From a virus: a stretch of 64,000 bases of DNA. The notes under the pieces are model-generated. The model ran no database searches, had not been told where the DNA came from, and saw nothing but the letters and a program-made list of their open reading frames with translations. A program made the position numbers and the translations under genes. Shown here one piece after another: positions 1 through 64,000 of this stretch (within the stretch, counting starts at the first letter, position 1; each line of letters begins with the position of its first letter). The DNA is taken from positions 6,151-70,150 of IMG/VR virus record IMGVR_UViG_3300025655_000030; one strand, given 5' to 3'.

Positions 1-3
1 CAA

Positions 4-1089
4 GTGTTAAGCCAAGACGGTAATCAAATTGTTTTGCGCGAGTGGTCTGTCACTAGAGGCGTAGAGTTTAGTTTTAGCATTTACTGTGATATTGACACAA
101 ACACAATTTATGGTGAGTTTGACGGGGTAGAAGTAGCGCCAAGCGGTACAACGCTCAGCAGTCCATCGGCATTGATTGATGGTATGAATTCTGACTATTA
201 CTCAGTAGGTGAGCAGGCGACTGATACCTTTCCCGCGTCATTCTCAGTTAAGTCACTAGGCGTATCAACTAGCCTTGCCGAGTTCAATCAATTAGCAACT
301 GACATACAAGTCGACCCAATTAGTAACACAGCGCCATCTGTCCCAACACTGTCAGCATCTAGCACAAGCCTAGCGGCAGGCGGCACGGCAACGCTAACTG
401 CATCAAGTACCGATGCAGAAAACGACAGTATAACGTTTAACTGGTCAACTGACGCAGGAATATTAAGTTCGACAACTGGCAACAGCGCTGTATTTACAGC
501 GCCAAGCGGTTCGAGTGCTGTTACTGCAACGATTAGCTGCACGGCTTCGGATGGTGAGCTAACCAGTTCAGCGGGTACGATTAGTATTGATGTAGCGGCA
601 GTTGTCATACCCGACACGATAAAACCCGTCATAAATCTTGTACCAAGCACTTTGGTTTACAACCTGACAGTTGGTGATACGTTCACACTACCAACAGCTA
701 CATTGACTGATAATGTTGATTCAACAATTAGTATAAGTCCTGTCAGTAATACAGTTAACACTACTTTATCAGGTACTTATTCAGTAGTATATGCAGGATA
801 CACAGATTCTTCTGGTAATATAGCGGATAGTGTAACTATAACTGTTAATGTATCCCCTGAGATTCAATCTACAACTTCGGTATCTATCATAGATATTCCA
901 GATGGTACTTATAGTTGTATATTCTTAGACGCAGTATCTGGGGAATTGATTCTTAAAGCAGATTTAGAATTCATAAGTGAATTATCGGAAACAGTCACTT
1001 TGCCTGTATCATCTGGTACTAATTATGAAGTAGCTGTTAAAAACAATCCTTTAACTCATTACACAGGTAAACTAGGAGTAACAGTTTAA
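4..1089 (+). CDS. Ig-like/PKD and DUF5011-like domain virion accessory protein (likely 5'-truncated by the window edge)
   Basis: Ser/Thr-rich beta modules (NTAPSVPTL..TLTASSTDAENDSITFNWS; DTIKPVINL..GTYSVVY..TDSSGN) typical of Ig-like repeats. Confidence 0.6.
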   Translation: MLSQDGNQIVLREWSVTRGVEFSFSIYCDIDTNTIYGEFDGVEVAPSGTTLSSPSALIDGMNSDYYSVGEQATDTFPASFSVKSLGVSTSLAEFNQLATDIQVDPISNTAPSVPTLSASSTSLAAGGTATLTASSTDAENDSITFNWSTDAGILSSTTGNSAVFTAPSGSSAVTATISCTASDGELTSSAGTISIDVAAVVIPDTIKPVINLVPSTLVYNLTVGDTFTLPTATLTDNVDSTISISPVSNTVNTTLSGTYSVVYAGYTDSSGNIADSVTITVNVSPEIQSTTSVSIIDIPDGTYSCIFLDAVSGELILKADLEFISELSETVTLPVSSGTNYEVAVKNNPLTHYTGKLGVTV

Positions 1090-1748
1090 TGGCATTAGTT
1101 GGACAATGGGGTGAAGTTGGATCTTGGTTTAACACCTCTAATCCAACTAGCCAACCAGTTATAACCTTACCCTACTATAAAGAAATTATATTAGTAGGGT
1201 CTACTTACACACCACCTCTAGGAGTAGTTAATGACTTAGAGGATGGAATACTTAGTGTATCACCGGACAATTCAGTTAATGTACAGCAGGTAGGGGAACA
1301 GGTTTTAAAATATAATTACCTTGACACTTCCAATGTTTTAGCTGAAGAAGTTGAATTAAAAGTATTTGTAGTGAGTGACATTAATCCAAGAATAGGTGAT
1401 TATACACTATCCTACTTAGATGGTTTGAATAAAGTAATACCTGAATATGATAATGAAGTTATCTTAGAGTTAAGTTGTGTCAACAGTTTTTCTGAAATAG
1501 GTTTTAATAATTTTGATAAATTAGTAATCAACATTGGTAATGAGTCGTATGATAGTTCTACTGATGTAGATAAATTATTCATATTAGATGGTGATAAACT
1601 TCAACTACAAATAAGTGATATCACTGAATTAGATGCTGGTAACTATACACCTGAGTTAATAGGGTATAACACTAGATATAATGATGGTTTGTTGATAAAT
1701 GGTGAAAGACTAAATAAACTTAAACATCCAATACATGTTTTAAGATAA
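1089..1748 (+). CDS. Ig-like (DUF5011-like) domain protein
   Basis: PVITLP..VGSTYTPP..D.EDG..VNVQQVG..Y.Y.DTSN pattern; coupled to upstream gene by TAATG overlap. Confidence 0.5.
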   Translation: MALVGQWGEVGSWFNTSNPTSQPVITLPYYKEIILVGSTYTPPLGVVNDLEDGILSVSPDNSVNVQQVGEQVLKYNYLDTSNVLAEEVELKVFVVSDINPRIGDYTLSYLDGLNKVIPEYDNEVILELSCVNSFSEIGFNNFDKLVINIGNESYDSSTDVDKLFILDGDKLQLQISDITELDAGNYTPELIGYNTRYNDGLLINGERLNKLKHPIHVLR

Positions 1749-1758
1749 GGAGTACATT

Positions 1759-2088
1759 ATGCCTTTTGTAAAAGGTGATCCAAGAATAAACAGGAAAGGA
1801 CGTTTAGACGGAGCTAGGAATAAAGTTAACGCTCAGAGGGATATATCAAAAGCTGTTTCTTCTGGTAAGTCCTTACAAGACATAGTTGTATTCCTTTCTG
1901 AGAAACTTGATGATGATAAAATAAGCGAGACTCAGAAGAATAAATACTTAGAGCAGCTTATTAAGATTAAATTAGATTTAGCTAAACAAGAGATTAAATT
2001 GTTAGAGGAAAACACACCAAAACAGGATCAACCTAAACCTAAAGGTGAAGTGATATATCCTAAAGCAGTGTTTAAATCTTCACAATAA
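1759..2088 (+). CDS. putative terminase small subunit
   Basis: N-terminal MPFVKGDPRINRKGR..GARNK motif, AGGAG RBS, position upstream of TerL. Confidence 0.55.
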   Translation: MPFVKGDPRINRKGRLDGARNKVNAQRDISKAVSSGKSLQDIVVFLSEKLDDDKISETQKNKYLEQLIKIKLDLAKQEIKLLEENTPKQDQPKPKGEVIYPKAVFKSSQ

Positions 2089-2109
2089 TAATTTAACAGG
2101 AGGAGTATT

Positions 2110-2814
2110 ATGAGTATTAAAAATGAAACGGTTACAGGATTAAGTAACTTTATAAAAGCATTCCATAAAGACTTGCTAGATGGTGTAGCTACAGGATGGT
2201 GGGGTGAAGTTTCTGGTCATAAAGGTGATTATTTAGGTATTAATTTTCTAAATAAAGACTTTTTAAATGTTTACGAGTTAATTGAGTTTATTAAGGATAA
2301 CAAAGAAACCTTAGAAGATAAAGATTTAAAATACTTTGGTGAACAAGCCTCTATTGTCAACTTCAGACTAGAAAGAAAGCGGCACTATATGTACGAGATT
2401 CAAGTAGAGGATGTTGTTGAACCTACTATTGAGGTGTCAGAGGATGACTTCACAGAAGATAAAATAGAAAATAATTTCAGTGAATCTATCTCAGAAGAAG
2501 AATTTATTGAACAAATGACACTTAAAGAGCAGGTCTTAACATTTAACAGTGATCCTAGTGAATTGCAGGTTGTAGTAGTTGAATCTGAAAAAGTACAAGA
2601 AGTAGAAGATGTTCAGTCTGATGTTAAAACTCCAGATTGGGATTTAGCTAAAAGTTATATCGTAGATTTACCTGATGCTGAAGCTAAGGTTGCTTTAGTG
2701 AAGTATGCCTCTGAGTTTGGTATTACAGAAGATTGCTTTGATAAGCGTAAAGGTTACAGTAAGTTATTAGCTACATTCAGAGGTAAGTGGAACGCCTTGA
2801 ATAAGGTTAAGTAG
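2110..2814 (+). CDS. acidic hypothetical protein; C-terminus loosely resembles a T4 Inh segment
   Basis: Strong RBS AGGAGGAG; C-terminal AKVALVKYASEFGI..DKRKGYSKL. Confidence 0.4.
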   Translation: MSIKNETVTGLSNFIKAFHKDLLDGVATGWWGEVSGHKGDYLGINFLNKDFLNVYELIEFIKDNKETLEDKDLKYFGEQASIVNFRLERKRHYMYEIQVEDVVEPTIEVSEDDFTEDKIENNFSESISEEEFIEQMTLKEQVLTFNSDPSELQVVVVESEKVQEVEDVQSDVKTPDWDLAKSYIVDLPDAEAKVALVKYASEFGITEDCFDKRKGYSKLLATFRGKWNALNKVK

Positions 2815-2823
2815 AAAGAGTTT

Positions 2824-2900
2824 AGGTCGAAAAGGGTAGCTCCCCTGTTAATGCTATTATCATTAACTAGACCTCTTGTTTAAATCCTATAATAGGGGAG
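2824..2900 (+). promoter_or_regulatory. structured leader with anti-Shine-Dalgarno upstream of homing endonuclease
   Basis: AGGTC/GACCT closes a junction containing GTTAATG/CATTAAC; CTCCCCT (2840-2846) is complementary to AGGGGAG (2894-2900). Confidence 0.5.
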
Positions 2901-2908
2901 TATTTGTT

Positions 2909-4150
2909 TTGAAAGTAACCGATACTAAAAGTTTTATCGAGAAGTCTAAGTTACTACATGGTGATAAATATGATTATAGTGATACAGTTTTTACTAAGAG
3001 TAGGGATAAAGTATCTATAAGATGTAAGAATTGTGGAGAATTATTTAATCAGAATGCAGGTAATCATTGTAACGCAGGGAACGGGTGTCCTCAATGTAGC
3101 GGTAAAATTAGTAAAAGAAGACTAAGTATCGAGGAAAGGATAAGTAATGCCAGAGATTTGCATGGCGATAAGTTTGATTATTCTGAGTGGGGTGTAAAAA
3201 CATCTAAAGAAGTTGGTAAAGTGACATGTACTAAGCATCATATTAGTTGGAATATTTCTTATGATAACCATGTAAATCAGGGTAAGGAATGTCCTTCTTG
3301 TCGGTATGAAAAGTCCTCTTTGTCAAAGAATATGGGTTACATCGAAGCTGAAAGAATAATATCCACAAAGTTTAATCATATAACTATACATGAAGACTCC
3401 TACAAATCTTTTACAACAAGTTGTAATTTTACATGTGATATACACGGTTTATTTCATAAAACACCACAGTTAGTGTCATTGAGTGTATATGGTTGTTCTG
3501 AGTGTGCCAAAGATAATGGTTCTTACGGTAATGATTCTTTATCACAAGAAGATTTTTTCAATCCTATATCTGTTAGACTCCCTCACTGCGATTTCTCTAA
3601 TTCAATTTATATTAATCAAACAAGTGAAGTAACTTTTTATTGTAATAAACATGGGAAGTATCACACCACAAAGGCTCAACACTTAAAGTTAAGTTCAAAA
3701 GGATGCGTTGATTGTAGCATAGAGTCTTCCTCTAGGAAACAGGTCGGGTTTTTAAATAATACTATTGTAGAGAGAAACAAGAGTAAATACCTAAATAAAG
3801 AAAACTTCCTATATATTGTACGCCTCCCTGATTTAAGTCATAACGTATACAAGATAGGAATGGCGTGTATACCTGTAAATAGATATTACAAACTTAAAAA
3901 AGACTTTGGTAAATTAGATATAATTAAAACTTATCCATTAGATACTTATAATTGCTTCAAGTTAGAGCAGAGTTTACATAGACTTTTCAGCGACAATAAG
4001 TACACTTTACCGAATAATAATAATATAGATGGTAGTAGGAAAAGAGGTATAAATGAACTATTCAAACTTGATAGGGAGGATATTATTAATATAGATGAAT
4101 ATATCTCTATTTACAAGTTAAATTTGTTAGGAGGAGATTATGTCATATGA
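2909..4150 (+). CDS. free-standing homing endonuclease (repeated Cys/His zinc-ribbon modules plus C-terminal GIY-YIG/T5orf172-like domain)
   Basis: Four C-x2-(C/H)...C-x2-C repeats; FLYIV..YKIG..NRY..LEQSLH..ELF; probable TTG start at 2909 after AGGGGAG (ORF open from 2876). Confidence 0.75.
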   Translation: MKVTDTKSFIEKSKLLHGDKYDYSDTVFTKSRDKVSIRCKNCGELFNQNAGNHCNAGNGCPQCSGKISKRRLSIEERISNARDLHGDKFDYSEWGVKTSKEVGKVTCTKHHISWNISYDNHVNQGKECPSCRYEKSSLSKNMGYIEAERIISTKFNHITIHEDSYKSFTTSCNFTCDIHGLFHKTPQLVSLSVYGCSECAKDNGSYGNDSLSQEDFFNPISVRLPHCDFSNSIYINQTSEVTFYCNKHGKYHTTKAQHLKLSSKGCVDCSIESSSRKQVGFLNNTIVERNKSKYLNKENFLYIVRLPDLSHNVYKIGMACIPVNRYYKLKKDFGKLDIIKTYPLDTYNCFKLEQSLHRLFSDNKYTLPNNNNIDGSRKRGINELFKLDREDIINIDEYISIYKLNLLGGDYVI

Positions 4151-5717
4151 GAGTTGGGAAGACGTAAAACCTCAAGAAGGGAAGCAGCAATTAGCAATTG
4201 ACTTAGCAGGTGAAGTGGATTTTATGCTACTTGGCGGTGCGAGGTTCGGGGGAAAATCAGAACTACTGAGTATGATACCTTTGAAGTTTTCTGATGACCC
4301 TAAATTCAGGGGAATCTTCTTTAGAAGGCAATATGATGAGATAATGGGTGCTAACTCTTTGTGGGAAAAAGCTGAAAATATGTATACGTTTTTCGGTGCG
4401 GTTCCTAAATTATCTGCTAAGAGTTGGAGATTTCATAGCGGTGCGTTGCAATTCTATAGACATATGCACGTCGAGTCTGATAAAGAGTCCCATAGGGGTA
4501 AAGGTTATTCCTTAATAGGTTTTGACGAAATTGACCAATTTTCTAAAGAACAAGTTACATTTTTGATGACTTGTCTTCGTTCTGAAGCTAAGATGAACAG
4601 CTTTTGTGTAGGTACATTAAACCCTAATCCAGATTCTTGGTGTTTACCTTTAATAAAATTTTACCTAAATGATGAAGGTTTCCCTGACGAAAAGAAGATT
4701 GGGGTAATAAGACATTTTATTGTTAAAGATGGTGATTTTGTATTTGGTGACTCAGAGCAATATTTTATAGACAACTATTATGATAGCGTTTATATAACTG
4801 TTCCTAACAGAAAAGATAAATTATATGTTAGACCTAAAACTTTCACTTACCTTTTCTTTAATATATTTGATAACCCACTAGGGTTAGAATCAAACCCAGT
4901 ATATTTGTCAGAGTTGAACAACTTACCAGACCATGAACGTAATACTCAACTGTGGGGTAACTGGTATGCCAGACCTAAAGGGCAATCATTATGGAGTAGG
5001 CAATGGGTAACTGGAGAAAAAGGTGAGCGAGTTAAAACTATATCTCAAATACCTGACAATGTTAAGTGGTTCAGAGGTATAGATAAGGGGTATAGTGAGC
5101 CATCTGATAATTATAAGTATCCAGACTACACGGCATTCTCCCCTAAAGTTGGTAAAGACACATCAGGTGCGTACTGGCTAGTTGGTGATTTTCATAAAGA
5201 TATTATTGATGTTGACCAGTTTAAGTTAGAAGAAGATCAACGAATATATGGAAAATTTAGAAAGCTATCTGGTGAAAGGGATAATTTAATAATAAAACAA
5301 GGACTATTCGATGGTGAAGGAACTACTGTAGTACTTTCTAAAGATAGCGGTGGTGCTGGTGCTGACCATATGTATACAATGTCTAGGTTGATAGAAAATA
5401 GAATAAGTGTACATGAAGACACCACACCTAAAAATACTCCACAGAAAAAACTTAGGGATTTCCAACCATTCTGTAATGCTTGTTATGTTGGTATAGTTAA
5501 TATAGTGGAGGAGACTTTTTCTCCAGCTACTCTAAAAGCTTTCTACCAACAATTAGAGTTATTTGACCCAAGTATAGGGTCTAACTCAAGCAGAAAAGAT
5601 GACTGGGTTGATGCCACAAGTATGGCTTTTGCTGCTGCTACAACAGCTAAAGTACACACTGTCCAAAAACTAACACAGATAGACTCTCCGACTATTAAAA
5701 AAGGATTAGACTTATGA
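4140..5717 (+). CDS. terL: terminase large subunit
   Basis: GGARFGGKS Walker A, IGFDE Walker B, TLNP motif, C-terminal KDDWVDA nuclease motif. Confidence 0.95.
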   Translation: MSYESWEDVKPQEGKQQLAIDLAGEVDFMLLGGARFGGKSELLSMIPLKFSDDPKFRGIFFRRQYDEIMGANSLWEKAENMYTFFGAVPKLSAKSWRFHSGALQFYRHMHVESDKESHRGKGYSLIGFDEIDQFSKEQVTFLMTCLRSEAKMNSFCVGTLNPNPDSWCLPLIKFYLNDEGFPDEKKIGVIRHFIVKDGDFVFGDSEQYFIDNYYDSVYITVPNRKDKLYVRPKTFTYLFFNIFDNPLGLESNPVYLSELNNLPDHERNTQLWGNWYARPKGQSLWSRQWVTGEKGERVKTISQIPDNVKWFRGIDKGYSEPSDNYKYPDYTAFSPKVGKDTSGAYWLVGDFHKDIIDVDQFKLEEDQRIYGKFRKLSGERDNLIIKQGLFDGEGTTVVLSKDSGGAGADHMYTMSRLIENRISVHEDTTPKNTPQKKLRDFQPFCNACYVGIVNIVEETFSPATLKAFYQQLELFDPSIGSNSSRKDDWVDATSMAFAAATTAKVHTVQKLTQIDSPTIKKGLDL

Positions 5718-5724
5718 GGAAATC

Positions 5725-7934
5725 ATGCACAATACCGAAAAAATAGATATAGAGAAAGCTGAATCCTCTCCTAGTCCTTCTACCACTAGACTGAAACTTG
5801 GGGAGATTGGTTCACCTAATGTTAAGACTATAGGTGGATTAATTAGAGAGGAGGCTAGGAAAGACTTGCAATTTCCAAGATGTCTTACTACATTTGATGA
5901 AATGAGGCAAGACGCCACAGTAGATGCTGGATTAACTGTTAACGAAGTATTCTTGACTAAAGCTATGATGGGGATGAAGTGGAAAGTAGGTGAATCTGGT
6001 AGTGAACTTTCAAAGAGTTATGCTGATGCACTGAACTGGAACTTTAAGAACTTTGACCAACAGACTTGGTATCAGATTATAACATCCGTTATTACATATC
6101 AACAGTATGGTTTCTCTTGGTTAGAGAAAGTCTACACTAAGAATAAAAGTAAAAGTCACCCTATCTTAAAAAATAAGATTAAGAAACTAGCCACTAGGAC
6201 ACAAAAGAGTGTTGCTAAGTGGGAGTTTAGTAAGGATAAACGGGAGTTGTTAGGGGTATGGCAAAAGCCTGAAACTTCAATAGACACGTTATTTCCTAGT
6301 GCTGTTAATATTAATAATCAGCTTGATACCTACATTCCTAGATATAAATATATGTTATTTAGTTGGGATGATAAAGGTGGTAATCCTCAAGGTAAGTCGT
6401 TATTAACAGGTTGCTTTAGGGCATATAAAGAAAAAAGTATGATAGCCTCTTATGAGGTTGTTGGTGTAAGTAAGGACATGGGTTAACTATAATCAGCCCC
6501 TTAATGAAGAAATTTATTAAGCAAATCTATCTAATTCAGTGGAAACCTCTATAGAGACAATACTGAGCCAAAGCCTTAAAGACGAAAGTATACCTATTAA
6601 TAGGAATGAGCTTTTTTAGTGTGGAAGACGGTAAACACACAGGTTAGGTGCAACGACTATCCCGCAAGGGAGTACATCACAAGCTATTGGTGGTGGAAAT
6701 GGTAGAAACCTAAACATTAAGTTGTAGGTTAAGATATAGTCTAATCTATATGGTGACATATAGCAGTTCATAAGAGAACGATTAACAATGTAGCGATTGT
6801 TAGTGAATACAAATGGGATTACTTGTCCTTCGCGTACCAACAGATATTATAAATAAAGCTGCTGAAGACCCTACTTCAGACGAAGCTAAATCACTCCAGA
6901 ACCTTCAAAAGAATGCCGCTAATGTACATGCTGGGGATCAGACTTATATCCTCTTAGGAAGCGATACGTTAGATAATGGAGGTACTTCTAAATACTCTTA
7001 TGATATAGAACTTAAGGGGATTGATGGTAGTTTGTAAATAAGCTACACTTAGTAGAAATACTATGAACAAATAACTCATTTAATTGCTGGAAACTCTCGT
7101 TAGATTTTGTATACGATACTAGGTAGTGATACACTAGCGACCCGTAAAAATTACAAAAATAGAGACAATCAGCAGGTAAGAGTCTAATATTACAGTAAAG
7201 AATTCTTGAACGCAATATTAAAATGATATTAGACTTGACTTCAACGACTATCCTGAAAGGGAGTACACTCAAGTGAGTGGAAATGGTGAGAACCTAAACA
7301 TTAAGTTGTAGGTTAAGATATAGTCTGGTCTATATAGAGATATATAGCAGTTCATAAGAGAACGGGTAGTGATTAACGACCACTATTGAACACATCGGGA
7401 AAACAATACAAAACCTCTGAATTAATCAATGAACGTAAGAAAGCTATCTTAGACACTCTAGGTGCAGGTTTCCTAAACTTAGGGAATGATGGTGTAGGTA
7501 GTTATGCCTTATCGACAGGTAAACAATCCCTACATGCTTTCTATATGGAAAGACATTTAATGTTCATCAAGTCAGTATTTGAAAATGACTTAATCCCTCA
7601 ATTAGCTGAAATTAATGGTTTAGCCTTATCAGAAGATGATATGCCTACATTAACATTTGGTGAGATTGATGAACCTGACTTAGATGTACTAAGTAAGGTC
7701 GGACAGAGGCTTGGATCTGCTGGGTTAATACCTAAAGAGAAAACCTTACTACTAGAATTCTGGAAACAGTTCGGACTAGATACTTCTGCATTAAAAGATA
7801 TGTCTCAAGAAGAATTATTTGAACTACTTACCCCTGAAACATCAAGGGCTGGGGAAAGTGGTGGTTCAAGTGGAACAGGTGGTACTCAGTCCGGTGGAGC
7901 AAGTAGCTCTTTAAATTCAGATAATGCAGCATAG
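5725..7934 (+). CDS. portal protein in three exons (5725-6483, 6816-7031, 7398-7934; ~503 aa spliced)
   Basis: Joined exons read SKDMG|GLLVLRVP and KGIDGS|GKQYKTSELI in frame; lies between TerL and protease. Confidence 0.88.
6484..6815 (+). mobile_element. group I intron (IA-like, ORF-less), portal intron 1
   Basis: Exon ends in U (GGT) pairing with IGS GCCC; P10 TAATC/GATTA; R CAACGACTATC; S AAGATATAGTC; terminal G. Confidence 0.92.
7032..7397 (+). mobile_element. group I intron (IA-like, ORF-less), portal intron 2
   Basis: Exon end GTAGT pairs with IGS GCTAC (U.G); AATTGCTGGAAA; AATCAGCAGG; R TCAACGACTATC; S AAGATATAGTC; terminal G. Confidence 0.92.
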
Positions 7935-7941
7935 GAACAAT

Positions 7942-8439
7942 ATGAATAAAAGTAAAATATTAGATATGTTCTCTGAATTCTTAGAGACACATTTCTCAGG
8001 TAGTGAATCTAATCACAAAGAGTATGTAGAGTCCGAAACTGTAATAGTTAAATCACTTAACAGTGAAGAACGTAGAGCGCTCTTTGTGGTATTAGAACCA
8101 CAAGATGATGACCTAGAAACTACAGACTTACACGCTGATACCTACGATAGTATTACAGTAGAGAAAGCTTGTCAATCCTTTAATAAACATTCTATGAAAG
8201 CTGGACTATATCATAAAGTTGTTGTTGATAATGAGCTAGTTGAAATAGAGCAATCATTCATATCACCTTCAAGTTTTGAATTAGACGATGGTAGGAATAT
8301 TAAGAAAGGGACATGGTTAATGTGGATGCACTTCCCTGAACCTACCGATGGTAGTGAGGATTTAATATGGCCTCAAGTAATATCTGGGGAGTTCGAAGGT
8401 GTAAGTGTAGATTGTTCAGGATATGGAGTTGAACTGTGA
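7942..8439 (+). CDS. prohead protease (XkdF-like)
   Basis: ALFVVLEP..DLHAD..H..KKGTWL..GEFEGVSV; follows portal; ATG 7942 (ORF open from 7924). Confidence 0.75.
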   Translation: MNKSKILDMFSEFLETHFSGSESNHKEYVESETVIVKSLNSEERRALFVVLEPQDDDLETTDLHADTYDSITVEKACQSFNKHSMKAGLYHKVVVDNELVEIEQSFISPSSFELDDGRNIKKGTWLMWMHFPEPTDGSEDLIWPQVISGEFEGVSVDCSGYGVEL

Positions 8440-9341
8440 GTAAACTAAAAGCTAAACGTAAGATATTAGAGTTTGACTTTGAGACTGAGGGTGCAAGTGT
8501 CCATCTAGTCAGTAAATCTCAAGGTGGAGCTGCTAACGGATTTAAAACATTAATAACTAAATCTCTATCAACTAAAGAACTACCAGACGTAACTGGAGAG
8601 ATAGTTAAGTTAGAGAAGAAGTTAGAACAAATTAAAGTAACTATGAGTATGCAAGAGTTTCTTAGGAAGTTCTTCAACCTATATTATGACGATGCCGAGT
8701 TACTAACAAAATTACTTGGTTATCAAACTGAGTACGAAAGTTATCTTGAGTCAAATCAAGATGAAGAACCTTATGACCCGATGTCTTATTTAAATAGTAG
8801 GATGGAAAGTTTTGAGGTAATGAAATCTATGCACGAAGGTACACAACAAGAACTTTCTGCTTTAGATCTAGTAAGTATCCTAGAGATACAATCGAAAATT
8901 GAAAAACAATTAGAGGAAAATATGGATAAAATCACGATTGAGAAATCTCGTTTTGAATCTCTTGAGAATATTGAAAAATCTTTCAATGCTTTAGAAGCTG
9001 ATAACGTAGCATTAAAAACGGACAATGAACTCATTAAAGCTGAGTTAGCTGAGTTTAAAAAGTCTGTAGAAGATAACAAATTAAAGGCGCTAGAGGCTGA
9101 GTTAGCTGAGTTAGTAGAAGCAGAAGAAATTCCTACTATTGCTAAATCACTTATCTCATTAGATGAAGCATCAGCACAATTAATTATCAAATCCTTGAAA
9201 ACCAAAAAAGAAGTAGCAGACGCTAATATTGAAAAGTCTAAACTCTTTGAGGAAGTAGGTCATGGGGAAGATACTCCAGTGTTAACAAAAGAACAGGCTT
9301 TCGAGGCTCGTTTAGCTAAATCACTTCAAGAAAATAAATAA
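8436..9341 (+). CDS. head scaffolding protein
   Basis: VHLV..GGAANG N-terminus, acidic coiled-coil C-terminus, position before head genes. Confidence 0.7.
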   Translation: MSKLKAKRKILEFDFETEGASVHLVSKSQGGAANGFKTLITKSLSTKELPDVTGEIVKLEKKLEQIKVTMSMQEFLRKFFNLYYDDAELLTKLLGYQTEYESYLESNQDEEPYDPMSYLNSRMESFEVMKSMHEGTQQELSALDLVSILEIQSKIEKQLEENMDKITIEKSRFESLENIEKSFNALEADNVALKTDNELIKAELAEFKKSVEDNKLKALEAELAELVEAEEIPTIAKSLISLDEASAQLIIKSLKTKKEVADANIEKSKLFEEVGHGEDTPVLTKEQAFEARLAKSLQENK

Positions 9342-9355
9342 TAAGGAAAATATAG

Positions 9356-9841
9356 ATGACTATTATTGCTACAAAACAAGACGTTTTATCAAGCGTTCTT
9401 ATGGCTGATTCTAACGCTTTAGTTGAGAATTATAACTATGCAGTACAAGAAGCAGAAGAAACTGCTATCGCCACTTACACTATTGGTCAAGTAGTTCGCT
9501 GGAATACTGACCATTGGCAGATTGTTAAGACTGCTGACTTTACTACTAATGCACTTAATACCACAGCATCTTTAGTTGGAACCGCTGGGGCTAAATTAGC
9601 CGTAGTAGTTGGTTTTGAGGGTCTTGGTAAAGATGGTATGACTAAAACTTTAGCAGCTAACACAGCTCAGAAAGTAGTTGTTTGCTATCGTGGCCCCGTA
9701 GCTATTAAAGAAGCTGGTTTAGTTTTTGATGCTGGTGTAACTGCTCCACAATTAGCTAATGCCAAATTGATTTTAGCTCAACAAGGTTTAGACCTTAAAC
9801 AAGTTGCAGGAGCTATCACAACTAGCTTCTATGGCGCTTAA
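9356..9841 (+). CDS. head decoration protein
   Basis: Immediately upstream of MCP; YRGPV motif; high-expression codon usage. Confidence 0.7.
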   Translation: MTIIATKQDVLSSVLMADSNALVENYNYAVQEAEETAIATYTIGQVVRWNTDHWQIVKTADFTTNALNTTASLVGTAGAKLAVVVGFEGLGKDGMTKTLAANTAQKVVVCYRGPVAIKEAGLVFDAGVTAPQLANAKLILAQQGLDLKQVAGAITTSFYGA

Positions 9842-9870
9842 TAATAATTATAATACGGAGAATAATATAA

Positions 9871-10950
9871 ATGAAATTTGGTCGTTTTGATATCCAAAAA
9901 GCTGTAACTCGTGATTTAGGTGATTTAAACCATTTGCACGATATGACAGGTGCTTTACGTACATCCCCTAATTTACCTAACCTATTGACTACACTTATTG
10001 GTGATAGTTTCAATGTTGAGTTTCTAAGCACTGATACTTTTGAACATGATGTAACTAACCAGCGTGTTAGTGAGATTAAAGATAAGTCTTTCCATGAGCG
10101 TGGTAATTACTTTGATGCGCGTGAGCAAACCAAGACCCACCTTTTTAAAGTACCTTCTTTTGGTATTGCTTCTCACATTCGTCCTCGTGATGCTCTTAAA
10201 GCTCGTGTGGCTGGGACTAAAGACCAACTTGAGAATATTGAGAGTTTGGTTCAGAAAGACATTCGTGATATGCGTAACTCATTTGCGTTGTTACAAGAAC
10301 GTGCAATTGCTTATACTATCACTGCTGGCGGTTTGTATGTTCCTAATGGTTCTGTAGCTTCTACTGACTTCTACTTAGAGTATACAGGTACAGCAGCAAG
10401 TTCACGTCCTAGTGTTGACTTCACACTTGGTACAGCTACTAGTTATCCTCGTGAAGCTGGTGAAAAAGCTCGTCAAATGATTGCAGATAGTCTTTTAGAT
10501 GGTCAGTCAGTAGATGGTTATGTAGCATTATGTGGTCGTGACTTCTTTAACAAGCGTATTAAGCATCCTAAAGAAGAACAAGCTATGGTAGACCGTAGTG
10601 GTATCGCTGGTCAAGATCCTTTGATTCAACGTCTAGCTAACTACTCACAACAATACCGTATGTATCGTGGTGCTGATGATATTCTATATATCCAGTATGA
10701 TGCTCGTATTGGTGGTACACCTCTAGTTGCTGACGGTGAGTGTTTTATCATGCCTGTCAACACTTCTGGTATCTTTACTCAAGCTTTTGCTCCTGCTGAG
10801 ACTATGACTTACGTCAACACTATCGCAGAACGTGAATATGCTTGGAAAGTGGAAGATGAGTTCAGCGGTACTAAGTTGTTCATGGAGTCTAACTTCGGGA
10901 TCTACTTACAGAATCCTAACAGCATCATCAAAGGTACTTCAAGTAACTAA
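9871..10950 (+). CDS. major capsid protein
   Basis: 359 aa; FAPAETMTYVNT..E.YAW..ESN motif of the capsid-E-like family; biased codons; terminator follows. Confidence 0.9.
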   Translation: MKFGRFDIQKAVTRDLGDLNHLHDMTGALRTSPNLPNLLTTLIGDSFNVEFLSTDTFEHDVTNQRVSEIKDKSFHERGNYFDAREQTKTHLFKVPSFGIASHIRPRDALKARVAGTKDQLENIESLVQKDIRDMRNSFALLQERAIAYTITAGGLYVPNGSVASTDFYLEYTGTAASSRPSVDFTLGTATSYPREAGEKARQMIADSLLDGQSVDGYVALCGRDFFNKRIKHPKEEQAMVDRSGIAGQDPLIQRLANYSQQYRMYRGADDILYIQYDARIGGTPLVADGECFIMPVNTSGIFTQAFAPAETMTYVNTIAEREYAWKVEDEFSGTKLFMESNFGIYLQNPNSIIKGTSSN

Positions 10951-10964
10951 TATGTTGTTAAATA

Positions 10965-10989
10965 GGGGGCTTAATAGCCCCCTTCTTTT
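10965..10989 (+). terminator. intrinsic terminator after MCP
   Basis: GGGGGCT-TAAT-AGCCCCC followed by TTCTTTT. Confidence 0.85.
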
Positions 10990-11004
10990 ACTAAGGGAAA
11001 ATAA

Positions 11005-11448
11005 GTGATAGATATAAATTTTATAGATAAAAATTCTTTAGTGAGAGCTAACATAGGTGATGCAACAGGGGAGTTTGTTAGTGAGGAAACTATAACTACC
11101 GCCCTATTGTCAGTAGACAATAATGTTAATAAAGCCTCCGTGTTAGTAATGGAAGCTATGTTAACATGGTTTAGCACTCTCGCAGAGAAAGAGATTGTTG
11201 ACGAAGTAGAGGTTACATACGGTAATCTTTATAATAAATATAAAGTAGTTTTAGATAATTTTAAATCTAAGGTATATGCTAAAAACAGGATACCAATTCT
11301 GATAGGTGGAGTATCCCTAGAAGAGAAGAACAGAATTAACGAGGATTTGGATACTGTAAGTCCTTTTGATTATTCCGATTGGGATAGGTTAGTAAATAGA
11401 ACTAAATTGTTTAGTGAGGATGAGAACCCTAACTATGGGCAATATTAG
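11005..11448 (+). CDS. head-tail adaptor
   Basis: VRANIGD..FVSEETI motif; position after MCP. Confidence 0.6.
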   Translation: MIDINFIDKNSLVRANIGDATGEFVSEETITTALLSVDNNVNKASVLVMEAMLTWFSTLAEKEIVDEVEVTYGNLYNKYKVVLDNFKSKVYAKNRIPILIGGVSLEEKNRINEDLDTVSPFDYSDWDRLVNRTKLFSEDENPNYGQY

Positions 11449-11911
11449 ACGAACAACACGAAATTTAGAAAAACTAATTTTAAAGATTAAAAAGTTAGCG
11501 GAAAGTAATGTAGAAAGTGGTTATTTTATAGAGCAAGGTGATCACCCCGAAGCTGGTATACCTTTCGTTAGTTTAATGTATAAACATGCAATGGGAGCAG
11601 GTGAACTACATGCTAGAGATCCTTTACCTGTAACCTCCAACATTATGAAGATTGGTAGCTTTCAAAAAAATGCTCATAACAATTTATCCAAGTATCTGTA
11701 CACCTCAAGTAGATTATCCACACTGTTAGATAAAACAGGTAAAGAGATAACTCTAATAGCGACTAGTACGTTTGGCTCTACCTCATATTATCAACCAAAC
11801 TCCCCTCAGTGGGCTGAGATTAAAGGTGATAATACCCCATTAGTATATGAAGGTCATCTTAGAGATGCTTGGTCTTACAGAACTAGTGATAATCAATTTA
11901 TAAGAAAATAG
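11435..11911 (+). CDS. neck/tail completion protein
   Basis: PNSP.W...KGDNTPLV..GHLR motif; probable ATG 11435 (ORF open from 11414). Confidence 0.6.
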   Translation: MGNIRRTTRNLEKLILKIKKLAESNVESGYFIEQGDHPEAGIPFVSLMYKHAMGAGELHARDPLPVTSNIMKIGSFQKNAHNNLSKYLYTSSRLSTLLDKTGKEITLIATSTFGSTSYYQPNSPQWAEIKGDNTPLVYEGHLRDAWSYRTSDNQFIRK

Positions 11912-11922
11912 AGGGTCTGTCA

Positions 11923-12282
11923 ATGAGATTATTTAATAAACAGATCACTATTTTTAGAGACTTAAGTGACTCAGGTTATTATGACGAAAATGAGAAATGG
12001 GTAGATGGTGTATCTAGTACTCCTGTTCGTATCGTTGGAAGTATACAACCGTATGGAAAAGGGCATACTAAAAATGAGTTACCAGATGGTGTAAGGACTG
12101 ACGATGTGGTCATATTGAGAAGTAAAAGTAAACTAGTCACTCAAGATGACTTATTAAAAACCACTCCCGATGAGATGGAATACTTGGGTGCTACTTACCA
12201 ATGTTTCACTGCTGATAAATGGTCACAAGGATTAAGGTCTGATCACTATATGGGTATATTCATAAGGAAAGATAAATTATGA
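11923..12282 (+). CDS. head closure/head-tail adaptor
   Basis: GYY...W..G..GSIQP..LPDG motif; synteny. Confidence 0.6.
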   Translation: MRLFNKQITIFRDLSDSGYYDENEKWVDGVSSTPVRIVGSIQPYGKGHTKNELPDGVRTDDVVILRSKSKLVTQDDLLKTTPDEMEYLGATYQCFTADKWSQGLRSDHYMGIFIRKDKL

Positions 12283-12869
12283 ATATGAACATTAAAGGTA
12301 TAAAACTAGCGTTAGTTGATATCACGAGACAATTGATAGGAAGTAGTTTATCACAAATACCCGCTGGAAACAATACAACTAAAGCTGCTGTCATTCTTAA
12401 TAGAGCCGCTGGCAATAAGCCTAAGTTTCCTTACGCTATAGTAGACTGTATAGGAGTTGACTCTATAGGTTATTCATCCTTGAATAACTACATGAATGAG
12501 GATGATGAGCAAGTAGATGAATTCAGTCATGTTGGCAGATTCACCATACAAGTTAGTGGTTCAACAGACGACGATGTTCAAAGTTTAATTGTTAATCTCC
12601 GTAGTAAGTTATTCACTTCGAAAGGTTTGTCCCTTATAGACAGCATACCTAATACTGGTTTACTAAGTATAGAACCTGCAACATTCTTTCCATCATTTAT
12701 GGTCACAGACTATGAAGAAGCATCCAGAATAATAATAAACTTTTCCATAAACGATATATACACAGATGACACTGTTGGTACATTGGAGTCTATTGACTTG
12801 GATGGTGAACTTTATAAAGACTTTTCACAAGACGATACTCCTCTGAGTATTAACACAATCGCCCCTTAA
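12279..12869 (+). CDS. tail/neck terminator protein
   Basis: P.FPY motif; directly upstream of sheath. Confidence 0.6.
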   Translation: MNMNIKGIKLALVDITRQLIGSSLSQIPAGNNTTKAAVILNRAAGNKPKFPYAIVDCIGVDSIGYSSLNNYMNEDDEQVDEFSHVGRFTIQVSGSTDDDVQSLIVNLRSKLFTSKGLSLIDSIPNTGLLSIEPATFFPSFMVTDYEEASRIIINFSINDIYTDDTVGTLESIDLDGELYKDFSQDDTPLSINTIAP

Positions 12870-12885
12870 AACTAGGAGTTTATAA

Positions 12886-14226
12886 ATGGCATATCAAGAC
12901 ATTGCAAATATTAACATATCTTTGCAAACATCGGGAGTAACGTCAATAGGCTTTGGTACACCATTGTTTATTACGTCTAGTCGATACTTCCCAGAGCGAG
13001 TTCGTTCTTACAGTTCTATTACAGAAGCTGCTGAGGATTTACCTACAAGCTCTAACGCTTATAAAGCTGTAGCAGCTTTTTTAAGTAACACACCTTCACC
13101 ATCTGTTGTTAAGATTGGTCGTAGAGAAGCAGATTTAGAATTAACTGTATTAACAGGCTCTACATCCGCATCATTGACTTTCTATGCCTCTGACGGTACA
13201 GATACTTTCGCTTTACCTGTCAATATTACATCCGCTGCTGATGCCTCTGCTGTAGCTACAGCTATTGCTGCTGCTATTGAGGGTGATAGTGATATTGGTG
13301 CATTAGTTGTTGCTACAGCATCCTCTGGTACAGTCAGTGTTGACGTAGCTAACTCTAACTATACATTCTGGGTTAAGAATTTATCATCTAGCTTATCAGA
13401 GGAATACACCTCAACAGAGACAGCTAGTGAGGTTATGGCAGCTTTAGATGCTGAAGATAGCGATTTCTATTTTGTCACAGCAGATGACCATACACAGACA
13501 TTTGTACTAGCATTAGCTGCTGATGTAGAAGCTCGTACTAAAATGTACTTCTTCTCAAGTCAAGAGCAAGCAAGTATCGCTACATATAATGAAGGTGCTG
13601 CTACAGACACTCTAGGTAAGATTGCTGATGTAGGGTATAACCGCACTAAAGGTATGTTTTCAGATGTTGCTGACACTACATTCCCTGAATGTGTATATGT
13701 TGGGTATAACTCTGTATTTGACGCAGGTAGTGTAGCTTGGTCAAACTTGCAATTAACAATTGCTCCTGCTAAAGACCCTCTAACTGGTGCAGTTTTAAGC
13801 ACTACCCAGAAGTCTAACCTCAATGACCGTAAAGCTGCTTATGTAGAGAAGAAAGGCGGTTTGAATGTACTGAGAGGTGGTAAGGTTGCTAGTGGTGAAT
13901 ACATAGATGTTATTCGCGGTAGAGATAACTTAGACGTAGATTTAGATACGGCATACACTAATTTATTAGTTAATCAACAAGGCAGTAAAATTCCTTATAA
14001 TGATACTGGTATTTCTAAGTTAGAAGCTACTTGTAAAGGTATTCTAAACTTGTATGTTAATCGCGGATTTATTAACAGTAACTATATCCTAAACTTCCCT
14101 AAATCAGATGCAATTCCATTAGTTGATAAACAAGCTCGTATCTACCGTCAAGGTTCATTCCAAGCTGAACTTACAGGCGCTATTTTGTTTGTAGAATTGA
14201 CTGGCACACTGTCTTTAGACTTATAA
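12886..14226 (+). CDS. tail sheath protein (DUF3383-like)
   Basis: ERVRSYSS..GEYIDVIRG..KIPYNDTGI motifs. Confidence 0.9.
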   Translation: MAYQDIANINISLQTSGVTSIGFGTPLFITSSRYFPERVRSYSSITEAAEDLPTSSNAYKAVAAFLSNTPSPSVVKIGRREADLELTVLTGSTSASLTFYASDGTDTFALPVNITSAADASAVATAIAAAIEGDSDIGALVVATASSGTVSVDVANSNYTFWVKNLSSSLSEEYTSTETASEVMAALDAEDSDFYFVTADDHTQTFVLALAADVEARTKMYFFSSQEQASIATYNEGAATDTLGKIADVGYNRTKGMFSDVADTTFPECVYVGYNSVFDAGSVAWSNLQLTIAPAKDPLTGAVLSTTQKSNLNDRKAAYVEKKGGLNVLRGGKVASGEYIDVIRGRDNLDVDLDTAYTNLLVNQQGSKIPYNDTGISKLEATCKGILNLYVNRGFINSNYILNFPKSDAIPLVDKQARIYRQGSFQAELTGAILFVELTGTLSLDL

Positions 14227-14240
14227 TAGAGGAAATATAA

Positions 14241-14765
14241 ATGGCTGAAACACAAAAGGTCTGGAGTCCCGCTAAAACTAACGTAAACTGGGGCGGCACT
14301 TTCACCTTTAAGGGTTTTGCAGAGGGTACTTTTATTACTTCCTCTCGCAATACCGACAATACAAGACAAGTAGTAGGGGCGCATGGTGATGTAGCTCTTA
14401 CATTAAATGCTGATAGAACAGGTACAGTGACTGTCACATTACTACAGACCAGCGAAACTAATCGTATCTTAGCTAGTATTCAAGCTGCACAAGATGAAAC
14501 TGGAGAATTATACAGAGCTGACTTAACTATTTCTGACCAAAGTGGTAGTAACTTAGTAGATGCTCAAGCTTGTCATATTATGACTACACCAGAGAATGCT
14601 TTGTCGGATGACCAAACATCAAAAACTTGGGTATTCTATAGTGAAAAATTGACATATCTGCCTGTTCCAACTGGATATATCAAAACTGTATCAGAAGAAG
14701 CTAGGGCAAACAACTCACTGAGTGCTATTAGAACGGCTAGTGAAGCGCTTAAGAATCTAGCTTAA
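14241..14765 (+). CDS. tail tube protein
   Basis: GFAEGTFI..VGAHG..GTVTVTLLQTS.TN motif; follows sheath. Confidence 0.85.
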   Translation: MAETQKVWSPAKTNVNWGGTFTFKGFAEGTFITSSRNTDNTRQVVGAHGDVALTLNADRTGTVTVTLLQTSETNRILASIQAAQDETGELYRADLTISDQSGSNLVDAQACHIMTTPENALSDDQTSKTWVFYSEKLTYLPVPTGYIKTVSEEARANNSLSAIRTASEALKNLA

Positions 14766-14784
14766 CATTGTAGGTGAAATTATT

Positions 14785-14807
14785 AAAGGGCTTTATTGCC
14801 CTTTTTT
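14785..14807 (+). terminator. intrinsic terminator after tail tube
   Basis: AAAGGGC-TTTATT-GCCCTTTTTT. Confidence 0.8.
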
Positions 14808-14827
14808 ACTATTAGGAGGAGATTAAA

Positions 14828-15319
14828 ATGAGTTTTAAAGAACAACAATCTAAATATATGAGAGACGGTAAATTAAGTTCTGGTAAGAAGTTTACAGTAA
14901 AGATACTACGAACTATGGCTGGTATTACCGTTGCCAGAAAGTTGAATAAGATTATATTACCTCTGATTGGAGGTGGTGCTGATGGTTTAAAACATGATGA
15001 CTATATTCATGGTGCTCCGCAGTCTTTCACTAACCTAGCCTTACTATTATGTGAACAACTAGACAAAGCTCAAATTGAGGATTTAATTATAGTGTTATTA
15101 GAGGATTTATCTATTGATGGTAAAGACGTTAATATAGATGACTATTTTGCAGCCAATTATGGTGAGTTAGTAGAGATACTAGAATTCTCTTTAAAGGAGA
15201 ACTTTGGAAGTTTTTTTACGGGAAAGGGTATACAAGCCCTTTTGACAAAGAAAATCAAGGGTCTTTGGGACAACACTCAATCAGAGTTATCGGACAAATC
15301 AGAGACGGAACTAGATTAA
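14828..15319 (+). CDS. tail assembly chaperone (G-like)
   Basis: Between tube and tape measure; slippery heptamers at 15211-15226. Confidence 0.75.
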   Translation: MSFKEQQSKYMRDGKLSSGKKFTVKILRTMAGITVARKLNKIILPLIGGGADGLKHDDYIHGAPQSFTNLALLLCEQLDKAQIEDLIIVLLEDLSIDGKDVNIDDYFAANYGELVEILEFSLKENFGSFFTGKGIQALLTKKIKGLWDNTQSELSDKSETELD

Positions 15320-15492
15320 GTGAAGATGAGTCTTTAATTTATTATGTATATCGGTCTAAATATAATAAAGAGACTTTACATTACTTAAAAGAAGGTATGT
15401 CATTAAATGAGTTCTTAGTTCATCTTGATTTTATTAGCCAACAAGAGGATCTTGAATATGCGGTACATAAAGACCAAACACAAAATAAGTAG
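15211..15492 (+). CDS. -1 frameshift extension of tail assembly chaperone (GT-like)
   Basis: -1 frame is open from T TTT TTT / G GGA AAG to the stop at 15492. Confidence 0.7.
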   Translation, partial: FFYGKGYTSPFDKENQGSLGQHSIRVIGQIRDGTRLSEDESLIYYVYRSKYNKETLHYLKEGMSLNEFLVHLDFISQQEDLEYAVHKDQTQNK

Positions 15493-15500
15493 GTTATCAA

Positions 15501-17656
15501 ATGAATCAAGGTAACTTAGAAAAGTTTATTATTGACTTAGGATTTTCTGATAAGAAAGCCATAACAGGATTAAAATCTTTCTTAAAGAAAGTTGATAATA
15601 TGAAAGCTAATGTCAAAGTTAATGTTGACAAGAGTTCATTAAATAAAATATCTAAAGATATTAAGTCTGCTACTGGGTCTGTAGTAAACCCTTTAAAAAT
15701 GTCTCCTGAGATGAGTAGCCATGTAAGTAAGTTTCGTAAGAGTGAGGCTGAGAAACAATTAGCTCATGAGAAAGCCTTACATCATGAACGTAAAAGAAAT
15801 ATAGCCGCTGAGAAAGCTCAAAGGGAAAGAGCTGATAGGTTTAAGAATAGTTCATTATATCGTAGGATAGCTGATTCAGACCCATCTAGGGCAGAGAGAT
15901 ACTACCAACAAGCTAAGACTGTTAGAGGCAGTAATACACAGTTTGGGACATGGCAGACTGATATTAGAAATGCAGAGAAAGCATTAGGAACATTCAACCG
16001 AAAACTTAAACAAACAACTGTCATACAAAGAGGATTATCTGACTCTACAAGAAATATGATAAGGTCATATGCTAGTGTCTATGCTTTAGGTGCTGGAGGT
16101 ATGGCAATCAATAAGGTAGGTAGAACGTTTGAAGGTGCTGCTGCTGCTATGAAAGCTGTCAGTACTGACTCTAAGGAAGCAGAGGCTAACTTAAAGTTTT
16201 TAAAAGACGAAGCTAAAAGGTTAGGTCTTGGAGTAGGGGAATCTACTAAGAACTTTGTTAAGTTAAGAGCTGCAATAGGTGACAAAGCTAGTAATGAGGA
16301 AGCTAGGAAAGCTTTTACAAACTTATCTGAAACAGGTACAGTATTTCAGTTAAGGCCAGAGGAAATGAACAGAACGATTAAGGCTTAATGTTAGGCTCAT
16401 ACATTAGTGATAATGTAAAGAAAACTGGTTTAATTGCTGGAAAGCCCTTAGAGCTTGTAGATACTAAACAAATATGATAATATGTATTTGTGGCTTAAGA
16501 GTAATGTCTTAAGGTATAGTTATAAGTCTACAAGATTGGGTGATCAGCATCCACGTTGTCTACTAGAAAGAATTCATAAATAGAGTAGGCATCAGGATCA
16601 ACGACTATCCGCAAGGAGTAGGCTCAAGTGAGTCGAAAATCCAGCCCTCATAAGAGGTGAAGATATAGTCTCTACTTCTATGGAAACATAGAGATGCAAG
16701 TAATGTTGCTGGGTGTGATTAACGACCACATTTGAAGATAATAGGTACAACAAATGTTCAGTAAATCTGGTATTATGGCGGAAGAATTAAAACAACAACT
16801 AGGTGATGTTCTTCCTACAGCAATGGTTGCCTTAGAGAAATCTACAGGTAAAACCTCCACTGAATTATTCAAAATGATGCAGATGGGTCAATTAGGGCAA
16901 GAGTACATCATGCCTTTCTTAGATGCTATGGCAGACATGGCTAAAAAGAATGGTGCATTAGAATCTGCGTTACTCTCAACAGCTAAAGCTCAAGATAAGT
17001 TTATGACTGGTGCTGAGATAGCTGGTAACACTATTTACACATCTGGATTTGCTGAAGGATTAGGTGAACTATTCAGAAATATGACAGAGGAACTTGAAGG
17101 GTCAGAGGATGCTTTAAAGTCTCTAGGGAAAGTGTTCAGAGTATTCTTTAAAGGAGTTAGCAATCTTATTAATCTTATCACTCCAGCTTTCAGAATGTTG
17201 GCTTTAGTAATGGGTAGTGTGGTTGATGCCTTTGAGTGGTTGTTTGGTAAACAGATGGGGGACAATATACTAAGTACTGGTGTGATGGTAGGAATGTTAA
17301 TACTCAAGTTTAAATTACTGACAAAAGCAGCTAAATTATTTGGGTATGAGTTGAAAATGGCTCTATTACCTCTTACAGCCATCATGGTTATATTAGATGA
17401 GTTGTATTCTTTCATGGATGACAGTCGAACCAACAGGATTGAAGAAGTAAGTGGTATACAAGGGTGGCAATCACTTAATCCATTTCATCCTGTAAATATA
17501 TCTAATGGGGAGATAGCTATGAAGAACGCTCACCTTCAATATGCCAACAATCAACCTATAAATGTCACCGTACCAGTATCAATTGATGGTGTTAAGAAAT
17601 CAGTTGATGAACAAATGAGTGTAGTGATGGGTAACTCAATGGTAGGTAACAGATGA
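15501..17656 (+). CDS. tape measure protein in two exons (15501-16385, 16745-17656; ~598 aa spliced)
   Basis: Joined RTIKA|VQQMFSKSGIMAEELKQQLGD restores the tape-measure motif. Confidence 0.88.
16386..16744 (+). mobile_element. group I intron (IA-like, ORF-less) in tape measure gene
   Basis: Exon ends in U; TAATTGCTGGAAA; GATCAGCAT; R TCAACGACTATC; S AAGATATAGTC; terminal G restores frame. Confidence 0.9.
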
Positions 17657-18237
17657 TAATATCAGAATTTTATATCGAAACAGTACCCTCTTATGAGGGT
17701 GAGTCAGTGGAGTATTATCAACTAACATGTACTACCGACTTCACAATAACTCACTCAGGTACAGCTAGTAGTCACCCCACTGTAGATAGGAAAACTATAT
17801 CCGATTCTTACATAAATCAATCCGTAACTATATCTTGTAATGGAGTGGTTTCTAATATAGTTAATTTGTCGTTAGATAAAATACAAAGGACAGTTGGTGA
17901 TAATGTTAATAGCATAGTTGCTCTTAAAGAGACTGGTAATCCATTTACTATCCACTATGACTCACAAGTTTCAGGTGAGGGTCTAACTAATTGTGTATTC
18001 ACATCACTTACATTCACTAAGGGTTCTGGGTATGGTACATCTTATGATGTTTCTTTTACAGCTCAACAGATACTCAAATCTAGTAAGGTTAGTATTATAG
18101 ATGAGGAATTTAAGCAAGACAGTAAGGTGAATAGTCAAAGTTCAGGTAAGAGTACATCAGGTAATACCGCCACTACTGAGGTTAGGTCTAATAGTACACT
18201 CAATGCCTTAGCGAAAGCAGCAGGTGGGGATGATTAA
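17653..18237 (+). CDS. baseplate/distal tail (Dit-like) protein
   Basis: SSHPTVD..ISD motif; follows TMP. Confidence 0.6.
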   Translation: MIISEFYIETVPSYEGESVEYYQLTCTTDFTITHSGTASSHPTVDRKTISDSYINQSVTISCNGVVSNIVNLSLDKIQRTVGDNVNSIVALKETGNPFTIHYDSQVSGEGLTNCVFTSLTFTKGSGYGTSYDVSFTAQQILKSSKVSIIDEEFKQDSKVNSQSSGKSTSGNTATTEVRSNSTLNALAKAAGGDD

Positions 18238-18597
18238 ATGATTAGAATAAATAATAGTACAAAACCTTACTCTGAACAAAATGTATCTTTATCTGGGGTA
18301 TCCTTAACCTTAATCCTTAAATATAATATCATCAACAGTTCATGGTATCTCGACATTAAAGACCAATCTGGCTCTGTAGAGATTATATCTGGTATTAAAG
18401 TTATGAGGAATAGTAATCTAACTGGTAGGTATATCCTTGAAGGTTTTCCTGACGGGAATATATATTGCCTACAAAATAAAAGTTCTGATGATTTAGTTAC
18501 TAGGAATAACCTTGGAGCTGATTTAACACACAGTCTTTATTGGTTAACGTCATTAGAGGAACAGGAGTTTGGTATAGATGGCTACATACAATTATAA
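18238..18597 (+). CDS. baseplate protein
   Basis: KYN....WYLDI..ISGIKV motif; synteny. Confidence 0.6.
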   Translation: MIRINNSTKPYSEQNVSLSGVSLTLILKYNIINSSWYLDIKDQSGSVEIISGIKVMRNSNLTGRYILEGFPDGNIYCLQNKSSDDLVTRNNLGADLTHSLYWLTSLEEQEFGIDGYIQL

Positions 18598-19606
18598 AAG
18601 GGTTTATTCATTAATAGTGGGTAAGCCACCCCTCTCCAAACCCCTCCCTACCCAAGCATATGTACCCTTTACTTCTTCCGATGCTTTCCAATTCACTGAA
18701 TTATACGAAACTAACACAGACTTTAAAATAGAAGTTCCTTCTAGGTCTGTATACATTAGTGATTTACAAATGGTTGCTGATATTAGTAGTAGCTCTGAAT
18801 CATCGAGTGATGGTGATAAAGCTACTATTAAAATATATAACCTACCTGACTCAGAGAGAGGTATTGTTCAGGCCATTGATAGCAATATAATACTCAAAGC
18901 AGGGTATGAGTCATCTATTAAAGATGGTAACACATCATCACTACCTATAGTATTTGTTGGACAAGTAGCTTATTCTAAAACTCACTGGGAAGGAGCTGAT
19001 AGAGTAACTACTTTAAATTGTAAGGCTGGATTTACTCCCGCTACCTCTGTTAAAATATCTTACACTTTACCACCTTTAGCTCCTCAATACCAGACATTCT
19101 CTGAAGTGTTTTATGCGTTAGGGGATATATGGAAAGAGAATGGTGTGTCTAGTGTTAATATGGAATTAAGTCAAACTGCGTGGAATGATATAACCGCACC
19201 AAGCCCTCTTACACAGTCCATTGAGTACGGATGGTCTTATGAAGGATACCTTAGAGATGCTATGGATGACTTGTGTGGTATGTATAACTACGTATGGTAT
19301 ATCACTAATAATAACTTATACGTACACCATAAGAAATTTAACAAGTTTGCCTCTTTCATAGATTTAGATGAGAATCAGACATTAGAAATACAAGATGAAC
19401 AGGATTCTTCTAAAGCAGTTGATACGAAGGATACTTCTAAAAGAGTTAAAATTAAGTTATTGCTGGATGGCAGGATTAAGGACGGTTACATGCTTAGAAT
19501 ACCTTTTGGTGAGTACAAAGGTACTTACTCAATTAAGGGTAGGTCTTATTCGTTAGATTATAGAGGAAATGATTGGTACATTAACCTCATCGCGGAGTCA
19601 ATATGA
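18578..19606 (+). CDS. baseplate hub protein
   Basis: ATIKIYNL..ILKAGY..VFVGQV..DYRGNDWY. Confidence 0.75.
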   Translation: MATYNYKRVYSLIVGKPPLSKPLPTQAYVPFTSSDAFQFTELYETNTDFKIEVPSRSVYISDLQMVADISSSSESSSDGDKATIKIYNLPDSERGIVQAIDSNIILKAGYESSIKDGNTSSLPIVFVGQVAYSKTHWEGADRVTTLNCKAGFTPATSVKISYTLPPLAPQYQTFSEVFYALGDIWKENGVSSVNMELSQTAWNDITAPSPLTQSIEYGWSYEGYLRDAMDDLCGMYNYVWYITNNNLYVHHKKFNKFASFIDLDENQTLEIQDEQDSSKAVDTKDTSKRVKIKLLLDGRIKDGYMLRIPFGEYKGTYSIKGRSYSLDYRGNDWYINLIAESI

Positions 19607-20289
19607 TATCACAGTATGAAGTTATACAATCACATATTAGTAAATTTAAAGATATGCTCTACACTTCCTGTCCAGCAAAAGTTATTAAAGTTAACTTAGT
19701 AGGAAATTCTATTGAGAGCATCAATGTACGTCCTACAGTTGCTAGGTTATACCCTAGCGGTGATATACATGATAGACCTATTATTTATAAAGTACCAGTA
19801 GTGTTTCCTTCAGGTGGTGGTGGAATATTCTCATTCCCTATATCAGTAGGAGATACTGTATTACTCATGTTTATGATGGAGGATAATGAGAATTTCTTAA
19901 ATGATTCATCACCTATACCTAAGTCATTAAGACAGTTTAGTTATAATGATGCTGTAGCGATTCCCAGTCTTTACCCTTTCAATAAAAATCTACAACCTTC
20001 TTCTGAGAATGTAGAACTAAAATTTAAAGATACCGTCATTAGTATAGACCCTAATGGTGATATAGTCATAGATGGCGCTGAGAACGTCACCATAAAGAAT
20101 TCTACCACTGTGACTATAGTTAGTACAGATATAGTTTTAGATGGCTCTGTGACGTGTACAGGCGCTCTAAGGGTGGATGGAGATTTAACATCAGGAGGTG
20201 ATGTTTCTACAGATGCAGGTATATCTTTGAATAGTCATAAACATTCAGGAGTTAGGACTGGTGACAGTGTATCAGGAGCACCCGTATAA
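19603..20289 (+). CDS. baseplate spike (Gp138-like)
   Basis: VPVVFPSGGG..FPISVGD; C-terminal SLNSHKHSGV metal-binding tip. Confidence 0.85.
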   Translation: MISQYEVIQSHISKFKDMLYTSCPAKVIKVNLVGNSIESINVRPTVARLYPSGDIHDRPIIYKVPVVFPSGGGGIFSFPISVGDTVLLMFMMEDNENFLNDSSPIPKSLRQFSYNDAVAIPSLYPFNKNLQPSSENVELKFKDTVISIDPNGDIVIDGAENVTIKNSTTVTIVSTDIVLDGSVTCTGALRVDGDLTSGGDVSTDAGISLNSHKHSGVRTGDSVSGAPV

Positions 20290-20648
20290 TGAGTGATTTA
20301 AAATTAACAAAAGAACACGACTTACAGATAACAAATGGTGAGTTGGTTCTTATATCAAGTAAAGATGAGTGGGTTGCTCAGAGGGTCAAGATTAATCTTA
20401 AAACCTATAAGGGTGAGTGGTACTTAGATAACACAGTAGGTGTTCCTTATTTCCAAACTTTGTTAAAGAAGAATGTATCAATCACCCTAGTAGATTCAAT
20501 ATTTAAGAATGTCATAACCAGCACCGTAGGGGTTAATAAGATTACATCCTATAATTCATCCCTAAAAGATGGTACTTACACCCTTAACTTCACTTTTGTA
20601 AGTGACAGGGGAACTATCCAATCCATTTTCGAAACAATAGATTTATAA
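20289..20648 (+). CDS. baseplate wedge subunit
   Basis: GEWYLDNTVGVPY motif. Confidence 0.75.
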   Translation: MSDLKLTKEHDLQITNGELVLISSKDEWVAQRVKINLKTYKGEWYLDNTVGVPYFQTLLKKNVSITLVDSIFKNVITSTVGVNKITSYNSSLKDGTYTLNFTFVSDRGTIQSIFETIDL

Positions 20649-20658
20649 AGGAGATCAG

Positions 20659-22101
20659 ATGCCAATAACATCTAAAGGTTTTGAAGCCAAACGCTTCTCA
20701 GAGATTGTGGCTGATTTAAACCAGTCTCTGATAGATAACCTAGCAATAGAACTAAATACAAGCTCAGAGACAGTGTTAGGTGTGATAACAAATATATTTG
20801 CATCTAGTATTGCAGACCAAGAGGAATTAATACAATCTATTGCTAGTAACTTAGATTTAGATAAAGCAGAGGGTGTTTACTTAGATAATATCGTAGCTAA
20901 GTTAGGTTTAAGAAGATTGTCAGAAGGATACACTACTGGTACGGTTTTTGTTAAAACAGCTTTAGACGGTGCACTTGTACCTAATGGTACTTTATTCTCT
21001 GACAGTAGCAATAATAACTATCGAACAACAGCTTCTTCAACGTTAAATTCACAATCTTGTTCAAGCTTAACATTCTCTCCAAATACAGATGTAGGAACAT
21101 TTACATTAAATATTAATGGAGAAGAGTTTACCATTGTAATTGGTTCATCCGCATCATTAGAGGATATTGCCGTAGCATTACAAGCTGCAATACTCCTAGA
21201 AGCCCCTACAGCGTACACAGTGGCGAGATCTGGGTCATCTGTTACTCTAGTAGCGGTAAATAAATTCGTGCCTATAAACGCCTCTAGGAACGCTAATATA
21301 AGCTTTACAGAATTAGAAGGGTCTGTCTCTGTAACCGCTACACAAGTGGGGGCAATTAATCCTAATATCGGTACTGTGACTAACATTGTAACTAATAGTG
21401 GAAACCTTATTTCTTGTACCAATTATGACACATTTACTGTTGGTAGGGATAAAGAGACTGACGAAGAACTTAGAATAAGACATAGAAACTCTACACAGTT
21501 ATCAGGTAGCGCTACCAGCAATTCTATATATGCTGCACTAAGTAATCTGGAGGGTGTATCCTTAGTAAGAATATTTACTAACACTACAGCGGAAAATGAT
21601 GAGACAGGTAGACCCCCTAATACATTTGAATGTGTAGTAGAAGGTGGTGACACTCAGTTGATTGGTGAAACCATATGGAATAAGAAACCTTTATCTGTAG
21701 GTACTTATGGCGAGTTAACCACTTTAGTTACTGATTATGCAAATAAACCTCAAGCTGTGCAATGGAGTAGACCTGTACTGCGTTATATTAATGTAAGAGT
21801 TACTTATACAGTTTACGATGAGGAAACCCTTCCTGATGATGTTGGGACTGCTATTAAAGACGCTATTGTATCCTACGGTGATAATTTAGGTTTAGATACA
21901 GATGTTATCCCTCAAAGATTCTACGGTGTGATTTATAATGCCACTACAGGACTAGGGGCTATATCTGTAGAAGTTGGTGCTTCTCTATCCCCATCATCCT
22001 CCACACCAGATGACATTGCATATTCTACTAATAAGATCAGCATTGACCAAAGACAAAAAGCAGACTTTGATGCCGTTCGTATACAAGTTATAGCAGCTTA
22101 G
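20659..22101 (+). CDS. baseplate J-like wedge protein
   Basis: AEGVYLD..GRDKETDEELRIR..PPNTFECVVEGG. Confidence 0.9.
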   Translation: MPITSKGFEAKRFSEIVADLNQSLIDNLAIELNTSSETVLGVITNIFASSIADQEELIQSIASNLDLDKAEGVYLDNIVAKLGLRRLSEGYTTGTVFVKTALDGALVPNGTLFSDSSNNNYRTTASSTLNSQSCSSLTFSPNTDVGTFTLNINGEEFTIVIGSSASLEDIAVALQAAILLEAPTAYTVARSGSSVTLVAVNKFVPINASRNANISFTELEGSVSVTATQVGAINPNIGTVTNIVTNSGNLISCTNYDTFTVGRDKETDEELRIRHRNSTQLSGSATSNSIYAALSNLEGVSLVRIFTNTTAENDETGRPPNTFECVVEGGDTQLIGETIWNKKPLSVGTYGELTTLVTDYANKPQAVQWSRPVLRYINVRVTYTVYDEETLPDDVGTAIKDAIVSYGDNLGLDTDVIPQRFYGVIYNATTGLGAISVEVGASLSPSSSTPDDIAYSTNKISIDQRQKADFDAVRIQVIAA

Positions 22102-22109
22102 GGGGAAAT

Positions 22110-22796
22110 ATGGCTGATATATTAATTAAGGATTATGTACAGCAAGGTGAGGATAGGTTGTTAGATCAGTTTAGCAACTCACCTATTATACAAGGGGTTC
22201 TGTCTACATACTTAAATGAGTTATCTAATACACAAACATCCTCCATCAGTTTACTAGATATACTCAACATTGAAACAGCTTATGGGTACAATTTAGATTT
22301 GATAGGGAAAATGGTGGGAGAGGAGAGATTAGGTAATTCTGATACACAATATAGAAAGAATATCAAAGTAAAAATATTTCTTAACTCATCCAAAGGTACT
22401 CCTAATGATTTATTAGAGATATTAGATTTACTTACTGAATCTACTTCATTGGAGTTATTTGAACACACCCCTTTACATAGTATTTTCTACACTGATTCCC
22501 CCACTATAAGCGACAGTGTACCAAATACCTTACTTCAATCATCCCCTGTATGTTCTCATTATGTTGGTGTAATACATGACCCAAATAAGAATGCCCTAGT
22601 TCCTAGTGAATTAGAGATAGGTGGTGGAATATTAATTGATGATAATAATCGTGATTTAGTGACAGATGAAGATTACAACATAGCGGTAAACTATCTAACT
22701 GCACTTAGCAGTGTTAATAGTGAAAGAGGTATATTACCTGAGATAGATGAATTATCAGGATACAGAATACCAGCCGAATTCTACACAAGTTTATAA
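22110..22796 (+). CDS. baseplate wedge protein (DUF2612-like)
   Basis: AYGYNLDLIGKMVGEER..DTQYR..SKGTP. Confidence 0.75.
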   Translation: MADILIKDYVQQGEDRLLDQFSNSPIIQGVLSTYLNELSNTQTSSISLLDILNIETAYGYNLDLIGKMVGEERLGNSDTQYRKNIKVKIFLNSSKGTPNDLLEILDLLTESTSLELFEHTPLHSIFYTDSPTISDSVPNTLLQSSPVCSHYVGVIHDPNKNALVPSELEIGGGILIDDNNRDLVTDEDYNIAVNYLTALSSVNSERGILPEIDELSGYRIPAEFYTSL

Positions 22797-22811
22797 CAAT
22801 AGGAAATATAA

Positions 22812-23489
22812 ATGGCAATAACACCAGATGATTTCAAATGGGCTGACTCTGATGTCAATGACCCAATTTCAGGTAATCCAAATAAAGTAGAACCAGACCC
22901 TTCTTTTAAGAGTTCGGGTTTGTTAGCTGGCGAACCTCTCAGTAGACCACACCTAAACTACCAGTTCAATCAATATCATAAAGCAATGATTGACTTACAA
23001 GCGCAAATAAATGGGTTAGTACTAGGTAGTGGTACTGCTTTACTAGAAACAATATACCATGTTGGTAGTGTATATACCAGTAAAAGTTCTACTTCACCAG
23101 CCACTAGGTTTGGTTTTGGTACTTGGGTACGAATCAAAGGTAAATTCATTGTAGGTTTAGATGAAGCGGATACCGCCTTTGATGGTGCTGGTGAGGAGGG
23201 TGGCAGTAAAACCCACACTCATACTAATACATTAAGTGTAAATGGTCATGTTTTGACTATTGCAGAAATGCCATCACACACTCACTCTATTGCTTTTACG
23301 ACTGGTGAGAATGATGGTTCACCTAATGGTAACGATGTCAGAAACTCACAGACTCCTGCCGAATTTACAGCTACTACCAACTCCGCAGGTAGTAACCAAG
23401 CCCACACACATGGATTATCTGGTGGTGTAGGCACATCATCTAATATCCCTCCCTATAAAGCTTATTATATTTGGGAGAGAACAGCATAG
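22812..23489 (+). CDS. baseplate protein with T4 gp10-C-like domain
   Basis: IYHVGSVY..P...FGFGTW..GGSKTH..LTIAEMPSHTH..PPY..YIWERTA. Confidence 0.75.
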   Translation: MAITPDDFKWADSDVNDPISGNPNKVEPDPSFKSSGLLAGEPLSRPHLNYQFNQYHKAMIDLQAQINGLVLGSGTALLETIYHVGSVYTSKSSTSPATRFGFGTWVRIKGKFIVGLDEADTAFDGAGEEGGSKTHTHTNTLSVNGHVLTIAEMPSHTHSIAFTTGENDGSPNGNDVRNSQTPAEFTATTNSAGSNQAHTHGLSGGVGTSSNIPPYKAYYIWERTA

Positions 23490-23498
23490 GAAAGGTTT

Positions 23499-26400
23499 AT
23501 GGCATTTGATAGAATTGAATTAACAGCGTTACCAGAAGCTACTGCATTACTAGACAATGATAAAACAATATTTCATATTAAGGATGTAACTACAGGAGTA
23601 GACTCTAAAGTAAAACTTAGCACTCTTAAATCTATGATACTTACCACAGTAGCGGGTAATACAGATGCTATTATTGATGATATCATAGATGCTATTTTAC
23701 CACAAATTGAGTCTAGTTTTGAAGAAAATTTAGAACAACAAGTTAACGATTTAATAGATGCTTCTTTTGCTGATGGTAGGATAGATGAAAAAGTACAAGA
23801 GGTATTAAGTCAATTTGCTGAAGACCCTAGAGTTGAGATACTAGGTATTGTAGATAATATATTTGCTAATGCTCAAACTAACCAAAAGTATGATAAAGAA
23901 GTTGCACTTATAAATCAAGATTTAGATAATCTTAATAATGTTATTATACCTCAACTAAATGAGACATTAGACCAAGCTAAGTTGGATATTGAAAATCTGA
24001 ACGCAGTGGATTTAACTGACTTACAAAACAATCTTGATGACCTACAACTAGAGTTAGATGAATTAAATAGTGTAACATTACCTCAGTTGGTTTTAGATAT
24101 AGAAGCTGCTGAGGATGATATATCAACATTAAATAATTTAGATTTACCACAAGTTAAATTAGATTTAGAACAAGCCGAAGCGGATTTATTCAATCTCAAT
24201 ACTATAACTCTACCCTCCGTTTTACAAAGTATATCAGATTCTCAGACAGAAATTGACAATCTTAATGATGTAACATTGCCAGCAGTTAATGTGAGGATAG
24301 ATGAAGTAGAGGATGATGTCAATACTTTATTTACAGTTGACCTACCAGCTATACAGTCAACATTAGATGACAACACTCAAGACATTGAGAATCTTAACTT
24401 AGAGTTAGATAATTTAAGCCTATCACAAGGGGATTTAGAGGATTACAGATTAACCATTATCAATACTGTCTCTAATGTACTTGAGTCTGCTAATATAGAC
24501 AACAAAGTAAGTCAAACTAACCAAGATTTAGATTTCCTAAATAATTACACATTGATAAATCTTAATAGTGAATTATCCCAAACTAAGTCTAACATTGACA
24601 CCCTTAATAACACCATCATACCCTCTATATCTGACACTCTAACCTCAGTTGAAGGTGAATTATTATCTGTAAATGGTAAATTCCCAATAACTGGGACTGA
24701 CATCTCAAATAATGCAATCACCTCTGAGAAGATATTGGCTAACACAATCACTGGTGATAAATTAGTAGCTAATGCTATAAGCGCCAGAGAAATAGCGGCT
24801 TTAAGTATCACTGCTAATGAGTTAGCTGCTAATAGTGTTAACGTTGATAAATTAACAGCTAACAGTGTTAATGCCAGTAAGATTGTAGGCTTGACTATCA
24901 CTGGAGATAAGATAGCTGGTGAAACTATATCTGGCAACAAGTTAATAGCTAATACCATTACAGCGAATGAAATAGCCGCTTTAAGTATCACATCTAACGA
25001 GATAGCTGCTAATACAATCACAGGGGATAACCTTGTTGTCGGTACAATTACCTCATTAGAGTTAGCCACCAATAGTGTTATATCAGCTAAGATAGCTGCT
25101 GGGGCGGTTATAGCAGACAAGATAGCAGCTAATAGTATTGACGCAAGTAAGATTGTTGCAGCGTCTATAACAGGTGATGAAATAGCAGCACTAACTATAA
25201 CGTCTGATAATATCTTAGGTAAAACAATTACAGCCAATGAGATAGCTGGTTTAACTATAACAAGTGCGGAAATAGCTGCTGGGGCTATAGGTGCTGATAA
25301 GATAACTGCTAATAGTATAACTGCCGCACAAATAGCTTTTGGGACAATAACAGGTAACAAGATAGCGGCTCTGACTATTGATGCAGGTAATTTAAATACT
25401 AATAGTGTAACTGCCAGTAAAATTGTTACGGACGCTGTAACGGCTGATAAAATTCAAGCCAATGCTGTAACTGTAGATAAGTTAGCTGCCAACAGTGTTA
25501 ATGCCAGTAAGATTGTGGGTTTGAGTATTACTGGTTCACTTATAGCAGGTGACACTATATCCGGCAACAAGTTAATAATAAATAGTATTAATGGTGATAG
25601 GATTACTACTAATACCCTTAATGGTAACAAGATTATAGCCAATACTATTAGTGCTGATAAGATTGTGTCTAATAGCATTACCGCATCGCAGATAGCTGGT
25701 TTAAGTATCACCTCTAACGAGATAGCCGCTAATGCTATAACTGCCTCTAAGATATTAGCTGGGGAAATCACAGGTAATAAACTAGCAGTAAACACCATTA
25801 CAGGTGATAAGATTCAAGCCAACACTATAGATGCTTCCTTAATCAAGACTGATGCTATAGAGTCTTACGCTATTAAAGCTGGAGCTATTGTTACTGATAA
25901 GATTGCTGCTGATACCATAACAGGTGAAAAGATTCAAGCTAATACTATAGCTGTTAGGAATTTAGTTGTAACAGATTTCACTAACTTAGTTAATGGTTCA
26001 AATTTCGATAACGATGAAAGAATACCTTGGACTGGTATATCATCCTACCCACAATTAACCTTAGCAACAGATCAAAAGTATTCAGGAACAAGGTCTTTAA
26101 AGTGTACGGCTAGCAGTGGTATCAAGTCTATTGTTATACCCACTAAGTACGAAGTTAAATCTGATGAACAGTGGTATATAGAATTCTATGTTAGAACTGA
26201 TTCATCATATAATGGAGCTAATGGTGGGGCAGGTAATTCTAAATTACGGTTTGGTGATGACAACAACTCAAATTCCTTATTGGGGGATGTAAGATATGTT
26301 GCATCTAACGGTACGTGGACAAAAGTTATAGGTAACATTACTTTTAATGTCAACACAAATGTCAAAATAACCCTTAACTTTGACCACACAGCAGGTACGA

Positions 26401-27344
26401 TATGGATTGATAATATTATTGTCCGTAGGAAGTCTGCTGGAGAGTTGATTGTAGATGGAGCTATTACAGCAGATAAGATATCAGCTAATGCTATTACAGC
26501 AGCTAAGATAAGTTCTACTGCATTAGATAGTAGACTTATAACAGGTACTCTTATTAGGACAGCCCCTTCCACATCTACTTCCCCTAGAGTTGTTATCGCG
26601 GGTAGTGCTGTTCTGGAAGATGGTAACACCTCTGTTGCTGATTTCCCTTTATGGTATGGGACAGGCTCAGTATCTACCGCTAATGCTACATTCGCTGTAA
26701 CCAGCATTGGTACGATATATGCTAAGAATATGGTTATTGAGGGTGCAAGTGTGTTCAAAGGGACTGTTACAGCCAGTACAATAAACTCTACTAACATTAG
26801 TGGGGGTACAATTACAGGTACTACTATTAATGGAGGGACTATTAATGGAACTACAGGGAATTTCTCTGGTACAATAACCGCTGCTAATATAGTTGGTGAT
26901 GTCTTAGATGTAGATACTGTGGTATTTGTGTCTGCTACTGATATAGGCACAAGCTATGATAGTAGAATTACTTTTACAATAGCCTCTTCCACCTTTGATA
27001 GAGTGTTAACTTTCATAACTCCTATAACTGTACTTGATGGCCCAATATCTTATAAGTTACAGATAGATGGTGTGGATGTTAAACTAGGAGATAAGTGGTC
27101 TGGAAGTAGTAATACACCATTCTATGAAGACGGTGTGTTACAAGGTCAGAGCTTCACACCCAAAAACTTGACAATTTTAGCTGGGTCTAATAGAACTATA
27201 AGTGTTCCTATAAAAGCTACAGGTTCTTCTACCGCAGCTAGAGTGAATTCTTCTCTACACGCAGGTTCTGAGGCTATAACTGGGAATTCTTTAAGTGGAT
27301 TGTCACTACTTTTAGCTAAAAAAGGTAGTGGTTTTATAGTTTAA
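23499..27344 (+). CDS. long tail fibre/receptor-binding protein (coiled coil, 10-aa repeats, carbohydrate-binding-like domain)
   Basis: ~21-aa LxxLNxxxLP coiled-coil repeats; ~40 IT(A/G)xKI(AAN)-type decapeptides; beta-sandwich ending IWIDNIIVRR. Confidence 0.75.
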   Translation: MAFDRIELTALPEATALLDNDKTIFHIKDVTTGVDSKVKLSTLKSMILTTVAGNTDAIIDDIIDAILPQIESSFEENLEQQVNDLIDASFADGRIDEKVQEVLSQFAEDPRVEILGIVDNIFANAQTNQKYDKEVALINQDLDNLNNVIIPQLNETLDQAKLDIENLNAVDLTDLQNNLDDLQLELDELNSVTLPQLVLDIEAAEDDISTLNNLDLPQVKLDLEQAEADLFNLNTITLPSVLQSISDSQTEIDNLNDVTLPAVNVRIDEVEDDVNTLFTVDLPAIQSTLDDNTQDIENLNLELDNLSLSQGDLEDYRLTIINTVSNVLESANIDNKVSQTNQDLDFLNNYTLINLNSELSQTKSNIDTLNNTIIPSISDTLTSVEGELLSVNGKFPITGTDISNNAITSEKILANTITGDKLVANAISAREIAALSITANELAANSVNVDKLTANSVNASKIVGLTITGDKIAGETISGNKLIANTITANEIAALSITSNEIAANTITGDNLVVGTITSLELATNSVISAKIAAGAVIADKIAANSIDASKIVAASITGDEIAALTITSDNILGKTITANEIAGLTITSAEIAAGAIGADKITANSITAAQIAFGTITGNKIAALTIDAGNLNTNSVTASKIVTDAVTADKIQANAVTVDKLAANSVNASKIVGLSITGSLIAGDTISGNKLIINSINGDRITTNTLNGNKIIANTISADKIVSNSITASQIAGLSITSNEIAANAITASKILAGEITGNKLAVNTITGDKIQANTIDASLIKTDAIESYAIKAGAIVTDKIAADTITGEKIQANTIAVRNLVVTDFTNLVNGSNFDNDERIPWTGISSYPQLTLATDQKYSGTRSLKCTASSGIKSIVIPTKYEVKSDEQWYIEFYVRTDSSYNGANGGAGNSKLRFGDDNNSNSLLGDVRYVASNGTWTKVIGNITFNVNTNVKITLNFDHTAGTIWIDNIIVRRKSAGELIVDGAITADKISANAITAAKISSTALDSRLITGTLIRTAPSTSTSPRVVIAGSAVLEDGNTSVADFPLWYGTGSVSTANATFAVTSIGTIYAKNMVIEGASVFKGTVTASTINSTNISGGTITGTTINGGTINGTTGNFSGTITAANIVGDVLDVDTVVFVSATDIGTSYDSRITFTIASSTFDRVLTFITPITVLDGPISYKLQIDGVDVKLGDKWSGSSNTPFYEDGVLQGQSFTPKNLTILAGSNRTISVPIKATGSSTAARVNSSLHAGSEAITGNSLSGLSLLLAKKGSGFIV

Positions 27345-27625
27345 CTTAAAACTCCCACACATAGTCAACAAACACCTCAGTCACTTGATACTCAGAATTG
27401 TTATTAAAAGGCTTGCCTGAAAGGTACTGACTTCTGTGGTTAACTCCATATAAGAAATTATCTTTCTTAGTCCCACTTCAATTCTAGCTGATATAGGAAT
27501 AGTTGGGGAATTATCTCTCTGTAGTTAAGTTACCTATTATAATAAACTGTTTACGTTAGATGTCAAACACTTTATGCAAAATAAGTAGAAATAAATTTCA
27601 GATAAACAAATAATAAGGAAACAAT

Positions 27626-28726
27626 ATGGCAGTAAATTCAATTAAACCATTAACTGCTGCTAGTGCTACTGCTACAAATGGTAGTATCACAGTAACAGTT
27701 TTTGGCAGTGTAGATTGTTCTAGGGTATATGAAGGTACTCTAGTTCAAATAGGGGATTTCCAAGTAGTGGAGGCTGTTAGCGGTACTGCTGTAGATAGTG
27801 GTACTGGACAGTCTACAATTACTTTAAGAGTAGCGTGGCCTGAGTCCACCACTACTGATAAGCTGATAGCTTGGAACAGTATTGAGGGGTTAGGTCAAGC
27901 TATTCAAAGGGCTAGAGATGTAGTTGCTAACACTGCTGCTATTGAGGCATTATCGGGTAGCGGGTTAGTAGAGAAAACTGGCGCTACAAGCTACACTACA
28001 GTACCTATTACTACAGCAGGTAAAGCTTTACTAGATGATACTAGTAATACTGCACAAAGAACTACTCTAGGGTTAGGTACTGCTGCTACTGCTACTGTAA
28101 CCACAAGCGCAACTGATATAACAGCTAATAGACTGTTGAAAACTGCGGATGGTGGTTTTATGACTATTGGTCAACCTACTACTGAAGTTTTAGACGATTC
28201 CACACACCAACCAACTTCTTTTATGCGTGACGCAGATGGGTCAGCTTTTGGTTTTGCTGCTGCCGTTATGAATATGCGCTACAACACCACCAGACAGTCG
28301 CAAATAGCAATATCCAACGGTGGTGGGGCATCCAGAATGGCGTTTAGGACTATGGTTTCTAACGACACTTGGGATGGGGTTAAAGAAGTCTACCACTCAG
28401 GAAACTTTAGTAAAAACGAAATAACTGCATCATCAGCAGGGCAGGTCATGGCACAAGGGATTACTGTGAGTGAGACAGCGATACGATTCTATAGATCAAT
28501 ACACAACATAGATAAACCTACATCACTAACACTATCAACCTCTACTGATTTTGACGTAAAAACTTTAACGTCTGGTGTCGTAGCGTCAGGAGTGACGCCT
28601 GTAATTAATGGTACTTCCTCTGCTGGTATTCTAGTTTTTGATGTTACTGGATTATCAGGGTTAACAGCAGGTCTTGATTACAATTTAACAGCAGCCAGCG
28701 CCACATCATCAATCGAATGGAATTAA
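27626..28726 (+). CDS. tail fibre protein
   Basis: GKALLDD..AQRTTLGLGTAAT..VTTS..D and W..VYHSGN fibre motifs. Confidence 0.8.
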   Translation: MAVNSIKPLTAASATATNGSITVTVFGSVDCSRVYEGTLVQIGDFQVVEAVSGTAVDSGTGQSTITLRVAWPESTTTDKLIAWNSIEGLGQAIQRARDVVANTAAIEALSGSGLVEKTGATSYTTVPITTAGKALLDDTSNTAQRTTLGLGTAATATVTTSATDITANRLLKTADGGFMTIGQPTTEVLDDSTHQPTSFMRDADGSAFGFAAAVMNMRYNTTRQSQIAISNGGGASRMAFRTMVSNDTWDGVKEVYHSGNFSKNEITASSAGQVMAQGITVSETAIRFYRSIHNIDKPTSLTLSTSTDFDVKTLTSGVVASGVTPVINGTSSAGILVFDVTGLSGLTAGLDYNLTAASATSSIEWN

Positions 28727-28730
28727 TATT

Positions 28731-29204
28731 ATGACTATTACATATACCCAAATAACACCTACCGAAATACAAACGATTGAAACATTACAAGATGGGCGTT
28801 TTCGTTCTAGCGCTCTAGCTAAAGTTAACAACGAGTGGTACTCAGGTGATAATTTAGTTGATTTAACTAATAAGACTGTCGAATGGTTAGACATTCCAAC
28901 TTATGAAGCAGAGCAGGATGCCATAACTGCATTGCAAACGTTCAAATCAAATCGTCAATCTCAACTAGACAACGCAGTAGTAGACGCGAACGGTTTTCTA
29001 TTCGACGCAGATGAGAAATCTATTGGTAGACTATCATACGCAATAAGCGCTGCTGTAGAGGACGGAATGATAGATACTGATAATGTTGAATGGTCATTAG
29101 CTGATACACCAACAGGTGTTATGACAAGTGTAACTCTGGCAGACCTGAAATTAGCCAGAAAGTTGGCTGTTCAGAACATGTCTACAATATGGGCAATCTC
29201 TTAG
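28731..29204 (+). CDS. tail fibre assembly protein (DUF4376-like)
   Basis: FDADEKSIGRL..WSLAD..VTLADL. Confidence 0.7.
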   Translation: MTITYTQITPTEIQTIETLQDGRFRSSALAKVNNEWYSGDNLVDLTNKTVEWLDIPTYEAEQDAITALQTFKSNRQSQLDNAVVDANGFLFDADEKSIGRLSYAISAAVEDGMIDTDNVEWSLADTPTGVMTSVTLADLKLARKLAVQNMSTIWAIS

Positions 29205-29611
29205 TGAGGTTGCCTTACCTACAATTTTACTCCGACAAAACTAAATACGCACATAGCAAGTTGTTTACCATAACTACTAACCCCTTATATAAAGATAATA
29301 AAGGGTTAGATATACATGAATATGAACACATAAAACAATTCTACTTAATGTGGTTATTGTCGGTAATACTCTTTTATTACTACTTCCCTTTAATCATTAT
29401 ATTAGGTTTATTAACCCACAATTTACTTTACACAGTATCTTTAAGATACAGACTGTGGTCAGAGGTTAATGCTTATAAGAAACAAATGGAAGTAGACAAT
29501 AATTACAGTTTAGAAGTTTGTGCAAAGTCATTAGTAGAGGATTATGGTTTTACCCACCTAACCTTAAGTGCTGCTACAGAGTTAATAGAATATAAAAATA
29601 ATAATAGTTAA
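29189..29611 (+). CDS. membrane protein with HExxH motif
   Basis: IHEYEHIKQF, hydrophobic stretch, then E.NAY; start codon uncertain. Confidence 0.45.
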   Translation: MGNLLVRLPYLQFYSDKTKYAHSKLFTITTNPLYKDNKGLDIHEYEHIKQFYLMWLLSVILFYYYFPLIIILGLLTHNLLYTVSLRYRLWSEVNAYKKQMEVDNNYSLEVCAKSLVEDYGFTHLTLSAATELIEYKNNNS

Positions 29612-29620
29612 GGGGTTGTA

Positions 29621-29977
29621 GTGGAAAATAATAGTATAATTATGTGGGTTTTAGGGTCTGTAGTTACTCTGTTATACGCCTATTTTTGGTATGATAAAAA
29701 TAAGTTAGATAAAGAAGTAGATAGGCTCAGAGATGATGATATATCTAAAGCTAAAGATATAGTAAATTTACAAAAGAAGGTTGAAGAACATTCTAATAAA
29801 TTTATAACAGATCAAAGGTCAAGAGATATCGCTCAAAGTGAGATTCAACCATTGAAAGATGATGTGAATCAGATGAAAAGCAACTTATCCTCAATAATGA
29901 CATCATTGGGTGATTTAACTACAGAACTTAAAATAAGTAATGCTATAAGAGATTATGAAAAAAGTAACAATAAATGA
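29621..29977 (+). CDS. single-TM coiled-coil protein (possible holin/antiholin)
   Basis: N-terminal TM (IIMWVLGSVVTLLYAYFWY) then coiled coil; lysis-region context. Confidence 0.45.
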   Translation: MENNSIIMWVLGSVVTLLYAYFWYDKNKLDKEVDRLRDDDISKAKDIVNLQKKVEEHSNKFITDQRSRDIAQSEIQPLKDDVNQMKSNLSSIMTSLGDLTTELKISNAIRDYEKSNNK

Positions 29978-29985
29978 GATCCTAA

Positions 29986-30396
29986 ATGAAAGTTTTTTTA
30001 ATTGATGATGATGAATTACAAACACAAATACTAACAGAGATAATCCACAGTAATACCACTAACATAAACGTAGAGTCTAGTGTTGACACTTCTAATTTAG
30101 TAGATAGTATATCTAAATTTTACCCAGATATTATAGTTCTAGATTTATATATGCCTAATTCTAATGGTTTAACTGTGTGTAGTGATTTAAAGAGTAACCA
30201 CATAACAAAGAATATACCTATAGTTATTCTTTCTGGTAGTGATGATTCTGAAGATAAGAAAAATTGCTACAAGGCTGGATGTATTGATTACTTAACTAAA
30301 CCTGTAACAGCAGATGTTCTTCTGCAAAAGATTAAGAAGTACGGCTCAATAGGGAGTATATATAAGTCAATGGGTAATATGGCTAAGGCAGGTTAA
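29986..30396 (+). CDS. single-domain response regulator receiver (CheY-like)
   Basis: VFLIDDD acidic pocket, IIVLDLYMP..NG phospho-acceptor, VILS, DYLTKP all conserved. Confidence 0.92.
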   Translation: MKVFLIDDDELQTQILTEIIHSNTTNINVESSVDTSNLVDSISKFYPDIIVLDLYMPNSNGLTVCSDLKSNHITKNIPIVILSGSDDSEDKKNCYKAGCIDYLTKPVTADVLLQKIKKYGSIGSIYKSMGNMAKAG

Positions 30397-30398
30397 TT

Positions 30399-30806
30399 AT
30401 GTCATTTATATTAAGTATTAAAGATAAGATATACCAAGTATTAATTGTAGGGTTATTTTCATATTGCATGTATTTATACGTATGTAATAACTCTTTAGAA
30501 AATGACAACAATATATTGGTAAGTAATAATTTAATATTGAATCAAGCCATAGTTACACAGAAAGAATCAATATCAGTGTTAGAAAAAACTATTACAGATA
30601 ACAATTCATTAATTTCTGATATCACTTCTAAGAATAACTACTCAAACAAATTGTTATCTGAGAGTATTGCTGAAATTAATGAATTAAGAATAATGGAGAA
30701 TAAACGTGCTATTGAAAATCCATTCATGGCTGGTAATGTTGCTTCTGATATGCTTTCTAAACGGTTGTCAGCTATTACCTCCACAGAAGATAGAAGTACA
30801 AACTAA
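30399..30806 (+). CDS. i-spanin (Rz-like)
   Basis: N-terminal TM plus coiled coil; overlaps the lipoprotein gene. Confidence 0.7.
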   Translation: MSFILSIKDKIYQVLIVGLFSYCMYLYVCNNSLENDNNILVSNNLILNQAIVTQKESISVLEKTITDNNSLISDITSKNNYSNKLLSESIAEINELRIMENKRAIENPFMAGNVASDMLSKRLSAITSTEDRSTN

Positions 30807-31137
30807 GTATTTACAACCTCCCCCTATGACACTACCTACACCCTCACCCCCTACACTATCATTACCTCAAGTTATAGTAATAACAGCCAAGGATGCGGAA
30901 TACTACGCAGAAGCTTGTGTAAGCCTCTCTGACGATACTTATGATGAAGATGTGGGGTACATAGGGTTAGATAGAGAAAGTGCCTGTGCGTGGTCTATAC
31001 ACGGTTTTACGGTACAAGGATGGTATAACTTACAACAAGATTTAATACTAATTCAAAATTACGTTGAACAGGTTAAATTTCAAAGGGATTTCTATGAGAA
31101 GCAGTTATTAAATAGGAGTTCGGTTGATGGAGAGTAG
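30706..31137 (+). CDS. o-spanin (Rz1-like lipoprotein)
   Basis: Lipobox LNG-C and Pro-rich linker; overlaps i-spanin in another frame. Confidence 0.75.
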   Translation: MLLKIHSWLVMLLLICFLNGCQLLPPQKIEVQTKYLQPPPMTLPTPSPPTLSLPQVIVITAKDAEYYAEACVSLSDDTYDEDVGYIGLDRESACAWSIHGFTVQGWYNLQQDLILIQNYVEQVKFQRDFYEKQLLNRSSVDGE

Positions 31138-31384
31138 GTTTGATAGATTTAACTACTACGTAAGAGAGCTTGCGCTAACACTTAATCAGTTATGCTTAAT
31201 AGAGGTAGTAGTGGTGATGTTCTTCTCTTACATGGCTTATGATTTGTTAGAGTGGTATAAAGGAATTATGACTATTGATAAATTTAATGCTGTTGCTTAT
31301 TGGGCTGCTATTTCGGGATTGGTGGCTACAATATTCACTGCTGTGAAATCTATCAATGATACTCATAAGAGTAATAATAAATAA
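31124..31384 (+). CDS. putative holin (2 TM)
   Basis: Two hydrophobic helices, basic C-tail, lysis context. Confidence 0.5.
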   Translation: MMESRFDRFNYYVRELALTLNQLCLIEVVVVMFFSYMAYDLLEWYKGIMTIDKFNAVAYWAAISGLVATIFTAVKSINDTHKSNNK

Positions 31385-31393
31385 AGGATACTC

Positions 31394-31678
31394 ATGAATT
31401 TTGAAAGAGAGAGTGTACAAGAAATATGGCGTACCCCTCAATGCACTTTCAATGTTGTCTACCCTACTAGTTGTACGGTATGTATTAAAGGTATGAGAGG
31501 AGAAATGAGCAGGGAAGAATTCGTAGCAGTAGTTGGTATATTTGCTAGGTCTGGGTTTGATAAACTATTATACGAAAGAATTGATGATTACGGTAACTTT
31601 ATTGAAAAGATTATCGACATCAAAGATAAACATATTAATCATTTAGGTGTATTGACAAATAAGGTTGAATTGATATGA
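31394..31678 (+). CDS. hypothetical protein
   Basis: ORF with AAGGA RBS. Confidence 0.5.
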   Translation: MNFERESVQEIWRTPQCTFNVVYPTSCTVCIKGMRGEMSREEFVAVVGIFARSGFDKLLYERIDDYGNFIEKIIDIKDKHINHLGVLTNKVELI

Positions 31679-32250
31679 CAACTAATGTTAATAATTACCT
31701 AAACTCCATAATTGACTTACAAAGTGGAATACAAAGGTCGGTAAACTCAATTAATGAGGGTGGTGGATGGTTATTTAAACAAGTAATGACATACACAGCA
31801 GCTTCACCATTAGAGTTAGTAGAAGATACTCCTACAACAGTTCCTATACCACTAGCTGATGTAGGTTATGCTGAGAATCACTTGTTAAATCTATTATATG
31901 ATTATGAGAATAATAAGTTTACACCATCAACCGTAGGTGATTTATTCCTAGTGTCATTTAGAGGCAAAGCAGTTGCTGATAACAACTTTGCGTATCTAAA
32001 CTTAGAGGTTAATTCTCCTAATAGTGACTTTAACCCAGTTGATGCTGCTACTACCGCATTTGCTAAGAATAGTGGTGTGGTAGAGTTTATATCCCAAAAG
32101 TTCTTAATATTCACATCACAAATATTAGTTAATAATGGTGTAAATGTTACAGCCACTGCACAAGGTGCTAATATAGACTTATATGATTATAGCTTCACTA
32201 TAGTTAGGTTATTTAGTAATAAAGGTATTAATACAGATGCGTTTAGTTAG
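31675..32250 (+). CDS. hypothetical beta-rich protein
   Basis: ATGA overlap with upstream gene; overlaps downstream gene. Confidence 0.5.
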   Translation: MTTNVNNYLNSIIDLQSGIQRSVNSINEGGGWLFKQVMTYTAASPLELVEDTPTTVPIPLADVGYAENHLLNLLYDYENNKFTPSTVGDLFLVSFRGKAVADNNFAYLNLEVNSPNSDFNPVDAATTAFAKNSGVVEFISQKFLIFTSQILVNNGVNVTATAQGANIDLYDYSFTIVRLFSNKGINTDAFS

Positions 32251-32608
32251 AACTTATTATGATGATAGAACAGAGGGTAAGTTATTCTTTCCAGACGGTA
32301 CTTATGTTTATACATTAGAAAGACCTTGGCTAGATAATAAACCTTTTGTAAGTTGTATTCCAGAAGGTAAGTATATTGTTGATAGAGATTATACTGGTAA
32401 ACATCAATGGTATAAGATTAGGGAAGGTCAAGTAGAAGGGAGGTCATTCATAGAATTCCATGAAGCTAATGTAGTAAGCCAGCTAGAAGGCTGTGTATCG
32501 CTCTGTATGAGGTTATCTGGTGGTAAGGCATACCAATGTACTGCTGCATTAAATAAGCTCTTAGAATGGTTTGGAGAGAGTAGTTTTGTGTTAGAGATAA
32601 CTTCTTAG
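32237..32608 (+). CDS. DUF5675-family protein, putative endolysin
   Basis: TEGKL..YTLERPW..N..SCIPEGKY..GRS.IEFH.AN..EGC; only endolysin candidate seen in the module. Confidence 0.7.
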   Translation: MRLVRTYYDDRTEGKLFFPDGTYVYTLERPWLDNKPFVSCIPEGKYIVDRDYTGKHQWYKIREGQVEGRSFIEFHEANVVSQLEGCVSLCMRLSGGKAYQCTAALNKLLEWFGESSFVLEITS

Positions 32609-32612
32609 AAAG

Positions 32613-32637
32613 AAGGGTACTGTAAGAAGTACCCTTT
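32613..32637. terminator. terminator at the convergence of the two arms (probably bidirectional)
   Basis: AAGGGTACT/AGTACCCTT inverted repeat between convergent genes. Confidence 0.75.
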
Positions 32638-32647
32638 ATATTAAATA

Positions 32648-33025
32648 CTATAAAGTTTCATACAATTCATTGGCCTTTTTAGTAAAATACTCTAACCAAG
32701 GGACATTACCAATATCATTAACAGCGTCATGATATTCTTGTAGGTTAGATAATATTTCTATTTGGTCTTCAGTAAATAACCCTACCCATTCCTTAGCCAC
32801 TTTAGGAGCATATAACTCACCAGTTATTATATCTTTCACCCCACCCTCATACCCGACTAAACTATTCTTAATAGTTTCAGGCATCATATTACCTACTACA
32901 CAAGATAACCCATCCTCAGTAATATACATACAATTGTTATTAACAGTGCAGTAAGCTGGTACACCTTGTTTAATAGTTTCATCAATACCTAATCGTACTA
33001 ACTCTTTAAATTCTTGATTATTCAT
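32648..33025 (-). CDS. hypothetical protein
   Basis: CMY..DG..CVVG..LQ..HD motif common in phage ORFs; AAGGAG RBS. Confidence 0.6.
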   Translation of the reverse strand: MNNQEFKELVRLGIDETIKQGVPAYCTVNNNCMYITEDGLSCVVGNMMPETIKNSLVGYEGGVKDIITGELYAPKVAKEWVGLFTEDQIEILSNLQEYHDAVNDIGNVPWLEYFTKKANELYETL

Positions 33026-33090
33026 TATCCAACTCCTTAATCTTATCTGACAGTTCTTTTACTTTAAGTAGTAGTTCCTCTTAAATATAA

Positions 33091-33152
33091 AAACTCTTAA
33101 ACAACAATACATGAGTATTATCACTTAAGAGTTTAGACTTGTCAACTGTTAT
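33091..33152 (-). promoter_or_regulatory. sigma70-like promoter inside an inverted repeat
   Basis: TTGACA-N17-GATAAT; AAACTCTTAA/TTAAGAGTTT arms. Confidence 0.7.
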
Positions 33153-33167
33153 CTGCAATTAATGTAA

Positions 33168-33605
33168 TCATTTTAAATCTTCTTTAAATTCAATTATTGG
33201 GCAAACCTTATCTGTCTTAGCCTTAATGTAATTTATGATTAGACTTTCTTTAGGTGTATACTCCTTCTTAGGGAAGTACCTACTTTTAAGTTTCTCTACT
33301 AAGTACATAACCCCTGTTAGAAATAATAGTATCAATATCATTCCGCATATTGCAAGTATAAACGTACCTAATAACGCCCAAATAGCTACCGCTACTCCCA
33401 AAGTCTCTGGAAGATACCCATTAACATTTACCATTAAAAATACTAAAGGGCTAGCGACTACCATACAAATAAATACCCCCATTGCTAGACGAAACATCAC
33501 CTGCCAGAAGTATAAACATAAGCTTCTACTAGGATTCCACCTATCAGCAAAGAAGAACTTCTCTGTTAACATTTTATAATGCCAACTATTTTTACTTATT
33601 TTCAT
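33168..33605 (-). CDS. membrane protein
   Basis: MKISKNSWHY..SLCLYFW, two TMs, C-terminal KVCP.IEF. Confidence 0.65.
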   Translation of the reverse strand: MKISKNSWHYKMLTEKFFFADRWNPSRSLCLYFWQVMFRLAMGVFICMVVASPLVFLMVNVNGYLPETLGVAVAIWALLGTFILAICGMILILLFLTGVMYLVEKLKSRYFPKKEYTPKESLIINYIKAKTDKVCPIIEFKEDLK

Positions 33606-34084
33606 TTTAAATCCTCCAAACTATAAACATAAACGTCAGCCCAACCTAATAAGTGTTCTACTAATTCTAACACAATTATCCAGTCAGCACCACCCTTATC
33701 TGAACTCATTTTATAGGGGACTCCTATTTTAATTTTACGACCTACAATATGCTTCCTCAATCTGTCTGTTAAGGTTATAAAATCCTTAACCTCTGAAAGA
33801 CATTTAGCTAAAGCTCCGTAATTAGTGTAACGTTTACCACCACTTCCGTAAAACTCTTGAGAGTGAAGATTAACTACCCCAGAATCCCCTGATAGAGTGC
33901 CTAGAGTATTTTTATACATGAAGCTGTACTGGTAGTCTCTAAAAGCTTTAGGGAATTGTTCCTTAACCTGTTTAGCGACTCCACTACCCATAATATTCTG
34001 GCAATTCACTTGGTGTAATATATAATCTACCTCACCCTCCTTTAGAGCTTTAATTAAGCAACCTTTCTTATATGTAATTGTCAT
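33602..34084 (-). CDS. macro domain (Appr-1-p/Poa1p-like) protein
   Basis: ILHQVNC..MGSGVA..FP..TNYGAL..P..GGADW. Confidence 0.85.
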   Translation of the reverse strand: MTITYKKGCLIKALKEGEVDYILHQVNCQNIMGSGVAKQVKEQFPKAFRDYQYSFMYKNTLGTLSGDSGVVNLHSQEFYGSGGKRYTNYGALAKCLSEVKDFITLTDRLRKHIVGRKIKIGVPYKMSSDKGGADWIIVLELVEHLLGWADVYVYSLEDLK

Positions 34085-34099
34085 ATATCCTCCTAATAT

Positions 34100-34534
34100 T
34101 TAATCAATAAACTTAGTATACTGAAAACCATTGGCCTTTGCAAGCATTCTTAGATAAACCCCTATAGGTTTAACAGCTCTAGAATCACCGCCATGAATCA
34201 TAAAAGTATTCACTCCAGCTATAGTATCAGTTATCCAAAAGTAAGGACATGCCCCTTCACCATCTAAAGGTTTAACTCTCCAACAAGGAAATGCTAATCG
34301 CTCAATATGAGTATGAGCATCTGACACAGCTACATACTGAAAACATGTAGGAATATGTCTAGTAATTAAATCATCCCTAGACCTTTCCTTTGTACGATAG
34401 AATCTAACAGGTTCACGTACAGACTTATACTTTTTACCATTAGCTTTGTTAGTAAGAACTTTAGAAGCCTTATAGATTTTAACTCTACCGCTAGCTGCTG
34501 TCCATACATGTTTAAATGTTACTGTTGGTTTCAT
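34100..34534 (-). CDS. hypothetical protein
   Basis: ORF with GAGG RBS. Confidence 0.55.
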   Translation of the reverse strand: MKPTVTFKHVWTAASGRVKIYKASKVLTNKANGKKYKSVREPVRFYRTKERSRDDLITRHIPTCFQYVAVSDAHTHIERLAFPCWRVKPLDGEGACPYFWITDTIAGVNTFMIHGGDSRAVKPIGVYLRMLAKANGFQYTKFID

Positions 34535-34563
34535 AATTATACCTCATATTTAAGCCTCTACAC

Positions 34564-34641
34564 TACCTAGAAGCGATTATTTACCTATACCCTATACCAA
34601 TGTACTACTAATAATTATAGTTGCTTAGAATTGATTGTAGG
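34564..34641. repeat. 78-bp dispersed element, copy 1
   Basis: TACCTAGAAG...CTTAGAATTGATTGTAGG; similar copies at 58025 and 61836. Confidence 0.5.
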
Positions 34642-34806
34642 GGTTAATTTAGCCAATACTACTAGCCCATGACATCTCAAACCATACCTTATTTCACATT
34701 CTGTGCAGTATTTATCCTCTCTCATTTCCTCTCTGTCTGTGCATAAACCTTTTATTGTGTGTAACACTTCTCCACAGCAAGGACAATCTAAATTGAAACT
34801 ACTCAT
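34615..34806 (-). CDS. small zinc-ribbon protein
   Basis: CPCC...CTEC. Confidence 0.5.
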   Translation of the reverse strand: MSSFNLDCPCCGEVLHTIKGLCTDREEMREDKYCTECEIRYGLRCHGLVVLAKLTPTINSKQL

Positions 34807-35144
34807 AATCTATTCTCCCATTTCTTAATCATCATCTTAACTTCCTTCACACCTATTAAGTTATTACCATTCTCAATTAACCCTTTCAAAGAGTTAACGC
34901 TTGTATGGCAACTCACTACGTTACCTACGCAATAACCTCTGGAGTTATCTATTCTATCTATAGTAACAGTGTCTAATGTTAAAGGTAGTCCTGTATAATA
35001 ACATTTCTTAGCTCTAAGCATATTCTTCATAGAAGTAAAACTAATAGAGAATTCATGTCCTTTAGATTTAGCATTCTGACACTTAGCTAAGTACTTATTA
35101 GCTGCCATTAAATCAAATTTTACATTAGGTGGATATTTAGGCAT
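34803..35144 (-). CDS. small HNH-like nuclease
   Basis: CYYTG..TIDRIDNSRGY..GNVVSC..N..KG. Confidence 0.7.
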   Translation of the reverse strand: MPKYPPNVKFDLMAANKYLAKCQNAKSKGHEFSISFTSMKNMLRAKKCYYTGLPLTLDTVTIDRIDNSRGYCVGNVVSCHTSVNSLKGLIENGNNLIGVKEVKMMIKKWENRL

Positions 35145-35199
35145 AAAAACTCCTTAGAAATACATAAATTAAAAATAGTGTATCACAACAATCAAACCA

Positions 35200-36399
35200 C
35201 TACCAACCTTTATTTTTAATATTCAAAGTTATGGTGGATTGTATCTCTTTAATAAACTCCAGTATTTTAGGGTCTTTAATAATACTATTAGCAAAACCAT
35301 AGTGTTGTCTTACATGGGCATTAGGCTCTACAGGGTAATTTAAGTTTAATTGTAAACTACTTACTCTCTTCCCGTTCTCAGTTATACTATAGAATATGTC
35401 CCGCCAATTTTTATCTACTCTATCATGGTAACTACCTATACAGTGTCTCATTGCGGAACCTTCTGTATTCATTTCTAAAGGTGATTTCAAGATTGTGGCT
35501 TTTAATCCCTTATGAGAAGTTGATGTAATTCCATATATTGACTCTTTTCCTACTAAGTATGGGTATAATTTATCTGAATACTTTAACATATTGATCTCTT
35601 TACTAAAGTTATCATGTTCATTCTCCCACCTAGCAGCACTCCACTTAGGGTTAGTAGTTTTACCTAATCTCTCTGCCATTAGTATAGTATCTTGTTTATG
35701 CTGTTTGTATTTTATTACTTCCTGTTTATCAAAACACTTTAAAGCCCCAAACTTAGGTAGGAGGTTCTTCCAGTCTTCGCATATAATACCCCTTTTCAGT
35801 AAAGTGCTGGGTATGGTATTGAGGGAATACAAATCTCTAGGGTCTTTATACTCAAAATCTATTTTCATAACACACCTAACTAAGAGTTCATTACGAGTCT
35901 TACTATTAGAACATAACCTCTTCCATAACCCTTTACCCAAATCCTTTTTAAGTCTATCAGGGGATAACCCCTTAAGAGCTACTATAGGGTATACGTTCAT
36001 TAAACCATCATCTTTCACTGCATTCAAGGTATCTAAATTATCATGTAACTTACGAAGAATGCGATAATCATAACCTCCGCTTAAAGGGTTATAAGCTACG
36101 CTAGAGAAATCTCTTACAGGTATTACCCACTCTCTATACATAAGCTTGTTAAATCTCTCCCACACTTTCTTACCATAAGTCTCTTGACAGTATTGAAAGA
36201 ACTCTTTATGTCTTGTGGGTATGTCATTGTCTAATAATTTTAATGTAGTTATAATCTCATTTATACTTTTCTTACCTAACTTACCTTCCTTAGTAGACAT
36301 ATCGGGGAGTTTAGTGTAGCGATCAATACAGGATTTACTCCCCCCCACTAATCTAAACTCTTTCTTATCATTAATTAGTATTGATTTAACTTCACGCAT
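35200..36399 (-). CDS. PcfJ-like domain protein
   Basis: EGSAMRHCIGSY..Q.YG.AN C-terminal motif. Confidence 0.7.
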   Translation of the reverse strand: MREVKSILINDKKEFRLVGGSKSCIDRYTKLPDMSTKEGKLGKKSINEIITTLKLLDNDIPTRHKEFFQYCQETYGKKVWERFNKLMYREWVIPVRDFSSVAYNPLSGGYDYRILRKLHDNLDTLNAVKDDGLMNVYPIVALKGLSPDRLKKDLGKGLWKRLCSNSKTRNELLVRCVMKIDFEYKDPRDLYSLNTIPSTLLKRGIICEDWKNLLPKFGALKCFDKQEVIKYKQHKQDTILMAERLGKTTNPKWSAARWENEHDNFSKEINMLKYSDKLYPYLVGKESIYGITSTSHKGLKATILKSPLEMNTEGSAMRHCIGSYHDRVDKNWRDIFYSITENGKRVSSLQLNLNYPVEPNAHVRQHYGFANSIIKDPKILEFIKEIQSTITLNIKNKGW

Positions 36400-36480
36400 A
36401 AAAAAAACTCCTTATCAAGACTCTCTACGTTTTAAGTAGGGTAATCTTAACAAGGAGTTTAGTAGGTGTCAACTGTTTAT
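36400..36480 (-). promoter_or_regulatory. sigma70-like promoter whose spacer is complementary to the downstream RBS
   Basis: TTGACA-N17-TAAGAT; spacer AAACTCCTT pairs with AAGGAGTTT. Confidence 0.7.
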
Positions 36481-36677
36481 TTAATTTTATTTATACTTGA
36501 GGGTATTGACATTAATATTAATGCTGAGTAAGTCCAAAAGTTGTGGGGTATATACCAACCTAAAGAAGCTTGCTCTGATATAGTATTTAAACCCCATAAA
36601 GTTAATAATGGTGATACGTACATTAATAGTAATATAAAACCTATATATATAATAATACTCTCATAACTCCTCCCCAA
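36477..36677 (-). CDS. small membrane protein
   Basis: Hydrophobic 66-aa ORF with GGAG RBS. Confidence 0.5.
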   Translation of the reverse strand: MGRSYESIIIYIGFILLLMYVSPLLTLWGLNTISEQASLGWYIPHNFWTYSALILMSIPSSINKIK

Positions 36678-37002
36678 TTTCTTCTGCCTGTTTAGTTAAT
36701 TCCTCAATCTTATCCATTAATGTAGAATATTTACTTTTAAGAGCTTCCCGTTTAGAGTCCCTCTCCCATATAAGGGGGCATAACTCACTTCCTAGTTTTA
36801 AGTTAGCTCTCCGATCCTTTGACTCCATAGTATAAACTTTAACAGGTGTTATATTCCTAGACCAAAAGTATATTTTTAAATTACTCCATTGTTCCCCATC
36901 AAAATTTACAAAAAGTCCGTCTGCCATTACCAGAAATTTATCTCCATCCTTATTTACCAATATATGTCTACCAGCCTCTAATGTAGGCATTTCATTACTC
37001 AT
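36661..37002 (-). CDS. hypothetical protein
   Basis: LIWER motif plus coiled coil; GAGGAG RBS. Confidence 0.55.
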   Translation of the reverse strand: MSNEMPTLEAGRHILVNKDGDKFLVMADGLFVNFDGEQWSNLKIYFWSRNITPVKVYTMESKDRRANLKLGSELCPLIWERDSKREALKSKYSTLMDKIEELTKQAEEIGEEL

Positions 37003-37017
37003 AAATTCTCCTCTTAA

Positions 37018-37204
37018 TTAGTTTAATTGTTTTAGTAAGTCTGAATATAAGGTTTCAGTCTTACCTTCTCTAAGGTACTCTGATAACCAATTACGAAGAT
37101 CCTCTACTCTAAGGTAATCTCCGCTAAGGTTGGTTATAGTCTCTAAACTATAGTCCTCGTAGTATTGGTTTATATAGACATCCACTCTTTCTAAATTAGA
37201 CATC
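37018..37204 (-). CDS. hypothetical protein
   Basis: ATG near 37203 after AAGGAG (ORF open from 37227). Confidence 0.5.
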
Positions 37205-37281
37205 TTTATTCTCCTTAGATTAAACACTCCCTCATTAGATTACTCTATAGGGAGTGTTGTCAACTGTTTATTTAATTTTAT

Positions 37282-38970
37282 TTACGCACTGCAAGCGATA
37301 CACTCACCCTTACTGGCCTTAACCCCAGATTGTGACCTCTGGTAATATAGCGTTATTAAGTAAGGGTCGTTAAAGAACTCTTGCACAACTTCTGATATCC
37401 ACTCCTCTTTTTCATTTGCATCGAAAAATAAATTTAACGATTGTGCCTGACATACGTACTTTTGTCTTTGACTAGCTGCTGATAGTATAGACTTCTGGTT
37501 AATCTCAAACGCTGTTTTAAACACCTCTTTCTCATTCTCATTTAACCAGTTGACATGTTGAACAGAGCCAGCGTTATTTTCAATATCCTTAAGTGTAGAA
37601 TCATTATAAACCCCTCTATCTTGCATTAGTTTAAGTAGAGTAGGATTAATACGTCTTACTGTACCCGCAGCAGTTACTTGTGAATAAACATTCATTGCGA
37701 CAGGCTCAATTCCTTGTGACACCCCTCCAACTAATAAGGATGTACTCATTGTGGGAGGTAGTGCTATTCTATGCGTATTCCTCACACCATACCCTACACA
37801 CCACTCAGGTTCACCCCACACTTCAGCCATCCATTTACTCGCCTTTAAACTATCCTCATCTATCTTTTTAAATACTTTGTTATTCCACATCATAGCTTGA
37901 AATGATTCAAAGGGTAGCATATGGTCTTGTAGGTAAGTGTGGTATCCTAATACACCTAACCCCAAAGCTCTACCTTTCTCAGTGAATCTTACAGCTTTCT
38001 CTAACCCTTTAATATTCTTACCTTGATGTATAAAATGCTCAGCAACACAGTCTAAGAATATTATAGATGTCTCCACTACGTCTGTATCTTTCCAATCATC
38101 CCAATACTTTAAATTCAATGATGACAGAACACATGTAAAAGAATGTTCCTCATCTGAATAAAGCATAATCTCACTGCACAGATTGCTAGCTTTAACCTCC
38201 ATATTCTTATCTTTATACATTTGAGGACGTTGTTCCTCAGCAGTCCACTTCTTCATTAAGTATCCTCTTCCAAGAACACTCCTAATTTTCATAGCTCGTT
38301 GATAAATCTTTGTAGCTTCTTTATCACCTTTGTCTAATTTAAGTTTGGTATCTTTGCTAAATACCCACCCAATATTACAATCATCTGGGTAATGGAATAA
38401 ATAATCAGACACCTCAAAGAAATCTTTATGTTCCACATCTAAGTATAGTCCTATACTACCTCTACGATTAGACCCTTGAGATATGTTCTGAGCCATTTTA
38501 ATGTAATCTTTAATGACAGGGAGTACACCACTAGCTTTACCATCAGACCTGAAACTACTTCCCCTAGGTCGGACATCTCCTAAGTATGCACTTGTTCCAA
38601 AACCATTTTGAGATAATATTGCATTCTCTTTAAGTGTGTCATAGAAACTATAAACATTATCACCAACGTAAGTCCCTGAGCAACTTACACTGCACCCTCT
38701 GTCATTGCCCATATTAGATAAAACTGGAGTAGCTGGGGATAACCACCCCTTCCACATGACATCAAAAAACTTAGTTGTCCATTTCTCTATATCATCTGTA
38801 TAACTAGCAGCAGTTTTAGCTACACTCATGTATCTATCTAAAGGGGTTTCACCTTCTGATAAGTATTTCTTCTTTAATAACTGGTAGCCACTTGTAGTGT
38901 ACCATGTAGGTAATAGACCTTTTTCCTGTAAGCCCTTTCTTTCTTCTGATAAATCATCATACATATTCAT
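37282..38970 (-). CDS. nrdA: ribonucleotide reductase class I alpha subunit (compact, no evident ATP cone)
   Basis: SPATPVLSN, SC, SNLCSEI, PTMSTS..GIEP, TLYY, C-terminal CIAC. Confidence 0.95.
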   Translation of the reverse strand: MNMYDDLSEERKGLQEKGLLPTWYTTSGYQLLKKKYLSEGETPLDRYMSVAKTAASYTDDIEKWTTKFFDVMWKGWLSPATPVLSNMGNDRGCSVSCSGTYVGDNVYSFYDTLKENAILSQNGFGTSAYLGDVRPRGSSFRSDGKASGVLPVIKDYIKMAQNISQGSNRRGSIGLYLDVEHKDFFEVSDYLFHYPDDCNIGWVFSKDTKLKLDKGDKEATKIYQRAMKIRSVLGRGYLMKKWTAEEQRPQMYKDKNMEVKASNLCSEIMLYSDEEHSFTCVLSSLNLKYWDDWKDTDVVETSIIFLDCVAEHFIHQGKNIKGLEKAVRFTEKGRALGLGVLGYHTYLQDHMLPFESFQAMMWNNKVFKKIDEDSLKASKWMAEVWGEPEWCVGYGVRNTHRIALPPTMSTSLLVGGVSQGIEPVAMNVYSQVTAAGTVRRINPTLLKLMQDRGVYNDSTLKDIENNAGSVQHVNWLNENEKEVFKTAFEINQKSILSAASQRQKYVCQAQSLNLFFDANEKEEWISEVVQEFFNDPYLITLYYQRSQSGVKASKGECIACSA

Positions 38971-39968
38971 TAATTACCCGCACTCCATCTAAATTTACTT
39001 TCATTATAATCTCTTACATACTCAAAGTTTGATGAGTTAAAAAAGTCATGGAACTTGTACGAGTTAATGTCGTCATAAAACCAATCAGCTATAGGGTTAT
39101 ACTCAGGGTTAAATATTGTAGGTAATCCTAAGTTCTGCAAACACAGATCAACCCTATGTTGTACAAAGTTCTTCAACTGTTTATCAGTAATCCCTTTAAT
39201 CTTCCCTTTAGAGAATATTTTATCAATAATTTTACACTCATGTTCATATATAGTTCTACCTGCCTCTATTATTTCATCCTCAGTTTTGCGTATCTCCTCT
39301 ATTGTCATGTACCCTGACTTCAGGGACTCTTCCCTGATATTCTTGTATATGTAAGCACCAAACTCTGAGTGAAGGTTTTCATCCTTGACTGAAGCTGTTA
39401 TTCCAGCACATATATTTTTAATCAAGTCCTTACCATTAACTTGAAAGTGTCTTAGGAATGCGAAGTTGCTATACAGAATTGCCCCCTCCGTCATACTAAA
39501 TACACCTATAGATATTAAGGGATTTTTATTAACTACCTTCTCGTCTATAAAATCAATCCTTTGTTTAAGTTCTGGGTCATGCCGGTATTGACTATAATGA
39601 TCATCTGTATTCAGCATTAATGCTTCGTCTAATTTACTGTAGAAAGGTGCATGAACACCTAGCTCTACGTAACTAAATAATGAAGCCACTCTCTCTAATT
39701 CTGGTCTAGGGCATATTCTTTTAAACCTACCACTCCAGAATTCCCCGCCAACTATCAATTCATATAGGGTGAACAATTTAAGCACCTCTTTTACACCATG
39801 ACTCTCCGCATCAGTCATGTTAACTAGTAAATCTTGAACGTCCTTCTCTACCTCAATTTCACTAGCTGTCCACAGTATCTTTTGTTGCTGTTCTTCAAAT
39901 TTTAACGCTTCTGGGTAATCGAAAGTGTATGTATCTTTCTTAGTCATTATTCTAGGTTTAGCCATCAA
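38970..39968 (-). CDS. nrdB: ribonucleotide reductase beta subunit
   Basis: W...EI, E..H..FY, EG..YS.F, DENLH, DFF. Confidence 0.93.
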   Translation of the reverse strand: MMAKPRIMTKKDTYTFDYPEALKFEEQQQKILWTASEIEVEKDVQDLLVNMTDAESHGVKEVLKLFTLYELIVGGEFWSGRFKRICPRPELERVASLFSYVELGVHAPFYSKLDEALMLNTDDHYSQYRHDPELKQRIDFIDEKVVNKNPLISIGVFSMTEGAILYSNFAFLRHFQVNGKDLIKNICAGITASVKDENLHSEFGAYIYKNIREESLKSGYMTIEEIRKTEDEIIEAGRTIYEHECKIIDKIFSKGKIKGITDKQLKNFVQHRVDLCLQNLGLPTIFNPEYNPIADWFYDDINSYKFHDFFNSSNFEYVRDYNESKFRWSAGN

Positions 39969-40301
39969 TCAACCCCTCTTCTTCATACTTAACCACTCCT
40001 TATCTGTCCTAGAATACCCTACCCAACGAGTACACTCTACAACTTTATTAGCTTTATTTCTATGTGTGCATTCTTGTACTTCAATGTTTTTACTTGTGTC
40101 CATTCCTAGGATGTACAGAAACTTAAATAACAACTCTTTATCATTATAACCTTTCTTACTCTTAGACATCATCTCCTTAAATGTATCTAACTCTTGTATA
40201 TCTGATAAACTAATTTCAATGTGTCTTAATTCTTCTAAGTGTTGTCGTAAGTAGTCATCACAATCCCGTCCTTGTACATCTGCTGCTGATAGTTTTGCCA
40301 T
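39969..40301 (-). CDS. hypothetical protein
   Basis: ORF in operon. Confidence 0.55.
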   Translation of the reverse strand: MAKLSAADVQGRDCDDYLRQHLEELRHIEISLSDIQELDTFKEMMSKSKKGYNDKELLFKFLYILGMDTSKNIEVQECTHRNKANKVVECTRWVGYSRTDKEWLSMKKRG

Positions 40302-40302
40302 A

Positions 40303-40548
40303 TTATTCTCCTGCTTCTTGTTCTGTTGACTGATTTTCTGTGAGAGATTCTTCTAGTTTTTCTAAGCAAGATTCTAATCCTTCTCCGATATTCTCTAGGA
40401 ATGTAGCCGCTGCTGTTATTGTGCATAGTTCTTCAGTTTGTTTCCTTGTGAATGACTCTACACCTTTACTGTCCTCATAGTATTTATTATGGCATCCTGT
40501 AGTCAACTCATTAATCAATTCAATAATTTTATCTGTTTTAATACCCAT
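40303..40548 (-). CDS. hypothetical protein
   Basis: ORF in operon. Confidence 0.5.
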   Translation of the reverse strand: MGIKTDKIIELINELTTGCHNKYYEDSKGVESFTRKQTEELCTITAAATFLENIGEGLESCLEKLEESLTENQSTEQEAGE

Positions 40549-40949
40549 TAGTTTTTATCCTTCTTTTGTAAATCTACAACATTAATCTTATCACATAATA
40601 ACTCAGCTAACATAAATATTAAAGTTATTTTATCATGTAATATTTGGTCATTCTCCTCAAACATTTTCTTACTGCCATTCATCTTAGGAAACTCTTTACA
40701 TACACTACTTACAAACTCATTCACTATAGTCTGTATTTCCATTGCAGGAGTTAACTGTCTAACATTTTTATTAGCTAACCTAGAAATAACTTTAACTAAG
40801 TCAACCTCTTTACCTTCACTATCTACAGTGACAATCTTATCTAGTTTAACTCCTAATGGTACTTTACCATCACTCACATCGTAATATTTATATTCACTGT
40901 CTTTAACTGATAGTCTACCACCTACCACTGCTATGTGCTTTTTACTCAT
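40548..40949 (-). CDS. hypothetical protein
   Basis: ORF with AGGA RBS. Confidence 0.5.
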   Translation of the reverse strand: MSKKHIAVVGGRLSVKDSEYKYYDVSDGKVPLGVKLDKIVTVDSEGKEVDLVKVISRLANKNVRQLTPAMEIQTIVNEFVSSVCKEFPKMNGSKKMFEENDQILHDKITLIFMLAELLCDKINVVDLQKKDKN

Positions 40950-40961
40950 AAAATTGTTCCT

Positions 40962-41639
40962 CTAGTCCGACTTTTTGTTAAGTAAATTCACAAGAGTGGG
41001 AAAATATGCACTCAGAGCTTCTTTACACGCATTAGCCAACCATATATGTTCCAACTGAGTTCCATTGCCACCTCTTAGGTTACAATAGTGTATCCAAGTT
41101 CTCATAGTGGCATTCATGTACATACAACTCATTGTATTACCCTCTGGTAAAACAACCCTAGCACATTCCTTAGCTATACCTTTTGACAATGCCCATTGGT
41201 ATGATTCCACTGACTTCATGATTGAATCTCTTTGTCTCTCTTCCCACTCTTCCTGTAGTTTTTCATCCTCAGTAGGTACACTATTCTGCCTATTTTTAGT
41301 ATCTTGCATTCTAGCTTGCCTTAGTACAAACATACTCTCATCAACCTCAGCATATCTTTGACTAAATTCTTGGAAAGATGAGGATTTGTGTCTTAAAACT
41401 TGTCTACTTATATCTCTTGGTGCTTTCAATTCTAACACAGCATTACAGGTTTCAAATACACTCCACTCTCCCATTCTAGCACAATAAGAAAGCAGTTTAT
41501 CCGCAGTCTTAAAATTCTCTTGGTTAGATGGGTTTGATACTCTTGCAGTGTAACTTAATATACCCTCACTATCGGGAATAAAATCAACAACAGGTTGAGT
41601 GACACCTATAACTCTCACTTCCGGTTTAAATAACTCCAT
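40962..41639 (-). CDS. thyX: flavin-dependent thymidylate synthase
   Basis: RHKSSSFQEFSQRY ThyX motif; GIAKECARVVLP; QLEH. Confidence 0.95.
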   Translation of the reverse strand: MELFKPEVRVIGVTQPVVDFIPDSEGILSYTARVSNPSNQENFKTADKLLSYCARMGEWSVFETCNAVLELKAPRDISRQVLRHKSSSFQEFSQRYAEVDESMFVLRQARMQDTKNRQNSVPTEDEKLQEEWEERQRDSIMKSVESYQWALSKGIAKECARVVLPEGNTMSCMYMNATMRTWIHYCNLRGGNGTQLEHIWLANACKEALSAYFPTLVNLLNKKSD

Positions 41640-41866
41640 TAACCCTCCACCACTTCTAATGTATTAAACCAACCTAAACTCTTAGCCAACTGCAAACCTT
41701 CTATTAAATCATCCACTTGGCTCTCATGTAGGTAATACTCATCAGCTCCGTCTGTTAACTGTATATTACCTGAATTATCATGACATTTGAATATATCAAA
41801 ATACCCTGCATCAATTTCTGTAGGTTCTTGACTCTCAATAGCCTCACCTTTTGTATTTACTCGCAT
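41639..41866 (-). CDS. hypothetical protein
   Basis: ORF with AGGAG RBS. Confidence 0.5.
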   Translation of the reverse strand: MRVNTKGEAIESQEPTEIDAGYFDIFKCHDNSGNIQLTDGADEYYLHESQVDDLIEGLQLAKSLGWFNTLEVVEG

Positions 41867-41932
41867 ATATCATCTCCTCCAAGATTAGTTTACTGGAATA
41901 ATATTTTAACATATTTATTGTTGAAAGTACAG

Positions 41933-42505
41933 TTAAAACTTCTTACCATTTGTCTTAGCACGATTCTCTTTCCTATGGTCAGCTCTATTCTTATTATATA
42001 TAAGCTTCTCCTCTACTGCTGCTAAGACACTATACTCTTGGTTGAAACCTACCTCTAGGATAGAGTCTATTAACTTAGAGTATGTATCCTCAATAGTGGA
42101 GCTATAACCTTGTATATAATAATACTCATATTCTATAGCTAACATAATTAGTGCTTTATTTATCCCTAGGTGTTGCATTCCAATAGAGTTCCCTTCTGAA
42201 CACCAAGACTCTTCTACCTCAGTTTCAGTGTACGCTATGCCTAATCTACCCCCTAAGTCCAATACTCTTATAAGAGCATCTGCTAGTTCTACTTCACCCA
42301 TCTTACGATGAGGTAGGTGATCATCCATTAGGTTCTTGCGCTCTCCTTCTGTGCTTTCAGCCACTTCAGTAGAAACTAATTGTAACTTCTGGAAGATACA
42401 CTCCTTTGGGTTATCCCACCACCCAACTAAACAATTCTGTTTGTAAATTTCCTTAGACATCTTATTTAAATCATAACACATACTACCCTCCTGATTAACA
42501 CTCAT
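41933..42505 (-). CDS. MazG-like nucleotide pyrophosphohydrolase
   Basis: LVSTEVAESTEG.RK..EVELADALIRVLD; K..YN..R. Confidence 0.75.
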   Translation of the reverse strand: MSVNQEGSMCYDLNKMSKEIYKQNCLVGWWDNPKECIFQKLQLVSTEVAESTEGERKNLMDDHLPHRKMGEVELADALIRVLDLGGRLGIAYTETEVEESWCSEGNSIGMQHLGINKALIMLAIEYEYYYIQGYSSTIEDTYSKLIDSILEVGFNQEYSVLAAVEEKLIYNKNRADHRKENRAKTNGKKF

Positions 42506-42657
42506 TGCATTGTCACTCCTTCCATATTATCCCCCTCATCTTCTTCATTCTTATTGATGCACCAAATGGCTTGTAACATACCATTCTCAGTTGGTGATTC
42601 TACTTGATGGCATGTTTTAAGTCCATCTATTTCTTCTGTTAAGGTATATTTAAACAT
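42502..42657 (-). CDS. small hypothetical protein (51 aa, not in ORF track)
   Basis: MFKYTLTEEIDG...; overlaps both neighbours; GGAG RBS. Confidence 0.5.
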   Translation of the reverse strand: MFKYTLTEEIDGLKTCHQVESPTENGMLQAIWCINKNEEDEGDNMEGVTMQ

Positions 42658-43255
42658 CTATCATCTCCAATGTGTTCATAATTTTACAAGCAGCATCTAA
42701 CCAATCTTTAGTGTAGTGGCTTGTATCACAGCCTTTATTATAAGGAGTTTCTATCAGTATACACTTAATACCTAACTCTTTAGCACTTGTAGCATGTTGT
42801 AAGGAATCCTCAACATATATGTCAGGCTTAAGTTCCTCTAAATACTTCTTCTTGCATTCACCTAGCCCTATAAGAATAATATCTTTAAATACATCAGGAT
42901 ACAACACATTTAAGTAATCTTTTCTAAACTGTTTAGTTTGCTCAGTTCCACCAAAACTACTTAATGCTATAATATCAGCACTATACTTAATATCATGTAA
43001 CATATCTTGTGACCATTCCAAAGGTGGCAAGGCTCTAGGATAATCATTAAATTCATTGATTAAACAAACTAGCTCATCCCTAGTCATTACTCCCCATATG
43101 TCATGTTCTGAAAACCAACTTGTCATATCATAACTGTCTTGTTCTGAATTAGGACATACTTCCCATCCTAGAGACTTACAGTAAGATAGGAATGGTTGAA
43201 TATAGTGAAGTAAAACTTCATCGACATCTACTACTATTAGAGGTTTATTTTCCAT
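42650..43255 (-). CDS. HAD-family 5'(3')-deoxyribonucleotidase-like protein
   Basis: VDVDEVL motif I, YVEDS motif, PYN; likely start MENKPL at 43255. Confidence 0.8.
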   Translation of the reverse strand: MENKPLIVVDVDEVLLHYIQPFLSYCKSLGWEVCPNSEQDSYDMTSWFSEHDIWGVMTRDELVCLINEFNDYPRALPPLEWSQDMLHDIKYSADIIALSSFGGTEQTKQFRKDYLNVLYPDVFKDIILIGLGECKKKYLEELKPDIYVEDSLQHATSAKELGIKCILIETPYNKGCDTSHYTKDWLDAACKIMNTLEMIDV

Positions 43256-43952
43256 GACCTTCTCCATAATTTGCACCTTGTATGTTTAATTTTTCTATCA
43301 TTAATTCCCTCGTCTCACATGCAGCAAAGAAGGCTAACTCCTCTCCTAGTTTAGGAATAGAGAAAGACTTAGTCCAGTTTTTCCCATCTAACCCTATACT
43401 TTGAGCTACCCACCATTTTCTCATTTTAGTAACTCCGGTAACACCTGAAGTATTATTTTTACTCTTTCTTTGATTTCTATTTTGGTATACTTTCTCTAAC
43501 CAAACACAGTTATCTGGTGTGTAATCACCTTCAACATCCACCCTTTCAATAGAGTGATTATCTGATGGACGTTCTCCCATATCTTCATAAAAATTCTCAA
43601 AAGAGTTTAACCACCTATCACATACTGTGATACCCCTACCCCCATAATTTTTATATGATATATTTCTGGAGTTACTACACCTACCTTTCATACTAAGCCA
43701 AGTGCTGTGTTCAGTGGTTGAGGACTTATTATGAGAACTACGTAATTCCTTAGCTAAGCATCCACAACTCTTAGTTCCTCCGGACGATAAGTGTGTACCT
43801 CTTATGGCTTTAATATTACCACAATCACACTTACACTCATAATATTTATTAGATCCTCTCTTACTATCAAACCTTAATACTACTAACCTAGTAAACCTGT
43901 CACCCTCTCTTAGGTAGTTAGTACTATCCACTACTATTAAAGGTTTATTCAT
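43245..43952 (-). CDS. free-standing HNH homing endonuclease with AP2-like C-terminus
   Basis: CKCDCG..SCGC..W.SM..RC..YGGRGI.VCDRW..SIERVD..Y...NC.W..Q.RN; NTSGVTGV; likely ATG 43952. Confidence 0.88.
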   Translation of the reverse strand: MNKPLIVVDSTNYLREGDRFTRLVVLRFDSKRGSNKYYECKCDCGNIKAIRGTHLSSGGTKSCGCLAKELRSSHNKSSTTEHSTWLSMKGRCSNSRNISYKNYGGRGITVCDRWLNSFENFYEDMGERPSDNHSIERVDVEGDYTPDNCVWLEKVYQNRNQRKSKNNTSGVTGVTKMRKWWVAQSIGLDGKNWTKSFSIPKLGEELAFFAACETRELMIEKLNIQGANYGEGHGK

Positions 43953-44277
43953 CAACAGGTTTCCTTTTATTATAGTGGTAAGAAAGGAACATAGAATTAC
44001 ACATAACATGGTCTAAGTGATGTAATTTACTTTCTTTGTCATACTCCTCTCCATTAGTATAAGCCATTAAATGACGTAACAAACTATCAATTAGTTGATC
44101 CTTGTCAAAAGGCTTCTGCCAATTTAATTTATTATATTTTCTTGCCCCGAAGGTCATAACCTCACACATACCTTGTATTGCATAATTAGCGTGGAGCATA
44201 TAACTTAACTCTGGTTTACCTTGATTATACCTTAGAGCTTGTTCACCTTGTTTACTGATTTTATCGGTATCACTCAT
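43945..44277 (-). CDS. dATP/dGTP diphosphohydrolase-domain protein (DUF5664-like)
   Basis: YNQGKP..FGARKY..NW..SLLRHL..D.ES.LHHL.H..CN..FL. Confidence 0.8.
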   Translation of the reverse strand: MSDTDKISKQGEQALRYNQGKPELSYMLHANYAIQGMCEVMTFGARKYNKLNWQKPFDKDQLIDSLLRHLMAYTNGEEYDKESKLHHLDHVMCNSMFLSYHYNKRKPVDE

Positions 44278-44279
44278 AA

Positions 44280-44636
44280 CTATTCACCCTCCCAAAACAC
44301 TACATCCTCGACATTAATAACTTCAATACTGACTTTATCACTCTCACTCATTTTATTCAAAATACCTGCTGTAGTTACACCTAACATCTTCATATAGTCA
44401 GTGGTAATGTAATTACTACCAGATAAGCACTCAAAACAATACTCCTTATACTTACCTTTATCTAGAGTTGACATAGCCACTATCGGGCTAGACATTTTCC
44501 AAGATGAACCATACATAAAGCTGCCTCCCCATTCAGCTAATATCTTACAGTACGTTTCACCTTCTTCATCTGTAATTTTAATAATTTCCCATTTATCTGG
44601 TGTGTATTCTTTTGTCATAAGTTTCTCCTTAAGCAT
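44280..44636 (-). CDS. conserved phage hypothetical protein
   Basis: YTPDKW..W.G....G.SWKMSS..SGS.Y. Confidence 0.6.
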   Translation of the reverse strand: MLKEKLMTKEYTPDKWEIIKITDEEGETYCKILAEWGGSFMYGSSWKMSSPIVAMSTLDKGKYKEYCFECLSGSNYITTDYMKMLGVTTAGILNKMSESDKVSIEVINVEDVVFWEGE

Positions 44637-45576
44637 TCATTAATAAAGACTTACGTTTATCTTTAGATAGGGTATTAACTCTATCTCTAAGTATCTTACC
44701 ACAATCATCACAACGTAATACAGAAAAACTACTTAGTGTCGTATTAAAGGATTTATTCTCTAACTTAGTTAATTTATCGCTACCACATCCATTACATCTA
44801 GGTTTATCGTCATCGTACAGTAGAGCTAAGTTGGGACTGTTCTTATCCCAGTGTCTTACAGCTAAGTATACTTTCTCTAACACTTCTATATCTTGATCAC
44901 AGTATGATAGCATATAATCTAAGGAGGACACATCCCCTGCCATACATTTATGCCAAAGGGTGATATCCGTGGAGTGTTTACCACTCTCATAATCCTCTGT
45001 GTACCTTACTGCGAAGTCCATCTTATTGCTGGTAAATGCGAAGTTACCTTTAATAATTAACATAGGGTCTATCACTTTATAAGGTGATGGTTCGGGTAAA
45101 TCATATTCTAAAAACTTAGTATTCATTTTCTTTCTATCAAAAGATTTGCCATTATATGCTATGATAATATCTGCATCATCTAACAAAGCCCATAAACTCT
45201 GCACCACTAAGAATTCAAACTCTTTAAAATTATAGTCTGTTGCTCCATGTAAGTGTATAGAGTCATGGATTAACTCAGTCTCTCCAAACCACCTAGCAGA
45301 ATAACAAATAACATACCAATCTTCTATAATACTTTTAATGTTAATGTCTTGCTTCCACAAACTCCATACAAATGCTTTAATCATAGATGTTTCAATATCA
45401 AATAAAAGTATTTTAGGTTTATGCACTTCAGCTACATGCAAATAATTATCATCCTTAGCTTTACGTAATAAATCACTCACTGTAGACTTACTCTTGCCTA
45501 ACTTGTTAGCTATTTTTCTCCAACTTAATTCAGTTGTAAATGCCAGTTCTAAAGCCTCTTTCTTCCAATCTTTCAA
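44629..45576 (-). CDS. RNase H-like/DnaQ-like exonuclease with N-terminal HTH and C-terminal zinc ribbon
   Basis: FDIET, AYNGKSFD, YCDQD; SWRKIA..LGKSKSTVSD. Confidence 0.8.
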   Translation of the reverse strand: MKDWKKEALELAFTTELSWRKIANKLGKSKSTVSDLLRKAKDDNYLHVAEVHKPKILLFDIETSMIKAFVWSLWKQDINIKSIIEDWYVICYSARWFGETELIHDSIHLHGATDYNFKEFEFLVVQSLWALLDDADIIIAYNGKSFDRKKMNTKFLEYDLPEPSPYKVIDPMLIIKGNFAFTSNKMDFAVRYTEDYESGKHSTDITLWHKCMAGDVSSLDYMLSYCDQDIEVLEKVYLAVRHWDKNSPNLALLYDDDKPRCNGCGSDKLTKLENKSFNTTLSSFSVLRCDDCGKILRDRVNTLSKDKRKSLLMNA

Positions 45577-45767
45577 TCTACGTACTCCTCTCCAACTTTC
45601 TCATTAACTAACTCAAATGACACCACTCTAGTCTTAGTATTCTGAAACCTAATTAGTTTAGACCTAGCTCCTCGTAATGTATTATAAAATGTTCCTCCTG
45701 ATTTAGTGGATATACTACCCCAACCTTCAGCATAATCACTCCAATATTGTGCTTGGTATACTTTCAT
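45573..45767 (-). CDS. hypothetical protein
   Basis: ATGA-coupled ORF. Confidence 0.5.
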   Translation of the reverse strand: MKVYQAQYWSDYAEGWGSISTKSGGTFYNTLRGARSKLIRFQNTKTRVVSFELVNEKVGEEYVD

Positions 45768-46336
45768 AAATAGTATTCCTCCCTCATAAATACTTCTATT
45801 AACTGTTTACGTCTACCTTTACTATCCTTAGCAAACTCTAAACCATTCATCTTAAGGAAACTCTTAACAGCCTCAGTTTTCTCTTTCTCTTTCTCAATAG
45901 CTAACTTAGTAGCCCTACCCTCTTCAAATGATAAGTTGTGTGAGTCGCAATACGAGATAATTTTATGACAGGGTTTACAAACCAATGCCCAGTTGTCAGG
46001 GTTGTTAGCTGCACAATGCCATAAGAACTTCTCAGCAGTCTCAAAATCATAACAACCTTCTGATGGTTCTATGTGGTCACATTCTAATTTACTACCTGCC
46101 ATCCACTCTTTACACTGGTAACATTGTCCTAAGTTCTTAGTGCTAGTGTGAAACTTCTTAGATAATTTTTCCTCAGTTGTTATAGGTCTTAGTTTATCCT
46201 TTTTCCACTCTTTTCGTAAAGGGTTATCTGACCATATCCTTCTGAGATTTCCCCTTAGCCATACGAAATACTGAGACTTAGTTTTCCATATAGATAAAGG
46301 GTGTTCCCATACGTTTATACGCTCACTCACTATCAT
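45764..46336 (-). CDS. HNH endonuclease
   Basis: CYQC..ECDHI..LVCKPCH. Confidence 0.75.
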   Translation of the reverse strand: MIVSERINVWEHPLSIWKTKSQYFVWLRGNLRRIWSDNPLRKEWKKDKLRPITTEEKLSKKFHTSTKNLGQCYQCKEWMAGSKLECDHIEPSEGCYDFETAEKFLWHCAANNPDNWALVCKPCHKIISYCDSHNLSFEEGRATKLAIEKEKEKTEAVKSFLKMNGLEFAKDSKGRRKQLIEVFMREEYYL

Positions 46337-46505
46337 CTACCTCTACAACCTTAACACTATCAAACCAAGATGCAAACTCACCTACACCCTCTTTAAGCAT
46401 CTCCTGATATAATTCCAACCAACTACCATCATAATATTCAGTTAACTCATTTTCATCTATTAGAGTGACAGTATCTTTTATTTCAAATTCAAGTAACACT
46501 TTCAT
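46323..46505 (-). CDS. hypothetical protein
   Basis: ORF overlapping both neighbours; start uncertain. Confidence 0.45.
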   Translation of the reverse strand: MKVLLEFEIKDTVTLIDENELTEYYDGSWLELYQEMLKEGVGEFASWFDSVKVVEVDDSE

Positions 46506-47553
46506 AATCAACACCAACCTTATTTAATAATTTCATAACATCTAACCTATCCCCCTCCCATCTCTGCATATAAGCGCAATCTACATACATTTGAAAAGCT
46601 CCTACCCAGTCCTTTGTGTTTTCATTACCATGTATATCTGTATATGTAAAAGTATCCTCTCCAAACCACTCTTTATACTTATTAACTATAATTTGTAGAC
46701 ACTCTTTATCTGTCTTGCAAGGGTTTAATAAATTAAAACAAGTCTTATGCCCGAATGAAGGTGTATTACCTTTAACTAAGCAAACTAAATCCCTTGGGTT
46801 ATAAGTATCAACACCATCCCCAACAAGACACTGAGCGTATAGGAACTTCCTACCCCATCCCTTAACGTCACCATTCTTCATGTAAAGCTCTCCAAGACCT
46901 TTTATGAATACCTCTGGAGTCTTAGGTTCCTTAGCATTATAAAGCCATCCAGAGGCTTGTGTTGCGTCTTTATCCTGAGTGACACCTACAATTTTCTGTT
47001 TACTCTTAAAACCATCATACATTCTACTAGTTATTACATCATCAGCTTCACGACCATCAACAATCACAGCATCATGGTAATTGATTAGGTAGTCCTTGAT
47101 CTCTTGAAACAACAGTGGTTTGTGAGTGTTATCCCTATCTTTATACTTAGATGGTAATGGAAGTTCATCTCTAAAATTACCTTTCCCCCCTATATAAATT
47201 TCATAGTTACCTGCTTTTAATTTATTCCTGACATTATTTATAGTCCTTTTCACTGTTGATAAAGCATTCGCCAATGGTTCAGCTTTAACTATATTCTCAA
47301 TTGAGAAAACATTTGGAATATCTTTCTTATCTACAATTCCAGACAGGAATTTAACCATTTGAGTTTTATTCTTAAATAGCGCTTTACCGTCTGGTTCTGA
47401 TAAGTTCTGAGCCTGTACTAACCTTTCCTCACAAGCGAAGCCTACACCATATATCAACTCGTCCCCATCAAACACTGCTGTAATATCAGGATCTAAGTGA
47501 GAAGTAGATATCTCACCATCATCCACAGCCTTAACACGTTTACTGAATGCCAT
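46489..47553 (-). CDS. 5'-3' exonuclease (T5/T7-type)
   Basis: DGD, NFR..YK..R..KP, EADD, DKD, GD..D motifs. Confidence 0.85.
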   Translation of the reverse strand: MAFSKRVKAVDDGEISTSHLDPDITAVFDGDELIYGVGFACEERLVQAQNLSEPDGKALFKNKTQMVKFLSGIVDKKDIPNVFSIENIVKAEPLANALSTVKRTINNVRNKLKAGNYEIYIGGKGNFRDELPLPSKYKDRDNTHKPLLFQEIKDYLINYHDAVIVDGREADDVITSRMYDGFKSKQKIVGVTQDKDATQASGWLYNAKEPKTPEVFIKGLGELYMKNGDVKGWGRKFLYAQCLVGDGVDTYNPRDLVCLVKGNTPSFGHKTCFNLLNPCKTDKECLQIIVNKYKEWFGEDTFTYTDIHGNENTKDWVGAFQMYVDCAYMQRWEGDRLDVMKLLNKVGVDYESVT

Positions 47554-47555
47554 AA

Positions 47556-47807
47556 TTAATCCTCACGTTCTTCCTCAAAGTCATTCCCTAGAATTCTACC
47601 TATTATGTAGTGACTCCAATAGTTAGATTCGTATTGGCAATCCCAGTCCCTATCCTCAAGAGCCTCTACTAAAACTTTAATGACAGTAATAGATTTATCA
47701 CTGTTTAATTCTTCATCACCCTCTAAGAGTGACTTAACCACTTTATCAAATATCTCTGTACCATTAGCCCATCCCATACCTACCTCCTTAAAACGCTTGT
47801 AATTCAA
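47556..47807 (-). CDS. hypothetical protein
   Basis: MGWANG..LED.DWD motif; real start may be the internal ATG. Confidence 0.5.
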   Translation of the reverse strand: MNYKRFKEVGMGWANGTEIFDKVVKSLLEGDEELNSDKSITVIKVLVEALEDRDWDCQYESNYWSHYIIGRILGNDFEEERED

Positions 47808-48024
47808 AAAACTTGTACTCAGGAGTTACACCAGTATCATTCTCACATTCTTCAATTGAATCATAAGCATCTTCTATCATCCAATCCTCTTTTAAAGAGT
47901 AACTAATACCACTTCCCGTAACTTTCATCAAAGATTGACCATGATCACATTGAAGCCTTACACCAACATCCCCATGTTCTGCTAGAGCCTCTTGTAATTC
48001 TTTAATCACTTCTGAAATCTTCAT
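47788..48024 (-). CDS. hypothetical protein
   Basis: MKISEVIKELQE..HGD. Confidence 0.5.
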   Translation of the reverse strand: MKISEVIKELQEALAEHGDVGVRLQCDHGQSLMKVTGSGISYSLKEDWMIEDAYDSIEECENDTGVTPEYKFFELQAF

Positions 48025-48025
48025 A

Positions 48026-48352
48026 TTACAACTCCCTTACATAAGTAATAGTCTCTACAATTTTAGGGTAAACCTCATATACTTTATCAATACCTTCAAA
48101 GTTATATCCAGCGTCTTCCCAACTATTATCATTTGTACCTTTACAAGACGAATAACAGAAAAACCTTTCTACACCATCGTCTAATATTTTACATACTACA
48201 GAATACTCTATACGCCATCTGTGTGAATCTTCGTCTCCTTTCCAAACAATAGGAAAGTTATTTCTAAGAGTTTCTTCTAGACTTTCCTCAGAAAAATCCC
48301 AACCCTTCTCTATACATTTGTCAGTTAGTAAATCTCTTAAAGTTTTCATCAC
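48026..48352 (-). CDS. hypothetical protein
   Basis: D.HRW..EV.P...TI.Y motif. Confidence 0.55.
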   Translation of the reverse strand: MMKTLRDLLTDKCIEKGWDFSEESLEETLRNNFPIVWKGDEDSHRWRIEYSVVCKILDDGVERFFCYSSCKGTNDNSWEDAGYNFEGIDKVYEVYPKIVETITYVREL

Positions 48353-48609
48353 ACACTCCCATTTAAAATTTCAACTTCACTAATAGCAGTTTGACGTTGT
48401 TCAATCTCATCTTCCACTTTAGACTTGTCATAAGCAACTTTCACTAATAAATTAAATTCTTTAGAGGGAATACCTAATTCCTCTTTAGTCATAATACCAA
48501 TATTCTTAATATCCTCTTTTAGTACATCCACTTCTTCCATTAATACTACTGACTGATTAACATACCCTAATAACTTTTTACGTTGTACATCACTTGATGG
48601 TAAGCTCAT
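48349..48609 (-). CDS. T4 DsbA-like/GapR-like dsDNA-binding protein
   Basis: IKNI...KEELGI..K.FN.L pattern; 86 aa helical. Confidence 0.6.
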   Translation of the reverse strand: MSLPSSDVQRKKLLGYVNQSVVLMEEVDVLKEDIKNIGIMTKEELGIPSKEFNLLVKVAYDKSKVEDEIEQRQTAISEVEILNGSV

Positions 48610-48618
48610 TTAAACTCC

Positions 48619-48792
48619 TTAATTATAAAATTGATTGTGCATTTTATCATATCGAATTGACGCTAGATAAACACTGTCACCGATACTTAACCCTTGTGTT
48701 AAATAAATACGTTTAGCATTTTTGTAGGTATTGCGATTACCACCTTGAATAGATACTTCTGAACGGATTGCTTTGGCTGTTTTGTTTCTCAT
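48619..48792 (-). CDS. small basic hypothetical protein (57 aa, not in ORF track)
   Basis: MRNKTAKAIRSE...; AGGAG RBS. Confidence 0.5.
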   Translation of the reverse strand: MRNKTAKAIRSEVSIQGGNRNTYKNAKRIYLTQGLSIGDSVYLASIRYDKMHNQFYN

Positions 48793-48855
48793 ATTGGCTC
48801 CTATTAGGTTAATTAAAAAGGCATCCTTGCCAGAAACTTTTCCTAAATATTAATA

Positions 48856-49812
48856 TTACTCATCGTCAGCAAATGGGTCATCCTCATCTTCTTCTTCTAC
48901 CACTTTCTTAGGGGTAGTTTTCTTAGTAGACTTTTTAGGAGATTCCTCTTCTTCCTTCTTATCCTCTTTAGGAGGAGAACCACCTTCACCCATCACCTTA
49001 CCAATCTTAATAAGCTCTTTACGTAGTTCTGATTCTTCCCAACCTTCCGCTAACTCTAAACGTTTAATTACAGAAACACTTAGTTGATTGAGTTCTTCAT
49101 CTGTATTACCACCATCCATACTAATACCTAAAGGTTCTAAGTCATAATCTGGAGTAGGGATAGACTTATGTTTAGAGCTAGGTTCCCCAGTGTTAATGTT
49201 TAAGTGAGGATTTTCTTTATCTTTCTTATTGTCAGCCCACACATATCCTAAATCCATAGTAAACACTTTACCTAATAAATCACCTAGAGCAAAGTCAGAT
49301 GGAGCCTTACTACCTTTAACTAATCCAGTAGCTTTACCTAGTTTAGTGATACGAGTTAATGTACCATAACCATCTGACTTAGGAGCTAATGTTGTGATAC
49401 CAGCAATACCCATCCATTGACCAGCAAGTAAGTGACGATAAGGTTTAATATCACTTTCACCATCATTAAAGTATTTACCATAGTCAACCATTACATCAGG
49501 GAAGTCTACCGCAATAATTACACTATCAGTTGCACGATTAGGAATATAGAATTTATCCTCCTCAACATAACATCCGAAATCTGCTTCTAACAATTTATTC
49601 TGACGTTCATCATCTTCCCATTTATACTCTGTAAACTCATCATCTGGTTTTTGCATACCACTATCAATAAGAGCACTAATGATACACACTAGGTTCTTAT
49701 TCTCCCCATTATCAGTTGCTTCATCAATAGCCTCTGCTAAATGTTTATTATAAGCTTTCCAATCTACATTAGATGATGCCTGTTTTACTACTACTTTTTT
49801 ATTAAACGCCAT
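48856..49812 (-). CDS. putative single-stranded DNA-binding/annealing protein
   Basis: Replication-module location; IDSG.Q motif; acidic tail EEEDEDDPFADDE. Confidence 0.6.
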   Translation of the reverse strand: MAFNKKVVVKQASSNVDWKAYNKHLAEAIDEATDNGENKNLVCIISALIDSGMQKPDDEFTEYKWEDDERQNKLLEADFGCYVEEDKFYIPNRATDSVIIAVDFPDVMVDYGKYFNDGESDIKPYRHLLAGQWMGIAGITTLAPKSDGYGTLTRITKLGKATGLVKGSKAPSDFALGDLLGKVFTMDLGYVWADNKKDKENPHLNINTGEPSSKHKSIPTPDYDLEPLGISMDGGNTDEELNQLSVSVIKRLELAEGWEESELRKELIKIGKVMGEGGSPPKEDKKEEEESPKKSTKKTTPKKVVEEEDEDDPFADDE

Positions 49813-49937
49813 TACTTGTTCTCCCCTTTAGATTTTAATGTTTTACTATATTTACGTACATATGATTTACCTGCATTCTGTTTATTACCCCAATAATGTG
49901 AGCAATATACTTTCTCATAAGCTTCTTTACCGGTCAT
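49812..49937 (-). CDS. small hypothetical protein (41 aa, not in ORF track)
   Basis: AGGAGGAG RBS; TAATG coupling to the SSB gene. Confidence 0.45.
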   Translation of the reverse strand: MTGKEAYEKVYCSHYWGNKQNAGKSYVRKYSKTLKSKGENK

Positions 49938-49956
49938 AACTCCTCCTATTTAATTA

Positions 49957-50547
49957 TTAAAGTTGACTATTTAAATCTTGAAAACTAACACTAGGTAAAC
50001 TAATCGTACTAGGGTTATGGATGTCTACAGGGATGAACGCCTCTGATTCAGGCCATACTTCAATCAACTGTCCTGTAGTGTTAACACTACTTAATACTTG
50101 ACTTACCTGTCTACTAAAGTTATTTCTCTTAGTTTTGTATTCTGATAACTCATTTTCAAACTGTTTTAACAGCTCTACGTTGTCTTTATAAGATTTATAG
50201 AGTTTATCAGTTTTACTTATTACATACTCCACTTTACTTTCTCTAGTAGACAACATTCTAATGTCGTCATTCTCAGAATCTCTGCCAAAGTATAGTCTAT
50301 CAATACTTTCATCAGGCCATTGGACTAGCACACTACTTGATTTGTATAAGAACTCATCAGGAATATCTTTTAGGGTTTCCCAAAACTTACCATAAACTTT
50401 TTCACTGATTTCTTTAGCTAGGGCTTGTAATAACTCTTTCCTAGATAGTAGTTCACTAGTTGGCTCTGGATTAGAACCTTCCCACTTAGATACGAAATTT
50501 TCTAATATGGTCTGTCGCAACTCTTTATTTAATCTTAATGATTTCAC
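49957..50547 (-). CDS. Nmad5-like (nucleotide-modification associated) protein
   Basis: RLNKELRQ.I N-terminus; VL.SVNT..QL.EVWPE C-terminus. Confidence 0.65.
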   Translation of the reverse strand: MKSLRLNKELRQTILENFVSKWEGSNPEPTSELLSRKELLQALAKEISEKVYGKFWETLKDIPDEFLYKSSSVLVQWPDESIDRLYFGRDSENDDIRMLSTRESKVEYVISKTDKLYKSYKDNVELLKQFENELSEYKTKRNNFSRQVSQVLSSVNTTGQLIEVWPESEAFIPVDIHNPSTISLPSVSFQDLNSQL

Positions 50548-50567
50548 AATAACTCCTCCTATTTAAC

Positions 50568-50780
50568 CTACTTAATCAACTTACTTTGAACAATAAGAGC
50601 TTTTAAAATAAAAGTCTCAATCTTATTATACCCATTTAAAACTGTTTGTCTATGTTTATTTAACTTTGTTTCACTATAACCTTTAAAGCTACGTTTATTA
50701 GTTAAGTTGTAGAACAAGTTATCCTCAGCTTGTAACTTTAAAACTGATTCTGTTAAAGGTACACCTTCATTATTTACCAT
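50568..50780 (-). CDS. hypothetical protein
   Basis: Coupled ORF. Confidence 0.45.
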   Translation of the reverse strand: MVNNEGVPLTESVLKLQAEDNLFYNLTNKRSFKGYSETKLNKHRQTVLNGYNKIETFILKALIVQSKLIK

Positions 50781-51390
50781 TTTTAATACTCTCCTTTAGT
50801 TTGTTGTGTTCAATTTGTAACTCTTTCATTTTAACCTCTATAGATTCTAATTGCAACTCTGTTTCTGACTTAGGTTGTTTAGGGAAGTTATGTAGGATGT
50901 ATTTACCTAATTCAGAATCTCGTCCTGTGTAAAATATGTCTTGTGTGTAATATTTCAACCCTTTAACACCTAAATCCTCCATCAAATCATCCAATTTAAT
51001 GAATAAATTATATGTACCATCTTTTCCTCTACGACATTTACTTAAATAAACTCTAATACAAGCTGCCTCATACAAACTCATCTCTACTGTAATTCTATCA
51101 TCAGGTTTTGCTACTTTACTCACATTTTCCTCCTTACGTTTATATTCTACCATTTTTCTTAAATCTGATAGTGTTACTTCTTTGTTTGGGTGGTTAAAAA
51201 ATGTGGTTTCTAATGACCCTACCCACCAATATATCATTCCATCTTCATAACAAGAATATGCTGGTGAAATTAAATTACAGTAACCCTCATCTCCCCAAGT
51301 ATAACCTAACTCAAATAATAAATCTTGAACTTCTTTTTTACCCTCCATATTCAAATTATGAACCCATATTTTCATGTTTTGTAATGCCAT
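50770..51390 (-). CDS. hypothetical protein
   Basis: VQ..LFELGY.W motif; AGGAG RBS. Confidence 0.55.
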   Translation of the reverse strand: MALQNMKIWVHNLNMEGKKEVQDLLFELGYTWGDEGYCNLISPAYSCYEDGMIYWWVGSLETTFFNHPNKEVTLSDLRKMVEYKRKEENVSKVAKPDDRITVEMSLYEAACIRVYLSKCRRGKDGTYNLFIKLDDLMEDLGVKGLKYYTQDIFYTGRDSELGKYILHNFPKQPKSETELQLESIEVKMKELQIEHNKLKESIKNGK

Positions 51391-51465
51391 AATTCACTCT
51401 CCTCTTTAATGTAATCTTTATCTTATATAACTATTCTAACAGTGTGTTATCAGAAGTGCAAGTGT

Positions 51466-54400
51466 TTATTTAATAATTAATTTATTAGCTTCATCAATGT
51501 AATACTGGTAGTTAATATTATCCTTGAAATTCTTAATATCGTTACATGGAACAATTCTATACCCAGTATTAATCCCTATACGTCTCTCCTCACACTTTTC
51601 CTCAACCTCTTTAATAAAAGTATAAGTCTTACCTCTTGATGTCTTAGGTAAGGTTTCATACTTCTTAACATCGGTAGGACTATATGCTTTATATTCAGCA
51701 CCATGTTGATCATGATAAATCTTCACCATTACACTTTCTTTAACAGGAGGCATTATCTTAACCAAACTACCACCTTCACTACTAATATAATATCTGCAAA
51801 TGTTCTGTAAAGGAATATCTTTACCATCTTCAACCATTACTAATCTACTACTTCTAGGAACCTTAGTTCTCAACATGAAATCCCAATGATTAGTATGGTT
51901 AGTAATAAAATCTTCAACATCTACACCCTCTAATAAGTACTTTTCAGCAGCCATTGGTATAATTAATGATGATTGATTCTGGTGATAACCTAAACCTTTA
52001 AATTGATAAGCTCCTTTACTTTTTAGTTTACCATTCATATCTTCACTAATGTAATTATTAACATCTCGAATAAACATAGATTTATAATTAACACCTTCTA
52101 ATTCAAGTTTAGTTAACTCTTGCCACCATTTACAAATCTCTTGGGTAGTGTCGTAATCTTTCCTTGCTACTTTAAATGTTAAACCATCTGTATTAATCTG
52201 AATCATTGACAAAGACTCAATTGCTAACAGTTTTTCAGCTAACATACATAACAATAACTGACCATTAATAGTGATAGCCATTGTATATTTAGAGTCATAA
52301 AAAGGACTATACTGATTATTACTATCACCATATACACCATTCAATGCTAACTTCATCATTGCATTTTCAGTAGTACCTTTAGCAAATGATTTACGCTGAT
52401 TATAAACATCCTCATATATATCACAAAATAATTCACCTAAATGTTCAGGGTAAACTCTATTCTTAATGGCTAAGTTGGGGTAGTAGCTTGCGCAGCTACT
52501 GCAAATATCTATTTCTTTCAAAATAGAATGGATCATATCTTAGGTCTTTTTGACCATCGGAATCCTCTATATGTTTTCTTATAACCAGAACAAGTAGAAT
52601 AAATAGATTGAATATGATATTCGGGATTTTCAGAAATTATATCTTCCATCGACTCCCAAATTCTTACACACTCTCCATCCTTTGTCATTTGGATGAAGTC
52701 ATATATCCTTTTAGCTTTAGATACCTTTTTAGCCATCTGAAGTTTTTTATCTTCATCTAACCACATTAAAGTACTAGCTTTAGATATTTTATCTTTCCAT
52801 TCTTGACCGTAAATACCATCATTGTGTTGATTAGATTTAATCTCACTCATTTCAGCTTTCATTTCTTCAGACCACTTACCGCCATAATTAGGATTATTTA
52901 ATCCATCTCTAGGTATGTTATAAACACCTTCTTCTGTGTTTTTATATAAAGAAATCCAGTAGCGCTCCCTTTCTAACAACTTGTCAGTAGAACACTCTTC
53001 TAAAACTATAAAATCTAAATCATCCAAACTTAACCCCAATTTATTACATTCGGAGTGTAAATATTTACTTGTTCTTAGTGAATTATACACCCTGTGTGGG
53101 TTTTTTAAGTATACTTTGTGTTCATATATTCTTTTTTCTATATTAGAAGACTGACCTATATACTTTTTACCATTCACTTTATTAATTATTACATATATTC
53201 CAATGGTCATAACAGACCCCCTTGCGCTTCGGATAATTGTTAACTGAAGTGTAATATTATCACTTTTAATCAACGTGTCAAGTTATTATCCTACTCTACT
53301 CACTTCCAACACCTCTATTACTAAAAATGTTGTGTTTTCGATGATCTCTGAACCTTACCCTAAACGGGTCTTGGCTGCTGATTGCCCAATCTTTGTAGTT
53401 TTCAAGCATTCACGCTCACCGTTTCCAGTCACGTTGTAGCCCACAAAGCTCTAAGGGTGTCCCAGCAATTCACAAGGCTTTAGGTTTTATCTAAATAAAA
53501 CCAAGGTACGCCGCAAAATTAACGTCCTCGTCATCAATGATATATTCTTCATCTGATTTAACAATTGAAGATTCTATACTACCATGAATACCCCCTGTAC
53601 CAAAATCATACTGAAAGCCATTAATTATAACATTTAAGTTATCCGCAACATTCCAATTAATCCAATAACTAATTTTACCTGTTTTTAATACCTCCTCACT
53701 TAACCAACATAAAGGTTTCTCCTTTTTATACTTCTCCATTTGTAGGTCAGTAGGTTTCTTAAATAGTTTTTGACGCTTTGTACGCATCTTACAATATTTA
53801 GCAACTTCCCCTAACTCACTCTCTAAAATATCACCAAATACACCTTTAGTTTCCCAAATAGTTTGTTTCTTTAACCATTCTAATATTGCATTAAATTCAG
53901 GTCTATCAAATTTTACATAATCAAATATACATTCTTTAAGTTTAATAGACTTACGAATAGTTTGTCTAGGTTTTCTATTCTCGTCAAAACAACAACCGCG
54001 ATTAGCTTCTTCCAACTTCATAATGAAATAGTCTTTACCAATTTTAGTGTCGTTATGATTAATAAAATTCTTATCATATTTAATAGATAGTTCTTCTCTA
54101 AACTCTATCTGTGCTTTAGATTGTTTATAAAATAAGTATGTTTGTAACATATCATGTTTATTGTATTTGATTAGAGTATCAATCTCGTCTGAGGTTAAAT
54201 ACTTCCCTACTGGGAAAGGTAAATCCTCAATATTATCAGACCTCATATTAAACTCTAACATTTTTAACGAAGTAGCTCTTGCCATATTATCAAAGTGATG
54301 AATCTTATACAAATCCATCTGGTTTATTAACCAATGCTTCTCCCAAATGATATGAGCAAATCTATCTTCACAATGAATAATTTCCATAGCTTTGTTATAA

Positions 54401-54648
54401 ATATCTTCAACTGTACATTTTTTATTTTTACTAAGGTAATGTAATACAGGATAGTCAAACCCTATACTATTAAACCCTACCATTCTACCATTAGTTTTAC
54501 GAATCATAGATAAATGCTTAAACAGTTCTTTCCTTTGGTCTTTCCTAAAAGAGATTTCAAAGGTCTTAGATTTCTTTGTTTCAGCATTACCTATTACTAT
54601 AGTAAAACAGTTTGGGTATGTTTCGATGTCATATATATAATCTGTCAC
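51466..54648 (-). CDS. family B DNA polymerase in two exons (54648-53522, 52492-51466; ~717 aa spliced)
   Basis: Exo motifs YDIET, GFN...FD, YNKHD; joined DEDV|ASYYPN (motif A); KLALNGVYG; QINTDG. Confidence 0.9.
52493..53521 (-). mobile_element. group I intron in DNA polymerase, carrying a GIY-YIG ORF in P8
   Basis: Exon end ACGU pairs IGS GCGU; P10 UUGCG/CGCAA; AATTGCTGGG; AATCAGCAGC; P7 GAUCAU/AUGAUC; terminal G restores frame. Confidence 0.9.
52533..53210 (-). CDS. intron-encoded GIY-YIG homing endonuclease (NUMOD3/NUMOD1-like tails)
   Basis: GIYVI.N..NGKKYIGQS..R..E..YN; NPNYG..SEEMK; C-terminal C.G..KTY.GF.W; likely ATG 53210. Confidence 0.9.
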   Translation of the reverse strand: MTIGIYVIINKVNGKKYIGQSSNIEKRIYEHKVYLKNPHRVYNSLRTSKYLHSECNKLGLSLDDLDFIVLEECSTDKLLERERYWISLYKNTEEGVYNIPRDGLNNPNYGGKWSEEMKAEMSEIKSNQHNDGIYGQEWKDKISKASTLMWLDEDKKLQMAKKVSKAKRIYDFIQMTKDGECVRIWESMEDIISENPEYHIQSIYSTCSGYKKTYRGFRWSKRPKI

Positions 54649-56594
54649 TCATCTCCTCCAAAATCTTCTTCATACACTATACCATCATCAGTTTTCATTT
54701 CAACAGGTGTTTCCTCAATTGTTCTGGGTGATTTGTTAGGTGTACCTTTTTCCATATAATCATCTAAATCATAACATTCCCTACTGTTGAAATCATAATA
54801 CCATGTACCAGCTTCACCCGTAATCCCTCCCCTACATTTAGGTAATCTTACTCTAGTTGAATTCCTGACAGTATTATCATTTGATTCTTTATCCCTCTCT
54901 AGTAATATATTGTAAGCAGCGCTCCTTACTAAGTCGCCAGTACCAGCGGCATCATATTCATTTATAGGTGCTAACTTACCATCCTTACTTGGTGGCTGTT
55001 TTCTGGTGTGCAATATGTTAATAATACGATTACCATTTTTAATAAACATCTTCTGCCACTTCATATGTCTTTGTTGAGTGTCTAAATCTGTCCCAGCTAA
55101 AGCATCCGATAGTACGTCAATCACAAATATCTTAGAACCATATTTCTTGTTAATCTTCTCTAAGGTTTTCTCCATCTTGTGAATGTCCCCATCCCTTTCG
55201 TCCACTAAGTAAAATCTAGGTTCTCCCATCTCATTAAACCAAAGTTGGTTACACTTTTCCATAATATAGGGTTTTTGTAGGTACTCTAATCTGTCATTAT
55301 CACTCATCCATCTAAGGTTCTTTTCAAGATGTATTGACAATAAATCAACACCCCACTGACCTTCTGTAGCTTCTAATGAAACTATGGTAGGAGGACTAGG
55401 TGCATGGAATATCCAATGGTACACATCATTATTCACATGACTTGTTTTACCTGTCGAAGTTGCTGCTATAATATTAGTAATTGTACAATCTAATATACCT
55501 CCACCCATCATCGCCTGCATTTTGTGTTGATAAGGTGGTAATGTAAGTCTCTCAGTACCTAACTCATCTAAGATAGCATTCATGGTAGTGGAACTAGACT
55601 TAACTCCATCATCAACTACTGGTTTAGCGTTGAAAAAATCCCTACAGAATTGGTTTTCCTTACCATCTAACAACATCTTATTAGGGTCTTTACTCGACCA
55701 TAATGCTATCTTTACTTTATCTTTAGGTAAAACTTCTAACGCTTTTAAAGTAGCTTCTTTACCTGCATCATCGTTATCAAAACCCAATATGATATTATCA
55801 AAACCATCTAACCAATCATACTGTGCAGCTATTTGCTTATAAGCGCTCCCTTCACCAGTTGTGGGACTCACTACAGGTATAGGTAAATATTCATCACCAT
55901 AACGCTTCTGTTGATTCTCTAACAACATCTGAAATGCTGCTAAAGTATCCTCCTGACCCCCAACTAACAACACATACTTACCAGTAACTTTACGAAAGAA
56001 GTATTGACCAAATAGCTCTGATTTAGAGCCTGTTCTACCTACTCTTCCATAACGGAAGTCTTTAGGGTGATTTCTACAAGCGAAACCTGTAACCTTGTAA
56101 TCCTCAGTCTCAGGATAATACCTAGCTACAACGTTACCCTTCTTGTCTAACTTAGTTAGTGTACCAAAGAATCTACACGTCTCTCTGCTAATACCTCTAT
56201 AATTGTTACAATCATAACCTACTTCCTTAATCATAGATTTAACTTGTTCTTTAGTTAACGCCACAGACTTAGGTTTATAAGTTTTCTCTTTCTTATTCAC
56301 TACGCCAGTTTCAGCAATACCTAATATATCCGCTAATTCTTGTTTAAGAGGAGTAGAGTCATCGAATGTATGTACCTCACTTTTAGAGAATGGTTGACAA
56401 CATGATCTACAGTAAGCGTCATAGAATAGATTACCTTCACTATCCTCTTTCTCATAACAACTTAGAGCATCGCTACTACTGCAAGGGTCTTTACCTTCAA
56501 CTTCATTTGCTATACAGTGGTAATTCCCTACGAATACCCCACTTTCAAGTTCCTCTTTGAATTCTTTCTTAACTTTAGCCATACATACCACCAA
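54645..56594 (-). CDS. DNA primase-helicase (T7 gp4-like)
   Basis: Zinc finger; TOPRIM FDNDDAG and KDPN; Walker A AATSTGKT; SLE; K.R..G.TG. Confidence 0.9.
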   Translation of the reverse strand: MVVCMAKVKKEFKEELESGVFVGNYHCIANEVEGKDPCSSSDALSCYEKEDSEGNLFYDAYCRSCCQPFSKSEVHTFDDSTPLKQELADILGIAETGVVNKKEKTYKPKSVALTKEQVKSMIKEVGYDCNNYRGISRETCRFFGTLTKLDKKGNVVARYYPETEDYKVTGFACRNHPKDFRYGRVGRTGSKSELFGQYFFRKVTGKYVLLVGGQEDTLAAFQMLLENQQKRYGDEYLPIPVVSPTTGEGSAYKQIAAQYDWLDGFDNIILGFDNDDAGKEATLKALEVLPKDKVKIALWSSKDPNKMLLDGKENQFCRDFFNAKPVVDDGVKSSSTTMNAILDELGTERLTLPPYQHKMQAMMGGGILDCTITNIIAATSTGKTSHVNNDVYHWIFHAPSPPTIVSLEATEGQWGVDLLSIHLEKNLRWMSDNDRLEYLQKPYIMEKCNQLWFNEMGEPRFYLVDERDGDIHKMEKTLEKINKKYGSKIFVIDVLSDALAGTDLDTQQRHMKWQKMFIKNGNRIINILHTRKQPPSKDGKLAPINEYDAAGTGDLVRSAAYNILLERDKESNDNTVRNSTRVRLPKCRGGITGEAGTWYYDFNSRECYDLDDYMEKGTPNKSPRTIEETPVEMKTDDGIVYEEDFGGDE

Positions 56595-56805
56595 CTCCTA
56601 ATAAGTAACAACATAAGTATAACACCCATGAAAATATACAGAACCAAAATGATAGACCTACAATAAGAAATTTAAATTTATGTTTATTGTGGTTATTGTA
56701 ATCCTCAGCAGGGTCTTTAAACATAATTACCATCAACAGAGGTAATATCACTAATAGCACAGTAACCATTACATTTAATAGAAACCAATCACTCATCACT
56801 ATCAT
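56575..56805 (-). CDS. small membrane protein
   Basis: Two hydrophobic segments. Confidence 0.45.
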   Translation of the reverse strand: MIVMSDWFLLNVMVTVLLVILPLLMVIMFKDPAEDYNNHNKHKFKFLIVGLSFWFCIFSWVLYLCCYLLGVGGMYG

Positions 56806-56974
56806 TCCAGAATAAATCTAATTGCCTAACCTCAATTTCTTCTAACTGTTCATGTAAACATTCTAACTCTGCCTTAACACACTTATTTTCTGAGGATAAG
56901 TGTTTACGATAATTATTTAAGTACTCTATTCTATTTTTTATATTCTGTTCTTGTTCATCTATGCTAATCATCAC
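56789..56974 (-). CDS. small coiled-coil protein
   Basis: GGAGG RBS. Confidence 0.45.
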   Translation of the reverse strand: MMISIDEQEQNIKNRIEYLNNYRKHLSSENKCVKAELECLHEQLEEIEVRQLDLFWNDSDE

Positions 56975-57264
56975 AATACACCTCCTTCAAACTATCATTA
57001 TGAATTTCTTCTATTAAAGATACGTATTCCTCAATCAAACCTTCAAGTTGTTGTGTTTTGAGTTCTATAAGTCTGTACAAAACTTCTGCTCTATCTTGCT
57101 TACTCATAAATAATTACCTAACAGTTGTAAATCCTCTTTAGATAAGTACATTTCAGATAGTTCATTTAACTGGATATAACTAATCCAGCTATACGTTTCA
57201 ATATCCCCAGTATCATTTTCATAGTCCAGAATAGCATGGAATACATCTCTGTAGTAGTATTTTA

Positions 57265-57693
57265 TTAACATAACTCCTCCTCATCATATACATTACAATT
57301 GTTTTCTGTTCGGTAAGTTAACTCATCCTCAAACATATTAACCATATGATCTGGTATATGAGTTTGTGTATTAATAATAGCTTGAATATGTTCATTTGTC
57401 ATGTCTTTTAGTAAAACTCTTTTAAAAGGTTCATCACCATTCTTACCATAAGTTCCCCAACTAAACACGTTACGTATTTTAACGTGTAAATCCTCATAAA
57501 AAACATCTAGGCAAGTGGGTCTAACGATGTTAACACTTCTACGAATATAGTCATTACCACCATCTGTGAAGTAAGTTTCACCTGTTATTGTGTCAACATG
57601 CTCTTTGTAATCCCATCTACTCCCACTATGTAGGGTGGTTCCATCTGGTGTAACTATACAGTTTCTAAGAATGTTTCTGTCAATATTTATCAT
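57265..57693 (-). CDS. conserved phage hypothetical protein
   Basis: TPDGT.L.S..DY..DGG.DYIRR..WGTYGKNGD. Confidence 0.65.
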   Translation of the reverse strand: MINIDRNILRNCIVTPDGTTLHSGSRWDYKEHVDTITGETYFTDGGNDYIRRSVNIVRPTCLDVFYEDLHVKIRNVFSWGTYGKNGDEPFKRVLLKDMTNEHIQAIINTQTHIPDHMVNMFEDELTYRTENNCNVYDEEELC

Positions 57694-57808
57694 TTTATAT
57701 TAAACCTCTTTGATATGTAATTTAAAATCCTGATTAACCCTAAAATCCCTATTACTATGACTAATAGTGATAGTAATACAAACCCTACATGTAAATCCAT
57801 AAGCTATC

Positions 57809-58018
57809 CTACCACAACAAATGTTTAAATAAAACCACTAATCCACAAATAATACCTATTACACTCATACTAATGAAAAAGTATAATAATACTGCACCCA
57901 ATCTTTTATAAGTACTCATATCAATAAATTTGTCACTCCACAGACCAAGTTCACTTACAATCATTATACTCATAATAACCAACAAAATAAAAATGTATAT
58001 AGTGTTTTCTAGTGTCAT
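57809..58018 (-). CDS. small membrane protein
   Basis: Two TM helices. Confidence 0.5.
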   Translation of the reverse strand: MTLENTIYIFILLVIMSIMIVSELGLWSDKFIDMSTYKRLGAVLLYFFISMSVIGIICGLVVLFKHLLW

Positions 58019-58024
58019 TACAAC

Positions 58025-58102
58025 CCCCTGTATCGCTTTCTGTTGAATTATAATCTAAAGTAATACCCTAGCCTACCTTAATGGTAGATAATTGATTCTA
58101 GG
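58025..58102. repeat. 78-bp dispersed element, copy 2 (degenerate)
   Basis: CCTGTATCGCTT...AATTGATTCTAGG. Confidence 0.4.
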
Positions 58103-58129
58103 GTATGTACAATTAGTTTAATGGATACC

Positions 58130-58642
58130 CTACTCTACTTCAAACCAGATTTTGTAAGCTTCTACAATTTCATGTGTACGTAAGGCTAATGCAATAGTCT
58201 TTCTATTTGAATAGAATCCTTTTTCTGAGTATTGCCAAGTTAACCGATTGTCCACATGAAATTGTTTATCACTATGATTGTAACAGGCACTATGTCTTTG
58301 TAAATCTCCTAACCAATCTCCCTCCCAATCTCCCTCATTCTCTCTTAGAAATTTAAATATCTTAGTACGAGCTTTCATACGATTAGATTCTTTCTCAGCT
58401 AATTCCTGTGTAGGGAATACTTGTTGATAGTTTAATATGTTTTCATCTATACTAAGACCATCATATGTATCATCAAACACTTCACCATCACGATAAGAAC
58501 ACCAGTACTGCTGACTAACTTCAGGAACATACCATTTACTACTCTTTTTAACCTCAACCTTATTACTCTTTTCAATAAGTGATGTTAACATTTCACGTTC
58601 TGAAGTGGTTAGATTGTTTAAGTTTACATTTAAAGTGTTCAT
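58130..58642 (-). CDS. hypothetical protein
   Basis: AAGGAG RBS before MNTLNV (ORF open from 58705). Confidence 0.55.
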   Translation of the reverse strand: MNTLNVNLNNLTTSEREMLTSLIEKSNKVEVKKSSKWYVPEVSQQYWCSYRDGEVFDDTYDGLSIDENILNYQQVFPTQELAEKESNRMKARTKIFKFLRENEGDWEGDWLGDLQRHSACYNHSDKQFHVDNRLTWQYSEKGFYSNRKTIALALRTHEIVEAYKIWFEVE

Positions 58643-58643
58643 T

Positions 58644-59240
58644 TTATTCAACTCCTTTGTTGATAGGTTTAATTTTAGATAACGCATCTGATAATTCATC
58701 TTCATAATACTCTACATCACCTACCTTTACAACCTTTCTTTCCTCTCTTTTCCATAATAATTTGTGAGTAGGGTGTTTAGATGGATCTCCGCTAGTGCAT
58801 TTTAAGAAATCTATATTACTATGCGCTTGCCAAACTTCCATTATGTCAAAGTCTCTGCTATACCTATCTGTCAAATTCTCGTCAAAACTATTTAACATAC
58901 CCCATGTTTCACCAGAGTAAGTATCTCCATTAGCAGTTCCTTTGGGTACTACGCCACTCTCACCATTTCTCCCAACAATAACCATTCCTGTTTTCAAATC
59001 TGATTTAGTAAAGCTCATTTTAGTCTCCTCTTTAAGTTTAAAGTATTGTAGTTCATCCTCGCGAATGGTCATTAAATCACTGGTAAGTCCTATATTAGCC
59101 TCAACCATAGTTATTGTGAAACCATCCTTATAGTAACATTCTACATATTCCTCATAAGGAGCGAATCTCTTCATAAACTTATCTTTCGCTGCTTTATCAA
59201 CAAACACATAAATCTTACCTTCCTCTAATTTATCTAACAT
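58644..59240 (-). CDS. hypothetical protein (two-module)
   Basis: FTKSDLKTGM..DIMEV..LLWKREE module in the C-terminal half. Confidence 0.6.
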   Translation of the reverse strand: MLDKLEEGKIYVFVDKAAKDKFMKRFAPYEEYVECYYKDGFTITMVEANIGLTSDLMTIREDELQYFKLKEETKMSFTKSDLKTGMVIVGRNGESGVVPKGTANGDTYSGETWGMLNSFDENLTDRYSRDFDIMEVWQAHSNIDFLKCTSGDPSKHPTHKLLWKREERKVVKVGDVEYYEDELSDALSKIKPINKGVE

Positions 59241-59270
59241 TATATTCCCCTCTTGTTACCTAGTACCTCT

Positions 59271-59404
59271 ACTTTAACTCACCTAAACCACTATGTCAAA
59301 TATTTTATTCAAATAAATTTATCTCTACAAAAAGTACCTATTTAAGAAGTTATTTGTCCAGTTAGTGAAATAGTTCTTGACAGATTTTATATTTATGTTA
59401 AACT
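59271..59404. promoter_or_regulatory. divergent sigma70-like promoters
   Basis: - strand TTGACA-N17-TAAAGT (~59271-59299); + strand TTGACA(59377)-N16-TAAACT with extended TGn. Confidence 0.7.
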
Positions 59405-59409
59405 ATAAG

Positions 59410-59890
59410 TAAGGGTAGAGATATTATCTACTTGAAATTGTATGTTTGCGTAAAATCTTTCCATACAAGCCTAGCAATAGGTAATGCCACTAGAAAGCGT
59501 AAGTGGATAGCATCAGGGTGGATAGTACAAGTTACTATAGCTAAGAGATGCGATAGCCTGACAGGGTGTTAGCTCTGTTGAAAAGTTCTTAGCTTCTATG
59601 ATACTAACAATAATCATAGTACGTAAGCATTCTCCTAATGCAGAATGTGGAAACCTCAGTAGATACCTCAAGAAGATATATTTACTAGGAACATCATCTA
59701 TCGTCCTGTCGTAAAAGCATTGCGCTTTCCTACTTTTTTTTGAGTAGGTTGACAGTAGGATAGTTGTGTTCCTAGTAAAGTTTCCTAAGAAGATATATTA
59801 AAAGAATATTAGTAGATTTACTCTTAGTAGATATACTTCTAATAGAGTACTTTTAAAAGAGTACTCTAAGGGATATAATCATCCCTTAAG
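59410..59890 (+). ncRNA. candidate large structured non-coding RNA
   Basis: No ORF in the track; own promoter; more than 10 helices; three long-range pairings; terminal hairpins. Confidence 0.6.
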
Positions 59891-59908
59891 GTACATTTAA
59901 TAATTAAT

Positions 59909-60157
59909 TTAGTTATTATACTTATCTAACCAACTAAACAGTAATTCAAATGGTTTTACTACAGTGTAAATAAATAATTTACCTAGTACATTAAGTGGTA
60001 TGAATATAAACCACAATAAACATATTAACTTTATCTCAGTTTCTTCCCAGTAATATAAATCAAAACTCCTGATTATAAAATTCTTACCTATAGTGTAAAA
60101 GAAACACACTCCCACAAACCACACAATAACACTCACAATAATATAAATATTCATCAA
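59909..60157 (-). CDS. small membrane protein
   Basis: Hydrophobic ORF; GAGGAG RBS. Confidence 0.5.
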   Translation of the reverse strand: MMNIYIIVSVIVWFVGVCFFYTIGKNFIIRSFDLYYWEETEIKLICLLWFIFIPLNVLGKLFIYTVVKPFELLFSWLDKYNN

Positions 60158-60351
60158 TTCTGCTCCTCACAATACCTTTCATAGTCCTCAATAGCTTGTT
60201 TATAGTAACGAGTACCCCCTCTAAAACTCACTATAACCTCAATAATCCTTTCTAACCTTTTAACAGTTAATTCTGTCATTTGTAACTCAAAGAACTTATC
60301 TTCGTCAGATAGGCTATTAAAGTCTTGTTTCTTAGTTAATACTTGTTTCAT
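60154..60351 (-). CDS. hypothetical protein
   Basis: ATGA-coupled ORF. Confidence 0.5.
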   Translation of the reverse strand: MKQVLTKKQDFNSLSDEDKFFELQMTELTVKRLERIIEVIVSFRGGTRYYKQAIEDYERYCEEQN

Positions 60352-60584
60352 TTCAATACCCCCACATCATTAGTTGTTTCTACCCAGACCCTAGCACCAC
60401 AAGATAGAGGTTTATCAGGACTATATAACACTCTACAAGCCTCTACACCATCTTTATCATACACCACCACTGTATTACCATACTCATTACTTTTATACGT
60501 CTTACAAGTGATTACAGGAAGCTTATCCTCACTTTTAATATTATGACGTATATTATGTTGATTTACATGTATATACTTCTTCAT
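60348..60584 (-). CDS. conserved phage hypothetical protein
   Basis: IHVNQHNIR.N..PVITCK..YSPDKPLSCGARVWVET. Confidence 0.7.
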   Translation of the reverse strand: MKKYIHVNQHNIRHNIKSEDKLPVITCKTYKSNEYGNTVVVYDKDGVEACRVLYSPDKPLSCGARVWVETTNDVGVLK

Positions 60585-60612
60585 GTCCCCTCCTATTTAT
60601 TAATCCTCAAAC

Positions 60613-60704
60613 ATAATACTTCTACTATTCCCTATTGTCAATCTCATTTAAAATTAATTTATTTTAAAATAATTCCTTGACAGGGATTTCATTTCGTATA
60701 TAAT
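60613..60704. promoter_or_regulatory. divergent sigma70-like promoters at the strand switch
   Basis: - strand TTGACA-N17-TATTAT; + strand TTGACA-N16-TATAAT; AT-rich sequence between. Confidence 0.8.
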
Positions 60705-60741
60705 TCACCTCATACAAACAAAACAACTGAGGATTAACATC

Positions 60742-61029
60742 ATGAATAACATGACAACACAACAATTTATAGCTTATAACCAACTAAAGAAATCTAAAGG
60801 TGTAGCTTATGTACTATTCCTTTTTCTAGGGGCTACAGGCATACATCGAGTCTATTTAAGAAGTTATGGTGTAGCATTCCTTTATTTAGTATTATTACTT
60901 AGTCATATATTTTTACCAATTATGTTTATTTTTACTTTACTTTTATGTATTGTTGATTTATTCTACACATCTAGCTTATGTGATGACTTTAATTACAAAT
61001 TACAACGTGAAATTCTTAACACTAAATAA
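60742..61029 (+). CDS. TM2-domain membrane protein
   Basis: KKSKGVAYVLFLFLGATGIHRVYL TM2 signature. Confidence 0.85.
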   Translation: MNNMTTQQFIAYNQLKKSKGVAYVLFLFLGATGIHRVYLRSYGVAFLYLVLLLSHIFLPIMFIFTLLLCIVDLFYTSSLCDDFNYKLQREILNTK

Positions 61030-61040
61030 GGAATAACAAA

Positions 61041-61833
61041 ATGAACAACACACAATTTAAACAATTCGTAGGTAATAAAATCTTATGAGTATTATAGGAG
61101 AGACTTATAAATACCTTACAGTGATATGTGCCACAGAGGGAAGAAAAAGGAGAAGTATTGTGTACGAATGTGTTTGCATATGTGGTGAGACAGTGTTTAG
61201 TACTAGTTATGCCTTAAAATCAGGCCGACACGTTAGTTGTGGTTGCTACAATAAATATAAAAATAGAACGCACGGTAAAACAAATACTGCCGAATATCGC
61301 AGTTGGCGTCACCTAAAATCTAGATGTTACACCACATCTGATGCTAAATTTAAAGATTACGGAGGTAGAGGTATAACAGTGTGTGATAGATGGTTAGAGT
61401 CTTTTGAGAACTTTTATGAGGACATGGGAGATAAACCATATATTCATTATTCTATAGACCGTATAGACAACGATGGTAACTATGAACCTGCTAATTGTAG
61501 GTGGGCGAGTCCTTCACAACAGGGTAATAATAGAAGGTTGACTAGTAGAAGTAAAACAGGTGTTTCTGGAGTGTATAAGAATGAAAGACTAAATATTTGG
61601 TTATCAGCTTGGAGGTGTCCTAAGTCAGATAAAAGAGTAATTAAAAGGTTTTCTATTATCAAACTTGGGGATGAATTAGCAAATTTTTGTGCCTTAGAGT
61701 ATAAAGAATTGTCTACCATTATAATAGAGGATTTTAAAAATAGGGTATATTTAACTACAGAACCCTTAACTTAGATACAGTTACATCATTAAAGTGTAAT
61801 GGTGAAGTATACACCTCATTAAACGAACTGTAG
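61041..61833 (+). pseudogene. remnants of a small gene flanking the HNH insertion
   Basis: AAGGA RBS + MNNTQFKQFVGNKIL* before the HNH; NYRTLNLDTVTSLKCNGEVYTSLNEL* after it. Confidence 0.4.
61085..61774 (+). CDS. free-standing HNH homing endonuclease with AP2-like C-terminus
   Basis: CVCICG..SCGC..YGGRGITVCDRW..SIDRIDNDGNYEPANCRWA..Q.NN; paralog of 43245-43952. Confidence 0.88.
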   Translation: MSIIGETYKYLTVICATEGRKRRSIVYECVCICGETVFSTSYALKSGRHVSCGCYNKYKNRTHGKTNTAEYRSWRHLKSRCYTTSDAKFKDYGGRGITVCDRWLESFENFYEDMGDKPYIHYSIDRIDNDGNYEPANCRWASPSQQGNNRRLTSRSKTGVSGVYKNERLNIWLSAWRCPKSDKRVIKRFSIIKLGDELANFCALEYKELSTIIIEDFKNRVYLTTEPLT

Positions 61834-61835
61834 AG

Positions 61836-61913
61836 TACCTAGAAAGGGTTATCTTAGTGTAACCTAAGCTACCCTATTAGTTATTATTATAACGTCTTAG
61901 AATTGATTACAGG
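61836..61913. repeat. 78-bp dispersed element, copy 3
   Basis: TACCTAGAAA...CTTAGAATTGATTACAGG; same length and ends as copy 1. Confidence 0.5.
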
Positions 61914-61947
61914 AAGGATTTACTTAATATGATTATATCATTAGATT

Positions 61948-62715
61948 TTGATTGGAATGGTGAGAGTTATGAACCCTAAATTCATTGTAGGTGAAAGAGT
62001 TATATTACAGAGCATATCTCATCCAGAGTTAAATGGTGAACATACTGTTGAGAAAGTGTTATCCCCAAATAAACATTATAAGTGCAGCATTACAGGTAAA
62101 ATATATCTTGATAAATCAGAAGATAACAGTTTTGGTTATGTGTTAGATTTAGGGTTGGTGGATGAGTTCAGCGGTACTGAGATGAGTTGGGAGGAATACG
62201 CTCTTAAAAAGAAACCAGATGTTAAATACGGTAATGGTGGGTTCCTATGGTTTGTAGATGAAAGCACATGCTCAGGAATTGAGAATTACCAACTGCTTGG
62301 TGATTGCAAGCATTACAGCGGTAAATACATATGCACCCGTAAAGAATTTGAAGATAGAGTGGAGAAGTTAAATAATATGAAAAAATGGAATGGTGAAGGG
62401 TTGCCACCTGTTGGTGAGGATATAGAATACACAACCACTCAATATCAGCTAGGAAAACCATCTATAGAGGTTGGTAAGTGGTATAGAGGAAAGATAATTG
62501 CTTACTATAATGGTGCTGTATGGACATCTGACAACGGCATTCGTCTTTTAGATGTAACTAAATTCCGACCAATCAAATCAGAACGCGACAAGGCATTGGA
62601 ATATGTAGATGATAAATGGAGAGAACACAATGATGGAGTGTCAGGCTCACAAGCTAGAGAGTTCTTTGCCATACTATATGATGCTGGAATGTTAAAACTA
62701 CCAGATACACTATAA
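61948..62715 (+). CDS. hypothetical mosaic protein
   Basis: Contains the WNGEGLPPVG module; start uncertain (probably MNPKF). Confidence 0.55.
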   Translation: MIGMVRVMNPKFIVGERVILQSISHPELNGEHTVEKVLSPNKHYKCSITGKIYLDKSEDNSFGYVLDLGLVDEFSGTEMSWEEYALKKKPDVKYGNGGFLWFVDESTCSGIENYQLLGDCKHYSGKYICTRKEFEDRVEKLNNMKKWNGEGLPPVGEDIEYTTTQYQLGKPSIEVGKWYRGKIIAYYNGAVWTSDNGIRLLDVTKFRPIKSERDKALEYVDDKWREHNDGVSGSQAREFFAILYDAGMLKLPDTL

Positions 62716-62724
62716 GGAGTATAT

Positions 62725-63168
62725 ATGACTCGTATAAACTTAGTGGATGTTAGTCATTTAACTGATAAACATTTGTTAGCTGAATATAAAGAGATAACAC
62801 GACCATTCAATAAAGTTATTAGTAGAATAGGTAAGTTTGGGTTTGTTAATGCATTAAATGATGTAACTATTAGTAGTAGTTATGTATTAGGCACTGGACA
62901 TGAATCATTCTTTTTTGATAAATTACATTGGTTGTGGTTAAGATACTTTAATTTATTTGATGAGTTAAATAAAAGAGGTTTCAATATAGATGAGGGTAAA
63001 TTTAAAAATATTGCTGATGATTTTAAGAATAAATTAGAGAAAACTAAGTATTGGAATGATTGGAATGAATACAAACCAACCCCTGAAGAAATTTATCTTA
63101 ATATGAGTAGACTTTGTAAGAGAAGCAATATAAAATTAGTCATTAATGAGATTAATAGTAGTATTTAG
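62725..63168 (+). CDS. denV: pyrimidine dimer DNA glycosylase / endonuclease V
   Basis: MTRINLV...LTDKHLLAEYKEI.R..YVLGTGH..FF.DKL matches the T4 DenV pattern. Confidence 0.9.
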   Translation: MTRINLVDVSHLTDKHLLAEYKEITRPFNKVISRIGKFGFVNALNDVTISSSYVLGTGHESFFFDKLHWLWLRYFNLFDELNKRGFNIDEGKFKNIADDFKNKLEKTKYWNDWNEYKPTPEEIYLNMSRLCKRSNIKLVINEINSSI

Positions 63169-63182
63169 ATAGGGGATGAAAT

Positions 63183-63548
63183 ATGAACACAGAACAAAAG
63201 TTTACTGAGATAGTTGAAAAGTTTAAAAAGGAAGCTCTATCAATAGTTACAGAGACAATAACAGATTTACATTGTGAATGGCTTCCTTATGTTGAATCTG
63301 ATACTGAGCAGAATGTAAACTCTCGAACAGAGGAAGTAGTAGGGCAGATACTAAAAGGTAAATTCACTATTGAAAATAATATAATAGTTGTTCCTAATAA
63401 TAGTATTAATTGCCGTATTAGAATATCTACAGATGGGTGGTACACCACTTTACTAGATAAACTTGTTGAAGCTATGCCTGAATGTCCTAAAGATTTGAAG
63501 ATTAAGCATTTAATGGGTAGAATAAAAAGACTTGAGGGCAGCTTCTAA
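63183..63548 (+). CDS. hypothetical protein
   Basis: LPYVESDT..N motif; AGGGG RBS. Confidence 0.55.
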   Translation: MNTEQKFTEIVEKFKKEALSIVTETITDLHCEWLPYVESDTEQNVNSRTEEVVGQILKGKFTIENNIIVVPNNSINCRIRISTDGWYTTLLDKLVEAMPECPKDLKIKHLMGRIKRLEGSF

Positions 63549-63556
63549 AATAAAAG

Positions 63557-63591
63557 TTGACTAGGTAATTATTAATGTATATAATTACCTA
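63557..63591 (+). promoter_or_regulatory. sigma70 promoter overlapped by a palindrome
   Basis: TTGACT-N17-TATAAT; TAGGTAATTAT/ATAATTACCTA inverted repeat. Confidence 0.75.
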
Positions 63592-63623
63592 AATTAAATT
63601 GATAATACAAAAGAGGGCTCAAT

Positions 63624-64000
63624 ATGTCATATACAAAAGGTTACAAAGCATTCAATAAAACAGGGAAAGAGGGTCAAGGGGAATGTAGAGGATTCTTATT
63701 TAAAGAGGGGGAATCCTATAAAATTGATGGAAAGTTGAAACTGTGCTCAAACGGCTTCCATTTTTGTAGGGACTTAGTTTTAACTTTTGAATACTATGGA
63801 TACGATATTGAAAAATATTGTTTCGCAGAGGTTGAGGCCATCGGCGATATTGATTACGAAACACCAACTAAACATAAGGCTGCTACATCTGAAATTAGAA
63901 TTATTAAGTTTCTTTCACATGGGGAATTTTTGAGTATTATCAAAGGTGATAGTAACTCTGGTAATTGGAACTCTGGTAATAGTAACTCTGGTCATAGTAA
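63624..64000 (+). CDS. phage protein with (N-S-G-x-x) pentapeptide repeats, truncated by the window end
   Basis: MSYTKGYKAFNK..CRGF.F..G..Y..LCSNGFHFC..then DSNSGNWNSGNSNSGHS; GAGG RBS. Confidence 0.7.
   Translation, partial: MSYTKGYKAFNKTGKEGQGECRGFLFKEGESYKIDGKLKLCSNGFHFCRDLVLTFEYYGYDIEKYCFAEVEAIGDIDYETPTKHKAATSEIRIIKFLSHGEFLSIIKGDSNSGNWNSGNSNSGHS

What the first reader, a model, noticed from the sequence alone, without database searches (positions are those of the whole stretch)
59377..59890. Candidate novel ~480-nt multi-pseudoknotted phage ncRNA with its own promoter, oriented against the flanking genes
Seen in sequence: the largest ORF-free gap in the window. A + strand promoter (TTGACA 59377, TGnTAAACT) points into it although the flanking genes are on the - strand. 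It is packed with helices: GTAGA/TCTAC (59415-31), TTGTATG/CATACAA (59438-68), GCCTA-GCAA-TAGGT (GNRA loop, 59469-82), CCACT/AGTGG (59487-506), AGCTAAGA/TCTTAGCT (59539-94) enclosing ACAGGGT/GCTCTGT, CTATGAT/ATCATAG (59596-619) and CATTCT/AGAATG (59628-47). A perfect 13-bp stem TTTACTAGGAACA/TGTTCCTAGTAAA (59681-779) closes a multibranch domain. Loops also pair at long range: ATGTTTGCGTA (59442-52) with TACGTAAGCAT (59620-30), 11 bp with two G.U; AAAGCGTAA (59494-502) with TTGCGCTTT (59720-28), 9 bp with one G.U; CGATAG (59551-56) with CTATCG (59698-703). Some of these compete with local stems. G.U pairs that work only on the + strand favour RNA over DNA cruciforms. It lacks the group I core motifs found in the four introns and shows no tRNA cloverleaf. 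Inference: a large structured phage RNA, in the general class of GOLLD/ROOL-like RNAs but not identified as either, or a structured primer RNA for replication.
Basis: partly seen in the sequence, partly recalled or inferred. Interest (0 to 1): 0.9.

Follow-up and report, generated by a model that had tools for sequence, protein, structure and literature searches.

The report
New pseudoknotted RNA gene of Alteromonas phages
The gap holds a real gene for a large, intricately folded non-coding RNA that a small group of marine phages carries, often in two copies, and that matches no described RNA family, so its role in infection is an open and testable question.

Summary
Window 59377-59890 (+) encodes a ~390-nt conserved RNA core plus a variable tail behind its own sigma-70 promoter. 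I found 10 copies in 7 records: five related ~70-94 kb myovirus records plus two small contigs. One named record is the cultured Alteromonas phage vB_AmeM_PT11-V22, where the stretch is unannotated. Three of the five genomes carry two diverged paralogues; the window genome's second copy lies outside the window. Twelve helices recur in all four clades with compensatory changes, and shuffle and slide controls never reached the observed counts. Two pseudoknots are well supported: a 5-bp kissing pair between the H1 and H3 loops (four variants) and a 5-bp helix crossing H6 (five variants, 10 of 10 copies). A third is possible. His three long-range pairings exist only in the window copy. Rfam 15 gives no match, there is no conserved ORF, and the promoter sits on the RNA strand in all 10 copies. 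Function is unknown. My best reading is a stand-alone, early, trans-acting structured RNA. An origin transcript or an operon leader remain possible. No RNA-seq run was available, so expression is untested.

The parts
59366..59376 (+). Conserved box GTGAAATAGTT just upstream of the -35 hexamer (UP-like part of a recurrent phage promoter class)
   Evidence: Identical box at three promoters of G000 (both RNA copies and a small-protein gene). Similar boxes precede many small early-type genes in G002-G004.
59377..59404 (+). Sigma-70-type promoter of the RNA: TTGACA, 16 nt, TG-n-TAAACT
   Evidence: A -35/-10 pair at the same distance from the conserved RNA start is present in 10 of 10 copies, read by eye.
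59407..59799 (+). Conserved RNA core (393 nt here; 387-432 nt in the other copies). The true 5' end, probably about 59410-59412, and the 3' end have not been mapped.
   Evidence: nhmmer E 1e-41 to 1e-124 between copies; alignments A4, A10 and A12.
59415..59431 (+). H0 hairpin GTAGA/TCTAC, lineage-specific
   Evidence: Present in the window copy only.
59438..59468 (+). H1 hairpin, 7 bp with a 17-nt loop
   Evidence: 6-9 bp in 10 of 10 copies; all 6 common pairs show both-sided changes.
59469..59482 (+). H2 hairpin GCCTA-GCAA-TAGGT, optional
   Evidence: A weaker counterpart exists in the a-type copies. None is evident by eye in b-type, c-type and G000a sequences.
59487..59506 (+). H3 hairpin CCACT/AGTGG with a 10-nt loop
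   Evidence: 10 of 10 copies. The strands are fully swapped (GTGGT/GCCAC) in the b-type.
59457..59497 (+). PK1: kissing pair of the last 5 nt of the H1 loop (CTTTC 59457-61) with nt 2-6 of the H3 loop (GAAAG 59493-97)
   Evidence: Four variants: CUUUC/GAAAG, CUGUC/GACAG, CAUUG/CAAUG, CUAUC/GAUAG. 97.8% of cells are paired and 3 of 5 pairs changed on both sides. G002b has 4 of 5.
59510..59551 (+). PKa: GCATC (59510-14) pairs with GATGC (59547-51). It encloses H4 and the 5' strand of H6, so it crosses H6 as an H-type pseudoknot.
   Evidence: Exactly 5 bp in 10 of 10 copies, five variants. Per-pair counts on 8 copies are.
59522..59538 (+). H4 hairpin ATAGTA/TACTAT. In the a- and b-types it carries an inserted hairpin H5 with a conserved CAUCGY loop.
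   Evidence: H5 is present in 6 of 10 copies.
59539..59594 (+). H6 (8 bp), closing a junction with the invariant strands GCGAUAGCCUG and UGAAAAG
   Evidence: All 7 common pairs changed on both sides.
59559..59580 (+). H7 hairpin ACAGGGT/GCTCTGT
   Evidence: 10 of 10 copies. In two seawater runs the neighbouring changes 59574 T>C and 59575 C>T turn G-C + G-U into G-U + G-C.
59596..59619 (+). H8 hairpin CTATGAT/ATCATAG. Its loop (CTAACA 59604-09) may kiss the H7 loop (TGTTAG 59567-72): candidate PK2.
   Evidence: H8 is in 10 of 10 copies. H7 loop x H8 loop ranks first of all segment pairs compared (sorted by minimum, then mean): minimum 4, mean 5.2 Watson-Crick bp. The register differs in the b-type and in G002a/G003a.
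59627..59654 (+). H9 hairpin with loop CCUAAUGC, followed by the conserved GGAAAC
   Evidence: 10 of 10 copies; 5 of 5 common pairs changed on both sides.
59666..59682 (+). R1: first copy of the direct repeat CCTCAAGAAGATATATT
   Evidence: CTCAAGAAGATA is invariant in 10 of 10 copies. The 3' part of the repeat changes in step with R2.
59681..59779 (+). 3' domain: long stem H10 (13-14 bp) closing H11 (59698-59711 / 59750-59763), H12 (59714-28) and H13 (59729-48)
   Evidence: The same architecture is present in 10 of 10 copies with different sequences.
59784..59799 (+). R2: second copy of the repeat CCTAAGAAGATATATT
   Evidence: The four AAGAAGATA 9-mers of G000 all lie in the two RNA genes.
59800..59890 (+). 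Variable A+U-rich tail with small hairpins and the palindrome AGAGTACTCT. The GC-rich hairpin 59866-89 looks like the terminator of the converging - strand genes.
   Evidence: No canonical + strand terminator was found in any copy.
59271..59299 (-). Divergent - strand promoter-like site for the 198-aa gene and the replication-gene block
   Evidence: TTGACA, 17 nt, TAAAGT.

Best explanation
The gap is a stand-alone gene for a ~400-480-nt non-coding RNA, the founding example of an undescribed family confined so far to Myoalterovirus-like Alteromonas phages. Host sigma-70 RNA polymerase starts it at a strong early-type promoter beside a divergent transcription junction. Shown: the RNA folds into a 5' domain (H1 and H3 locked by a 5-bp loop-loop kiss), a central pseudoknotted domain (PKa crossing H6, with H4, H7, H8 and H9 and the invariant strands GCGAUAGCCUG, UGAAAAG and GGAAAC), and a 3' domain (H10-H13). 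The 3' domain is flanked by two copies of a 15-17-nt purine-rich repeat (CUNAAGAAGAUA...). Inferred: it acts in trans during early infection as a compact folded RNA. The conserved single-stranded strands and the twin repeats would then be the working surfaces, binding a protein or nucleic-acid partner as a scaffold or decoy. What it binds is unknown.
For: 10 copies in 7 records. All major helices are kept through compensatory changes. In the 5' domain 93.5% of cells are paired against 74.6% in shuffles, with a covariation score of 0.541 against 0.219 (0 of 500 shuffles). In the central domain the figures are 84.9% against 58.9%, with 23 of 26 pairs changed on both sides (0 of 500; slid controls 39-53%). 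On curated stems, 48 of 58 common pairs changed on both sides against 27.8 +/- 2.8 in shuffles. PK1 has four variants. PKa has 5 bp in 10 of 10 copies and five variants. Strand: a promoter lies upstream on the RNA strand in 10 of 10 copies; 62 G-U pairs among 541 pairs of the distinct stems; stems score 689.5 on + against 618 on -. No ORF is conserved: the longest is 18-52 aa, with shifting place and strand. Independent unit: in the window it converges on the downstream genes. In at least five other loci a separate sigma-70 promoter lies 130-260 nt after R2 and before the next gene. Sequence conservation falls away after R2. Precedent: abundant large ncRNAs of lytic phages such as the ~800-nt ICP1 transcript (PMC7567579, passages read).
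Against: No transcript has been seen, so neither the ends nor the existence of the RNA is shown directly. No canonical intrinsic terminator follows any copy. In the V22-type genome an HNH gene starts 48 nt after the tail, so read-through into downstream genes is likely there. The a-copy sits at the cumulative GC-skew minimum, which is also the strand switch, in G001, G002 and G003; this fits an origin equally well. The family is small, with about 5-6 independent lineages. The covariation statistics therefore rest on related sequences, and part of the alignments was fitted to the structure. No partner protein recurs beside both loci.
Confidence: 0.55

Rival explanations
1. Origin-associated transcript. 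The promoter and its structured RNA prime or activate DNA replication at one or two origins, as ColE1 RNA II or the T4 origin transcripts do (comparison from recalled knowledge). The repeats and the A+T-rich palindromic tail would serve as DNA sites.
For: Both loci lie at divergent junctions. The a-copy lies within about 100 nt of the cumulative GC-skew minimum in G001, G002 and G003. The b-locus lies near the primase/helicase and polymerase genes. The four AAGAAGATA 9-mers of G000 occur only in these two loci. The tail is A+T-rich and palindromic.
Against: The GC-skew minimum coincides with the strand switch and so does not identify an origin on its own. Selection keeps base pairs, G-U pairs and two pseudoknots across ~390 nt, including between the repeats. 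That is far more than a primer needs. G003 and G004, both complete genomes, have only one copy.
Confidence: 0.15
2. Cis-acting leader. The RNA modifies the polymerase that made it, or senses a signal, to control read-through into the downstream operon. This would resemble the paired putL/putR or nutL/nutR elements of lambdoid phages, or a very large riboswitch (comparison from recalled knowledge).
For: There are two copies per genome, each directly behind a strong promoter at the head of a rightward gene block. No terminator follows. A segment after R1 can pair either with R1 or with R2, as mutually exclusive structures, in 9 of 10 copies (and my reading of the sequences).
Against: In the window the RNA runs head-on into three converging genes. 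Downstream genes mostly have their own promoters. The downstream genes differ between loci. The switch segment is missing in the window copy. The size and number of pseudoknots far exceed known antiterminator RNAs.
Confidence: 0.15
3. Precursor that is cut at the two repeats, releasing the H10-H13 domain and the 5' and central domains as separate RNAs. Alternatively, the 3' domain is a domesticated inverted-repeat insertion flanked by a target duplication.
For: Identical 15-20-nt direct repeats bracket a domain closed by a long inverted repeat in 10 of 10 copies. The repeat's 3' part changes in step in both copies: AUAUAUU in G000, AUAAUC elsewhere.
Against: A passive target duplication would not stay more conserved than the rest of the RNA across four clades. 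No nuclease gene recurs beside the loci.
Confidence: 0.1
4. A DNA-level element only (cruciforms or protein-binding repeats), with no functional RNA.
For: The - strand folds as well as the + strand in the single-sequence test.
Against: There are loop-loop and crossing helices with compensatory changes, G-U pairs on one strand, and a promoter conserved in 10 of 10 copies.
Confidence: 0.03

Closest known systems
GOLLD (RF01998) and ROOL (RF03087) large ornate RNAs of phages and prophages
   Same: A large (over 400 nt), multi-helix, pseudoknotted RNA of unknown function carried by phages. In 3 of 10 loci a tRNA-Met gene lies about 1 kb downstream, recalling the tRNA neighbourhood of GOLLD and ROOL (PMC7567579 passage; PMC12286853 abstract only).
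   Different: No match to either covariance model at E up to 10 in the window stretch, or up to 0.1 in 9 homologous loci. It is shorter, found in marine gammaproteobacterial myoviruses, has two paralogues per genome, and has its own sigma-70 promoter at a divergent junction. Oligomerisation, shown for GOLLD and ROOL by cryo-EM, is untested.
The ~800-nt abundant non-coding transcript of Vibrio phage ICP1
   Same: A large transcript from an ORF-free gap of a lytic marine or estuarine myovirus, with no tRNA cluster (PMC7567579, passages read).
   Different: No sequence similarity. blastn in distant mode against 50,697 phage records found nothing for the window copy, and only phage V22 for an a-type copy. 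No conserved structure has been reported for the ICP1 RNA in the passages I read.
phi29 pRNA (recalled, not checked with a tool)
   Same: Two loops of one RNA are complementary and covary between relatives. In pRNA that pairing proved to be intermolecular and builds a ring.
   Different: pRNA is about 120-170 nt and serves a phi29-type packaging motor. These phages have an ordinary large terminase. Whether PK1 forms within or between molecules is unknown.
HK022 putL/putR and lambda nutL/nutR (recalled)
   Same: Two copies per genome, each just behind an early promoter at the head of diverging transcription units.
   Different: Those elements are 30-70 nt and lie in mRNA leaders. This one is about 400 nt and pseudoknotted. 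In the window it faces converging genes, and separate promoters follow it elsewhere.

Membership tests
Any Rfam 15 family (4227 models) | Score at or above the family's gathering threshold | tested here: not met
   Window: only three group I introns, all elsewhere. Stretch 59100-60100 at E up to 10: best hit RT-14 at 23.2 bits against a threshold of 48.1. Nine homologous loci at E up to 0.1: tRNAs downstream, one abiF near-hit downstream, and one sub-threshold miRNA-model match on the opposite strand of the G002a copy at 30.8 bits against 119.
GOLLD / ROOL | Match to the RF01998 or RF03087 covariance model | tested here: not met
   Neither family appears.
GOLLD / ROOL | Homo-oligomeric RNA-only assembly | not testable with these tools
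   Needs SEC-MALS, native gels or cryo-EM.
Group I intron | P3-P9 catalytic core (RF00028) and flanking exons | tested here: not met
   RF00028 finds three introns elsewhere in the window but nothing here at E up to 10. No split gene flanks the stretch.
tRNA / tmRNA | Cloverleaf or tmRNA fold | tested here: not met
   ARAGORN finds none in the window and none inside the RNA in 8 loci.
Protein-coding gene | An ORF conserved in place and frame | tested here: not met
   The longest ORFs are 18-52 aa, on changing strands and at changing positions. The c-type maximum is 21 aa.
Structured RNA gene (generic) | Helices kept by compensatory changes beyond shuffle and slide controls | tested here: met
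Structured RNA gene (generic) | A transcript of the predicted strand and size | not testable with these tools
   No RNA run was available.
OMEGA / bridge / retron-type guide RNAs | An adjacent TnpB/IscB, IS110 recombinase or reverse transcriptase gene | tested here: not met
   Neighbours are small unknown proteins, methylases, an HNH endonuclease and an HTH protein.

The most novel reading that the evidence does not exclude
This is a new class of ornate phage RNA whose conserved pseudoknotted core is a machine in its own right: a ribozyme or a self-assembling RNA. In all three genomes with two paralogues, the two copies carry different PK1 codes (G000: CAUUG/CAAUG against CUUUC/GAAAG; G001 and G002: CUUUC/GAAAG against CUGUC/GACAG). 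That would keep two assemblies orthogonal within one cell.
Probability: 0.15. Interest if true: 0.9.

Novelty: categorically new. Interest (0 to 1): 0.8.

Why it matters
Large RNAs with several pseudoknots and many invariant unpaired strands are rare. When understood, they have usually turned out to be ribozymes, RNP cores or self-assembling particles. This family has no detectable relative in Rfam. The authors of the one cultured member, Alteromonas phage V22, screened it with Rfam-based tools and reported no ncRNA (PMC7567586 is not the id; the correct id is PMC7289586, passages read). The RNA comes with its own promoter and, in three of five genomes, with a diverged paralogue that serves as a built-in comparative control. 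Because a culturable phage-host pair exists, expression, structure probing, deletion and partner capture are all directly feasible. 'New' is claimed here at the level of RNA family and architecture. Whether the function is new cannot yet be said.

Tried and rejected
Rfam at the gathering and at permissive thresholds gave nothing. blastn near and distant with the window copy against 50,697 phage records gave no match.

DNA-pattern scans that added no members:
- Searches returned 0 loci.
- (genome contigs) returned 5 loci, 0 true.
- One search returned 85 stretches, 0 new.
- One search returned 13 stretches, 0 new.
- Of the 16 loci, 13 were chance matches in coding DNA.

A pair of AAGAAGATA motifs in G003 at 48.8-48.9 kb, with the right spacing, proved to be coding sequence and not a second copy. 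Model R2 found nothing credible in Pseudoalteromonas phages H101 and HM1; the best hit was E 0.155 at 18 bits.

I considered a GC-GAUA-GC mini-hairpin inside GCGAUAGCC. I set it aside because its first GC is used by the better-supported PKa.

Pairing of the H9 loop with H5 or H12 was looked at by eye and is not consistent across clades. No complement of the R motif occurs in the 70 kb of G000. Hfq, CsrA or anti-Shine-Dalgarno binding of the R motif was considered from recalled motifs and none fits well.

Pfam on 20 neighbouring proteins gave no RNA-binding or nuclease partner above threshold. One Mut7-C hit at E 0.009 is below the cut-off.

Sequencing runs: no RNA holder was listed, so expression could not be examined. 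Contigs from three seawater or unlabelled metagenome runs cover parts of the stretch with few differences; run X9 laid nothing.

Literature searches (listings and abstracts only, except passages of PMC7567579 and PMC7289586) returned no description of this RNA.

The MAFFT and CM alignments keep the b- and c-type rows partly out of register in H1, H6 and H8. The official percentages therefore understate pairing. My curated stems were chosen as paired, so only their both-sided-change counts are informative.
Full report
WHAT IS IN THE WINDOW. Window 59241-59908 lies between two blocks of - strand genes: a 198-aa gene ending its block at 59240, and an 82-aa gene whose stop is at 59909. It is the largest stretch without an ORF of 60 aa or more (668 nt). 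The ORFs inside it are 46, 38 and 52 aa. A + strand promoter reads into it: TTGACA 59377-82, 16 nt, TG-n-TAAACT. A - strand promoter-like site at 59299-59271 diverges from it. Promoter-like sites as a class are not enriched in this A+T-rich DNA (15 found, 12.6 +/- 3.5 expected), so a single site proves little. As RNA, both strands fold much better than dinucleotide shuffles: z -5.0 on +, -6.6 on -, 0 of 100 shuffles each. Stability therefore shows structure but not strand.

THE WINDOW IS A PHAGE. It is 64 kb of a 70,150-nt virus record, handle G000, estimated 75% complete. It encodes a myovirus: tail sheath, baseplate, major head protein, large terminase, primase/helicase, DNA polymerase and ribonucleotide reductase. 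Three group I introns are found by Rfam.

HOMOLOGUES. The same genome holds a second, diverged copy at G000 3145-3650, outside the window. Pattern scans built from blocks shared by the two copies, followed by nhmmer, gave 10 copies in 7 records:
- G000: copies a and b. The window copy is b.
- G001 (87 kb): copies a and b.
- G002 (94 kb, terminal repeats): copies a and b.
- G003 (92.8 kb): copy a only.
- G004 (93.6 kb, terminal repeats): one copy, c-type.
- G005 (5-kb fragment): c-type.
- Metagenome contig L264: a-type.

The five large records are related phages sharing 44-93 of 109-156 predicted proteins pairwise. An a-type copy queried against the phage collection matches only Alteromonas phage vB_AmeM_PT11-V22, genus Myoalterovirus, at 86388-86911. 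Nothing is annotated there. The paper describing that phage says that screening with Rfam-based tools identified no ncRNA (PMC7289586, passages read). A covariance model of the central domain finds nothing in the nearest phages by terminase similarity, Pseudoalteromonas phages H101 and HM1.

STRUCTURE. Four clades are available: G000 a and b; a-type; b-type; c-type. Twelve helices recur at the same places with different sequences:
- H1 and H3.
- H4, which carries an inserted hairpin H5 in 6 of 10 copies.
- H6, H7, H8 and H9.
- The long stem H10, closing H11, H12 and H13.

On the model-fitted alignment of the 5' domain (19 pairs), 93.5% of cells are standard pairs against 74.6% after shuffling. 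The covariation score is 0.541 against 0.219 (0 of 500 shuffles reach it). Sliding the partners by 1-3 columns gives 32-49%.

On the central domain (26 pairs) the figures are 84.9% against 58.9%. Of the 26 pairs, 23 changed on both sides, against 16.2 in shuffles (0 of 500). Slid controls give 39-53%. Some b- and c-type rows are out of register in those alignments, which lowers the observed values.

On stems located in each sequence separately, 48 of 58 common pairs show both-sided changes against 27.8 +/- 2.8 in shuffles (0 of 500). There the pairing itself is by construction, so only the change counts carry weight. H12 and H13 are short, and individually no better than shuffled windows in several copies. 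They rest on their constant position.

PSEUDOKNOTS. PK1 pairs the last five loop nucleotides of H1 with nucleotides 2-6 of the H3 loop. Four versions occur: CUUUC/GAAAG (a-type and the window copy), CUGUC/GACAG (G001b; G002b keeps 4 of 5), CAUUG/CAAUG (G000a) and CUAUC/GAUAG (c-type). In the counts, 97.8% of cells are paired and 3 of 5 pairs changed on both sides.

PKa pairs the five nucleotides GCNNN just after H3 with NNNGC just before GAUAGCC. It forms exactly 5 bp in 10 of 10 copies, with five versions: GCAUC/GAUGC, GCGUU/AACGC, GCAGC/GUUGC, GCACU/GGUGC and GCAAU/GUUGC (per-pair counts on 8 copies). It encloses the 5' strand of H6 while H6's 3' strand lies beyond it, so the two helices cross.

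A third contact between the H7 and H8 loops ranks first when all pairs of 18 unpaired segments are sorted by minimum and then mean run length (minimum 4, mean 5.2 Watson-Crick bp). It covaries among G000b (UGUUAG/CUAACA), G000a (UGUUUAGA/UCUAAACA) and G001a (UCUUAG/CUAAGA). It shifts register in the b-type and in G002a/G003a, so I call it a candidate only.

They shrink to 3-6 bp in the other nine copies.

STRAND AND CODING. Every copy has a -35/-10 pair at a fixed distance upstream on the strand that gives these helices. The helices contain 62 G-U pairs among 541 pairs of the distinct stems. The same search scores 689.5 on the + strand and 618 on the - strand. In contigs of two seawater runs, the adjacent changes 59574 T>C and 59575 C>T convert G-C + G-U into G-U + G-C in H7. 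Other differences fall in loops, make a G-U pair, or open one terminal or one internal pair. No ORF is conserved.

CONTEXT. The a- and c-type copies occupy one syntenic locus. It is a divergent junction between a leftward block (methylase, PhoH-like and small genes) and the rightward block leading to HNH endonuclease, terminase and structural genes. The b copies occupy a second junction at the early/replication region near the primase/helicase.

The promoter belongs to a recurrent class with an A-rich upstream box. That class also precedes many small genes of the early-type region. The window arrangement differs from G001b: there the orthologue of the 198-aa gene lies downstream on the RNA's strand, whereas here it diverges from it and the RNA converges on three small genes. 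The RNA gene has thus been kept through a rearrangement.

In at least five loci a further sigma-70 promoter follows the RNA by 130-260 nt, before the next gene. No copy is followed by a canonical terminator. In the V22 record an HNH gene starts 48 nt after the tail. No protein family recurs next to both loci.

THE REPEATS. CUCAAGAAGAUA (R1) and CUAAGAAGAUA (R2) are invariant in all copies and flank the H10 domain. Their 3' extensions differ between G000 (AUAUAUU) and the rest (AUAAUC), but always agree within a copy. In G000 the 9-mer occurs nowhere else on either strand.

In nine copies a short segment after R1 is complementary to the repeat. It can pair either locally with R1 or with R2 as an extension of H10. 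The window copy lacks it, leaving both repeats unpaired. I could neither confirm nor exclude that.

INTERPRETATION. Shown: a conserved, non-coding, pseudoknotted fold with a conserved promoter on its strand. Inferred: a stand-alone early RNA acting in trans. The grounds are its convergent placement in the window, the separate downstream promoters, the end of conservation after R2, and a complexity typical of RNAs that work as folded objects. I give this 0.55.

An origin transcript (0.15) fits the junction and GC-skew position and the restricted repeats, but not the extent of structural selection. A cis-acting leader (0.15) fits two copies behind early promoters with no terminator, but not the window's geometry. 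Processing at the repeats (0.1) is compatible with any of these. A purely DNA element (0.03) is contradicted by the loop-loop and crossing helices.

COMPARISON WITH KNOWN RNAS AND NOVELTY. The RNA resembles GOLLD and ROOL in being large, ornate, phage-borne and of unknown function, and in 3 of 10 loci a tRNA-Met gene lies about 1 kb downstream. It fails their models and differs in host, size, promoter and copy number. It is not a group I intron, tRNA or tmRNA, and it is not a guide RNA next to a nuclease, recombinase or reverse transcriptase. Four literature searches found no description. I therefore rate it a new RNA family and architecture. Its function may or may not be new. Limits: about five or six independent lineages, no expression data, unmapped ends, and supplementary files not seen.

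Noticed in passing
G000:C1:3145-3650 (= L002:1545-2050), outside the window: Second, diverged paralogue of the RNA in the same genome, with the same promoter box. A third copy of that promoter (L002:2150-2200) drives a 64-aa gene just downstream.
   Followed up: yes
L272:428-503, L298:431-506, L264:808-883 (all on the RNA's strand): A tRNA-Met (CAT) gene lies about 1 kb downstream of the RNA in the G001a, G004c and L264 loci. Rfam also gives a second, weaker tRNA hit in L272. ARAGORN found none in the five other loci scanned (G000a, G001b, G002a, G002b, G003a).
   Followed up: partly
L298:517-554 (-): Near-threshold match to the abiF RNA motif (35 bits against a gathering score of 37) right beside the tRNA of G004.
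   Followed up: no
window 6474-6763, 7022-7347, 16375-16693: Three group I introns reach the Rfam threshold.
   Followed up: no
G001 about 15643, G002 about 76296, G003 about 86315: The cumulative GC-skew minimum falls within about 100 nt of the a-copy promoter in these three genomes. In G000 it is at 67217, about 1.2 kb beyond the window copy. These points are also the main strand switches.
   Followed up: partly
window 59850-59860; L002:1997-2008; NC_048847 86866-86877: The palindrome (A)AGAGTACTCT(T) recurs in the tail of three copies, and in G000 and G003 is found nowhere else. It could be an operator or an RNA hairpin.
   Followed up: partly
L285:8091-8330 (+): A 79-aa protein with sub-threshold Cro/C1-type HTH matches sits immediately upstream of the G002 b copy on the same strand. 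Its orthologue exists in G003, which has no b copy.
   Followed up: no
window 60677-60704 (+) and 60641-60613 (-): Near-perfect divergent sigma-70 promoters (12 of 12 and 11 of 12 matches) lie between the 78-aa gene and the TM2-domain gene. This is another early-type junction 1 kb from the RNA.
   Followed up: no
window 59250-59950 in runs X5, X6 and X7: Metagenome contigs (X5 and X6 labelled seawater, X7 unlabelled) carry near-identical pieces of both paralogues. One strain has a 28-nt deletion at 59832 and a 3-nt deletion in the H13 loop.
   Followed up: partly
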